Shown here: piece by piece, positions 1 through 64,000 of the stretch
Layout of the letters: every line of letters begins with the position of its first letter
How positions within the stretch are numbered: position 1 is the first letter of the stretch
Assembly: GCA_030390025.1 (NCBI GenBank)
Contig: JASTWF010000031.1
Location: forward strand, 3,596,001-3,660,000
Direction: 5' to 3'
DNA length: 64,000 nucleotides
DNA from: Squalus acanthias
Lineage: Eukaryota
Notes under the pieces: model-generated
What the model was told of the DNA's origin: nothing
The model's database searches: none
The model's input: only the letters and a program-made list of their open reading frames with translations
Made by a program: the position numbers and the translations under genes

Positions 1-449
1 AGCACCTTGCTGCACATCAGGGGGGCCATGAGGACCTGTATCTGCACTGGCAGTCCTACTCAAAAGGACTTCCATGAAGCACTGGTTTCTCTGCTCAATC
101 GCTCCTCCAGAGATGTCAGTCTATTCTGAACATTCACCATGTTTTCCAGACTCTGGTGACTTATTTCCTCCATGGCTGTAGCCATCCTCTCCTCTACCAT
201 TGCCAACCTTTCCAGAGAGGTAGCCATCCTTACCATGGAGGTAGCCATCATTTCCACGGAGGTTGTCATCCTTTCCGTGGTGGTGCGTTCATGCGCCATT
301 GCCTCCACAAAGGCACTGCGCATGTTAGAGTTGGACTCCTCCATCCTTCCACACTCGCAGTAACCCTGGAGACAAAACCTGCCAGAGACTCCTGCACTTG
401 TTCCTGGAGTTCCAGCACCGCTCTCTTTCTGGATGGACTCGGAGACACA

Positions 450-1325
450 GGGGGGAAAATTCAGTTGGTTGCGCCTCCCGTTAGTGCCTTAAGAGGGCGC
501 TAATGGGGTGCAAATCATCTAGCGCCCAGGCGTGGCGATGTTTGCGCCGCTCGCGAAATTAACTAGACACTTTGCAGCGGCGCTAAACACTACCGCCACG
601 ATCTCCTGCGCCGGCAGATCGTGACGTCAGTCGAGTGTGCAACGCCCCAGTATCGCCCCGGAGCGGATATTGAGTGGAGCCCCCTGCCTTACCGCCTGAC
701 GCTAGCAACGACATGTTGAGGGGAGCCTTTTGCAGTCATGAAGGGACTGGGGGAGCGCTATTTAAAGGCGACCGCTTCCTGCCTTTTATTGTTGGTGCCA
801 TTTTTGAACCACGCATTCTGAGAGAGAGGGAGAGAGTCTTCTGGAGAGATTCAACGCTGTGTGAAGGAGTTTTAGGTACTGAGCAGCACTTTACAGGTTC
901 ATTTTGATTTGCCATTCCTTGTATCGATTTAGAAGAGATTGTGGGGGCTGCACTCTGAGCTCTTTCCTTGGTACTCTCCATTGTTCTTTCCAGCAGATTT
1001 GATGTGCAGGTCTCTCCAGGCCGAGATTCAAGGCTGCAATGAGCAGGATGTGGATGGAAAGCAAGATCAACCATCCCCTTTAAGAACTGGCCCGTGCCAT
1101 TGTGTGTGTGTTCCATTGCTGACTGACATCACATGAGCTTCGCCAGCGCTCTGAGGTAGCGCCTCGCTCCCAGGCCTTTGCGCCTTAAGACAGGTGTGAA
1201 GCGCCTGATTTAGTGCTCCAATCACCTCCAGGGGCGATAAAAGTCAAGTTTGCAGTCGGTGGCGATAATCTTTGCGCCCGGCCAATAATTGCGCCCCAAA
1301 TTGGGCGATACTGAATTTCTCCCCC
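450..1325. mobile_element. Harbinger-like MITE, family A copy 1
   Basis: TIRs GGGGGGAAAATTCAG / CTGAATTTCTCCCCC with 3-bp TSD ACA (447-449, 1326-1328). Splits the Myb exon. Confidence 0.85.
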
Positions 1326-1653
1326 ACAGGGTCCACATGCAGCTGAGCATAGCTGGGAGTGCCCTGCGGCCTCCGACGAGGACTCTCCACTGTTGTCCCT
1401 GTCTCCACCATCTGCTGTTGCTCACTTGTGAGCTGTGATACACCAGGTGAGAACACTACTCTATCTCCCGAAGGTCTTACCGATGTGTGCGTATCTGCGC
1501 TGGTGCTAGGTCCGCTTAATTCTGCTGACACTGCGCCCTCAGAGGTTGCAGGTTCCACTGAGGAGTCTTCATGCTCAGGCTCTTCCTCCTGGACAGTGGG
1601 GAGGGGGGCTGTTGATGGTCCTATGGGGGAGTAAAGGCATGAGTTAGACATAT

Positions 1654-2401
1654 GGGGGTAAAAATTCAGTTGGTTGCGCCTCCCGTTAGCGCCTTAAGAG
1701 GGCGCTAATGGGGCGCAAAGCCGCTAACGCCCGGGCGCAGCGATGTTTGCGCCGCTCGGGAACTTAACTAGACATTGTGCGGCGGCGCTAAACTTTACCG
1801 CTGCGACCACCTGCGCGCACAGATTGTGACGTCATTCCATGGTGCAACGCCCTTGTGGCGCCCCGGAGCGGAAATTGAGTGGCGCCCCCTGCCTTACCGC
1901 CTGGCGAATCCAACGACCGGAAGACTGGAACGCTATCAATCGCTGTGGGGCTGGGGGGGGGCGCTATTTAAAGGGGGCCTCTTCCTGTCTTTTTCTGTGG
2001 TTGACATTTTTGCACCACTCGTTCTGAGAGAGAGAGAGAGATTCGGAGAGAGAGAAAGAGAGACTTCTGCATTGAGTCAACGCTTTGTGAGGTAGTTTTG
2101 CCTACTGATCCTAACAGTTGGCCCCCCCCCCCGCTTTAAGAACTGGCCTGGCGCCAGTGTGTCTGTGTTCCCTCGCTAACTGGCAGCACCTGCGCTGCGC
2201 TCGCGCGCTGAGTTAGCGCCTCACTGCTCGGCCTTTGCGCCTTAAGACAGGTGTGCAGCGCCTGATTTAGCGCTCCACTCACCTCCCGGGGCGGTAAAAG
2301 TGAAGTTTCCAGTCAGTGGCGATAATTAGCGCCAGGCACTAATATTTGCGTCCAGACGATATTTGCGCCCCAAACGGGGCGCGACCTAATTTTTCCCCCC
2401 C
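1654..2401. mobile_element. Harbinger-like MITE, family A copy 2
   Basis: Colinear with 450-1325 in the same orientation (GGGGGTAAAAATTCAGTTGGTTGCGCCTCCCGTTAG ... AATTTTTCCCCCC). Lies in the Myb intron; TSD imperfect (TAT/GAT). Confidence 0.8.
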
Positions 2402-3849
2402 GATATTAACGCAGCATGTGCAGATGATCATAAGTCATTCTGTATGCGCATCAGAAGCCATATCAGTCACTCATGCAATGTCATTGAGAGAGATGCAAAA
2501 CAATTCTGTCACCAGCTTGCTCTGAGGCGCCCGTCTGTCCGTCCCCCACTTCCAGATCCTCCTCGGCTCCAACGATCTCTAGGGCCGCCTCCTCAGTGCT
2601 TGTGAGATGGGCTATTGAGGGTGGCCCTCCTCCTGTCTTCGCCCTTTCCCTCTTATTGTGGGCTCTCTTTTCCTGCAATGAGGGACACAAGTGGAGTTTC
2701 AGTGATCATGATGGAGTGAGTGTAGAGAATCCATAGCATAGATGCTTAGAAGGAGGCAAAGATGGAGTGAGGTACCAAGACCAAGGGCCCTCCCTGTGTG
2801 TTGTTAGTTGTTGTCATTGCATCACAGCGATAGGGAGTGTGAGGGCAGCATAGTCGAATAGTGAAGTGATTGTGTACATAGAGAGAGAGGGATGTTTAAG
2901 GGTGCAAGGGATGTAAGGGTAAAGTGGGATGTGTAGGAGTAGGTTGCCAATGCAGAGTGCTGGTGCTGAGAGGAGATGGGAGCAGAATGAGGGTAAAGGT
3001 GATGGTCTACTCACTTTTCCTGTGTGGACAAGGTCATTGAACCTCTTTCAGCACTGCAGCCAGGCTCTGCTGCACAACGATCTGGAGCTCACCTCATGAG
3101 CCAGTTGCAGCCACACAGCTATGGTCTGCTGGGGAGGTTTTATCCTCCCAGAGGAAGGAAAGGGCACCTCCTTTTGAACTCTGGCTCCCTCCATCAGAGC
3201 ATGGAGGGAGTCATCATCGAATCGTGGTGAGGCTTTGGCCCTTGAGCTCAACATTTCAGCAGTAGCAAAGACTTCAAGCAGGTGTAACTGTGGAAGGACA
3301 TAGGAATAAAATGAACTAAAGCTGCTTGCAGGCCTTAAATGCAGCTGGAGAAATGACATCACCAGAGGCGAGTTTCAGTCCCAAAAGACTAATTGGGCCA
3401 GGGGAGCGCACACACAGGGAATCAATTGCCCAATTAGGGCAAAAATCGCAATTTTTTCCCCGCCCGACAGCGGAGGCGGGATCGGGACCCGCCGACCACC
3501 TGACCCGCACCCAACCCGCCACCAATGGCAAAATCGAGCCCCAAGTCTTTTATAATAAAACTCTATTTATGATTGCACACATCTTAAGAGCGTTTTTGGA
3601 GTTTCAAAGCTGATTTTTGAACAAAGCAATCTTAACAAAAAGGAACCTGTCATATATCATTCTGTGTCATTGCACCATACATATAGACACATGCCTATGT
3701 AGAATCCTAATTCAAGCAAACTGCAATTTTCAGTAACTGTTAGCTGCAATTTAGCTGATAGTGTCCTGCAGGCAAATTCTGCAGTGTGCATGTATTGTGC
3801 AGGCTCCTGCGATATCCCTTTGTTGTGCCGCCAGAGTGTTTCGGAAGGT

Positions 3850-4393
3850 GTCTATGCTCACTTGTCTCATGTTACAAGACGGTCGTATTTTCAAAACTAT
3901 CTGATCCATGGTAGCAATTAAAAAGGAACACACTCCCATTGATTACAGAGGGTCTGTATCACTGCCTTTCAACCAAACAATTTGAGACTTTACATTGGAA
4001 GGGGGAACTGGTGGGAAATCAAGAATGAAAGAACAATTCGTTCCAAGCCTAGACATTAAGAGCACTTTGCACAGAACTAAAAGGCCCCCAGTTCAAGTCT
4101 CCGAGCTGACGAGCAGTCCAACTCACTTTCCTCAGTTGGGCAAATCAGTCACTCTCAGATAGGCTCCTGGGTGGAGTTGACAGGCAATTGTGTGGTGATG
4201 CAGAAGTGAGGTGTTGTAGAGTGTATTAATTGTAGAGTGTAATTCCAATGTAAAGTCTCAAATTGTTTGGTTAAAAGGCAGTGATACAGACCCTCTGTAA
4301 TCAATGGGAATGTGTTCCTTTTTAATTGCTACCATGGATCAGATAGTTTTGAAAATACTACCGTCTTGTAACATGAGACAAGTGAGCATAGAC
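3850..4393. repeat. 151-bp inverted duplication (3850-4000 / 4243-4393)
   Basis: Direct reverse-complement match with 3 mismatches. Confidence 0.95.
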
Positions 4394-4543
4394 GCGAGGT
4401 TTCAGATCGATATTCAAGTGGTCTTTATTACGCCGGCGGGGAGCCAGTCTCTCACCAACAGACTTCTCCAACTTGTTACAGTGTATACAGCATTTTTATA
4501 CTTTAAAATACCTCATGGTGACCTAATTGACTTACGGATGATG
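4212..4543 (-). repeat. 3' LTR, rearranged and truncated
   Basis: 4212-4242 matches the LTR end TGTTGCAGAGTGTAA with a partial duplication. 4391-4524 matches 6882-7015 with 3 mismatches. 4525-4543 matches ~7090-7108. Interrupted by 4243-4393. Confidence 0.85.
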
Positions 4544-4955
4544 TTCCCTTATTTCTCTCCTGAGCCCCTTTAGTTGGTGGTCTAATGTTTGTACATAAGT
4601 CCTAATTTTGTCCCTTATTGGTCCTAATTCCTCACTCCCAGAGGCCACACCTTCGGGTAGCTGCATTGCACGTCCGGTCATAAGTTCATATGGTGTTAAC
4701 CCGGTCATTCTACTAGGAGTTGCCCTTAACCGCATTAGGATACACGGGAGGACATCTACCCACCCTTGTCCGGTCTCGGCTATTGCCTTTGCTAGAGCCG
4801 TCTTTATGGTCCGGTTCATCCGTTCCACCATTCCTGAGCTCTGCGGGTGATAGGGTATGTGGAACTTCTGCCTTATTCCTCATAACCTACATGCCTCCTT
4901 CATAACCTTTCCTGTGAAGTGTGTCCCTTGGTCTGAGTCGATCTGTAACGGGACC
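4532..4955 (-). pseudogene. pol: Integrase catalytic core fragment
   Basis: PLQIDSDQGTHFTGKVMKEAC...FHIPYHPQSSGMVERMNRTIKTALAK...WVDVLPCILMRLRATPSRMTGLTPYELMTGRAM contains the second D and the E of the DDE triad. Confidence 0.92.
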
Positions 4956-6250
4956 CCCCTTTAATTAGTCTTTGTATAGGCTCTGCCTTTTCTGCGAAGT
5001 CTGACATAAAATTTCTACAATAGTTAAACAATCCTATGACCTTCCTGACTCCCCTAACGGTGAGTGGCCTTGGCATAGTTTGTATGGCCATTTTCCAGTC
5101 CTCAGGGAGGGCCTTGTATCCTTGGCTGATCTCGTGTCCCAGGTACTTGACCCGGGACATCCCAACTTGTGCTTTCTTGGGGTTTATCTTAAATCCTGCC
5201 AGTTTGAGGGCTTGTAGAGTGGTGAGCAAGGCCCCCATATGCCCCTTCTTATCTTCCGATGCTATCATTATATCATCCACATACTGAAGGAGGGTACTTC
5301 AGTACTTAGTCAAGTCGAGGTCCTCCAGGGCCCTACTCATTACCCTGGTGGAATATATTTGGGCTATTGTGAAATACCTGTGGGACTCTGGTCCACGTAT
5401 ATTGTTTCTCCCCAACAGTAAAAGCAAATTTATTCTGTGACTCTTCTGCTAGTGGGATGGACCAAAATCCATTTGCTATATCCAGGACGGTGAATATTTC
5501 ATATGCTGGCTTTAAACCATTAAATATCATTGAGGGGCTCGCCACAATCGGGTGCTCTCGTGGGGTGACCCTATTTAATGCAATGTAGTCTATTGTCAAC
5601 CTGGAGGACCCGTCGGGTTTTCCCACCGGCCATATTGGTGAATTGGTAGTGGTAGTACCCCTTGTTTTACCAGATCTATTACTATCGTATTCACCGCTTC
5701 CTTCGCTGCCGGTCGCATTGGGTATTGTCTGTGGGCCTTGTGCTCCGGTCCTGATACAACGACTGAGTCGGTAATGACCAACCCGCAGTCCTGTTTGACA
5801 TAAGGTTCCCCATATCCCGTCTCGCGACCAGTCCCTCTCTAGTGGTTTTATACTTCCGATTTTTGCCATGTAATTTGCAACGGTTTTAGTCTCATATTTC
5901 TTGTCTGTCCTTCGCTTTTGCACTACTGTCTTATTCCGTACATCGATTACTAGGTTCAACTCGCTGAGTATGTCCACCCCATGGATTGTTCCTTCTGGAT
6001 TTTCACATACCCATAACTGTACAGGGAGGAATATTCCTCCCAGTTCTAGTAATTGCGTTTCACTTTTGTAGGCGCGCATGTGTTTCCCGCCCACTCCCTC
6101 TATTAGTATGGAGGTTTTGGTACATGGGAGGTCCAAATTGGTTATAGACACCGCTGCCCCTGTGAGGACTAACATATCACACTGCCGGCCCCCTAACAGT
6201 GCAGTCAGATACATTCGGGGATCGGTGCCATTTCCGGGGGCCGATGCTAC
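4956..6250 (-). pseudogene. pol: Protease and reverse transcriptase, frameshifted; RNase H deleted
   Basis: MLVLTGAAVSI (DTG motif mutated); RQYP; NSPIWPVGKPDGSSRLTIDY; FTVLDIANGFWSIPL; YTWTRVPQVFHNSP; QYVDDIMIAS; VKYLGH; VRKVIGLFNYCRNF. Confidence 0.93.
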
Positions 6251-6736
6251 CTAGCATTTTTGTGACAAATTTTTTATGATTTCGATCAATTGGTCCTTGT
6301 TCAGATCTCCCACTTCTGTTGCCTGCTCACTACAGGTATTTCCCTGTTGCTTGGGGCCTTTACCCGCTTTTCCCCCGCCCGGTGCCCAACAGTCCCGCTG
6401 TTCATGTCCCGGTTTGTTGCAGTTCCTGCACTTTCTCCGGGTGTCTCTCCTGGGCTGTGTGCATTCGTTACGCCTATCATTTTTAAGCAATTTTTCAATT
6501 AACCGTTTGTTTTTTCCTGCTAGGTACCGTGTGAGGGACCCTTCTGGCCCCCAATCGAGCTCGTCCTTTTTACCGTTTAGTTATTGTCAGCGGTATGCCT
6601 GTTACCGTACTTCCTCCCGAAGTCAGCGCACTACTTGCAACTTATACCACGCCAAATGTTCCGCGTGTTTCGCCCAGACCCCTTTCGACCACTTGACCTA
6701 CCGATCTCAACCTTCAGGTTTCTTTTTGTTCTCCAT
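6251..6736 (-). pseudogene. gag: gag remnant with one CCHC zinc knuckle
   Basis: CRNCNKPGHEQRDCW (C-X2-C-X4-H-X4-C). Likely start ATG at 6736 (MENKKKPEG). Several stops; most of the capsid region is missing. Ends in TAG at 6251-6253. Confidence 0.85.
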
Positions 6737-6834
6737 GGAAGATACTGCCTCGCCCTAACTAGACGTGGTAATTTAAATGTACTCACGTTCCTTTGGCTTG
6801 GCTGTATTCATCCGTGTCTCCCGTCTGGTAGAGA

Positions 6835-6852
6835 ATCCTGCCGACTATGCCA
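6835..6852 (-). promoter_or_regulatory. Primer binding site, tRNA-Ser
   Basis: Minus strand TGGCATAGTCGGCAGGAT, 2 nt after the LTR. Matches 17/18 to the complement of the vertebrate tRNA-Ser 3' end (ATCCTGCCGACTACGCCA). Confidence 0.88.
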
Positions 6853-6854
6853 AT

Positions 6855-7249
6855 TGTTGCAGAGTGTAATAACCGACACTCGACGTGAGGTTTCAGATCG
6901 ATATTCAAGTGGTCTTTATTACGCCGGCGGGGAGCCAGTCTCTCACCAACAGACTTCTCCAACTTGTTACAGTGTATACAGCATTTTTATACTTTCAAAT
7001 ACCTCATGGCGACCTTGTGACTTGTTACAATCTTATTGGACTTCTGCAGTTGCTTAATTGGATTGCAAGCTGCATGATTCAAAGTGGCCAATTGACTTAC
7101 AGATGATGCAATGCAGCATTTGGTTGATTTCATTAACTCTGGGTATAGCTGCTGATTTAAAGGTCAGTTTCGATCACATTACAAAACCTCGTCAAGATGT
7201 TTTCTGTTGCTGTCAGCAAATTTTTAACTTGAACTCTTTTCCCACTTCA
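6855..7249 (-). repeat. 5' LTR (395 bp)
   Basis: TGAAGTGGG...TGCAACA. Ordered CCAAT (7039-7035), TATAAAAA (6991-6984), AATAAA (6920-6915). Confidence 0.88.
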
Positions 7250-7714
7250 TGAGGTATTTGTCAAATTGGTATCAAATTTTGTCTGATAACACTCCTGTGA
7301 AGTGCCTTGGGATGTTTTACTACATTAAAGGTGCGATATAGATGCAAGTTTTTGTTGTTGAAGTGGAAGTTTCCCCAATCACCATTTACCACTTAATCAA
7401 CTCGACCAAAACAGAGGAAGAGAAATTGGGCCTCGCGTGCCCAATTTTTGGGCAAAATATTTGCATTGGAGGAAACTATTTTGGGTCATGATTTCTCGTT
7501 TCCAATATCCCCCAGAAGTTGCCACCTGCCAGATTGGATGTCGGCGACTTCCAAGTGCCCAGGGTATTAGGCACCTTGAATATCAAATCAAGGTCTTGCT
7601 GCTTGTTTGAGGACCCGACTCCAAATTCGTCATCAATTTGCTTTTCCAGGTTGACAATGGCTTAACTAGCGGTCCTTAAAAGGACCACTAGAGGTTGCCC
7701 TCAAAAAGGTAAGT

Positions 7715-8192
7715 AATCCTTAGAGCAGAGAGGGTTAACAGGATTTTTAATAGAGTTGCTCAAAATTAAGAGGGGTTTTGATAGAGTAGATAGGGAGAAA
7801 CTGTTTCCACTGGCAGCAGGGTCAGTAACCAGATGACATAGATTTAAGGTAATTGGCAAAAGGACCAGAGGGGAGATGAGGAGAATTTTTTTTACGCAGC
7901 GAGTTGTTGTGATCTGGAATGCACTGCCTGAAAAGGTGGTGGAAGCAGATTCAATAGTAACTTTCAAAAGGGAATTGGATAAATACGTGAAAAGGAAAAA
8001 TTTGCAGGGCTATGGGCAATGTTCCCTTTAAGCTGCGCAACCCCTTAAAAGGGCTGCGCACCCAAAAAAAAATGAGGGGGAACATTGGCTATGGGGAAAG
8101 AGCAGGGGGTGGGAGTAATTGGATCGCTCTTTCAAAGAGTCGGCACGGGTACGATCGGCCGAATGGCCTCTTTCTATGCTGTATGATTATGA
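7715..8192 (+). mobile_element. CR1 LINE 3' fragment
   Basis: Degenerate LIE..KI.RGFDRVDREKLFPLA.GSVTR.HRFKVIGKR...RRIFFTQRVVVIWNALP, then 3'UTR ...GGCCGAATGGCCT... Confidence 0.85.
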
Positions 8193-9689
8193 ACTTTTTT
8201 ACACTATTGTTTCCTCCTGGCTCCAAACAAATACGACAGGCAGTTGCTGGCTCGAGCGCGCCTCGGTCCAGTTCACCTCCCCCCCTCCCAGGTCTTACCC
8301 GTGGGTCGGCTTGGTGTCCGAGCCAGTCGAATTTCCCACGGCCCCGACTGGTGGGCTGAATTGGGAAGCTCGACTGGCATCCGCAGCTCACCGGTTCGAT
8401 GCCTACAATGCCCAGAACCCGATGTCTTCGGGTGGGCGTGCGTCCCAGGCGCGACGGCCAATTCACGCCGCTTTCTGGTGCCACACCCCAGAATAACTAG
8501 TCATTTATCTCACTTGATGTTTTTGTGCACAAATTGACTGCTGTGTTTGCTTAGTGAACAGTGACTACACTTCAACAATAATTCATTGGTTGTAAAGCAC
8601 TCGGGACATCCTGTGCACCTGAAAGCTGTTATTTAAATGCAAATCCTTCAGTCTCTTTTTGTCCTTTTCTCTCCCAGGATTTGAAATTCAATTCTTTTTA
8701 AGGGCATCGTGAAAATATTTCTGCCTTTCTGTTAAAACTACGATGAATATTGTTTTCGCTGATCCAAGTGTTTCAACAGGCACATCTCTTAAAATAAGAA
8801 CAAGGCGGCTTTTGGCACAACTGCACTTATAGACATAAATAAACGAAGGCATAAAGCCTTTAAATGAATACCTGGCATAGCTTGGTATCCAGAGCATTGT
8901 TGAACATCTGGAAAAATGATCCTAACAAACAAAATTACCTTTGTTCAACATACAGCAAGAGCTGACCACACACGTACACAACACTTTAGGAGCTGTGCCA
9001 GATCCACAGCCCTGCATATACCTGACACAGAAAAACAAACAGAATAATTAGGGAATTGTGGAGGTAATGATCAGGGATGGACAGTACAAGACCCAGTGGC
9101 ATTCTCAATACAATAGGCGTATTGATAGTAGCGTCATACGGGCCTCACTGTGGCTTGGCATAAATCCAATCCTTGGAAATCACAATAGAAAACATTTAAA
9201 TGCATAACTTCAGTAGTCTTTAAGCCTGTAAGCAATTCTATTGAAGAGGGTGTGGAGATGATGTTATGGTAGCAACTCAGAATATGCATAGTTGTAGAGT
9301 CATACCTAATTGAGACCCCAACCTTCTTGCCAAATGCTTACATTTGGCTCAGTTCAGATCACTTGTGGTTAATTTTATAAAACATATGAGTTCATGGATG
9401 TGAGACAGGAAACAAGTATTATTGTCTGTCCAACACTGCGCAATTACAGTTGTGCCAGATTTCTCAATGCAACTTTGTTAATTGAGAAAGCAAGGTGAAA
9501 GGCCAAGGCTCACAGTGTAGGACACCAGCAAGGTTCAAAAAAATAAAGCAGTGAATAGTTTTTAGATGACATAAAACTTGCGTTTTAAAAGCCTGAAAAT
9601 TGTAGGAGGAAGGATAGCCTGAAGGAGGTAAGAAGTTCCATAGTTTTGAGATCCCCTCATGAGCCTTTTTAAGAATGGGTTCTCTTCCC

Positions 9690-10035
9690 ACCCTTCCAAT
9701 ATCACCTCCAAAGCCCCAAGGATCCATTCTTAGGCTCCTCCTCTTCATTATCTAAATTCTGCCCCTTGGCAACGTGGGAAGAGTTTCCACGTGTATGGTG
9801 ATGACACCTAACTCTACCGATCCATCGTCTCTCTCAACCCCTCCATTGTTTCTGGGCTATTTGACTGGTTGTCCGACATCCAGTCTTGGATGAGCTGCCT
9901 GATTCTCCAGCTAAACACTGAGAAGACCAAAGCCATTGTCTATGGCCCCTGCCACAAAATTCTTACCCTTACCACTGAATCCATTCCCCTTCCTTGCCAC
10001 TGTCTGAGGCGGAAACAGACCGCTCACATCCTCGG
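9690..10035 (+). mobile_element. L2 LINE reverse transcriptase fragment
   Basis: PQGSIL.LLLFII; FHVYGDDT*LY; LSDIQSWMS...LQLNTEKTKAIV. Confidence 0.8.
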
Positions 10036-10580
10036 CCTCTTATTTGGCCCCCTGTTGTGAATAGGGAGCACGTTTCACACTGGCAGCTCACCAAATTCAT
10101 TTAAATTAGGCCCAACTGTAAATTGGACACAGGATCCACCGACTGCTTTGAGTGGCCTCACCCACCACCTGCCTGATAAGTGCTCCACCCGAGCTTTTTT
10201 AAAATTTAACCTTGAAAGTTTAGAAAGTCAGCTTTGCTTCACACCAGCTGCAGTTTCCGCAGGGGGTGAAATTGAGAAACGGTGCGAGACTGTCTCCTCC
10301 AGGTGCTTTCACGCCTGACACAAAATGGTGAAGTGATGCGAGTCGCCTGCATTTACACAGCTCACCTTGTGCTGCTCCGTCATTAGAGGCTCAATGTAAT
10401 CGTTCCGTTTTACACAAGCTCTATTAACTCTGGATTCTTTTTCTAGAACCCTTTAAAAAAGGAAAAAAATGTCATCTCCCCAAATGTCTAGACTCTGCTA
10501 CAGGGTGTTTTCTCTTCATTAGGGTAATATTAAAAATAATTTATAAAATCTTTTCCACCTGACCTGCCCTTCACCATTAC

Positions 10581-11030
10581 AAGAAGAAGAAGAACTTGCC
10601 TTTCAAGATGTCTCAAAGCGCTTTACAGCCAATGAAGTACTTTTGAAGTTTAGTCACTGTTGTATTGTAGGAAACGCAGCAGCCAATTTGCGCACAGCAA
10701 GGTCCCACAAACAGCAATGTGATAATGACCAGATAATCTGTTTTTTTAGTGATGTTGGTTGAGGGATAAATATTGGCCTGGACACCAGGGAGAATTTTCC
10801 TGCTCTTCTTTAAAATAGTACCATGGGATCTTTTATGTCCACCTGAGACGGCAGATGGGGCCTGGGTTTAACGTCTCATCCGAAAGACGTTGCCTCCGAC
10901 AGTGCAGCACTCCCTCAGTACTGCACTGAAGTGTCAGCCTAGATCATACATTCAAGTCTCTGGAGAGGGACTTGAACCCACAACTTTCTGACTCAGAGGC
11001 AAGAGCGCTTTCACTGAGCCACTGCTGAAA
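10581..11030 (-). mobile_element. Deu-domain SINE (SacSINE1/AmnSINE1-like), near full length
   Basis: tRNA-like head (GTGGCTCAGTG..., GGTTCAAGTCCC), Deu core TCGGATGAGACGTTAAACC...AAAAGATCCCATGG...GAAGAGCAGG, L2-type tail and (TTC)n end. Confidence 0.85.
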
Positions 11031-13516
11031 CCTCATAGGCCCATGTCTATCCTTCCTTTTCCCCCTTCTCACTTTTTATCTTCATGCTGAACAGATAAAG
11101 TTTGATTGATCAATTATACAATGAATGTACCATGTTGAAGGCTGGATTCCAGCTATAATGTCTAAAGCAAGTCGCATTTATAGAAGACTGAGATGTCTGT
11201 TGTGCCATTTCCTTTTGTCAAGACATTAAGCGAAGGGACGTCCCATCTAATTCTTCCTCCTCTGTGAATTTAGATGTTATTAATGGCTCAGTGGCAATAT
11301 TCATAGGCATCACAGTGTACAATCGCAAGAGCAACATCCACATATCTTTGACCGCTTTATAATTTTATGTGGATGGCATCCCGATCAATGTTTTCAGAGT
11401 GCTGAAGATGCAACTCTAGTACAACTGCCAGGTGTGCTGCTAAATCATTGGTATGTTCATACAGTCATTGTTAAAGAATGATATGTGATTGACCTGAAAA
11501 TCCTCATTAGATCTACAATAGCATTGTGTGCAAAGTCAATACATTACATTTGAAAAGATTTAGTTGATATGTTAAGTATGTGGATAAATGGTAATATAAA
11601 GTACATACTGACAGTAGGTACCTACACTGATTGAGTAATGATTCCACAGAATTTGCAGTTCAATACTTTTTGTAAGGCATTTGTTAAAGGGGATATTTTC
11701 TGTTAGTTTTCCGTCTGGTTTGAGTACTGTTTCTTTCACTGATATGTTTGTACATCAGCGTATTTGTACTTCTGGATGTAACATTGAAAGAGATTATTAT
11801 GCAATCGTCTAGGGGTTTTAAGCTATGTTTAACAAAGCTAGCTGAGGCTGTGACCAAGCTTTTACTCTCTGACACGTCTACTCTAAGGACCACCTAGTGT
11901 TATTTATAGTGGTGCCAATAAAACATAACCACAGGCACACAATTGGGACATGAATACACCTATGGGTCTTGATGTGCTTGTGTATCTTTCTGCATTGTCC
12001 AGGTTTGGCTTCATACTTATTGTGCCCTTTGATGAGGAGGCTTCAATATTTAAACTAATTTTGCGCATACTTTGGCTGAAATCGTACTTATTATTGAAAT
12101 CTTTGTATAAGACAGAGTACATCACAATAAGGACCTGTGATCCATCAGATAGGGTAAAAAAAAGGTTTAATTTCTAATTAGGAAATGGGTGGACTCTTAC
12201 TTTGATGTAGAAAAAACAATTTGTGCTACATCTATTTTTTTTCTAACTTCAGCCCCATTACCAGCACACACACTTTAGATTTAGGTTATCATGGATCTAA
12301 ACTGCGCCACTTATGTCTACGCATGTACTTGTGTAAATCTGTGTGCATGGGAACAGCATGCAAATGATGGAAGTTTCGTTTGCCCATTTTCTCCCATTGC
12401 TTCTCTCGTTGACTCTTTGCTGGGGTATGATTCCACTGGCTTAAAGAAGGTATGGATAGTATGTCTATCACTCTCCAGCATCTTCTCCAATGGCCATTAT
12501 TCATGTGCGAGTCTTGACGTTAAGGGGGTAACGTTCAACAATGGAAAGGAAAATTAGATGGTTTCTATAACGTGTGCCCAACCCGCACTGCCAATAACAT
12601 GCACCAGCAATAAGTTGAAATTACCCTCCGAGTGTCTGCAGGCTATTTGTTCCCTGGCCAATGATTAATATTGTCCTATGGAAAACCTTTCTTACTTTTT
12701 CTATTAAACCTGGAGGGAGCTGAGATTTACTGTTAAGTCATTTTGACTTTTCTGAGAACATGGGTACTCATGGGCCACAGAATTAGTATTGTCTAATTCC
12801 ATTAAAAATAAGGTTACACATGTTAGCACAATTTAAAACCTGAAATCGCATTTGTTGTTTTGGTGAGCACCATAAAAAATATCCAGTCATCTTGTTTCAA
12901 TAATATTTCAACTTAATATGACTTTTTCTCTTTTTTTTAGTGGCTAACTATTAAATAGATTTGCCAGAATTATTGATTTGGGCATCTAGATGTTAAAGTA
13001 CTAAACTAGTTCGCAAACTAGCTAAGACTATATTAGTTGTAGATTGATCATTTTTCATTGACTTTTCCTTTGCACTGTAATGGATTGTTTCAATCTGTTT
13101 ATTTTTGAATATGAGTAGATCACCAACCGTTCCCTAGGTGAGAGAGCAGACAAGTGGCCTTTTTACAGCCTCTGTCAAAGTCATTCCTGAGCTGGTCACT
13201 GAGTGCATGAATAACCTGGGACCGCATATCCCTCTGATTTTCATTCTATCTTTGGTTTCTTTGCCTTGATTGGCAAGAAGTCTGACAAAATAAAATGTGT
13301 GACCTGGAAGGTCTTGCAGCTGATAAATTGGACATCATGAGCATCATAGAGACATGGTGGAATGATTCCAATCAATGGGATACATATCTGGAAGGAAGTA
13401 AATTGTTTAGAAGAGCCTGTATTGGGAGTAAAGAAGGGCGGTGTAGACCGATATATAAACTCCAGTATTAAAGCACAAATGAGAGAGGACATAAAATAGG
13501 AAAGGGCAGACACAGT

Positions 13517-14412
13517 GGCCGGAACTTTCCCCTAAAAAATGGGTGGGTTTGGAGCGAGGGGCCAGTTAAATTGTTAAAATTGGGATTCCCAACCTGATCC
13601 GCCTCCAACCCTCTCTCTTCCGGTTTTAATGGAGGTGGGATGGGGGGTGGAGCGGGTGACCAATTCGCTCCCAGGGGGCGCTACGTTAATTTAAATATTA
13701 TAATGAGCCTGGAAGCCTCTTTTTTTCACCTCCATTTTGAATTTAACTGCCTGTGGATGGGTTTCACACAATTCGTGAAACCCGGTAGTTAAGCCGAGGT
13801 GGGAACTGCTGCATCCAGGAGGTAAGTGGCTTTATACCTACCTCCTGGATCCAGGGTCCCTGCCTAACTGAATCCCTGCGATTGGAGACCCCACCACGAG
13901 GCCTCTGATCACCTCCCCAGGCCTCCGATCCCCACCATGAGGCCTTCCTCCCCCACAATCTTCGGTGGCTGGCCCCGATCCTCTCCCTCCCCCTGCCGAT
14001 TCTCTGGCTGAACCCACGTCGACCCCCCAATCATCCGGCCGACCCCCCCGATCCCTGGCAGATTCCAATCCCAATCCTCCCCCCCTGCTGATCCCAACCC
14101 CCCCTCCCCGCTGATACCCAATCCTCCCTCCCCGCCAAGCCCCTGCTGATCCCCGATACCCCCCACCGCCCCCCACGATACCCGACAAAGCCCCCACCGA
14201 TCGCCGATACCCCCCCACCCCCCACGATCCGCGACCAAGCCTCTGCCGATCAGCCCCCCATCCTTCCCCTGGACCGACCCCTTGCTCCCTCTCTGCATCT
14301 GCAGGCCTACCTGCCTGCAGCCAGCCAGCCAGCCAGCATCTCAGGCAGGGCCTGTGGGGAACCCGGCCTCCCGGGTTTCCCGCCTGCCTCAGAGGAGCCT
14401 CCCCCCCCCCAC
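13517..14412. mobile_element. Non-autonomous DNA element with internal C-rich CCGATC-type minisatellite
   Basis: Abrupt GC shift within the CR1. 13880-14290 is an array of CCCCGAT(C/A) units. Right end unclear. Confidence 0.55.
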
Positions 14413-14575
14413 CACTTCTTTGGGATGGTAACAGAGGTAAACTATTATTGGGGTATATTATGGACCCCCAGGCTAGGGTGATAGCCTTGGTTTGGAACCG
14501 TGGGATGAGATAATGAAGACAATTAGTAAGGGACTAACTGACTTACCTTATATTGATTAGAGCAATAATATTAAT

Positions 14576-15356
14576 GGGCCAGATTTTGCGGTGAGCAGCA
14601 AACAAATGGTAGCCGCTCATTACACTTTTACTATGGGCTTTTGCACTGGAGGTTCCTGTCAGCCAACTATCCAAAAAGCGCATCACCCTCTACAGGGCAT
14701 CTGGGACCTGTGTGAACAGGGCAAGTAACTGTGTATCTCCCTAACCAGTCAGATTGAATCGTTAATGAACAGCACAAAGTCTGAACCAGCAAGTATCAGT
14801 TAGAATATTGAATTCAATGTCAAATCAGGTACAGAAAGTGAAATAAAGAGAGGGAAAGAAAGACTGGATTAAGAGAGAGAGAAAAAAGAGACAGAAAGAA
14901 AAAGTTTAAAAAATGTTATTTACATTTTTTAATGTTTTTAAATCTCCAACACGAATTAAAATCTGAAGGAATGAGACTCCACACTTGTTAAAGTTAATTT
15001 TCAATGCCAGCGAGGTTGTTTGGCAATAATTAAGACTTATCACGCCGTTAAAAATTCACTTGCACTGGAATGGACAAGCCCTAACTTTTTCTGGTGAATT
15101 TAATTTGTAGTTATCAGGTAAGTATGGCAACTTCACGCTGTCCAATGTATTTGAATGGTGAGTCTCTCAGCGAGATACCGTTATCGCACAGCATTTGGAG
15201 GACCAGGGCACCTCAGACAGCAACTTCCTGATTTCTGCGTTTAACTGCACCTGTGTAGTCGCTGGAAGTTGCTGTCTGATTTCCACGTGTTATCATTGAT
15301 AGCCTTACTGTTAGCACTGATAGCCTTACTGTTATTTCTACTGCAAAATCTGTCCC
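14576..15356. mobile_element. Harbinger-like MITE
   Basis: TIRs GGGCCAGATTTTGC / GCAAAATCTGTCCC, TSD AAT. Confidence 0.85.
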
Positions 15357-16559
15357 AATGTCTGTACTGGTAGGGCAAGGAAGGTATTTTTAGAGTTAAT
15401 GGGAGAATGTTTTGTGACTCAGTTTGTGAAAGAGCCAACTATGGAAGAAAACATTTTGTATTTGACAATGAGTAATAGGATGATCAAATCCCCAACACAA
15501 AAATGGGTGAGGTTTTAAGTATCAGTGATCATAATGTGATCACATTTGATGTCACTAAGGCCTTTGATACATTTCCTCTGGAAAGGCTGGTACTGAAAAT
15601 AAAGAAAGCAGAAATCAGTGTAGCTAAATTTGCAAATGATACAAAGCCACTGAAGGTGGTAGACAACAGTGAACAGGATAAGCTATGAGGATTTAAATAT
15701 ACTTGAAATATACAAGTGACTTTGGACCTATGGTTCTCAAAGCTTTCCACCACTTGGTGTTTTCCTCGGCTCATGTCTGGGTCTGTTGTCGATTCATTGA
15801 TAGAGATTGATTGCAATGGTTAGTCAACAACTCCACTATCATTATATCATGTGACTACCGGGATGGTAGAAGGCAAACTAGATGGACAGTAGTCTTTTTC
15901 CGTCTAGCAATTCCTATGTTTTTAACTCAGGAGTTCTCCCAGTGCCCAGGGCAGCTCTGTGACACAGGGAATTGTTACACCAACCCTGTCACTCATTGCC
16001 ACATTGGATTTTCAGTTATGTCATTATATTTTGAAGTTAACCAAATGAACATGTCAATACAGTGTCCTTGTTCTTATCTCCATTGCTAATGGAACATCTG
16101 TCATGGCACAAAGACTGCGTGCGCAAGACTGCATGCTCTTCAGTGTGATGTGTAAAATATTCCACAATAGACTGGGTTTCATAGCCCATGCATGATGAGA
16201 TTGTAAGCAGGCCAGTAGTTCAGTTCACAAGACAGTTGCTGAGGAAAATGCTGCCTGACCTGCTGAGTGTTCCCAGCATTTTCTGTTGTTAGTTCAGTTC
16301 ACAACGTGGGTATATTCATACACTGACTGTTCTGTATTTTGTTTACTCCAGAATATATTGATACATGGGACCATTTATTAAAAGTTCTTGCACTACGTTT
16401 TGGTGGGTACTCACTTCTGTGGAGATGCAGCAGCACCAAGGAATGCAATTAGAGACCTGTCAATGTTATGGGACAAGTAACCTGCCATCATATTTAGTGT
16501 TTGCCAAAGGCTTGAGGGGGTCTTTCCACTTATATACTACACATATTTTAGAATGGGTA

Positions 16560-16950
16560 CTACAGAGACTGGAGGACATAATCTAGGCTGGCATCTCAGT
16601 GAAATACTGAGGGAGTGCTGCACTGTTGGAGGTGCCGTCTTTCTGATGAGAGGTCAAACCGAGGCCCCTTTTCAAAAATCCCACGGCACCGTTCAAAGAA
16701 GAGCAGGGGAGTTCTCCCAGTGCCCAGGCCAAAATTTATCCCTCAGCCAACACCTAAAAACAGCTGATCTGGTCATTTATTTCATTGCTACATGTGGGAC
16801 CTTGTTATTGCCAAATTGGCTGCCACTTTTTCTACATTTCAACAGTGACTACACTTCAAAAAGTACTTAACCGGCTGTAAAGCGCTTTGGGGCGTTCAGA
16901 GTTCTGGAAATGCACTATGTAAATGCAAGTTCTTTTTTCCTTCTTTCTTT
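16560..16950 (+). mobile_element. Deu-domain SINE copy
   Basis: Reverse-complement homolog of 10581-11030; tail GCACTATGTAAATGCAAGTTCTT. Confidence 0.8.
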
Positions 16951-17026
16951 ATATACACATATAGTATATAAAAAACAGGGAAGGTAAAATTTTCAAGAAT
17001 CCAGCAGTTAAAGGGTTAAGCTATTG

Positions 17027-17291
17027 CACCTGTTATTGTACACCTGTCTGACTCACCTGCAGGCGTACCTGTATCTGAGGAGACCAATCAGAAAAAGGGC
17101 AGGAGAATCTACCTGTCAGCAAAATTCCTGCAGTGAACCTTAAGGGAAATAAATAGAGATCCATCACTGACGCGGTTTACTTTTAACTAGAAATATCACA
17201 CAAAACCACCTGGATGTTTTTGACCTGAGAGAGTAAGAGCAGCTGTTATAAAAATACATCACTTGTGAAGGTTACTGTGCACAGACAGACT
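17027..17291 (+). promoter_or_regulatory. Putative grhl3 proximal promoter / 5'UTR
   Basis: CACCTG E-boxes at 17027, 17041, 17054 and 17207; AP-1 TGACTCA 17049-17055; CCAATCAG 17084; TATAAAAA 17247-17254. All lie just upstream of the exon 1 ATG. Confidence 0.55.
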
Positions 17292-17308
17292 ATGTCCAAA
17301 GAGCTTGG
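17292..17308 (+). CDS. grhl3: grainyhead-like 3, coding exon 1 (MSKEL+G)
   Basis: ATG TCC AAA GAG CTT GG|GTAAGT. Perfect donor; 17 nt, phase 2; resembles the mammalian GRHL3 start MSNELD. Joins exon 2 in frame. Confidence 0.8.
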
Positions 17309-20209
17309 GTAAGTGAATGCTCTGGCAGAGACAAGTCTCAGTAGTTGTTATAACTTTATTTTACGCTATTACTTTTTTCATGGATAGGGAACACACGCGC
17401 CAGTTTAAACCATGTTATTACTCTGCTGTGTTTACTGAAAGGACGAGTGTTGTTTCTGTGTCAAGTTTCTGCTGCAGTGTGATTTTTTTTTGCTATGTGT
17501 GTTTGCATATTTCAAGAGGAAGAAGTGAACATCAGTTGAGATTTCCACTACTGCTTTGCTCCTCAGAGTATCAGCTTCCTCCTTTGCCATTGTAAGAAAC
17601 CTGAACAATATAATTAAAGTTTAAATCTGGCCACGTGATGGCATCAGAGCATCCTGTAGCCATGGTTTCAGCAACTGTTCAGTTCTATCTTAGCAATAGT
17701 TAGTGATTGGAATTGAAATGTCAAAAAGGAGAAGTCGTAAGTAAATTAGTCAAGTTTATACTTGATTCTGTGTATATTCCGTGGGTGTGAATGATGCGTT
17801 TTACTATCCAGCGACCGATCATTCATGACCTGACTTGATAATCATGTTCCTGAATGCACTTCAAAATTGGAAAATAATTTTTTTTCTTCTGCTCTCCCGT
17901 GTCTAGTGGCAAATGAGGCCACTACTTTACATCCAGCAGACTGTGCTCTGGGTTGTTTCCATAACCAAATCCCTTCTTACATGGGATGTAGCCTGATTCA
18001 CAATCCCTACCAGGACAACCAGCTAGATGCAATAGGGGTCCATCACCAACGTCCAGGGAACCCACGCAGCCGGCTTGCTGGCGTTTCAATGTAAAAACCG
18101 CCATTGTGGCCTGCGCGGCGCCAAACAAAATTACAGGGAACATTGGTCGTCACCCCACTCCTATCGGACGCAAGTACCCCGCTGGACATCAACCTAGTAT
18201 TCAGAGACCAGAACTCTCACCTCTGCTCACCAGAACTGCAAAGGGATTACTATCCATTAAAAAGATAAACAAATGGTCCACTATTTAGCTTCACAAAAGC
18301 TGTTTGTAACTGTCTCGCGGTACGTGTTAGATATTCACAAAAATGTAATCAAATGTATTTAATTTAGAATAGGTATTCGACAATGCCGCACATCTGAACA
18401 GTCATTGCAAGCCGTAAGACTGAAGTCTCCTCGTAGTGTCTGTGTGCTGGATGTGGATTATTGCACTTTCATTTTACAACCTAGCAGCACGCCAAAATAA
18501 ATAGACAAATAAAGGAAGAGCTGCGGACAAAGCAGAGCTGTAAAACTTTAGAAAATAAATTCACCTAATGATACAGCACGTAGTGAACAGTAGATAGAAC
18601 CAACCCGATGTGAAAGACAAACACTGCAGAATTCTGTAACATCCCTAAAAGCAATTACCGATTTAAAGAGTAGGGATGAACATCCGCTGATTGCTTCATT
18701 GAGGCTCAATGTTTAATTTCGGAGCAATTGTGAATCTGAACTAATTGTGTATTTTCCAACTCCCGCTGGTTTGGGTTTGCTATTCAGTGATGGGAAAATA
18801 GCAGGGACATGGACTAAAGCTGCCATTGAGACATTGCTGATCAAAGTAGATGTTAGTTGTTGACAGGCGAGTGGGCCTTTAAGGCGTTTGTTTTAGTTGG
18901 CACTGAATGTTCGAACAGCAGTGTTTTGTGTCTTTTGGTAAAACAGTGTTTTTAATGTACGAGGCCTCCTCCATCATGCTGCCCGGGAGTGGCACAAAAA
19001 GAATGAAGATATGTGTCAGATAACCAAGGAGGCCACTAGAGATGCTTTGTGTGGCTTCTTTACTGGAGAGTGAGTTGTGAGCAGGTATATCAGATCATAT
19101 TGAGGGGTGGTGTATATGCAATACTATGGCAATGCAGATACAGAAAACATTGTACTGGACTATCCTTCTACTGGTCACGTGCTGTTTTATACAATTGTGT
19201 CTGTTAGAAAAGCTTTTTAATACTAATTTATATCACTGCACTTTACAGCAAAATAGATAGCCTTGACTTTAAAACACTGCAGTTAAGTTTGCCCATTTCA
19301 AATTCCCATTTCTTCATCCCTTGTCTGAGCCATGTTAAGCTCTGTAACTGTTATCAGCACATCCTCACTCGCTGCTATGTTGTCGCACTTCAGCAAAGAC
19401 TAATTCTGAATCATTGCATCACTTAAGTTACTCTGGTTTCAATTAATCCAACCGATTGGTATGTGAAGAACCTCACCGAAGTGACAGAGATGTTTAACTT
19501 TGGAGTGAGGCAGATGTGTTTGCTGCCAGCTGTGCATGGGCAAGACTCGTTGGTAACGTCAATAGGACCAAACCTGGCATGGTCAATTAAAAAGTCCTTA
19601 GTTTGAGTAAATGATGTGGACAGACAATTCAGAATTGTAAGTGCAAGTCCCTTTATTTGTTTACCTGGTAAGTGCATAGTTTTGTTAAAAAGCAGAATTT
19701 ATCTCTCCCACATTTCCCTGTGCGAGCTTCCGTGCTGCCAAGGGTACAATGATCAGGAGGATTTTCTGTTGGGTATTTGGTTGTGCCATCTGCTCTTCCC
19801 CATTGTAAATGTGGAAGTGCTAATCACTTAATTGCCTCGCTGTCTGGCAGAATACAACCGTTCTGCTCTTTAAACTGGTCCCAGCCTCATTATCATAAAT
19901 GCAACCTGGCTGGTAAAACTGTGCCTTTAAGTAAATGGGGTGGTGGGGCAGGGGAGTGGGGGGGAGGTGGGGAGAGACATTTAACAGGTGTAGACAGTAT
20001 AAGTAGTTTGTAAATCAGAAATCATGCAATTCTTTCTATACATATCAGATATACAGTGATGAGAAAATAGTTAAATTGCTTTGAGATCTATTTCACACAA
20101 ATGGGCTCTGCCATATAAGTGTTTGATTCTCAAACAAATTTATGCAGCACATTGGTACAGGTAATGTAATGCGATGCTAAACTGCCGTTCTGGTAAGATT
20201 ATTCTTATT

Positions 20210-20974
20210 GGGCCAGAAATTCGGCTCTCCTGCTTCCCGCGGGTGCAAGGATCGCGCGCGTACTTACCTACCGCGCCTGCCGTTGTGCTTCGGGCCCGCG
20301 TGGACTTCGGCTCCTGGGCCTCCTGCAGCTGCCGGCGCGCAGTGCTTGCGTATCCCAGGGGCGCAGTTAGTTCGAAGCGTCCCCTGGGACCACGTGGGCT
20401 ATGGAGAGCCAATCGGAGCAGGGAATCTCTATTCATAGATTTTGACAGGAAGACCTGTCAAATCTATGAATAGAGATCGGCCCCAAAACCTCACTTAAAC
20501 TTCAAATAAATTTTTAAAAAACATCACATTTTTAAAATAACTATAAATTACATAAATTAACTACTTTAAACAAAAATTTAAATTTTTGAAAAAATTAATT
20601 ACACTTTTTAACGGTGCTAAAAATAAACTTACCTTTCTTTAAAGTATGTAAAAAAGATAAACCTGTTGAAAAAATGTTTAAATTATACTTAATTCACCAC
20701 TTACCTTGTTAAAAGCAGGCCTTGCTCCTCCTTTTTTCCCTGCGCAGCTTCTCCATACTTACCCTCACGGAGAAACCTGAAAAAAAAACGAAGTTCGCTG
20801 CGTGCGCGCTGCCTCTCCGGCGCACGCGGTTGACCCGCGAACCCCTTCTTTCACGAAACTGGAAGTTCCGGTTTCCCGTGCATGCGCAGTGCATGCGCGA
20901 AACTGGCACTTCTGGTGGCCCTACAGGTGAGTACACAGCGCGTACTCACCTGTGGAGACCCGAATTTCTGCCCC
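20210..20974. mobile_element. Harbinger-like MITE
   Basis: TIRs GGGCCAGAAATTCGG / CCGAATTTCTGCCCC, TSD ATT/AAT. CpG-rich arms and AT-rich core. Confidence 0.8.
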
Positions 20975-21351
20975 AATAAAGCTTCAGTGCAGTCCAGAAC
21001 AAACTCCAGCTTTTGTCCTGTCACTTGTCAAATTACTGAACTCAAAATGACCAATATTCAAATGATGAAAGCTTTGACATGCACAAGGTACCTTTTTGAT
21101 GAGGGTAACACTCCAAAGGGGTAAAAGGGCAGGTAATGAGCTTCTGGGCATCCACCAATGCTGCTCTGAAACTATTTGTAAGAATGTGCGCAGGAGAGGC
21201 TCAGGGAACATATTGCATGGACTTATACTGAGGGACTGCTGCATTGTCAGAGGAGCCGGTGGGGGGGGGGGGGGGGGGGAAACTAGTCTTCATCTGTAGC
21301 TAAGGAAGGGTTCCTGATGCTGATCGCTGTTCAGTGACTCTTGCTGGAATA

Positions 21352-22150
21352 TAAGTGAGAAGTCGCACAACACCAGGTTATAGTCCAACAGATTTATTTA
21401 AAATTACAAGCTTTCGTAGCTGTCGCTCCTTCCTCAGGTAGAGTAGCTGTGAGAGAATCTCCCAGAATTCACAATATAAACACAGAAAAAATGTATTCAA
21501 ATCTTTCCCTACATCAAAGACACACTAAGAGCACAGCCAAGACAATGAGATGTGTCCCAGGGGGTCCAACGTGTCAAAACACCTGCTGGCTGCATATCCT
21601 CTGCAGTTGACTTTGGTTCTTGTGTTAGTTTTTTTTAAAAAAAAGGCTGTATCGTGACATGAACCCGATATCGCGATTGAGGCCATCCTCATGAGTGCGG
21701 AACATCTCCACATCATGGAATATAAGTGCATGTGAACATCTGAGAGGACGGAATTAGCCACATGGTCAAACTGGCTGTGACACTCAGGCGCCAGAATACT
21801 TGAAGCTTCTACTAGTCTGCCCCGACCTTGAATCATCCCAAATCTCAGGATCGAGGTTATTTGCCTGTAGGGAGCAGACGCTCGCACCATTTCTGGTGTT
21901 CCGAGTGTCCAACCTGCGGAGCGCCAGGAATCTGTCAGTGGAACCTTGACACTCCATTGTGGTTGGAAGGCAGTGGCTGGTGGGCTGTTCTGGTCAAAGA
22001 ACTTCCAAAAAGTCACAATATTATAGCTCTCAATGCGTAACCAGCATTTTCAGCTTTTTGAGGCCCCATTTCTGACAGATCTTGTCCTGGCACACAAGTA
22101 TACCTGCATCATGTAGGTGTGCTTTGCATTGGTAACACTGGAAGTCAAAC
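21352..22150 (-). mobile_element. Penelope-like element 3' remnant (GIY-YIG C-terminus plus pLTR with hammerhead core)
   Basis: 21705-21649 encodes MFRTHEDGLNRDIGFMSRY (Penelope GLN motif). Downstream is CTGAGGA-stem-GAAAGCTTGTA...AATAAA. The 5' limit is approximate. Confidence 0.7.
21403..21442 (-). ncRNA. Minimal type I hammerhead ribozyme motif
   Basis: CUGAGGA AGGAGCGACAGCUAC GAAA GCUU GUA: conserved core boxes, stem II and palindromic AAGCUU. Confidence 0.6.
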
Positions 22151-22646
22151 TGGTGGGATTTATGATGGATACCGTTATCCCGCTTGTCCCGCCTTTTCTA
22201 ATGACATCTATATAGAGGGGGGAAATACGCAAGACGGCGGAATTTCACAATGAAGAAAAAATGAGCAGAGACCTGGTGGAACTGGGTCCCACCTCAAATC
22301 CAAGCCCACTCTACCTGTTTACACTGCCTTGGCGCCCTGCTAGGGCCAGGGATTTTGCGGCCCTCGAGGGTCTATCCTAACGCATGAAGAATGGCCACTT
22401 GGATTTGGTATCAGAGGACAGCCTTACCCTGGAGCTGTGCTCCAGCATGAGACAGCAGCTTCAGGAAAGAAAGAAGAAAGAACTTGCATTTTTATAGCGC
22501 CTTTCACAACATCTGGACATCCCAAATCGCTTTACAGCCAATGAAGTACTTTAGAAGTGTAGTTACTGTTGTAAAACTGGAGTTGGAGGGGAGAAATGAC
22601 AAAATATTTCTTGTATCCTGATTAAAAAGAAGCTGGCAGCATTAAT

Positions 22647-22864
22647 AACAACAGAAAACGCTGGAAAAACTCAGCAGGCCAGGCAGCATCCGTGGAGAGA
22701 GAAACAGAGTTAACTTTTCAGGTCGAAGACCTCGACGAAAGGTCTTCGACCTGAAACATTAAGTCTGTTTCTCTCTCCACGGATGCTGCCTGGCCTGCTG
22801 AGTTTTTCCAGCGTTTTCTGTTGTTATTTCGGATTTCCAGCATCCGCAGTAGTTTGCTATCGTC
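22647..22864 (+). mobile_element. Palindromic Penelope-derived insertion (inverted pLTR)
   Basis: About 89-bp inverted arms (22644-22732 / 22740-22828), 7-nt loop, 14-bp TSD CTGGCAGCATTAAT (22633-22646, 22865-22878). Confidence 0.8.
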
Positions 22865-24609
22865 CTGGCAGCATTAATGTTGTGCTTTTTATTTCTGAGA
22901 CAGACCTTCCTAATGCCAGACCCACGAATTGACCACTTGTGAAAGAAAAGTGTATTATCATGCAGTTACCAGCCCAGCCCGATATAAATGCCTGTAGAAT
23001 TGCTATTCCTTTGCTTAGTTTCAAGATCAAGAAACAGAAAAAGCCAACATGTCTTTAAAAAAAAACTCCCTTGTGTTGTAATGCACTTAAACTTGATTGC
23101 GTGAGTTGAAGAGAGAGGGTTAGGAAAGGCTTTCTATTGTCAATAATACTCTTAGTTTCCTTAGTTTCTATTGTGATGTTGTAAGTCAAGGTGATCACAG
23201 ATAACTTGTCACATTGTCAGACCAAGCCCACCATTTGAATTAAACAAACTTAAAGTACCCTGCTGTCAGTCGGTGGTTTCGACAGCAGAGCACTATTTTG
23301 CCAGAGGCAAAATTTTATGCGTGCAATTTTCTTCCTCATTGAATGGGTGTTGGGAAAGTGAAGACGCTCATTAAGATGAAGTAACATTGCCTATGTCTGT
23401 GATTTCAACATGCATGAAGCAGGGCTCTCACTCAAACCTTCATAAAGTTTTTAACTGCTGTAAGGTGAAGACCCTTTATAACAAAGCGCTCTGAATAGCG
23501 TTGCCTGAGCAATACAAATGAGAGGGCACCTGTTTGCTGCTGATTTTTAGGGCCAGTGCTTATTTTGCCATGAGGCAAAATGAAGTCGTGAGATAGATAC
23601 AGATGTGCTGAAACCAATAATTAAACATTGCGATTGAGCACTTAGATTGTTATCAGTTATTACAATCTGTCCATTATAATTAACCTACTAGCTGGTTCCA
23701 GCTGCAGTTTTATTTTTTGTGTCTTTGCCTGAAGATACTGCATTAGTCTCGATACTTTGCTTAAAAACATTATTTCCTGATTAATGTGGTGGTGTGTATG
23801 CAGCAGAATCGCATTACGCTCACCAAGGCTTCTGCCAGGCTTTTTAAGGAACAAGTCCGCCAACACTTAGCTTCTGTTTTGGAGGGTCTCAAGACAAACT
23901 GGGGAATCTGATACACAGGTGGGGGATTTGACACATAGAGCAGAGGGATTCATCATATCAGGCTGATTACCTCCTTCAAAAATGAGCATCAGGAATAAAA
24001 GAAAGCAGATTTTCCACAATAGCAAGTCAAGTTTGAGCAAATTGTGGTTCTGCATGTGGTCTAATAAATTAAAGATGACGTTCAGATTATTGCAGCACTA
24101 AAGATTATTGCAGCACTGTCAGTGGGAGCCAGACTTGGAGTGAAGCATAGTGCTGCTAAAACAGAAAGCCCAGTGTGTTATTCAAGCATTGCTATTTAAC
24201 TGCAGAGGATAAAATGGAGACTCACGATCCCACAGCTAGCTTAACAAAAGGTATGTACAATAGATCATGACAGTTGAAAAGCCTGGATACAACCTGCTTG
24301 AAATATAACAGTATTGTGTTTGCCAATAATGAACAAGCAGTTGCAGCACTGTGTACCTATAGCGCACAGAACAATAAGCAGATCCAATTTGTAATGATGG
24401 CTTCTACATTATGAAAGCTGGATTAACAATGCTTGTTTTTATGTGGTGCCATATCACGTCGAAACATCTCAAAGCATTTCACACAGTGAATTACTTTTGA
24501 AGTGCAATGAATGTTGCTGTGTAGGCAGATTATAATTGAAAATAAATTCTTGTCTACTATCCGGTAGCCACTCTTTAATAGATAATCTGTTCATGGAAAC
24601 ATAATATGT

Positions 24610-25185
24610 AAGTTCAATTTATATAGAACCTTGATTAGACCACAGTTGGAGTAGCGTGTGCAGTTCTGGTCTCTATATTACAAAAAAATAAATATTGAAG
24701 TACTGGAAAAAGTGCAGAAAAAATTACAAGGATTTTACCAGAATTGAGAGGATGCAAATATTGAGCCGGCTTGGCTCTCTTCTCTGGAGAAGAGACAACT
24801 AAGAGGAACCTGATAGAGATCTTTAAAATTATGAAGGGGTTCGATAAGGTGGACGTGGAGAAACGGTTTCCACTTGTGGGTGAGTCTAGAACAAGGGGGC
24901 ATAAACATAAGATGCCCCCAGATCAAATAAAGAATTTAGGAGGAATTTCTTTAAACTGAGTGGTGAGAATGTAGAACTCACTGCCACATGGAATGGTTGA
25001 AGGAGATAACATTGACACATTTAAGGAGAGGCTCGATGCATACACGAGGGAGAAGGAGTAGAGGGATATGGGGCAGGGTGGGATGAGGTACTTAGAGTGG
25101 AAGAAGACTTGTGTGGAGTATAAACACCGGCATAGACCAGTTGGGTTGAATGGCCTGTTTCTGTGCTGTCAATTTTATGCAATGT
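24610..25185 (+). mobile_element. CR1 LINE 3' fragment
   Basis: LYRTLIRPQLE..VQFWS; LIEIFKIMKGFDKVDVEKRFPLVGESRTRGHK; CR1 3'UTR. Confidence 0.85.
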
Positions 25186-26085
25186 TCACAATGGAGGGAT
25201 TCTTCTGTAGGACCGATTATTTTCATTTCATTTAGCAGTGCTTTACCTTAATATTTTTACTTTGTCATCATTAATTACAGTTTTTGGTTTCTTTTTGAAG
25301 ATGTGAGATTTACATATAATAAAATGCAACTGCGTCTGAAAATAAGCGAGCCTTATTACATTGGTTAAATGGATGTGTGAGCTGATTGAGGACGCAAAGG
25401 TTTCAATATTTCCCCTGGGATCATGATACTGGTATTTTATCCAGATTAATCCCCCTGCCTCCCCAATCGTGGGCATTCATTGAGAGTTTGCACTGGTAAT
25501 AAAATTTCTGAATGCTCCCACTATCCAATACTTCACTGCCAGGGCCTACTCCAATATTATGTGGGAGAAGGTGAGTGAGATTAATATGGGTCGTATCTGC
25601 GCTATTCAGCTGTGTAATGTTTCTGTCCCGCCTGTATGAAAAAAAATAGTTGAGGCTATGCTTAGACAAAGCTCCCAAGAATTATTATTTGTGCATTAAT
25701 TATTTGTTCCAAATTGAACTGCAATATATGATGAGACTCAATACTAAACAACAATCAGAAACCTTAAAAAAAAGACTTGCATTTATATAACACCTTTCCA
25801 ACGTCAGGATGTCCCAAATGCTTTACAGACGATGAAGTACTTTTGGAAGTGTAGTCACTGTTCTAATGTAGAAAATTTACTGTCAGATATATTTTCTCAC
25901 CATTCACCCTAGTATTCAGAGTTTCTCACACACCCCCTAGAGTGAAAGGAGATATTTCAATTACATTTCAAGACCATTATGTACTGTCAATATGATTACA
26001 GTGTAATTCATAAGAACTAGATACACAGCTTTTGTGTGCGTACTATTCCTTGTGTAATAGTCCTTAAAATGGCACTAAAGATAGT

Positions 26086-26643
26086 GGGGGAGAAATTCAC
26101 TATCGCTCCGTTTGGGCCGCTAATTTTTAAAAGTTTGAAAAGTTAGCGCCAGGCGCTAACGGTTTCAAACTTTTGAAAAATTCGCCGTTAGCGCTCCAAG
26201 AAGGAAGTGGCGCGCTAAATCAAGCACTCCACTTCCTTCTTGGGGCGCAATCGGCAGCAGGCGGGGCGGAGACTTCAGCAGCGCTGCACACTGGGCCGTG
26301 CAGCGCTGCCGCGTTCAAAGGCTCCTTCCCTCCCTTAAAGGGAAGGGCCATCGCTGCAGGCTCGGCAATAGAAAAAGTACCTACCTGGATCACCAAGACA
26401 GCCGCAATCCCGCGTGATCAGCCCGGCACTCAAGCAAAGTGCCGGGCTGAAACTGGAACAAGAAAGGTACGTTTTTTTTTACTTACCTCGGCCACCTCAC
26501 CTTTAATCATTGCCCCCGAAGCGGCCGGCCGAATATGGCTGGAGTCGATGTCAGCGCCGCGCCCGGTCGTAAAGCCATTTGCGCACCGTTAGCGCCCCCT
26601 GGGGGTGTTAACGGGAGGCGCAAATGCACCAAATTTCACCCCC
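26086..26643. mobile_element. Harbinger-like MITE related to family A (opposite orientation)
   Basis: TIRs GGGGGAGAAATT / AATTTCACCCCC, TSD AGT. Subterminal AACGGGAGGCGCAA is the reverse complement of the left ends at 450 and 1654. Confidence 0.85.
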
Positions 26644-27224
26644 AGTATGTGTTGCGGCAAATTCATTCCCATTTCATTGGCACAATAATTAGTTTGGAGC
26701 ATAGCATAATATATCAGAATTATAATCTCAATCAATTTTTTTTAACAAGATTATTATATAATTAAATATTCCTGAAAGAAAATTGATGGTGCTGTGCAAC
26801 TTTGATTGTGCTACCATACATTAGTGTTATAATACTGCTGTATATAACCACAAGATTCAGGATTTTTTGTACACTTTCTAATGTAAAAGGTCTTATTTTA
26901 ATCACATTTTAAGCCCATAATCTATTGTCAGCGTGATTAGGGTGCGATTTCCCCATTTCATTAAATATCCACAAGATCACGTGAATGTCATTGCACTATC
27001 TTTCCTGTTTCATTCTTATTCCTTAATATTGCTTTTATGATCAGCTTGCAAGTCTGTACGTAAATATATGGAACCTGCAGCCTTTTGTGAGGCTGTAGGG
27101 GGAGAAAAATGTAGATAAGGTACCGTGTTTATTAGCAAACAAACAGAAAACAAATCAGAAGAGGTCGTATTGTTGATGCATAAAGCTTCATCAGACCCCA
27201 TCGGTAGTAGTGTGTGTAGACTCA

Positions 27225-27730
27225 TCGCCCAGTGAGAGAGGACTTGTTACTGCCCTTGAAGAGACCAATAAAGATTTCTCTAGATATCAGGAATTTAAAG
27301 TTACAAGGAAAGATTAAGGAGAATGGGTTTGGTTTCTTTGGAAAAGAAAAGACTTTGAGGTGACCCAAATTACGTTTTCAAGATTATGAAAGGTATTGAC
27401 AAAGTAGATCCAGGCAAATTGTTCACTGTGGTAAGAAGTTCAAATATCAGAAGACACAAGTTAAGAATTAAATAATTCAGGAGTAAGATGGGTGGAAATA
27501 TTTTACACAAAAGGTAATCGACTTGAGGAATAAATTACCAGAGGGAGACTTTTAAAGCATAAATAATTGGATAGTATATAAATGAGTTCAAGGGAAAACT
27601 ACATGTCTTTCATGAGAGAGAGGAGATTGAGAGATAAGATGAGAGCGCAGGTAGGTGGCTGGAAATCAATCAAAAAGGACAGGTTTACTGGACCTAAAGG
27701 CTTTTTTTGATTCCTAAAACCACTTGTGTT
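27225..27730 (+). mobile_element. Old CR1 LINE 3' fragment
   Basis: GLVSLEKKRL*GD...VFKIMKGIDKVDPGKLF; FTQKVID.RNKLP. Confidence 0.7.
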
Positions 27731-28424
27731 GTTACTCATCTCAACAATAGCTTGGGACTGGTGTTAGCATAAACTTCACACTTGTATAAAGTTAGACTTT
27801 GTATGGATTTAAGTTATTTATAAGTTATTCACTTATTTATAGCTTAGATTTTCATTGTATTTTCATCTAAGCATTGTGAATGTACAGCCAGGTAATGGAA
27901 AATATATATTTTTATAACATTTTATTTAATCATATTCTACCGTTAATGAAAAAATAGTTTCTGATATCTCTCTAAAATGTTATTAGCTACAAATTGCTTA
28001 CGTGCTCAAAAGTAAAAGCTTCAGTATTGAACAGATGATGTGCTGTGATGTCAGCAGGACTATTGGTACACATTTGGATATGAGAGCACTGCAAAATATC
28101 TGACCTTTTACCTGCTAATGTGATTGAGGAACCACACTGACTAATGGCAACTGGATTGGAATGATTAGGAGCCAGCTCACATTATTTAATTGACTTGTAT
28201 CATTTCTGAGTGTGTTGTGGAACTCTTCCTGTCCACGGTTTTCCCATAGTTATGATTTTCAAAATTAGATACACTTAGAAACAACCTAGTAACAATTTTT
28301 ATTTTATTTGCACACTGACTTAATATACCTGCATATTTATGTACAGACACATGTACATATCAGACAGGTTATAGGAAACAATCACCATAGGAATGTGGTT
28401 TGGCACCACACGGTCTCTGGAAGC

Positions 28425-28493
28425 AAATAACATTGGCAGGGCAGACAAAATAACATTGGCTGGACAGACAAAATAACATTGGCTGCGGCAAAC
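28425..28493. repeat. 23-bp tandem repeat x3
   Basis: Unit AAATAACATTGGC(A/T)GG(G/A)CAGACA; third unit degenerate. Confidence 0.85.
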
Positions 28494-28539
28494 AGGATCT
28501 TTGACTCACCAATTTTCCTGCTCCTTGTAGGGCTTGATT

Positions 28540-28930
28540 TTTTTTTAATTTGTTCTGGAGATGGGCACAATGCTGGTATAGCCACATTCATTTCCCATCT
28601 CTTGTTGCCGTAAGAAGGTGATGGGCCTTCTCTTTGAATTTCTGGATGCTGATTGTGCTCCCAGATTGGTGACTGTAGTGATTGTTTTACAACGGAGTGG
28701 CTTGTTAGAGACCATTAGGATCAGCTATATTGCAGGACTGGTGTTACCTGTAGGGCAGATTGGGTCGGCAAGTTCCCATCGCTGAAGGAAATAGTAAACT
28801 AGTTGTTTGAGTATTAATTATCATAAATTATCAGATTTAATTAATTTAATTTCATAGGATTTAAAGTAGGATTTAAAGCCACAACATCTGGGTTACTAGT
28901 CTAGTATCATAACCACTACACTATCATAAC
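28540..28930 (-). mobile_element. Degenerate tRNA-derived SINE with LINE-type tail
   Basis: Minus-strand head GTGTAGTGGTTATGATACTAGACTAGTAACCCAGA. The tail resembles the LINE 3' end at 62305-62420. Confidence 0.5.
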
Positions 28931-29662
28931 CATCCCTATGGTTACCTCACAGTTCCCAGGCAGCAGAACACCCATTTCTTGAAATCTCATTTGAGTGCGG
29001 TGACTGGTAGGACAAATGCCTACCTGGACTACTGAGCTCAGCATTTTTGCACCAATATTGTTAAATCAAATAGTTGTCAGACATGGTTCAAAATGTAAGT
29101 CAGAAAGGTACCACTGAAAAACATGGGTTGGGAAATTCCTTAGAGCTGGTCCTGTTTCGCTGTAGTAATTACACCGGAATTTTGGCGGAAACCCCATTTA
29201 TGTGGTAAGCAAGGTTTCCGCTGGACCTACGGCGCTATATAAATCCAAGTCTGTCTTTATTTCAAAATGTTCCATTCATTTTGCAAGATGTCGGCACTGG
29301 TGGGATTATCTTTACTGTGCTGGTTGAGGCTATTGGGGAGATTAATGTGGTCTAATTACCCACAATTACCCAAACATTAACACATGATTAAGCACTTCTT
29401 CATATTTATCTTTACTGCCAGTGGAAAATTTAACAGAATTCTGCAAATTGAACCGTTGGACTAGAAATAAAAGACTCGTGATTATTCTGATGAAGTAGCA
29501 TGATTTCAGCAAGTAATAAATGACAATTTGCTGGAACAATGCAGTTCATTTTCCCCTCATTTCACATATTTTCTTCGTAATGTGTGTGTGAGTGAGGGCA
29601 GTGATGCGTGGTCCCTTGCAATACCTTCTGATGTCTGATATTACAAATTTTTATTTCACACA

Positions 29663-31893
29663 ATCCTGAACTTAAACAAAGGTAATTACAAAAGTATGAA
29701 GGCAGACTTGGTTAAAGTGGACTGGGAAAATATATTACAGGGTAAGACTGTAAAAAGCAGCGGCAAACATTTAAGGAGATATTTCATAACTCTCAGCAAA
29801 GATATATTCCAGTGAGAAAGAAAGACTCTAAGAGAAGGATGAACCATCTGTGGCTAACTAAGGAAGTAAAGGATGGTATCAAATTGAAAACAAAAGCAAT
29901 GTTGCAAAGAATAGTGAAAGACCAGAGGATTGGGAATTTTTTTTAAACCAGCAAAGGATGACTAAAAAAATGATAAAGAGAGAGAAGATAGCTTATGAGA
30001 GTAAGCTAGCAAGAAATATAAAAACAGACAGTAAGAGCTTCTACAGGTATATAAAAAGGAAGAGAGTAGCTAAAGTAAATGTTGGTCCCCTAGAGGATGA
30101 GTCTGGGGAATTAATAATGGGAAACAGGGAAATGGCGGAGACTTTGAACAAATATTTTGTATCGGTCTTCACGGTAGAAGACACTAAAAGCATCCCAATA
30201 ATGGATAATCAAGGGGCTATTGGGGTGGGGGGTAACTTGAAACAATCACTATCACTAGAGAGAAAGTACTAGGCAAACTAATGGGACTAAAGGTGGGCAA
30301 GTCCCCTGGACCCGATGGCCTGCATCCTAGAGTCTTAAAAGAGGTGGCTGCAGAGATAGTGGATGCATTGGTTGTAATCTACCAAAATTCCTTGGATTCT
30401 GGAGAGGTCCCAGCGGACTGGAAAACTGCAAATGTAACACCCCTGATAAGAAAGGAGGGAGACAGGAAGCAGGCAACTATCGACCAGTTAGCCTAACATC
30501 TGTCATTGGGAAAATGCTGAAGTCCATCATTAAGGAAGTGGTAGCAGGACATTTAGAAAATCATAATATAGTCAAGCAGAGTCAGCATGGTTTTATGAAA
30601 GGGAAATCATGTTTGACAAATTTGCTGGAATTCTTTGAGGATATAACGAGCAGGGTGGATAAAGGGGAACCAGTAGATGTCATGTATTTGGATTTCCAGA
30701 AGGCATTCGATAAGGTGCCACATAAAAGGTTACTACACAAGATAAGAGCTCACGGGGTTGGGGGTAATATATTAGCATGGATAGAGGATTGGCTAACTAA
30801 CAGAAAACAGAGAGTTGGGATAAATGGGTAATTTTCAGGTTGGCAAACTGTAACTAGTGGGGTGCCGCAGGGATCAGTGCTGGGGCCTCAACTATTTATA
30901 ATCTATATTAATGACTTGGATGAAGGGACTGAGTGTAATGTAGCCAAATTTGCTGATGATACAAAGATAGGTGGGAAAGCAAATTGTGTGGAGGACGCAA
31001 AGAATCTCCAAAGGGATATAGATAGGCTAAGTGAGTGGGCAAAAATCTGGCAGATGGAGTTTAATGTGGGAAAATGCGAGGTTATCCACTTTGGTAGGAA
31101 AAATAAAAAAGCAAATTATTATTTAAATGGGGAGAGATTAGAAAATGCTGAGGTACAGAGGGATCTGGGGGTCCTTGTACATGAATCACAAAAAGTTAGC
31201 ATGCAGGTACAGCAAGTAATTAGGAAGGCAAATGGAATGTTGGCCTTTATTGCAAAGGGAATGGTGTATAAAAGTAGGGAAGTCCTGTTACAACTGTACA
31301 GGGCGTTGCTGAGACCACACCTGGAGTACTGCGTACAGTTTTGGTCTCCTTATTTAAGGAAGGATATACTTGTATTGGAGGCAGTTCAGAGAAGGTTCAC
31401 GAGGTTGATTCCGGAGATGAAGGTGTTGTCTTATGAAGAAAAGGTTGAGCAGGTTGGGCCTATACTCATTGAAGTTTAGAAGAATGAGAGGGGATCTTAT
31501 TGAAACATATAAGATTCTGAAGGGGCTTGACAGGGTAGATGCAGAGAGGATGTTTCCCCTCGTGGGGGAATCTAGACCTAGGGGGCATAATTTCAGAATA
31601 AGGAGGTACCCTTTTAAATCGGAAATGAGGAGGAATTTCTTCTCTCCAGAGGGTCGTGAATCTTTGGAATTCTCTTCCCCAGAGAGCTGTGGAGGCTGGA
31701 TCATTGAATATATTTAAGGTGAAGATAGACAGCTTTTTGAAAGGTAAGGGAGTCAAGGGTTATGGGGAGCGGGCAGGGAAGTGGAGTTGAGGCCAAGATC
31801 AGATCAGCCATGATCTTATTGAATGGCGGAGCAGGCTCGAGGGGCCAAATGACCTACTCCTGCTCCTACGTCTTATGTTTCTTATGTTCTTAT
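29663..31893 (+). mobile_element. 5'-truncated CR1 LINE with nearly intact RT (pseudogenised)
   Basis: KSPGPDGLHPRVLKE; QHGFMKGKSCLTNLLEFFE; YLDFQKAFDKVPH; PQGSVLGPQLFIIYINDL; KFADDTK; few frameshifts or stops; (CTTATGTT)n tail. Confidence 0.95.
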
Positions 31894-32010
31894 AACTTGC
31901 AGGGCTACGGGGATAGAGCGGGGGAATGGGACTGACTGGATTGTTCTACAGAGAGCTGGCACAGACTCGATGGGCCGAATGGCCTCCTTCTGTGCCGTTA
32001 TGACTCTAAA
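31894..32010 (+). mobile_element. Second CR1 subfamily 3'UTR, adjacent to the previous tail
   Basis: Homologous to 8003-8190 (TTGCAGGGCTACGGGG...GGCCGAATGGCCTCCTTCTGTG). Confidence 0.75.
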
Positions 32011-32839
32011 TAAGTATCGATCACGAGCTTTTATTTCCAGTGCTTTGTGTGTGTTGCAGAGGAAATGGCAAAACATGATCAGTGAAGTTATTTCTTTCCA
32101 TGATGATAAAATCAAGGGTATCAATTAAAGCAACCATTTCCATTCTTGTATGTGTTTTATTTCTAAATTAAGAACTGTGACATTGAAAGGTATTCCCTTT
32201 TAGAGTAATATGTGGCATCAATGGTGTTGCTAACACAGAGGCCAAGGCAGGCTCAAAACCTTAAAAGGTATATAATACTTTAAAACATAAATGATTACAT
32301 TGGTGGCACCCATTAGCTTTATCTATTTGAATGTGCAAAAAAAAGTTTTAGATTTGATGCAGGAATAGAAAAATTCAACAATATTTCTCCATGTGCACTT
32401 GTTTGCTATAGGAGCAAGGGAGGCTGCAAATGTGAAGGAACTCTTAAATTGCTTTTATATGTTATTTGGTAAAGTTTTCTGAACCTTTAATATAGTCCCG
32501 TTAGTCATTTTTTTCATACAATATATCTGAAATCTGTATTCATTATTTTTAGAAAATATTTTGGTCCCCATTCATTTTTTAAACTTTAGGTAAGTTTAGT
32601 TTCAAAGCAGCTCAGCTGTAATATTTTATTGCTCAGGGGATACAACATGAAAGAACATATACCAGAGAGACCAGCCACTCCCAATATACCACATCTGCAG
32701 ACCTTGGTGTACCTACCTGCCGACGTTCCAGCAGAACTTTGCAGCATAGAGATGGCACTGCAGAGGTTGGCAAGGTCACCAGTGCCCTCAACCTTTGTGC
32801 CTGTGGCTCATTCCAAGCCACCATTGCAATATCAATTAT

Positions 32840-34233
32840 AGGCCAGAATTTTGCGGGGGAAGGGGGTTGGGGGGGGGGGGGTCAGCGGGCACGATTGGTG
32901 GCGGGTCGGGTGGGAAAGTGTTTTTTTTTCACAGTAGGTCAGGACCCCGCTGTGAACCCACCGGCATGCACCTTTCCCGATGTCAGGTCTGTCAGCGCTG
33001 AGCAGATCCGACGCGCAGCGCCAGGGGACCCAATTCAGATAATTAGTGGCTTGTTTAGAGCCACTTAAAAATGATTTTCATCTTACCTTTTGCATTTGAC
33101 AGCTCGCCCACGGGGTCCACGCTGGTCGTGGACCATGTATGTCAAACTGAGGCGGGAGGTTAGTGGCCATTGAATCAGCTGTTGAGTTCACAGCTTCAAA
33201 TGTAAAGTAAAAGCTACCACCTTATAGAGATACCTCCCCTCAGCCACAAGCTCTTCCTCACTGCATTTCCACAACAGATTCATCATGCTGCAAGTCTTTA
33301 CACAAGTCTCCACAGTCTGACCTCATTACCTCTCTCACCATTGACAGATCGCTTCACCTGCCATCTATTCCATCAGCATGGGTGCCCTTTATACTCTCTC
33401 ACCTTGGTCCTCAGAAACCCACCACGATCAGCCCCAACACCAGCAGCCTGAGGCACACCAGCAGCACCAACAATGACACCAATCTTCTCCGCAATTAACT
33501 GATGCGGCACAAGACACAGGGCATCAGCACCCGACCACATTGCTGCCCGGGAGGCCAGGGATGGCCAGATTTACTTCACTTGACGCTGTACACCCTGGCT
33601 GCTACATGATGCGTCAGGTTGGCACCACCCCACACCAACACCGTAAAGCATCCCTGCAATGCCCAAGCCATTCCTTTCACACTCATTACGATTGCGGGGG
33701 GTACCGTTATGTCTCACCATTCACTGCAACTCACTAAGCCACTTCCAAAGGTGCACACAAATCTGTCTAAGAACGCAAAGTGTTGAAAAATAAAGATTTC
33801 AATGTTTGACACCACATTATACATGAACATTGCATAAAACACCCAAGTGCCTACCCTTGTATGTTAGTTGGTATGGTATATTGGTATAGGATGAGGGTGA
33901 GTGTGAGGGGTGGCTAGTGAGATGGGGATGTGATAATATAGATAGAGAGGGCTGAGTGGAGGTCCAAGGTAAGTTGGTGTGAGTAAGGATGTGCAGGAGT
34001 AGGGTAGGGAAGGCAGAGTGATGGGGATGTGATGAGTGGCACAGCAGGATGAGGTTGAGTGTGGCTTTGTACTAACATTTCCTGATCTAATGAGATCATT
34101 GAAACGTTTGTGGCTCAACAAGGTCAATCAAGGGAAAATACAGTGGGTTGGCCACATCTCGATGGAGGCGGGTTCACAAGCCAGAATGTGTGATTCCCGA
34201 CCCCAACCTGACCCCAGATTCAAAATCCAGCCT
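32840..34233. mobile_element. Internally deleted Harbinger transposon
   Basis: TIRs AGGCCAGAATTTTG / CAAAATCCAGCCT, TSD TAT/CAT. Minus strand HKRFNDLIRSG followed by a donor at ~34075-34110 matches the Myb exon end at 3015. Q/H-rich + strand remnant at 33378-33575. Confidence 0.7.
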
Positions 34234-35189
34234 CATCTCTACATCTACTCTCTCAAAACCCTTTCATAATCTTAAAGACCTCTATCAGGTCATCCCTCAG
34301 GCTTCTGTTTTCTAGAGAAAAGAGCCCCAGCCTGTGACATGGAATCTTGTTACATCTACCTGGTACATGGTACTGTTGATTAGTCTTACCTTGTCAGATT
34401 GCTCGCTGTGCGCTCTTTTCTCCTGTATTTGTTCAAAGTTCCTGCAGGGCCTGTAGACAGTATTCCACGTGGCCACTAGCTCCCACGGGGCATGGTGCGC
34501 TATCATGTCCTGGGAAGTGTTCCCCAGAATGCTGAATAGTGCAACCCTCCTCACACCGACCTCATGCAGCAGAATGGTATCACTAATCAAACAGGGGCAT
34601 GGGGGGGAGCGTTGCTCTGTTATTCAATTCAATTTTGCAAATGCTTTACTAAATTTTTGCGCCTTTAAAAAGACTCACTTTAAAAAAAATCACTTTTACA
34701 TTTATCCCTTTAATTTTGACCAGCAGTCCTTCAAGGGCTGCATGGTCCCAATATTCTGCTGGGCTCTCTTCGTCACACTCAGTGCACAGGGAGCATGTGA
34801 GCTGGCTTTGTAGCATCCAACGAGCTCAGCTCATCAGTCTGCGGACACGGGATTTAACCTTGCACAACAGTCCTGGTGACCTTTTCAGCTGCGACTGCTG
34901 ACTTAGCATTATAATTCCAGAGCACTGATATTGTTATTATACCTGACCTGTTAACGTGAGTGTTGGCTCCTAAAGCTTATTCAATAATATCACTTTCGTC
35001 ATGCTGCCTGTGTTAAATTGGCCATGCGCAACTGGGTATTCCAACTTCCTCTGAAATTGCCATCTATAAAAGGCATCACAAGGACGTACTTATGTGTTGC
35101 ATAAATATCTGAGCATTTTCGCATTGTTCTTTCCAAATATTTTGAGGTAGCAAAATGTAAATTCTCCAATTTTGTTAATTTGGGGAATG

Positions 35190-35437
35190 CAGGAGAAACA
35201 TCTTTACCCAGAGAGAGATTAGAATGTGGAACTCGCTACCACTGGGAGTAGTTGAGGCGAATAGCATAGGTGCATTTAAGGGGTAGCTAGATAAACACAT
35301 GAGAGAGCGAAAGGAATAGAAGGTCGTGCTGATCGGGTGAGATGAAGCGGGATGAGAGGAGGCTCGTGTGGGGCATAAACAACGACATAGACCAGTTGGG
35401 CCGAATGGCCTGTTTCTGTGCGATACATTCTATGTAA
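35190..35437 (+). mobile_element. CR1 3' end
   Basis: FTQR..RMWNSLP...AFKG.LDK; 3'UTR as at 24950-25180. Confidence 0.8.
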
Positions 35438-37204
35438 AGCAATCCTGAGTGAACTGAAGTATGGGTGTGCTGCCCACTGTAACATATAACAGTTCAGGGA
35501 TTTTAAAGAGCCTGTAGTTTCGAACCACCCATAACAACAACATGTCTGTATCCGTCAGGTTTCGTTTGTGACTAATGCTTTAGGTAATTGACGAGCCCTC
35601 CCTCCAAACGTTTCCAGAAGTTAAAAATTGTGCAATGGTTTCGGGACTAATTAAGCAATCTTGGCACTTCATTGAAATGTTAGGTTCCTATGGGAGGGTC
35701 CTGTTCCCTTACTGTCAAAATCTTCAGCCGAAGATTTAAAGGACTATTCTGACTCTTTTGAACAGTTATTCGATACCTCTGTTCCTGGGAATTTATACCA
35801 GTTGTATCCACTGAACCTCTGAGCTTCTAATCTTAACCATACTACTGTGGAGAGATCCAAATGGAAGACTGTTGCGGGGTTCGGGAACATCTGAGACAGA
35901 GTTGTGCTGAGACCACTCTTGAACCAACTTAGGCAACCACCCTCGGTAAACAGCTCTTCACCTTTCCTGTCTATCTGTTTAAGGCGTGAGTTCTTTATAG
36001 CAAATGCCAAGAAATAGATAACTAATTAATTAAATTACCTTCTTTACCAAATTACCTCTAACAGTACTTAATTTTACTATAACTACATTCCTATTATATA
36101 TTTCTACATTACAACAGTGACTACACTTCAAAAGTACTTCAATGGCTGTGAAGTGCTTTGGGACGTCCTGAGATCATGAAAGGCGCTATATAAATGCAAT
36201 TCTTTCTTTTTCCTTTATATATATTTATTAAGTAGAGACTTTTATTCGGAGGCTGCAACTGCATTGTGACAGTTGAAATAGCAAAATTGAATGGAAAATA
36301 TTGACATTGCAATCTACAATGGTTAATGCTGACAGAAAAGCATGGGCAACATCATGACAACAGGAAGCGAGGTTTGTGGGAAGGAAATTTGATCTCTGTG
36401 CAAGATGATTAATATTTATGCTTTGGCAGTGAGTATCAGAGGCCTATCAGTTTTACCTTCTGCTCACCCAGGATTCACACTCTTCCGGGGTTACAAGGCA
36501 GATTTCCCCTTCCCTAACCTGAGGACACTAAGAACAATTGTAGCTAGCCGAGATTCACTAGCTTAGCATAGACCAGGGATTGAACCTGTGATTTTGCAGA
36601 TCCAAGGGCTCAGCTACTCATTGGATAAACTCTCCGTACCATGCAAACTGAGAAGATCTCCGATTCAATCTCCAGTCTGTGCTGAGTATCCTAGCATTAG
36701 GGCAGCTAGCTTGAAAGGACAATTTCACTGGGAGAACTGTATGAACAATTGAGTATCCTATAGGTCATTGTGGACCAGATGCCTCATGTCAGTCACAAAC
36801 TCCCTACTGAGTCTGATCCTTATCTTGTACCCTTTCTGAGGTCTGGGCAGTTGCCCTTGTTGTCGTAGATCCGCTCCTTGGGGTTGATTGCTCAGTGAGT
36901 GGTACTCCTCCTCTGCCCTCTGTTTTTTCAGACCACTCCCTCCTGCTACTGCTGCACAATGTAATATCTGCATCCATGTTGTGAGAATGCAAATTCCACC
37001 ACACTATTCACTTCTATCAGTGGTGAAACTTAGAAGTCTCTTTCTTCCTGGCTTTGTACCACTAACTCAAAGATCAACCAACATGATCACTGTTAACAAA
37101 TAGACTGGAAGAACCTATTGCACATTCTTAACATAAAGGTATTAGAGGGTGTAAATGCATAGAATTTCCCAATTCTGGAATCAGATCTCACCCATCTCAC
37201 ACAG

Positions 37205-37464
37205 TTTCCTAGAAGTAAAGGGAATTAGGGGTTACGGGGAGCGGGCAGGAAATTGGACATGAGGCTGAGTTCGGATCGGTCGAGGCCCTGTGGTTGGCGT
37301 AGCGGGCCCAGGGGCTGAGTGGCCGGGTCCTGCTCCTACTTCTTGTGTTCTTTAGATTTGAGGTGAGGATCAGATCAGCCATGATCTTATTGAATGGCGG
37401 AGCAGGCTCGAAGGGCCGATTGGCCTACTCCTGCTCCTATTTCTTATGTTCTTATGTTCTTATG
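37205..37464 (+). mobile_element. CR1 3'UTR fragments
   Basis: GATCAGATCAGCCATGATCTTATTGAATGGCGGAGCAGGCTCG and (CTTATGTT)n tail, as at 31797-31893. Confidence 0.85.
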
Positions 37465-37989
37465 TGTCCCTCAAATAGTGGACATAAAAGTAGGTTAAAT
37501 ATTTGCCTGCTAATAGCGCCAAAAGTAAATTCTAGGCTAAAAAGCTTAAGTATGTTTTCAAGAATTTTAAGCCTTTAACGTCATAATTTTAATAAAAGTT
37601 CACTGAAAGTGTAAAGTTTGCTTCAAAGGTTTCAACTTAAGGGCTATATTTTCCTTTCTGTGTAATGGTTAACAATAAAATAGATGTGAGGAATCATGAG
37701 GGGCCACCGGCACTAGCCCACCTTTTCACCACATCAAATACCAAAGACACAGTGCACCATTGACTGTTCACTTGCAGTTGTTTGTGTGCTGACATGCCTA
37801 AATAGAATAGCATATTAGCGGTTAGTTTATTAATTTGCTTCGCTCGCTGGGATGGCATGTCAGGAATTCTGGTGCGTGCTCCCCATTCTCTTTCCATTGC
37901 AAAAATAAATGGACAGATTATAAGATAAATAAAAAGTGACATAATATTATTTAATGAGTGTGTGTGTATGGTGTTTCAGTGAATGTGCT

Positions 37990-38760
37990 ATAATAATAAC
38001 TTACATTTATATAGTGCATTTAATGTAGACAAACTTTCTAAGGCGCTTGACAGACGTGAAATCGGACAAGAATGGACGGAGATGGAGGTGGAGAGATAGA
38101 CAGGTTTAGCAAAGGAGCTCGAGAGCATGGGGCCTTGATGAATGAAGGAATGGTTGCCAATGGTGGGATGAAGGGAGAGGGGGATGCACAAGAGCCCAGT
38201 CGGTGGAACAGAGAGTTTGGGGGCATGGCTGTTGGGCTAGAGGACATTACAGAGATAGGGGTAAGGCCATAAAGGACTTTAAACACGAGGATAAGAATTT
38301 TAAATTGGAAACATTAGAGGACTGGGAGTCAATGCAGGCGAGGACAGGGCTGATGGGTGAACGGAACTTGGTACAGGATTGAATGCAGCAGAAAATAGGA
38401 TGAGTTAAAGTTTACAGAGAGTAGAGAAAGGAAGGCTGTTCAGGAGAGCAATCGGAATAGTTGAGTCTGAAGGTGGCAAAGGCATGGACAAGGTTTTCAG
38501 CAGCAGATGAGCTGATGTAGACACCGAGGTTACAGAGATGGAAATAGACAGTCATATTTGATGGAGAGGATATAGAGTCTGAAGCTTATCTCAGGGTCAA
38601 ATAAGATGCCGAAATTTCAAACTGTCTGGTTTAGACTGAGATAATAGTTGCAGAAGGGGATAGAATCGGTGGTACGGGTATGGTGTTTGTGGCAGGGGCC
38701 GAAGACAATGGCTTCAGTCTTCTCAATGTTTAGCTGAAGGAAATTATAGCTCACCGAAGT
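37990..38760 (-). mobile_element. Older L2 LINE 3' fragment
   Basis: Homologous to 46834-47243 and to the KTEAIVFGPCHK region. Confidence 0.75.
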
Positions 38761-38794
38761 AAGAATGTGTCTTTCTGCTATGCTTCCTCTTACG

Positions 38795-39224
38795 GGGGGT
38801 CATTTTTATTTTGTGCCGAGATCAGGTGGGCAGTGCGGAGCGATGGTGCTGATCGGGGTAGATGGGAAGTCCAGTGGTTCCTCCGTGGAGCCGAGCTGGA
38901 AGTAATGAGTTGTGGGGAGGGGGAAGCGAATGGCTTGGTTTATGCGGATGGGCCAGTAATGGGTGGCAAGATTTTTGTGGGGCTAGGAGGAGTGTTCATG
39001 CCCATTGCATCGGGGTCCTATAGTGTAGGACCCCGATTAGCATATTAAAACTAGCTTCCTGCCTGGAATAGGTGGGCACGCCAGCCACCCATTTTCAGGA
39101 CAGATCAAAAATGGTGGCTGGAGCAGCAGCAGCAGGAACGGGGCGGTAAGTGCTGCATGGCGAGTTTTGGAGCGGTACCCTCTCGTTCCCTACTGCCTGG
39201 CCAGGATGCTGAAAAATCACCCCC
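38795..39224. mobile_element. MITE
   Basis: TIRs GGGGGTCATTTTT / AAAAATCACCCCC. Confidence 0.6.
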
Positions 39225-40744
39225 GTGATTTGTGTACTTTTACATATTGCATGTCCATGCGAGGTTATACGCAAGTGTTCCTTCAGTTGAGGAAGTAACA
39301 GTGGTGGATGACTGCTGAGCCAACTGATAAACAACACGATCTAAGTTGCATACGTGACTAACACAAAGCTTTTTGGACTCGTGCCAGGAGTGCCAATACA
39401 GTGTCATTGCTATCTGATCTTGCAGAGCAACGTAGTGACCCAGAATTTCCACTAATGTTACTGTCCCTGTTTCCATGCCTGACGGAGACCGTCTCCTCAT
39501 GACCACGATAGAGCTGCCTGGAATTAGAACCATGTGCCTCTCTCAGCTCTTTGAGCTCCTCCATGATGGACGTCCAAGCCATTCGGAACCATCTTTGAGT
39601 ACTTCTTGGATTTGAACCCTAAGGCATCCCTAGTAACATTCCTTTGTTTGAGCTATTACATTTGTATTGCATGAATTATCTACAACAAAATCACATGCAA
39701 CTGCCATTTTGATTTTGGTTTGAAAGTTCTCCAATATCAATGAAATTGACATATTACACATAAAAAGGGGGAATAAATAGCCCTAAATGTTTTAAAAGTT
39801 TAATTTTAACTCCCCACCCTTGCTTGACGGATGCAGGTGGAATGTTGCTGTGTTTAGGTAATGACAATTGTTGCTCTTAATTGTTTTGAAGACTTCCTCA
39901 TTTCTGTACCAAAATCTGTAATACATTTGCTTAAAATTTATTTTGGATTGTGAATTGAAAATATTTCTACAATTTGGCTTTTCTGGTTTGATTTTTGGAA
40001 TAGTCATTACCAGAAATTTACATAAGAATATTTCTGCAGCTGTGTTGCAAATAAAATTAAAGGGTGTACTGACATTCAAAACAGCCATTTGGTTCTCCAA
40101 GAGTTAAATCGGCAGGACACACATGTGTGCATTTGCTCATTGTAGTGCTCATTAAAAAGGAGATGCTAGCCCAGATCTTCTGATTCGGTGTCTGGCAGGG
40201 GGCATTGGCCATTGGCCATTGGCCATCGGCTGTGCAAATCAAAATCACAGGCATGCTGCCAACAATTTTCCATCCATTAAAACTAATGTAGGGAAACTCG
40301 TGGGCTGCAAACCTGTGACTTCCAGATATGTGGCTTCCCTTGGTAGTGCAAACATGGAAAATTACCCTTGGTATCATCTGATTCAATGATCAAAAGTGCT
40401 TTGTTTCATTGATTGGTTGTTTGGTTGATGGGGACGTGTTAAGTGCACTTAGATCTCTGTGGAGAGAAATATATTTTTCTTCTGCATCTGGTGTGAATCC
40501 TGGCTAATGCCACATTTGTATAATATTCTTGTTTGTATATTTTTATGTAGAATTGTCAGTTGTAAATTTGCCTGTGATATCTTTGAACTCATCTGAAAAT
40601 ATCTGCTTCAAAAGAATTAAGAGGTTGAAAGATGGATCTTCAAACAGTTCAGTCAGACTACTTTAAATCTAGTGTAAGTATTTTAAGTGTGCAACTCTGG
40701 TAAAGGCAGATTATAGTAAAAGGCTCAGCTTCCAGATTGTGGGA

Positions 40745-41905
40745 GACAAGACTTGCTTATACTGCCCTCAATTGGTTCCACTCTTACGCATCCAATTATA
40801 GCCAGAGCATTTCCAGCAAGGGTTTCTTTTCCTGCCCCCGCACCGTTACCTTTGGAGTCCCATAAAGTTCTATTTGTGGCTCTCTCCTCTTCCTCACCTA
40901 CAGGCTGCCCCTTGTTTACAGCATCTGAAGACACAGGGTCAGCTACCACATGTAGGCTGATGATACCCAGTTCTACTTCTCCACCACTTGTCTCAACCCC
41001 TCCACTAGCTCTGTATTGTAAGACTGCTTGTCGAACATCCAGTCTTGAATTGCCTGCAATTTCTTCCAGCTAAACATTGGGAAGACTGAAACCAATGGCC
41101 TAGAAATTGCGGTCGGAGGCGTACCTCTGGAGTTTGCCTCCGACCCGCAAAACAATTACAAAAGTACTTCCTGGCATCCAGGCTGCGAAAAGCTGCAGTC
41201 TCGGGCCTCCAGGTGTAAGGCAGCGAAATGGCCCACGGATCCCAGGGATGCAGGCGGTTCAGAAGAGTACCTGGGATCACATGGGCCCGGTCCTCCAATG
41301 ACAAAGAAGAATTCCATTTCAATCATTTACGGAGGGAATCCCCCAATGATATGCAATGGAATCACCAAATCTAATTATTATACAATATACAGAATTGGAA
41401 TTTTATTCATAAGTTCCTTCATTGCACCGACCTCAATAAAAAATTTATTTTTTTGATAATTTTATACACCATTAAGACTGTAATCCAGGCCAATATTTGC
41501 ATAAACTCATTTAATACAGTGTATGTGCATAATTTAGGATATAAAAATGTTTAATTTAAGCCTTAGATATCCCCTTACGCTGATGCAAACAGGCCCTATG
41601 CCTGCTTGCATCAACCGTAAGACTTATGTGGACAATTGCTGAGCAAATAGCTCAACTCTGCGCCAGCGATTGCTTTTTGGGACCCCCTGCGGATGGCCTG
41701 TCAAGCTGCAAGTTCCAGATTTTGCGCAAGAGCATGCAGAAATCCGAAACTTGTGGGGCATTTCAAAAGGAATATGGCGGCATACTCTGAGAGTACGCCA
41801 TCAAAGACACCGCAATTTCAGGACCATTGCCTTCAGCCCTCACCACAAACCTTTGCCACCAATTCCATTCTCCTCCCACGCCACTGTTTCAAGTTGAACC
41901 AGACT
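40745..41905 (+). mobile_element. L2 RT fragment split by a MITE
   Basis: WFHSY.SN.SQSI; H.*ADDTQFY; FFQLNIGKTE|...|IAFSPHHK resumes after 41825. Confidence 0.75.
41097..41825. mobile_element. Harbinger-like MITE nested in L2
   Basis: TIRs GGCCTAGAAATTGCGGT / ACCGCAATTTCAGGACC, TSD AAT/ATT. Confidence 0.8.
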
Positions 41906-41914
41906 TCTCACTCA

Positions 41915-42452
41915 AAATATATTAAAGCTATATAGAGTGGACAACATAGATTCACCAAGAGGATGTCAGGGATAAGAAACTACAGTTATGAGGAGAGGAT
42001 TGAGATACCGGGACTATTTCCATTGGAACAAAGAAGTCGATGGGGATATTTGATAGAGTTTTTAAAATTATGAAGGGTTTTGATAAGAGTGCATAAGGGG
42101 AGTTAGTGACAAGCGATTACCAATTTAAAATTGTCACTGAGAGAGTGATAAGAGGTTGGGAGAAATTTGTTTACACAGGGGAACATGGAATACTTTGCCA
42201 CAAGGAGTAGTTAAGGAAGAAACTATTGCAACGCTTAAGGGAGAATTGGATAAATATTTAAAGCAAAAGGGGATTTAGGACTATGGGGGAAAAGAGTATA
42301 GCGCAGTGGGATTAGTTTTGGATTGCTCGAGCAAAGAGCTGGTAAACTCACGAAGGGCCAAATGGCTTAATTCTGTGCCATAATCTTATTGAATGTCGGA
42401 GCAGGCTTGAAGGGCCAAATGGCCTTCTCTTGCCCTATTTCTTATGTTCTTA
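41915..42452 (+). mobile_element. CR1 3' fragments
   Basis: GLFPLEQRSRWGYLIE..KIMKGFD and two CR1 tails. Confidence 0.75.
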
Positions 42453-43478
42453 TAAACTTTTATGGGTCAATAGATTATTAATATAAATGAAACTATATTG
42501 CCTAAAATAAATGACTTAATTGGAGAGTAAAATCGGATGGAATGTAAAACCAGCGGTCAGCTCAATCCTGTCAGATTCCAGTCGGGCGAGTTCAGTTAAA
42601 ATCACCTCCTCTGCGGCTGGGGTTTTCTGCTTGTGCGATCTCCAGTCTTCGATTTTCCTCTGATTTATTTTAAGGGACAGGATTATCAAGGGCTAGCAAG
42701 AGCACAAGCAGAAAATGTGGCCAATGTGCCTGTTGGTATCATTGGGGCTGTTAATCAGGTGCTCGTGGAAACAAGCTCGGGCCATTAAAGTGTGTGCCTT
42801 TAGGAGAGAGCAAAACAATTGTGGAAAATAATTTGGGTAGCTAAAAGTTATCCTTTTTCAGCATGACTTAAGTAGATAATTTAAAACATTACAAAAATGG
42901 AACTGTTTCATTTGACTTCATGTTCTAGTCTTGAAGGATTAGATGGAGCAGTGAATTACTCCTCTCATCACTGGGGAATGGATTCAAACCCAGCCCAGAC
43001 AATGACTTTCCTTCTCTGGCTATAAAGATTTCTAAGTGAATTCAGATGTTTAATTCACTTCCTAATGGGCACGCGGCTATAGCTCAAAACTGCAGAATTT
43101 AGTTCTAATTAGGAACGTTTTGCTTAAATAGGCCTTATAGTATTTAGGAATATGAATGTTGCACTATTGTACTGATGAATACTCCTCCGAGCTTGGGGTG
43201 AAGGCACATTGCTGAACCAGAGTAGCAAAGATTTACCCTGTATCTGATGTGTATTGTAACTTGCCCGGTAATGGTACTGGTTCTGATAGCACAAATTGAA
43301 AATGTATCCCACTAGCACAGGAACCCTCACCTTTTGATGAACAGAAAATTCACCTTAAAAAGTTTCCTTCGCTTGGCATTACTACAAACATGAGTATGAT
43401 CTGTTCCCAGCCTCAGTCTCTCTAATTCTCCAGCCATATAGAGGAATCAGATATAGTTATCAATGTACTGTATTCATA

Positions 43479-44125
43479 GGGCTGGAATTTGATACTGGGG
43501 CGGGTTGGGGTCGTGTCATCCACTTTTCATGTTATCCACCTGACTGCAATTGGATGTGGGAGATTGATGCAATTTTCACCTAATTGGGCAATTGAGTTCC
43601 AGCATGTGGGAACCCATGAACCAATTAGTGTTTTCAGTCTGAAAGTCGCCTCTGATAATGTCATCATTGCTGCTGCATTGAAGGTCTTCAGAGACTGCCT
43701 GGCCTTTGCTGTGAGAGGACCTGGATGCAAAATGACCAGCAGCAGCCCTAAGTCTGCTCCCAGATATTTTTACACAGAGACAGAGAGAGAGAGAAAGAGA
43801 AACAGAGACACAGAGAGACAGAGAGAGACTCCCGCCAGGTTTCACAATCATGGTTCAGAACAGGCGTGCTTCAGGTAGAACAAGGGTTCAAATCACAAAG
43901 GCCTTTCAAAATGGCATTATAGAGCCAATTTAGTGCTTGTTAAGGGCCTTAACAGCCTATCCCGTCTCTTAGAGGCAGGACGGAGTCGGGACCAGCAGAC
44001 ACGATTTCATCAAAATTGCGTGGAGGTGGGATGGAGGCGGACTTGTGCCCGCCCGCCAGTTTTCGCAATTTTAACCCCCCACACACCTCCAAACCCGCCT
44101 CCACGGGTCAATGAAAATCCAGCCC
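43479..44125. mobile_element. Harbinger-like MITE related to the element at 1-3542
   Basis: TIRs GGGCTGGAATTT / AAAATCCAGCCC, TSD ATA; internal (GA/CA) microsatellite. Confidence 0.85.
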
Positions 44126-45799
44126 ATATTGTATACTGTGTAATGACTGTGAACATGTCACAGAAGCAGAGTCAGCTCCAAGAGATGGGACACACAGCTG
44201 GAATGGTGATGTGGCATAGTTGGGAGATGACAACCTGTCAGAGAGAGAAGTAGCACTCCTTCACTTCTCTTGGAAAACCAAACTGAGCGTTTTCAAAAAA
44301 CAAATCGACCACTGGGAGCTTTTCTCTAAAGCGCTCACCCCTAGCCAAAAGATAGTGCTTTTTTTGTGATTTTAACTCCTCTCCATAGATCCCCAATTTA
44401 AAAAGATCTGTAACCATATTCAACATTTCTTGAATTTGGTAGAAATGTGTTATTTTGCATATTGGGTTATGTTGGGTTTCAAATTCTTACAAAGAAGGTC
44501 TTCTCGTCATTTGTTCCAGTAATCTACTGCAAAAACCCCATTAGCTATCACTTTAAAATAGAAAAAAAAGCCTATTTACATATCAACAACCCAATGGATA
44601 AGAATCTCAATGACAACTCAACATGCACATTTACGATAGGAATGTGCAGGAATTAGTTTCCTGATGCTTATTAGCAGAGTGCGATTGTTTTACCACAAGC
44701 CAATTTGGTACGATGTAAGGCAGCACCTTTAAGAGGAACGTGATGTGTTAATTCTGGATGAGACACAGGAACGAAACCATTATCTCAGAAAGATCAAAGT
44801 CTTGCAGGTAGCATATTCTGAGGGTATTTCATATTTTTCTTTGAGAAGTAGATTGTTGGGCAAGATTGTTGATCGAAGCTTGAGAAAAACAAAATGCTGG
44901 AGTGCAGCAAAGAGCCCTGTAGTTAAAATGTCACTGAGGGGTGTGACAGGGCTTGGCTATTGTGCTGCATTTTAAAAATAGCAAGGAGAATAAACAATAT
45001 TGAAATGAAGCAGGTTATCGTCACTGGAGCCATTAGTGTAATTCAAGCAAGCATTGACAAATAGATCTGACTACTCAAAATTATCATTTTTTGGATGAAT
45101 GATAACACTTTATAGCTGTACTTTTATTAATTATTCCTTCATTTCTGACAATTGTTGAAGTCCTCTGTCCTCTATTCATTTTCGATTAGATAATGCTACA
45201 TCTTTTACAGCACATTCACAGCCGTTCTTAGTTTTTAAATCAGCCTTTTTAACGTTCTAACCACATTGGCCATGGTTTTATTACTGGTGTAAACAGCAGG
45301 CTGAACTCTGTGCCAGCACCCAGCCGTATGTATCGCCTCCTGCTCCAGTGCCTTCATGAGGAACGAACATGCTCATCAGAATCTGATGGCATTCAGCTTG
45401 TACCTTGGTCAATTTGGAAATGACTCATTCCCTGGACACTGAAGACACCGTTGGACTCAGCAGCCAATTCAGAAATCTGTGAAATCAGGTTTTATCCCCC
45501 CCGCTATTACTGATCTTATCGGTCACGTAACTTTAGCTCTAACCTGCTCTTGAGCTGTCTGCTAGGAAGTGTGAACAATGACCCTTTCCAATTTTGTTCT
45601 CCTGTGTGTGGCTGAGTCCAGGATCTCTGTAACTGGGGGGAAATTGAGCCTGTGGCACCACGTGTTGGTGCACCGTGCCACTCCCCTTAAGTAATTGTTT
45701 TCTGTATTTGTCACCTCATTCACAAACAGCCATTTTAGTTTCGTCCCAATGCTATCCGGTTACTTGGTTTTCACTGTAACTCTGATTCATTTATTTCAG

Positions 45800-45986
45800 T
45801 ATGAGGCCTGTGATGGTGCTCCACAATGAAGGAGTCAACTTCCAATTACATTCTGTCAGCAACGAGGACGAAGCTTGGAAAAACTACCTGGAAAATCCAT
45901 TAACTGCAGCAACAAAGGCCATGATGAGCATCAATGGTGATGATGAAAGTGTAGCTGCATTGAGTTTCCTCTATGACTATTACAAG
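45800..45986 (+). CDS. grhl3: grainyhead-like 3, exon 2
   Basis: TTTCAG|T ATG...; [11 protein letters not shown]...[42 protein letters not shown]|GTATTT; 187 nt. Confidence 0.95.
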
Positions 45987-46833
45987 GTATTTGTTTTGAT
46001 TGGAAGGTGTGTGATCAAAGGGACAAGTTTATTTTGTATGAAACAAGTTTTTACCTTAGTAACAAAATCTCAATTCAAGGATCCCTCTGCTTTCTGTACA
46101 GCATCAGAATGACTAACATGACATGACACGAGAATATTTTGCAAATTTTGAGCCCCTCCCATTTTTTTTGTGGTTCTATATAGTTCCATTAGCTCACTGC
46201 CTCCACACCCTCCTTCATTGGAAGGGTAGGGCAGTCCAAACAGTGAATATTTACACTAATGGCACCAAGTCGTCCCATGACCTATTTGGCAAGTAGCACG
46301 GACTCATCAAATCAGTTCCCTTAGGGTTTATTTGAACATGAATATCAAATTAGACTACGATTTTAGCTTAAGTTCCCTTGTCAACATTTCAATGCTCTAA
46401 AGCCAATGAAAATCAAACGCTTAGAGAACTTTTCTATTTTCCATTCAATAGCCAAATTGAAATATAAATGATCAAAAGAACGATTTTCTCGCTTTCCAAA
46501 CATCAAGTGGCACAGTGGGCACTACCAACTTAAGCTTCTGCTGTAGTGTATGTTCCCAGATGAAATTAAATGTTCTCCTTCATTGCAGCACTTTACGACA
46601 AATCCCTAAGCTGACTGGTGGGCTAGTTTTTATTTTGTTGCTTTTGGTCTGAAAGTCCTTTTGGTCGTCAAAAGGTTACTCCTTGTGATGGCTCAGCAAA
46701 TGACTGACAAATTCATAGATACACCAGACAGCCTACGTAAATGCATACCAGGGCTGCTATGTGATTATTTGCCCTCTTTAAATCAGGGGAGAGAGACTTG
46801 AATGCAGGGAAGTGAAGAGAGGCTCTGGAAAGT

Positions 46834-47243
46834 CAACAACAACTTGTATTTATATAGCTCCTTTAATGTAGTAAAACGTCGCAAGGCACTTCATAGGAGT
46901 ATTACAAGACAAAAAAATTTGACACCGAGCCACATAAGGAGAAATGAGGGCAGATGACCAAAAGCTTGGTCAAAGAGGTAGGTTTTAAGGAGCGTCTTAA
47001 AGGAGGAAAGAGAGGTAGAGAGACGGAGAGGTTTAGGGAAGGAATTCCAGAGCTTAGGGCCTAGGCAGCAGAAGGAGCGATTAAAACCAGGGATGCTCAA
47101 GAGGGCAGAACTAGAGGAGCGCAGATATCTCGGGGGGGTTGCGGGGCTGGAGGAGATCACAGAGATATGGAGGGGCGAGGCCATGGAGGGATTTGAAAAC
47201 AAGTATGAGAATTTTGAAATCGAGGTGTTGCTTAACCGGGAGC
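46834..47243 (-). mobile_element. L2 LINE 3' end (antisense)
   Basis: GPKLWNSFPKPLRLSTSLSSFKTLLKTYLFDQAF, stem-loop tail and (TTG)n. Confidence 0.9.
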
Positions 47244-47572
47244 ACTCGAGACGTGCATATTGAACAATAACAACTTGCATTTGAGAAATGTTAACATCAC
47301 TATAAAATGTGCTCCAATATTCCTATAAACATGAAGGAACCCACGTAAATAGTCTATTATCTCATTTGTAAAAGTAAGATAATATCAAGTCATTCAATTA
47401 ACTGATGTGAACAAGCTGATGGTTGAACCGTCCTAAGTATGTGTTATTCTACAATTACTACAGGTAGTTCAAACTGATTCCTGGTGATTGATGCAATTTT
47501 TCGCCAGTCTGAACAGTTTGTGAGTTTCCCATGTTCAGTTTTTTTTTTAATGTGATGTTACTTCTTTTAAAG

Positions 47573-47643
47573 GTCCCAAAGCAGGAAAGAATTCTATTGC
47601 CTGGAAAAGTACCTCGTCCGTGTGAACCGAATTTATTAAAGAG
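47573..47643 (+). CDS. grhl3: grainyhead-like 3, exon 3
   Basis: TTTTAAAG|VPKQERILLPGKVPRPCEPNLLKR|GTATGA; 71 nt, phase 0 to 2. Confidence 0.88.
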
Positions 47644-48380
47644 GTATGAGATATGTTTAGACCTTGATGTTTCTTTTTCCAGTGACTGGCCACGTCATAT
47701 TTTACTCAATTGAAGACGGAAGAAAACAACACTGGACTGAATTCCCCTGAGGGCAAATACTTTTTCCATTTTCCATCTCAAGTGGCCTTCATCTGTAAGC
47801 ACAGGGCATTTTCTTTGTTTTCAGTGCAGACAAAAATGTGCAAGAGGTGAACCCCCCTGTCTCAGAGCCAGAATCAAGACAATGTCTCAAAACCACTAAA
47901 ATGGCAACATGCCATTTTTTCACCTCTGCGCCTATTTCGAAGATAATTGGGTATGGCAGAGTGCGCCTGTCAGCCACCCAATAGTTCCTAGCAGGAGGCT
48001 CGCACTATGTTAGCAATCGGCTGGCAGGCTGCGGACGGAAAACCATTCCCCTGGGGCAGCCTACTGGCTGCCACAATATTGGGTGGCCCCTCCGGCCGGG
48101 AAGAAGGCGAGGATGGGGAGGATCCAACCTCGGAAGTGGTGGGACCAGGTGCGGCAGTGGCCTAGGCTGGTTTTGTGAACACTCCTGCTCCTCCCGGCCC
48201 CACAAAAATACAGTAAAACTTACCTATGGGCTCATCTTTGTCTCCAACCCGTAACTGTCCTAAAATGGCAGTCGGTGTCCTATGTACGTCCCCACAAGGA
48301 AAGTAAAGGAAAACTTACCTTAAAGAAGCCTTTTCTGGTCCCTGATCCTCTTCCCACTCTCTTGACCTAGTAGGAAATCG

Positions 48381-48853
48381 TCCATCACCCCTGTGCTCGC
48401 TGACCTACATTGGCTCCCAGTTAAGCAGCGCCTCGATTTCAAAATTCTCATCCTTGTTTTCAGATCCCTCCATGGCCTCGCCCATTCCCTATCTCTGTAA
48501 TCTCCTTCAGCCCCACAACCCCCCCGAGATATCTGCGCTCCTCTAATTCTGGCCTCTTGAGGATCCCTGATTATAATCGCTCCACCTTTGGTGGCCGTGC
48601 CTTCTGTTGCCTAGGCCCTAAGCTCTGGAATTCCCTGCCTAAACCTCTCCGCCTCTCTACCTCTCTTTCCTCCTTTAAGACGCTCCTTAAAACCTACCTC
48701 TTTGACCAAGCTTTTGGTCAGCTGCCCTAATTTATCCTTATGTGGATCGGTGTCAAATTTTTTTTTTGTCTTAAAATACTTCTGTGCAGCGTCTTGGGAC
48801 GTTTTACTGCGTTAAAGGCGCTATATAAATACAAGTTGTTGTTGTTGTTGTTG
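48381..48853 (+). mobile_element. L2 LINE 3' end (sense)
   Basis: Same family as 46834-47243; ITPVLADLHWLPV...; (TTG)n tail. Confidence 0.9.
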
Positions 48854-49303
48854 AAAGCCACAGCAGCTTCCCTGCATCAGGACTGAGTTAAAAATGACGG
48901 CCTCAATCTGCATATTTAAAGAAGGACCCCATCGGCTTCAGCCGGGTGCTTTTGCCGCTTGCTCAAAAGAGTCGTTAAAATCAAGATCAACGCAAAAGAG
49001 GCGGAAAATCGGAGGTTGATCACCAGGGGCATTTTAACTGTCCACCAGCCCGTTATCCATCAGGTGGGTAGGGTTAAAATTGGCCCCACTCTTACAGTTG
49101 AAGGAATTAGACCCTGACTGACTGACAGATCTACTCACTCACTGGAAGGCAGCTGGAGGGTACAAACTGGGACTCACTGACCCATTTCCTCACCGAAGGG
49201 GGTGTTTGGAGTTGAAATCCATCCAGAAAAATCAAAAATGTAATAAAATGAGGGGAAAAGTTTGATTCAGTGCCTTTTTCACAAACGCATTTTTTTTCTA
49301 CAG

Positions 49304-49625
49304 GAATAACCCTGGAATTGGATTTGAATTTGATGACATTCCATCTCTGGATAATTCTGTTCAAACTATGAAACTTTTGCCTGAAGATATCACCATGTCA
49401 ACAGCGTACCCTGATCCAACCAGAAGATCCCACCGGCTCCATTCAGATTCTATCTTTACAGTTCCCAAATCTCAGCCACAGTTGGATAGCTATACCATTA
49501 CTCCCACGGATCCATATGACTGCAATCTAACTGATTCATTTGATAATATTTTAATGACTCCGGCACAACAAAGGTGGGCTCCTGAGCACAGTTTCAAAGA
49601 TACATTCAAGGATATGTCACCTGAG
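49304..49625 (+). CDS. grhl3: grainyhead-like 3, exon 4
   Basis: TTTCTACAG|G NNPGIGFEFDDIPSLDNSVQTMKLLPEDIT...QQRWAPEHSFKDTFKDMSPE|GTTAGT; 322 nt open frame, phase 2 to 0. Confidence 0.9.
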
Positions 49626-52308
49626 GTTAGTTTAATTTCCATAGAAATCTAAATATTTATTAAAGTAAATGTTTATGAAAATGAATTAAATTGAGCTAGC
49701 TTATAACATCATCTTAGCAAGGTTAAGACACAAATGATTAATACTAGTACAAATATAATCAACTATGCTATAAATTATTTGTGTACCAATGGATTGTGCA
49801 ATAAAGGATTTATACAATGCAAGTTCAGGCCTGTGTTTCTACTCTCGGCACGGTCTTGATCTTGGTTTGGTCATGGTTGGGGGCTGGGGGTGGGGAGACA
49901 TAACAATGGAGGCCGATTACCTTGCCTGCTCTCGCACCCCTCCTGATGATTGATTATAGAGCACCTTGGCAGAAGCCTTGAAGTGAGTTATCAGGCTGTG
50001 CTCTCAGCTAGGTGAAGAAAAAATCTAAAGGGGGAAAATAGCTTCAAAGATTAGAATAAATGATTACAGTCGAGGACTGAACTGACAAAGCAGTAGCGTA
50101 ACTGGAATGGACTACTGTTCCTGTGGTTCTGGGGGTGAGAGAGGGACGGACGAGAGAATGATGTCTCTGGAAGGTAGCAGAACAGGGTTGAACAGTGCAG
50201 ATGGACGTATATTCTGGAGTTTCGCTTGATGACCTTTGGGGTTCTATGAGGTATTTATGCAGAGCTAATCTCTATCCAAACCTATCTCATGAAATTACAG
50301 CCTATGGTAATGAATTAATCCTGGTTAGAGGAATAACAGAAAGTGACAAACATGAATAGTTTAACTACTGTAAAAGCTGAAGCTGGTTTGATTCAAAAAT
50401 GGGCAGTAAGTTTGAAAGGTTAGCTACTTTGTAGCCAGTAATCGATTTTGAAGAATTACTGTGCACTTTAGTTTTTTGAGTCTGAGTTTAACAATAAGGG
50501 AATCTGCTACGAGGTTAGTTAAGAATTTGAAAGCTCAAGTTACAAAGTGAAGTTCATTTTCCCTACCAATGAGAACTAGTTTATCTAGCTTATCTTCAGT
50601 GCCGCTAGCTGCTGCCACTCAGTATTTAATTTTCACGGTTGTCAAAGATCTCTTCAGCTTATTTTTTTTAATATATGTGTTCATTTAAAAAAATGTAAGT
50701 CTTCATAGAGTTAATCTCTCTGGGCGCCAACACGCAAACTTGTTGCTCGCCCCGTGATTAAATCGGTCCAGTGTGTTTCGATGCAAAGTAAATCTCCCTG
50801 CAATCTCAGCCCCAACATCCGAAGAACACGCACTGTTGCGCAAGGGTGTCATTTTTCCATTTCCCAAGCCAACTGCTGTCAGGCAATTTTGAATGAGATT
50901 GCCATTTGGTGCCAACTAGAGATTAATAAGGGACGATATATACCGTGGGCCCTAGATGCTAGATTGAGACCACTCAAACTCATTTCAAGTAGAACAGTAT
51001 CAGAGCTAGTCATCACATCAGTCTGAATTGGATTTGGACTCAGGCCCTAGAGATGAAAGACCAATGTCCAATCCACTGGTCACCTAGTGACCCTAAAAGG
51101 TGTATTACAGAACTGGGGAAAAGATTAGGAGAAAGAAGTTAACAACCTAAAGGAAATATTTCAAAGAAAGAAAGAACCAGTAGTGAAATTACTGTACACG
51201 TGTCATATACTTTGAGACATTAGATGGTCCATTAGTGGTATCCATACCAGTATCTGTGGACTGGACCTTTCCAATTGAGAAGGAAAGCGTGGATTGAAGA
51301 GCTAGGAGGTGGCTAATTTGGGGAGAACAAAACATTGTACGGTTTAAGAAACTGCATAACAGCTCAGTTGCTAACAGTAAAATTTAAACTTTTAAGTCCT
51401 TGAATTTAACTATTTAAAATCCTAGCAGAAACTTTGGTGCAATTCAAAGAGCCCACCAAGCAAAAGGGAGCAAAGGTCAATAAAACTTTGTTGCACATTA
51501 CAGGTACCTTAAAATATTTTTTCTTCCTAATTTTTATGCCAATTTTCTCCCTTTCACTTCTGAAAGCATCAACTCATTAATGGGGTTCTATTCCATGGGT
51601 GCTGGGCACTCTTCATGTGTCATGCCTTAGTGTTGGCCAGGAAGGGGCAGGTATAATAACCAAACCCAACCCTTTCCTCCCCCAACATACACTTCCAACA
51701 AGTATCACTGGGTACAAATCAGGCGACAGAACCCTAGCCAATTACCTCTTCCTTAACCCCGAGTTTTGAGGCCTGAAGCCAGTAGTAACATTTGGATTGT
51801 TGCCCCAGAGATCAGTTAACTGAACACAAACCATAGAGTGAATCTGGGGCCTTCCTTGTCTAGATGGTTCAATTACTCCCTGCTTTAACCAGCTCAGTGG
51901 GGATGCCTACCTTAAAATGTTTATAGCATATTTTATGTTTAAAGGTGGAGCCAGCTCAGTAGCTACAGTGCTACAAAATTGAATTCTCAATTAAGAGAGC
52001 TATAACTTAAATCACTATCTTTACTTACATTAGCATCAAGGCTTTCTCAATGGATGAGATTACTGGTCTTGGTTAAAAAGTTAAGAGGAAACTGATAGGC
52101 ACTGGGAAGAGGTTCCTTCCTATCATGCTTCAAGGTATCTGCTGGGAAGTTGACTAAAGAGCAGTATTGATTTATGCCTCCATGGCAATGTACATGGACA
52201 GATTTGGCCAAATGAAGGGGAAAACACAAACTGGGCAATGGAAAACTTGGGAAAATAATAAAATAAATGCATCTAATTTACCAATCTTTTGCATTTTTTT
52301 TTAAATAG

Positions 52309-52373
52309 GCCTTTCTTGATGATTTGATAAGACCATCTTGTGTTGAGGAAAATGTTACAAATAATAGACCAAG
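52309..52373 (+). CDS. grhl3: grainyhead-like 3, exon 5
   Basis: Polypyrimidine tract...AATAG|AFLDDLIRPSCVEENVTNNRPR|GTTGGT. 65 nt supplies the phase 0 to 2 link required by exons 4 and 6. Confidence 0.72.
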
Positions 52374-53263
52374 GTTGGTATATTCCTCCCATTACATACA
52401 GTCTTTTAAAGGAACACACTTTCTATTTCACGTTTTATGGGAGCATGTTATGTTACGGATTGACAATTGATGGGGGCGGGGGAGGGGGTGGGAGAAGGAT
52501 ACAAAATATATTTTCAAACCCACTTTGAACTTAGTTACACAATGCTCCGATAGGCTAGATGAAACTGGTTATATGATACCAAGTAATTGGTGGTCATTTT
52601 AAAAAATAACGGAATTTCCAAACAGAGCATTGAATCGACCTCAACTTGTATATCACTTTGTGCAGCACAGAGTCCCCTACAATCACACACAGGATCTGTA
52701 AGGCAATTTGCTTTTCATTTATGTTGATATGAAATAGGTCTGTTGTTTATCAAAAATTTCATTTTCGCATACACGCACATGCACACATATACTTCAGCAT
52801 AGAATAAACTGAATAGTATGATATATGACATATGCTTATATATATATATAAAATTGGTGTGGAAAAATCAGTTAAATTGATGGAAAGAATAAAATGTTTA
52901 TTTAAGAATTTCTAATTAAATGGTTTTCCATGAATCTTAATCAATAATATTGAGTAATCTTGTTGGTAATTTATTTATTTATCATTGGCAAGCAAAAATA
53001 TCACAGTTCTGGGCATAGCTGGGACTTTAACTGGGATTGATGAGCTTTGCAAAGTTTTCTTGCTGGAATCAGTAAAGATGATATTTCAGAGAAAATGGTA
53101 AGCGTAATTAATAAAAGCTTCTCATTGCATTGCACTGGGTTCCTACATCACAGCTATAAAAGCGAAGCTAAATCTAAATATTGACGTTTTCGCGATACTT
53201 TTCTGACTTCGAGCTGCCAGAGAGAAGCCCTTCCTGCTGGCTTGTGTGTATCAGAAATTCATA

Positions 53264-54130
53264 GGGCTGGATTTTCTCAGCCCTGAGGAGGCGGGTTTGG
53301 AGGCAGGTCTGCTGGGAAAATGGGTAAAATTGGGAGCGGGTCCCAACCCCGCTCCCAACCCGCCTCCGAACCATCTTCCCGGGAGGCGGGTCCCCAACTC
53401 GCACAGGGACCCGTCTCCTAGCGGCGGAAAGGGGATTAGAGCCAATTAACTGCCTGTTAACAGGTAGTTAACAGGCAGTTAAGAGGCTTTTCCCCATTTT
53501 CAGCCTGCTGATGCGGGCTTCCTGACGGCGGGAAACCCCGCCAGGGCCAGCGAGGCGAGCTGTGGGTCTGCTGCAGTGTAAGTGTGCAAATGACAGCTGC
53601 AGAGATAGTGTGATGGGTGCAATGGTGCACAGGTAAGTATGACAGGTGAGAAAATGTAGTGAGAAATATTTTTATTCTGTTTATATGTATCTGCAGGTGA
53701 CAAGATTTGATGTTTCTGTGAAGCCTCATCTGATCGGGAGAATTGACAGATGGCTTCTGCAATCTCACATGCAGCTGCCATCTGTTTTCTCCGAAGGAGA
53801 GAGTCATTGGTGAGCCTGGGCGAAAGGGCAAGCCTTTGGACAGTGATTGTCAGTGTTTGACAGCACCTCAATGCTGTCAAACACTGACAATTCATCTGTC
53901 AAAAAATCATGGGGCCTGTCCCTTTAAGAAAACCGGCAGATGAAGCATCATGCACTGACTTCATCTGACACCGGCTTTCCCTTAATTGGCCGGAAAGCCC
54001 GCAGGGCGGGCTTAACAAGGCCAATCAGGGCAAAATAGCATTTGTTCATCAGACGTCGCTGGGGGCGGAACTAGAACCCGGAAGGCAGCAGTCCCGCCCC
54101 CAACTCGTCTCGGCTGGCAAAATCCAGCCC
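53264..54130. mobile_element. Harbinger-like MITE
   Basis: Perfect TIRs GGGCTGGATTTT / AAAATCCAGCCC, TSD ATA. Confidence 0.9.
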
Positions 54131-54374
54131 ATAAAATTTATAGAATCATCATAGAAACTTACAGCACAGAAGGAGGCCATTCGGCCCTTTGTGCCTGTGC
54201 TGGCACATATATTTAAAATGGTCAGAAAACCACACACGCGCATGCCGACGTGTCTGATATAAGCTGCCAGCAGCCAAGGCTCCCCGAAGGGAAGGTAAAA
54301 TTGGAAAATTACCCCTTATTTGTTTAAGAACAGCGGCATCAGTATTTTCAAATTTGCTTGTCCTCCTTTTTAAG

Positions 54375-54531
54375 GGTCGACTTTGCGTGCATGCTGGAGG
54401 CCCCGAAATCTGTCAACCAGAAGCCAGGAGAAGAATCGATGGGTTACCTCAACAAGGGACAGTTTTACCCCATCACACTGAGAGCTGTGGAAGGTGACAA
54501 ATGTCTGCAATTATCCTCAACCAAAGTTCGA
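54375..54531 (+). CDS. grhl3: grainyhead-like 3, exon 6 (start of CP2 DNA-binding domain)
   Basis: TTTTAAG|G VDFACMLEAPKS...MGYLNKGQFYPITLR...LSSTKVR|GTAAGA; 157 nt. Confidence 0.95.
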
Positions 54532-56388
54532 GTAAGACATTTTGGATTCTGCACCTTGGCTTCATTAATCTGATTGCACTGCTAGCTAAGTTTGCTGTTC
54601 AGCTGATATGTTTTCGCACCTACTTTTGAGAAAGTACAAACGACAGAAAAACATCCCAAAGGTCTTATTTTATAGAAACGCTTTAAATTGTCAATAAATC
54701 AGTATGATCATTGTTAGCATGGACACCAAATGTGTCCTCTTGGGTTGCAGCCTCACCCGCTGCGATTGGACATCAGTGTACTTACCAGCATTTTTCATCC
54801 ATTAATGCCGGGAGCACACACTCAAAATAAAAAGAGGCTCCTGCAGGATTAAATTCAGCGAAGCATGTTGAAAGGTCGCACATTCGAACCGTGAAGCTTA
54901 CATTTCTGAATCCGCGTTTTATAATCCAAATGATGTGCTGTAGTTTAATGCGTGCAGTGCTCAGCCAGCTGCTACACACCCAATGTGATCAGAAGCCATT
55001 TCCATTTCCATTAGTTCGCCCCGAGAATACGGCAGCACAATAACAATCCAAAGGCAACAGTGAGCCTTCACGGGTGGTTAATCCGCTCCTTTCTAACATG
55101 GAGTACCCGCTCTTTCTGAGTTGAAGAAGAATGGCAAGAACTTCACACAAAATGGGCTTTTCATATTTGCAAAAGTTACGAGCAGTTTCACGTGAAGCAC
55201 CTTCTCAGTCGTTACTCATGCTGTCACCAGGCCACCAGCGGCATGATTTTTTAGTCTAAGTGGCAGCGGCGTAAAAACTGGAGTTAATCCAGGAAATTCG
55301 CGATCGCCGTTGATTTCAGTGTGGGCGGAGCCAAGATAATTAACTTCGCTCTGCTTTTGGCGAAGGTAAAGGCGGAGTGGCGCCAAAGTCCCAGGAAATT
55401 ATGGCGTGGCGTAAGTCACTTACTCCATAATTTCCTCATTCGTTTGTGCCGTTCAAGGGTCCGCATGATGTAGATGCGCCATTACAATAGCGCAAGTCTC
55501 CAGGAAATTCTGGGCCATCAATATACATTTATATACAGTAGATGGCTCAACAGGGGCAATAGCCTATCTGTAGATCTAGTAATGGTCTTTAGTGCAATAC
55601 TTATAGTTCTTAATGAATTACATCTTATTAGGGATAAAAATACGAAATAGTGGAAACACACAACAGGCCCATCGGCATCTGAATAGAGCAAAGGCAGGTT
55701 AAAGTTTTGGGCTGGCAGTTTCCAGGTGCTGACGGACCTGAAGTCCACATCTCATTCTCACAGATGAGCATAACCATTGGTCTGACGTGGTGTTCTGGTT
55801 GAGATGGTGCTTGTGGAGCTCCAGCGAGAATACCTGGGTTTTCTTTAAGCTCTGCCTAACAGTGCCTTCAGTTTATTTCCTTTTACTTGTTTTCTCTCCT
55901 AACATCACTGCATCCTTCCTGATATGCATTCAAACAAATGTTGGCCAGTATGGTACTTGTGAATCAAACATTGACACTGAAGGAGTCCCAAAATAACTAA
56001 TGTTTCAGTTCAGTTTTAGAATGTGGATGAACAATTGACAATTTTCAACACGTGCTGTATATTGTCTCAAGAGGCTGTTGGCATTTGCCTCATAATTCAG
56101 TTTTCACATCAGTGTATCCATCACTCTTTGATAAAATGTCCATCAAAATAATTTCTATTAAATGAAGTAGTAAAAATATAAAATGCTGGAAATACATAGC
56201 TGGACATTGACAGCACAGAGTAAAGACATGTTAACGTTGTTCAACAGTTGATGTTTACATTTCAGATTTCCAAGATTTACAATTTCTTTATTTTCATGTG
56301 ATCTGGTTCATAAAGTTTTTTTTGAGAATTATTTTGCCATTTGATGAACTAAAAGACAAATATTTTTTTAAAAACTGTTCCGATTTCC

Positions 56389-57029
56389 AGGCTAAAATTT
56401 GGGAGCCAAAAACCTACGGCTCGTGCTCTAAACGGTTATACCAGGATTGTGCCCACCTGTGGGCTTCAGCACTGACCCCACCAGAGTTTGCGGGGTGAGC
56501 AGGAGCACACCTCATGGGGCAAATTGGCGCAAGCATCACTATGGGTGCATTGCTAGCACCTGCATGTCCCATGCGGTCAGAATGTCCAGCACCCGACCAT
56601 GACCATGTCCTCCTTGGCGCACTGTGTAAGGGGCGGTCAATCTGATTCCTTTTTTAAAATCTTGTTATGTCTTTGGGGGGGTTTAGGTCGCTTGCCTGAA
56701 CTGAACCGCAGTGGTGGGGCCCACATAACCCACCTAGAGGCCGGTATGCTTCAACTCACTTGGCACACCCCCTTGCACGGATACGCGAGATGCCAACTGA
56801 GCCAAAGAGTGGGAAATCCTAGCGGAGGGAGTTCTCACGCTTGGCTCCCCCCACTCGACACCATTTGCCTTGTAGGGGGCAGCTTGAGGTTCTGCTCCTT
56901 AAAAGGCAAGTCAGAAACTCTCATAAAAAGGTGCTGATCCGGCGCCATCTGCTCTCTGCTGTCTTCCAGAGGGTCCTGTTGGTCTCCCACCACAGAGAGA
57001 CCAGCAAAGCCAATGAGGAATTTTAGCTC
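56389..57029. mobile_element. MITE (degenerate)
   Basis: Termini AGGCTAAAATT / AATTTTAGCTC with GC-rich interior. Confidence 0.5.
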
Positions 57030-58879
57030 ATCGGCCTTTCTGTCTAAACTGGTACAAAGCTAGGCAGCAGTACAGTGAGCTGACTGCCAACAATTTTCTG
57101 TGATCAGCTCATTTCAGAAATTATTTATAGTTGCTTCTGCAGGAAGCCTGTATAATAAGGGTTGTGGAAAATCTGGCCAGTGGGTTAAATTTAAAGGGAT
57201 GCGCGCAATTAAAGATAAGTGGCTACATATGGGGAAAAACCGCCGTTTCGGCTTTTATAAAGCTTCAAAGTTCATTTTAACTATTTGTCAGCCTTTGCCA
57301 AGGCTGGGGATGGGGAGGGGGAGGGGGTGGAAGAGCAGGAGAAACAAAGTGAAAGGAAACCTGATGTTGGGGCATGAAACCGATTCTGTGGGCAAGTGAC
57401 TGAATGGTACAGCAACAGACCTACAGTTAGCTAACAAAATAAACACACAGCTACCTGAGGAGGGTGTGAGAAAGGTCACTCTGTTTTGCACTGCAGAGCA
57501 CCCTCCTCAGAGGGGAGCAGTGCACCATTCCTGGCAGCACGTGGTATCCAGCCTCAGATGTTGTGGCGTGCGGTCTCGGGCTGGTCACACCGTTCCACAT
57601 TTTCTGCTCATTGATGCCGCTGTCACAACCATCCAGTTCTTTTATTCCATACCCGTCCCTCAGTCGGACACACCTTCAGGATGTTGTGTACAATTGAAAG
57701 CCTTGTCGCCCTCACATCTTGAGGGCATAACACCTCAAATCAATGTAAAACAATCTAGCTGCATGATAGTCACTTACTGACTTCCAAGTTGCCCATCACT
57801 GTACAGGTGCTTCTTTGACATTGAGGATGCAATCCCAATCTGTGGAAATGCCTCACTGGTGAAGCATAGGTGGTGAAGGCGCATGTCCTTTGACATGCTC
57901 GAGCAGCTGTTGCAGTGCTTGTGGCCTTGCATACTTGAGTAATAACACATCAGTGATTATTCCTCTACAGCTCCTCCTCACCCTCAAGCTCCCTGAGCAT
58001 GAGGATTTCCCACAGGAAGGGCCATCCTACCAGCAGAAGGTGTTTGCGTTGAGGGTAGAACTCCCTTCAATGGTCGGAGGTGAAAAAAAAAGTTAAAACA
58101 ATACAAAAATGAAAAAGTATAAATTGACCATAAAATGCATCAAACTAAATAGCACAAAAGAAAAAGAAAAGGCCAAAAAGTAACACCTTCCAATGCTGTA
58201 AGAGAAATACCAGGAAGTGAGTTATTAAATTTGCACACTTAAAATGGGCCTTCAGCAATAACATTGCATTTCAGTAACAAACCACAAATAATGTGGAGGA
58301 GGGAAGCCCAGCCCTGCCCTGCTTGCTGTGGTTTCCAAACCCTTAATGAGGCCTGCGCATGCGAGCAGCATAACCTTCTTGAGCACCCAGGGCAACCTGG
58401 TCAGAAACCAGCAGGCAGCCGCTCCCAGTGCACTTTTAGACCAATCATTCTCCCCGAGTTAAAAAGCGTTTCCTGTTGTGTCGATGTCCAACTGAAATAT
58501 ATTAATGTTAAGGCCCAAATTGTCTTCATTTCTTTCTAAGTATGTACAATTGGTGTGTAATAAGGGCATTTAGCAGTTTGCAGTCTATTTACACATAATA
58601 AGCAAATTCATCTATCATTCTTGAAAATATTCATCTCAACAGGCCAATTGAACATTTTATTATTTAATAGTTTCTGTATTCCAGTCAGTGTTGACATTAA
58701 AAAATGATAACTTTTTAACCTGTCCTATAATTGTTTGTTGCGGGTGTGCTCCAGGGAAGTGTATGGAAATCATGTAAGATAAGTTAGCTGGTTAAAAGGT
58801 GGACATTGCAAATAGAAGCGGAGGCTTAAAAATCCAGCCTAAGCAAATAAATGATCAATAACTGTTTTCTTCTGTGTAG

Positions 58880-58991
58880 AGTATGATCATGGCCGTTTTT
58901 GACAATGCGAAGACTCCGGAAGAACAACTGAAGTATTGGAAACACTGGCATTCCCGACAGCATACAGTCAAGCAACGGGTCATTGATTTTG
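58880..58991 (+). CDS. grhl3: grainyhead-like 3, exon 7
   Basis: TGTGTAG|[38 protein letters not shown]|GTAAGG; 112 nt; absent from the ORF track. Confidence 0.95.
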
Positions 58992-59577
58992 GTAAGGAAA
59001 TTGATACTATCATGGCCTAACCTTACTGGAGCATCAAATTTTATTTTTAATTCCTTTTCCTTTCTATCCCTTTTTTTGTCTCTCAACATCTAGCAGTAAT
59101 TGCTGAAAATGCTCAGCTACTCAATTGTACTGAGAACTAATATCGATCTTTATGGCATATAAAATTTAATATCAGCTGTCATTAATATTCATTGAAGTGC
59201 TCAGTATTCATTTCACTTGTGATCCATTAAAAGCCTTTGCAGAGAGGATTCCATTATGTTAACTCTAGAATGGGTCAATTGATGAAGTGACATGCATGGG
59301 AAAAATATTTAACATACTTAATCATATAAAGAAGTAGCGACTTCTAGATTTAAAGCAAAATGTAAAATCTAATTGGTGATTATGTCTTTGAAGAACGTAT
59401 CACACAAGGAACTGAATGTGACCTCAGCAAAATCCATGCCAGGAGTGTTATAGATGCCAGTGTAGTTAAGCAAAAGTGCTCCACGGTGACTGTGCTTAAT
59501 TTTACAAAGTCAGTTGATTCGAATAATCAGCAGAAATTCCCAGCACAGCTTTAGCCTCACATCAACAGTGAACTAAA

Positions 59578-59820
59578 GGCAGCGGGCGGTCGGGGGTGGT
59601 CGCTCGGCCCGACTGCCTGCCTCTCTTCCGCGGCCACGATCGCGCCCGGGTGGCCCTGGAGATGGAGCACGCGGTGTCCGCCGGCACGCTCGAGGCCTTC
59701 CGCGACCGGTGGGCACCGCAGGGACTGGAGTGCATCATCACCCCCGGAAACCAAATTTTAATTTAATTTGTTAAGTTTCATTTGATGTATTTTTGTTAAG
59801 TTACAGTTTTTGTTTATTGA
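59578..59820 (+). mobile_element. Tx1/L1-clade LINE 3' end
   Basis: Encodes ...RPDCLPLFRGHDRARVALEMEHAVSAGTLEAFRDRWAPQGLECIITPGNQILI* (stop 59764-59766), then a T-rich 3'UTR. Confidence 0.75.
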
Positions 59821-59969
59821 TCGCACCAAAAGAGCAACAGCGAGCTAAATTGGGCTGCAGATAATCTGCTTAGCAGGCAAATTTGTAAGGATGTGGCCAC
59901 TTAAAGGTAAGTGGCTGCATATGGGGATATATTATTTTGGCCTTTATAAAGACTGCAAAAGGAATAAAA

Positions 59970-60178
59970 GGATCAGCCATGATCTTATTGAATGGAGGAG
60001 CAGGCTCGAGGGGCCAAATGACCTACTCCTGCTCCTACGTCTTATGTTCTAATGTTCTTATGATACGTGAATGGGGTTAGATGAAGAAGGGTGGGAGGCG
60101 GCTCGTGTGGAGCATAAACACCAGCATGGACCTATTGGGCTGAATGGCCTGTTTCTGTGTTGTAAATACCATGCAATG
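59970..60178 (+). mobile_element. Two tandem CR1 3'UTR tails
   Basis: Match 31800-31893 and 35330-35437. Confidence 0.8.
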
Positions 60179-61312
60179 TTGAAATCGCAGATTAATGGCT
60201 ATGCTGTGTAATGTGGTTCATTTGTTTTGCTGACCTGTATGAGATGGTCCCTGCAACCACTGACTGTAGGGGGAAAAAGTGATTCTTCCACTGAGGCTTT
60301 CATTTGTGAGATCTCCAACCAAGGGGTCAATGATTAAACAGGGATATCTGCCAAAATCCCCACACAAATAGCTCAAACAAAGAAATCTGTCGCAGACCTC
60401 AACCTGTGGGATTACCTAAGGGAAAAGGTGATGTTTCTGGCCTGATCAGTATAGCTACCAGAGGACAGCTACTGTGAAGGTTTAAAAGGTGCAAGAGGTC
60501 CTGCAACAAATAAAAGAATGGATTTTACATTGAAGGTTACAGCACAGAAGAAGTCCATTCAGACCATCATATCTATGGAGGATCTTTGCTATAGAGTAAT
60601 TCAAAATGAGTCCCACTGCCTAGCTTTAGAAGCACCCAGCATACATATAACATTTAGATTATTGAACTGGAAACAACATTTTAAAATATATCATTATGGG
60701 CAGTTGGGGCTGGATTCACCGACACAATCGAGTGGGATAGCAGCGGAGAATGATGGAACCTTCTAGGCAGTGAGGCATCATGGCCTGATCTGCATTTCCT
60801 TCCCCTTCCCCCCCCGCAGGGAGTGCCGCTGACTGCTCCTCTTCTGTCTGCCATGTGCAAAGGACATTGGGAAGAAGGTCCCAGGACCCCAGTGGATTAT
60901 CCTTCCGTCCGTGCATGTTACCGCCACTTCCTGGGGCTGCCATGGGGCAGGTGGCAATAGACCCCTGGGCCTGCTGGACTGCTGATCTTCTGGTCTTCAG
61001 GGCACTTCTGCCCCTTTACCTGCCTGCTATCTCTTCTGGTGCTGCATTGGTGGCCCCCTGCTGCAGTGCTGCTGGGATTTAGCAGCCGGGCAATGGCAAG
61101 CTCATCCTTGGTGGTGGGAATCCCACCAGAAACCTGTCGTGCGTCAGAAAACTGGATCAGGGTTGCAATGGTGTCACACAGCAGTGGGGGAAGTACTGCC
61201 CTACTATCACTGGGAGGAGAATCCTGACATTGGTCTCAAAGGTTTGTTTTGTTCACAGTTAGTTACATTATATATTGCAGCTTATTTATATCCATTTGTT
61301 TTTTTTTTACAG

Positions 61313-61407
61313 CAGATTACAAGGAAAGCAACTGCACCATCAGCTGCGTTGAAGAAGTGGCATTTAATGCTCTGTCCTTCATCTGGGATACCAGCAAGGA
61401 AGCAAAG
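61313..61407 (+). CDS. grhl3: grainyhead-like 3, exon 8 (gene continues beyond window)
   Basis: TTTTTACAG|[33 protein letters not shown]|GTAAAA; 95 nt, phase 1 to 0. Confidence 0.95.
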
Positions 61408-61529
61408 GTAAAACTGGGAGATGTATGGGATATCAGAGGGGAGCCATATGTCAAAGTCACCTTCACTGAAATTCACAAATTGACTGACTGGGAAAATAAT
61501 CATTTGATTAAGCAGAAATGAAACTGTAT

Positions 61530-62019
61530 TATACTTGCCTTAGAGGCGGTGCAACGAAGGTTTACTAGATTGATCCCTGGGATGAGAGGATTGTCCTATG
61601 AGGAGAGATTGAGTTGGAGTTTAGAAGAACGAGAGGTGATCTCATTGAAACATATAAGATTCTGAGGGGGATTGACAGAGTAGATGCTGAGGGATTGTTT
61701 CCCCTGGCTGGAGAGTCTAGAACGAGGGGGCATAGTCTCAGGATAAGGGGCCGGCCTTTTAAGATTGAGAGAAGGAGGAATTTCTTCACTCAGAGGGTTG
61801 TGAATCTTTGGAATTCTCTCCCAAAGTGCTCAATCGTTGAGTATATTCAAAGCTGAGATAGATAGATCTTTGGACTCCAGAGGAATTAAGAGATATGGGG
61901 ATAGGGCAGGAAAGTGGAGTTGAGGTCGAAGATCGGCCATGACCTTACTGAATGGCGGAGCAGGCTCGAGGGGCCGTATGGCCTACTCCTGCTCCTAATT
62001 CTTATGCTCTTATGTTCTT
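61530..62019 (+). mobile_element. CR1 LINE 3' fragment
   Basis: LEAVQRRFTRLIPG; RGDLIETYKILRGIDRVDAE; RRNFFTQRVVNLWNSLP; tail. Confidence 0.9.
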
Positions 62020-62303
62020 AATCTGTTTTAATGATGTTGGTGGAGGGATAAATGTTGGCCAGGACACTGGGGGAAATCCCCTGCTCTTCTTTGAAAGTAC
62101 CATGGGATCTTTTATGCCCACCTAATAGGGCAGATGGGGCATCAGTTTAATGTCTCATCCGAAAGACGACACTTCTTACTGTACAGCATTCCCTTAGTGC
62201 TGCACAGGAGTGTCAGCTGAGGTTATGTATTCAAGTCTCTGTGTCAGGGCTTGAACTCACAAACATCTGACTCAGAGGTGAGAGTGCTATCACTGAGCCA
62301 CTG
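62020..62303 (-). mobile_element. Deu-domain SINE, 3'-truncated
   Basis: Homologous to 10735-11023. Confidence 0.8.
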
Positions 62304-62304
62304 T

Positions 62305-63915
62305 ATTTTTGTTCATTCTTAGGATGTGGGCATTGCTGGCAAGGTCGGCATTTATTGCCTATTCCTTGTTGCCCTGATATAACTGAATATTTTGCTAGTC
62401 CGCTTCAGAGGGCAGTTAAGATGCAAATGTTACATGCCACTAATTAGCCTGAGGCTAGGTGTTGCCGAGGTCCTGCTGTATGCTGGAGGAGTTGTGAATA
62501 GAGCTGAACACTATAAAATTGTCAGCAAACAGCCCCATTGTTGACTTATGATGGTGAGAAGGTCACTGAAGGAAACAGCTGAGGATAGTTGGGCCTACAA
62601 TGCCGTCCTACGGAACTCCAGCAGCGACGTTCTGGAGCTGCAACGATTGATTGGCCTCGGGAAACCACGAGTGTCTTCATGTGTGTCAGATGTGACTCCA
62701 GCCACTGGAGAGTTTTCATACTGACCTCACTAATCTCGTTTTTGTAAAGGTTCCTTGGTACCATACTCAGTCAAATACTGCATTAATGTCAAGGGCAGTT
62801 ACTCTAACCTCTCCTCTGCTATTCAGCTCTTGCATCCATGCCTAGATTAAGGCTATGATGAGGTAAGGTGCTGAGTGGTTCTGGCAGAATTTCAGCTAAT
62901 CATAGGTGAGCAGGTTACTAGTGAGTTGGTGTGGCTTGATGGTACTGTTGATTACTTCTTCCATTATTTTGTAATTGATTGAGAAGTGACTGTTAGGGCA
63001 GTAATTGATTGGGTTAGATTTGTTCAGCTTTTTGTGGATAGGACATAACTGGGCGATTTTCCACATTATCCGGTAGATGCCAGTGTCATAGCTGCGCTGA
63101 AATAGCTTGGCCAGAAGAGTGGCTAGTTCTGATCCTTTGATCTTTGAAAAGATTCAAGAGGCGCACGTGGGGACCCATAACTTTTCCTGTGTTTAGTGTA
63201 CTCAACCGTTCCTTAATGTCACATGAAGTGAACCGAATTGACTGGATATTGTCATCTGTGGTTGTGGGCACTTCGGGAAGAGGCTGAGTACCTGGCACGT
63301 TTGGATGAAGTTGCTTACAAATACTTCAGCCTTGTCTCTTGAACTCACTTGCTGATCTCCATCATGGCTGTGGATGACAATGTTCGTGGAGCCTCCTCTT
63401 CTTCTTGGCTGCTTGATTCTCCACCACCATTGAAGATGTAGTAGGGCTACGGAGCTTTGCTCTGATCCGTTAGTTTTGGGACTGTTTAGCTCAATCTATA
63501 ACCTGCTGCTTTTGGTGTGTTGCATGCAGGTAGTCTTGTGTTGTACCTTCATTAGGTTAGTGCCTTATTCTAAGGTACCCATGGCGTTGTTCCTGGTGCA
63601 CCCATCTACATTCCCAATTAAAACAGGGTCGATCTCCCACCTTGATGGAGAGGTTGGAGTCAGGGATGTGTGAAGTTACAGATTGTGATGGTATACAATT
63701 CGGTTGCTGGTGTGGCCCACACCTCATGGATGAGCTAGTTATTGGTAGAACTGTCCTTAATCAGACTCAATCAACAAGGTAGTAGTACCACCCCACGATA
63801 AAGGATGCCCTCACGGTGAAAACAAGATTTCTTTTTGACATTGACTATGTTGTGTCACTCCTACCAATGCTGTTGTGGACAGCAGTGTCTGCAGCAGATA
63901 GGCTGGTGAGGACTA
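62305..63915 (-). mobile_element. Degenerate CR1/L2-group LINE ORF2
   Basis: Minus strand GEVRVTALDINAVFD*VWYQG, LQWLESHL, KSNPINYCP, IKERLSTLNTGKVMGP; many stops. Confidence 0.75.
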
Positions 63916-64000
63916 TTTGGCATTCCACTGGAAGTGCTGTTTTATGAGGTGACCTCTCCCTCCTGCCCTCTTAAAATATTCTTTGCTTCTGAGAGAACAG

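What the first reader, a model, noticed from the sequence alone, without database searches (positions are those of the whole stretch)
4212..7249. Divergent endogenous retrovirus with tRNA-Ser primer, 5-bp TSD and CCHC gag in a probable chondrichthyan genome (lokiretrovirus-like candidate)
Seen: TSD TGAGG, a 395-bp LTR with CCAAT/TATA/AATAAA, PBS-Ser, one zinc knuckle, YVDD RT with NSPIWPV.KPDGS.RLTIDY, LDIANGFWSIPL and PQ.FHNSP, and IN with DSDQGTHFT / HPQSSGMVER. Known: these RT and IN motifs are retrovirus-like rather than typical Ty3/gypsy (which usually has MPFGL); foamy viruses lack CCHC knuckles and prime with tRNA-Lys. Inference: the combination fits a deep-branching lineage such as lokiretroviruses, which as far as I recall were not reported from cartilaginous fish, or an unnamed clade. 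env is deleted in this copy, so placement cannot be read directly. About 2% LTR-LTR divergence suggests fuller sibling copies may exist.
Basis: partly seen in the sequence, partly recalled or inferred. Interest (0 to 1): 0.75.

Follow-up and report, generated by a model that had tools for sequence, protein, structure and literature searches.

The report
Deleted deep-branching shark retrovirus, not lokiretrovirus
This is a dead, heavily deleted endogenous retrovirus of a deep-branching group already catalogued in the whale shark; it is not a lokiretrovirus, and its mild interest is that the group seems to sit at the base of the gamma/epsilon retroviruses while keeping snakehead-retrovirus-like features.

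Summary
The provirus is real (4212-7249, minus strand, TG..CA ends, 5-bp TSD, Ser-type PBS, gag-TAG-pro-pol), but it is not a lokiretrovirus. Both native RT pieces fall in a shark clade (99/98) inside ordinary Retroviridae; forcing it with lokiretroviruses is rejected for RT (p-AU 0.0007), RNase H (0.0009) and integrase (0.003). By-eye comparison shows the same lineage was printed in 2018 as whale-shark rh_ty_ERV4, and the same PBS type occurs in the elephant-shark SnRV-like CmiERV. Two first-reader traits are damage: the single knuckle (relatives have two; about 350 aa of Gag are missing) and the 2% LTR date (3 mismatches in the 134 nt that survive). Tether, RNase H, both ends of integrase and env are missing. 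Residual interest: RT, Gag tail and PBS look SnRV/class III-like, yet RNase H, integrase and whole-Pol trees put the clade on the gamma+epsilon stem; contigs suggest the deleted form was copied in trans. The scan noted a similar SnRV-like shark ERV elsewhere in this genome (e1-7789907).

The parts
4207..4211 (+). target-site duplication, left copy (TGAGG)
7250..7254 (+). target-site duplication, right copy (TGAGG)
6855..7249 (-). 5' LTR, 395 nt, TG..CA, with CCAAT, TATA and AATAAA boxes
   Evidence: other copies at about 85-90% identity in organism A contigs (table 8 records 7, 12)
6835..6852 (-). primer-binding site, tRNA-Ser type; 17 of 18 bases as in the published CmiERV scaffold 2 PBS
   Evidence: tRNA identity recalled, class III precedent in PMC8278194
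6581..6834 (-). 5' leader
   Evidence: position between PBS and gag remnant; inference
6254..6580 (-). gag remnant: N-terminal piece fused in frame to the nucleocapsid tail; about 350 aa (most of MA, all CA, most of knuckle 1) missing; surviving CCHC at about 6395-6436
6251..6253 (-). amber stop between gag and pro in the same frame (read-through layout, as in SnRV locus L028)
5861..6250 (-). protease region, active-site motif not intact
   Evidence: Pfam RVP E 0.002
4957..5860 (-). reverse transcriptase, broken by frameshifts (near 5840, 5650, 5346) and a stop (5299-5301); YVDD at about 5270-5282; ends where the tether should begin
4535..4957 (-). integrase core remnant, fused to RT across a deletion of about 516 codons; stop at 4880-4882; C-terminus, env and PPT missing
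4212..4543 (-). 3' LTR remnant: 19 nt + 134 nt matching the 5' LTR, inverted flank insert, and the terminal ..CA
4243..4393 (.). 151-nt inverted copy of the flank 3850-4000 (3 differences), inserted into the 3' LTR after integration

Best explanation
A dead provirus of an ordinary (non-loki) deep-branching retrovirus lineage of sharks, the one sampled in 2018 as whale-shark rh_ty_ERV4. The intact virus primed reverse transcription with tRNA-Ser, made Gag-Pol by read-through of an in-frame stop, had two zinc knuckles and a tether plus RNase H (shown in relatives), and integrated with a 5-bp duplication (shown here). This copy cannot code for a working Gag, Pol or Env (shown). Its big RT-to-IN deletion probably existed before this insertion: the shortened RNA kept LTR, PBS and leader and was packaged and copied by a helper of the same family (inferred, about 0.6); local damage to the 3' LTR came afterwards (inferred). 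Within Retroviridae the lineage most likely branches on the stem of gamma+epsilon (class I) and keeps ancestral class III/SnRV-like traits in RT, Gag tail and PBS (inferred, about 0.55).
For: RT trees of 94, 71 and 45 rows: both native window pieces in a shark clade with P0005, P0008 (Mustelus), P0010, P0017 (Heterodontus), support 99, 99 and 99/98; Retroviridae proper 100/99 apart from loki and gypsy. Intact relatives carry RT_RNaseH_2, RNase_H, Integrase_H2C2 and rve. rh_ty_ERV4 shares the Gag tail, in-frame stop, protease start and all RT motifs (by eye). Stem-class-I position: IN tree with the window's own piece 96/98, RNase H 100/98, whole Pol 99/100; whole-Pol AU rejects shark+SnRV+class III (p 8e-53) and shark+fish kin+SnRV (p 0.0005); RT does not reject the stem position (p 0.39). 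Copying in trans: organisms B and C each show 2 listed contigs across the RT-IN junction (4919-5192, 17-21 differences) while their flank contigs leave the window at 4206, the element's edge; both laid samples of organism A cross that edge.
Against: RT alone does not decide the placement: a clade-Huo grouping is also not rejected (p 0.23), and of 62 reference loci SnRV is the best hit for the Gag tail (51%), RT1 (60% vs 41% next) and RT2 (42% vs 37%). Xu et al. list Rh_ty_ERV4 among the tips between the Huo and Tu labels of their RT tree (tip order only). IN alone does not reject shark+SnRV (p 0.10). P0015 sits nearer class I than the shark clade in the Pol tree, so the stem is a grade. RNase H and whole-Pol results rest on relatives, not on this copy. 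The empty site in B and C is inferred from where contigs stop; no joint across the element was among the 15 of 953 joints shown. rh_ty_ERV4 was not in my trees. AU tests used LG+G4, and the stem test on RT was named after seeing the IN/RH trees.
Confidence: 0.8

Rival explanations
1. Mosaic: a clade-Huo (SnRV/class III) virus by Gag and RT whose ancestor took RNase H and integrase from a class I virus by recombination; same dead copy, different history.
For: SnRV is best reference hit for Gag tail and both RT pieces, but epsilon/gamma are best for tether, RNase H and IN; Huo grouping not rejected on RT (p 0.23); repeated RH/IN replacement is argued in PMC7947760.
Against: RT equally allows the stem-class-I position (p 0.39, with a smaller likelihood cost: 5.2 vs 13.8), so no swap is needed; the teleost kin show the same pattern; similarity to SnRV can be shared ancestral state.
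Confidence: 0.3
2. First cartilaginous-fish lokiretrovirus.
For: Shares the NSPIWPV..P.G..RLTIDY start of RT with Loki rows; relatives have tether plus RNase H; none of 6 cartilaginous genomes is starred as Loki-positive in PMC7947760.
Against: AU rejects the union for RT, RNase H and IN; the shared motif also occurs in SnRV, HERV-L and CmiERV rows; loki palm motifs differ; dual RNase H is common to all retroviruses.
Confidence: 0.02
3. An early relative of foamy viruses (clade Tu).
For: Shark+foamy is not formally rejected on RT (p 0.086); foamy IN is among the better hits of P0005.
Against: CCHC knuckles, in-frame gag-stop-pol, MLV-type RT-RNase H as best solved match (385 vs 194 bits); RNase H, IN and Pol trees exclude foamy.
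Confidence: 0.04
4. All deletions happened in place after a complete provirus integrated here, in an ancestor of organisms A, B and C; no copying in trans.
For: Junction-spanning contigs in B and C could be this same locus; X1 record 3 spans the junction at single-copy depth.
Against: B and C flank contigs stop matching at 4206 with 59 and 66 letters left over; their junction contigs differ more from the window (6-8%) than the flank does (about 4%).
Confidence: 0.3

Closest known systems
rh_ty_ERV4, whale-shark ERV of Xu et al. 2018 (PMC6001957, S2 Data and S2 Fig)
   Same: Gag tail (knuckle followed by WA.GGG..G.GPKQQ), tail of a first knuckle, in-frame stop before pro, protease start, RT motifs (by eye)
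   Different: TGA rather than TAG at the gag-pro border; different host; that record is a published consensus and was placed by RT only; this copy is heavily deleted
Snakehead retrovirus (SnRV, locus L028) and clade Huo / class III ERVs
   Same: best reference hit for Gag tail and RT pieces; gag-TAG-pol in frame
   Different: SnRV has one knuckle and a different PBS (Arg type by recall); RNase H, IN and whole Pol of this lineage group with gamma+epsilon, not SnRV
CmiERV lineage I (elephant shark, Han 2015, PMC4422223)
   Same: same PBS type right after ..AACA; same RT and IN motif set (by eye)
   Different: one knuckle, long LTR, gamma-type env as read by eye; probably another branch (not treed)
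Class I retroviruses (epsilon WDSV/WEHV, gamma MLV)
   Same: RNase H, IN and whole-Pol trees place the clade on their stem; read-through gag-pol
   Different: RT excludes nesting inside them (p 0.018); Ser-type PBS and class III-like RT motifs
Lokiretroviruses (PMC7947760)
   Same: start-of-RT motif, dual RNase H layout
   Different: separate clade in RT, RNase H and IN; different palm motifs; env not available here

Membership tests
Lokiretrovirus | RT falls in the clade sister to all other retroviruses | tested here: not met
   p-AU 0.0007. Loki references were picked by motif match to the paper's Loki rows; two carry fish names
Lokiretrovirus | RNase H groups with foamy viruses (group I) | tested here: not met
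   on relatives P0005/P0010; p-AU 0.0009; absent from this copy
Lokiretrovirus | Integrase of the loki (CGIN1-related) clade | tested here: not met
   window IN piece and relatives; p-AU 0.003
Lokiretrovirus | Tether plus RNase H | tested here: met
   in relatives; shared with all retroviruses, so not diagnostic
Lokiretrovirus | Env like paramyxo/pneumovirus F | not testable with these tools
   env missing; no genome held; no fuller DNA copy found
Retroviridae proper | RT inside the retrovirus clade; LTR-PBS-gag-pro-RT-tether-RH-IN order | tested here: met
   100/99
rh_ty_ERV4 lineage (Xu 2018) | shared Gag tail, gag-pro border, protease start and RT motifs | tested here: met
   by eye on printed sequence; not placed in a tree
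Clade Huo / SnRV-like | RT clade with SnRV and class III ERVs | tested here: inconclusive
   not recovered, not rejected (p 0.23; shark+SnRV 0.052)
Clade Huo / SnRV-like | whole Pol groups with SnRV/class III | tested here: not met
   p-AU 8e-53 and 0.0005
Class I crown (gamma, epsilon) | RT nested with gamma+epsilon | tested here: not met
   p-AU 0.018; outside the 98/97 clade
Class I stem | RNase H and IN of the gamma/epsilon type | tested here: met
Foamy viruses | no CCHC knuckle; RT, RH and IN in the foamy clade | tested here: not met
   knuckles present; trees 70, 75, 94; RT alone p 0.086
Ty3/gypsy | RT in Metaviridae, single RNase H | tested here: not met
Odin retrotransposons | RT in the Odin clade | not tested
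   no labelled Odin reference; position inside Retroviridae proper makes it unlikely

The most novel reading that the evidence does not exclude
The shark clade and its teleost kin are a stem lineage of class I retroviruses that RT-only trees have filed under clade Huo: they already carry the gamma/epsilon-type RNase H and integrase but keep a tRNA-Ser primer, a two-knuckle Gag with an SnRV-like tail and a class III-like RT. They would date the RNase H and integrase replacements proposed in PMC7947760 to before the gamma/epsilon RT took shape, and fuller copies may show which envelope (gamma-type or F-like) that ancestor used. A deleted derivative spread non-autonomously across related shark species.
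Probability: 0.5. Interest if true: 0.45.

Novelty: new member of a known kind. Interest (0 to 1): 0.25.

Why it matters
As a lokiretrovirus in a shark it would have filled a host gap; it does not. What is left is a usable phylogenetic point: a shark and bony-fish lineage whose RT looks class III but whose RNase H and integrase look class I would help order the steps by which gamma/epsilon retroviruses arose, and warns that RT-only clade labels can misfile deep fish ERVs. This particular copy is too deleted to be the specimen for that work.

Tried and rejected
No genome is held, so no genome-wide LTR search. Searches for DNA of fuller relatives found none: viral contigs with P0005, metagenome contigs with the RT piece and with P0005 (one 26% hit), so env stays unseen. 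A loki motif found 0 matches in viral contigs; loki references came instead. PBS search in the loki supplement gave only one match inside a coding region: loki primer use not established. No RNA holder listed. The careful mixture-model RT tree did not finish; the quick mixture tree is reported. Rows were hand-picked: 92 of 254 extracted RT domains plus 2 window pieces, then 71 and 45 rows; P0198 was relabelled from gypsy after it fell among class III rows; class II is absent from RH, IN and Pol trees. My first reading (SnRV-like, clade Huo, about 85%) was lowered. Sequence look-ups in earlier findings gave nothing. Summed contig depth was not used as copy number. Atlas search of P0017 Gag gave only generic retroviral Gag clusters. 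LTR dating rejected as too thin (3 of 134).

Full report
Observation. The element lies on the minus strand at 4212-7249 between two TGAGG copies (4207-4211, 7250-7254). The 5' LTR (6855-7249, 395 nt) has TG..CA ends, CCAAT, TATA and AATAAA boxes and is followed after two bases by an 18-nt PBS. A gag remnant, an amber stop, protease, RT and an integrase core follow. Three readings need correcting. The 3' LTR is a remnant: 134 nt match the 5' LTR with 3 differences, 19 nt more with 1, and a 151-nt inverted copy of the outside flank is inserted in it; the 2% age is therefore very loose. The Gag remnant matches residues 11-38 and then 378-447 of the horn-shark protein P0017, which has two knuckles, so the single knuckle is a product of deletion. 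Against the intact relative P0005, residues 414-929 (tether, RNase H, IN zinc finger) and everything after 1067 are missing, with env and the polypurine tract.

Relatives. The RT piece found P0001/P0005 and P0002/P0010/P0008 at 75-77% identity; P0008 is from the shark Mustelus asterias. P0005 carries RT, tether-like RNase H, RNase H and integrase, and its best solved match is MLV/XMRV-type RT-RNase H (385 bits; Ty3 214, foamy 194). A wider search gave 62 proteins, with Heterodontus, cyprinid, eel, herring, coelacanth, frog and turtle records next. The host is thus probably a shark (inference; the species was not identified).

Lokiretrovirus test. Reference retroviruses were fetched from viral contigs by motif; L028 and L037 match the labelled SnRV and WDSV rows in the supplement of PMC7947760. 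Loki references came from a representative search and were chosen by match to that paper's Loki palm motifs. In RT trees of 94, 71 and 45 hand-picked rows the two native window pieces, entered separately, fall with P0005, P0008, P0010 and P0017 (99, 99, 99/98), inside Retroviridae proper (100/99), with loki a separate clade. Forcing the shark clade with loki is rejected for RT (p-AU 0.0007), RNase H (with foamy, 0.0009) and integrase (0.003). None of 6 cartilaginous genomes screened in that paper is marked positive, and this locus does not change that. Env could not be tested.

Already catalogued. The supplement of Xu et al. 2018 prints whale-shark rh_ty_ERV4, which by eye shares the tail of a first knuckle, the second knuckle and its glycine-rich tail, an in-frame stop before pro, the protease start and the RT motifs. 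In the text of their RT tree it stands among the tips between the Huo and Tu labels, beside cyprinid, eel and turtle ERVs (branching not visible). The elephant-shark SnRV-like CmiERV of Han 2015 has the same PBS type and motif set, and the class III XtERV-S primes with tRNA-Ser. Cyprinid kin appear among recently inserting ERVs in PMC10435555 (by eye). So the feature combination is not new.

Where it branches. RT alone is unresolved at this depth, as PMC8922424 warns. Among 62 reference loci SnRV is the best hit for the Gag tail, RT1 (60% vs 41%) and RT2 (42% vs 37%), and shares gag-TAG-pol. RT rejects nesting with gamma+epsilon (p 0.018) but not foamy (0.086), SnRV (0.052), SnRV plus fish kin (0.18), all of Huo (0.23) or the stem of class I/II (0.39). 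The other domains are clearer: the window's own integrase piece and its relatives group with gamma+epsilon (96/98), as does RNase H of relatives (100/98) and whole Pol (99/100, 34 rows), and whole Pol rejects grouping with SnRV/class III. Against this: IN alone does not reject SnRV (p 0.10), class II is absent from these trees, the model is LG+G4, and Pol trees mix domains with possibly different histories. I prefer a stem-class-I lineage with ancestral traits (about 0.55) over a recombinant with a Huo RT (about 0.3). I found no paper stating this placement in searches; S3 Fig of bioRxiv 2021.11.23.469661, not visible to me, may bear on it.

How this copy arose. Shown: it integrated by the normal retroviral route (TG..CA, 5-bp duplication) and now codes for nothing intact. 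Contigs of 4 of 17 listed runs were laid (tables cut). Both samples of organism A cross the left junction (3940-4303). Organisms B and C follow the flank at about 96% and leave at 4206, which suggests an empty site, yet each shows two contigs across the RT-IN junction at 92-94%. Read together, the deletion is older than this insertion, and a shortened RNA with LTR, PBS and leader was copied by a helper virus (inferred, about 0.6). The inverted flank insert is later local repair (inferred).

Papers seen. PMC7947760: main text parts 1-3 of 4, supplement part 1 of 75 and searches (file cut at 300 of 318 pages). PMC4422223: part 1 of 2, supplement 1 part 1 of 3. PMC6001957: passages, section 7, supplement searches, S2 Fig text. 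PMC10435555: passages, search of 12 of 14 supplements. PMC8922424, PMC4977317, PMC8278194: passages. bioRxiv 2021.11.23.469661: passages and section 8. PMC9040795: listing and a term search with no hits. PMC11089739: listing only. Recalled, not from a call: tRNA identities of the PBSs, L032/L036 as WEHV-type, the genus labels of other L references (by motif and length), CR1 as the LINE type.

Verdict. A new, badly damaged member of a known shark ERV lineage; not a lokiretrovirus. Interest 0.25; the stem-class-I reading would deserve about 0.45 if confirmed on fuller natural copies.

Noticed in passing
window 4243-4393 vs 3850-4000: 151-nt inverted copy of nearby flank inside the 3' LTR; at two of its three differences the copy agrees with the flank letters in runs X1, X6 and X7, so it was templated before those flank changes.
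   Followed up: partly
window 30331-31739 and 7717-7983: Non-LTR (CR1-like by recall) RT and endonuclease remnants; very high-copy short repeats at about 3327-3444, 7268-7357 and 7890-8190.
   Followed up: no
P0047, P0071, P0072, P0081: Unnamed ENA proteins form a branch beside the loki references in RT, RNase H and IN trees (100/99), with a FVDD active site and dual RNase H; host unknown; may be divergent loki or Odin-like elements.
   Followed up: partly
P0003, P0028, P0032, P0033, P0233: Proteins annotated 'Gypsy retrotransposon integrase-like 1' or 'NYNRIN-like' in coelacanth, frog and eel are retroviral Pol of deep ERV branches.
   Followed up: partly
P0063: A fish foamy-like Pol is annotated in a Vagococcus fluvialis MAG, probably host DNA contamination.
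   Followed up: no
L028: SnRV integrase groups with foamy integrases (96/95) in my IN tree, possibly a long-branch effect.
   Followed up: no
window 5913-6197: A more distant (about 82%) and deeper-covered related ERV family is present in organism A contigs (record 5).
   Followed up: no
window 443-2399 and 14043-14223: A dispersed GC-rich repeat pair (80-85% alike) and a C-rich degenerate tandem array.
   Followed up: no
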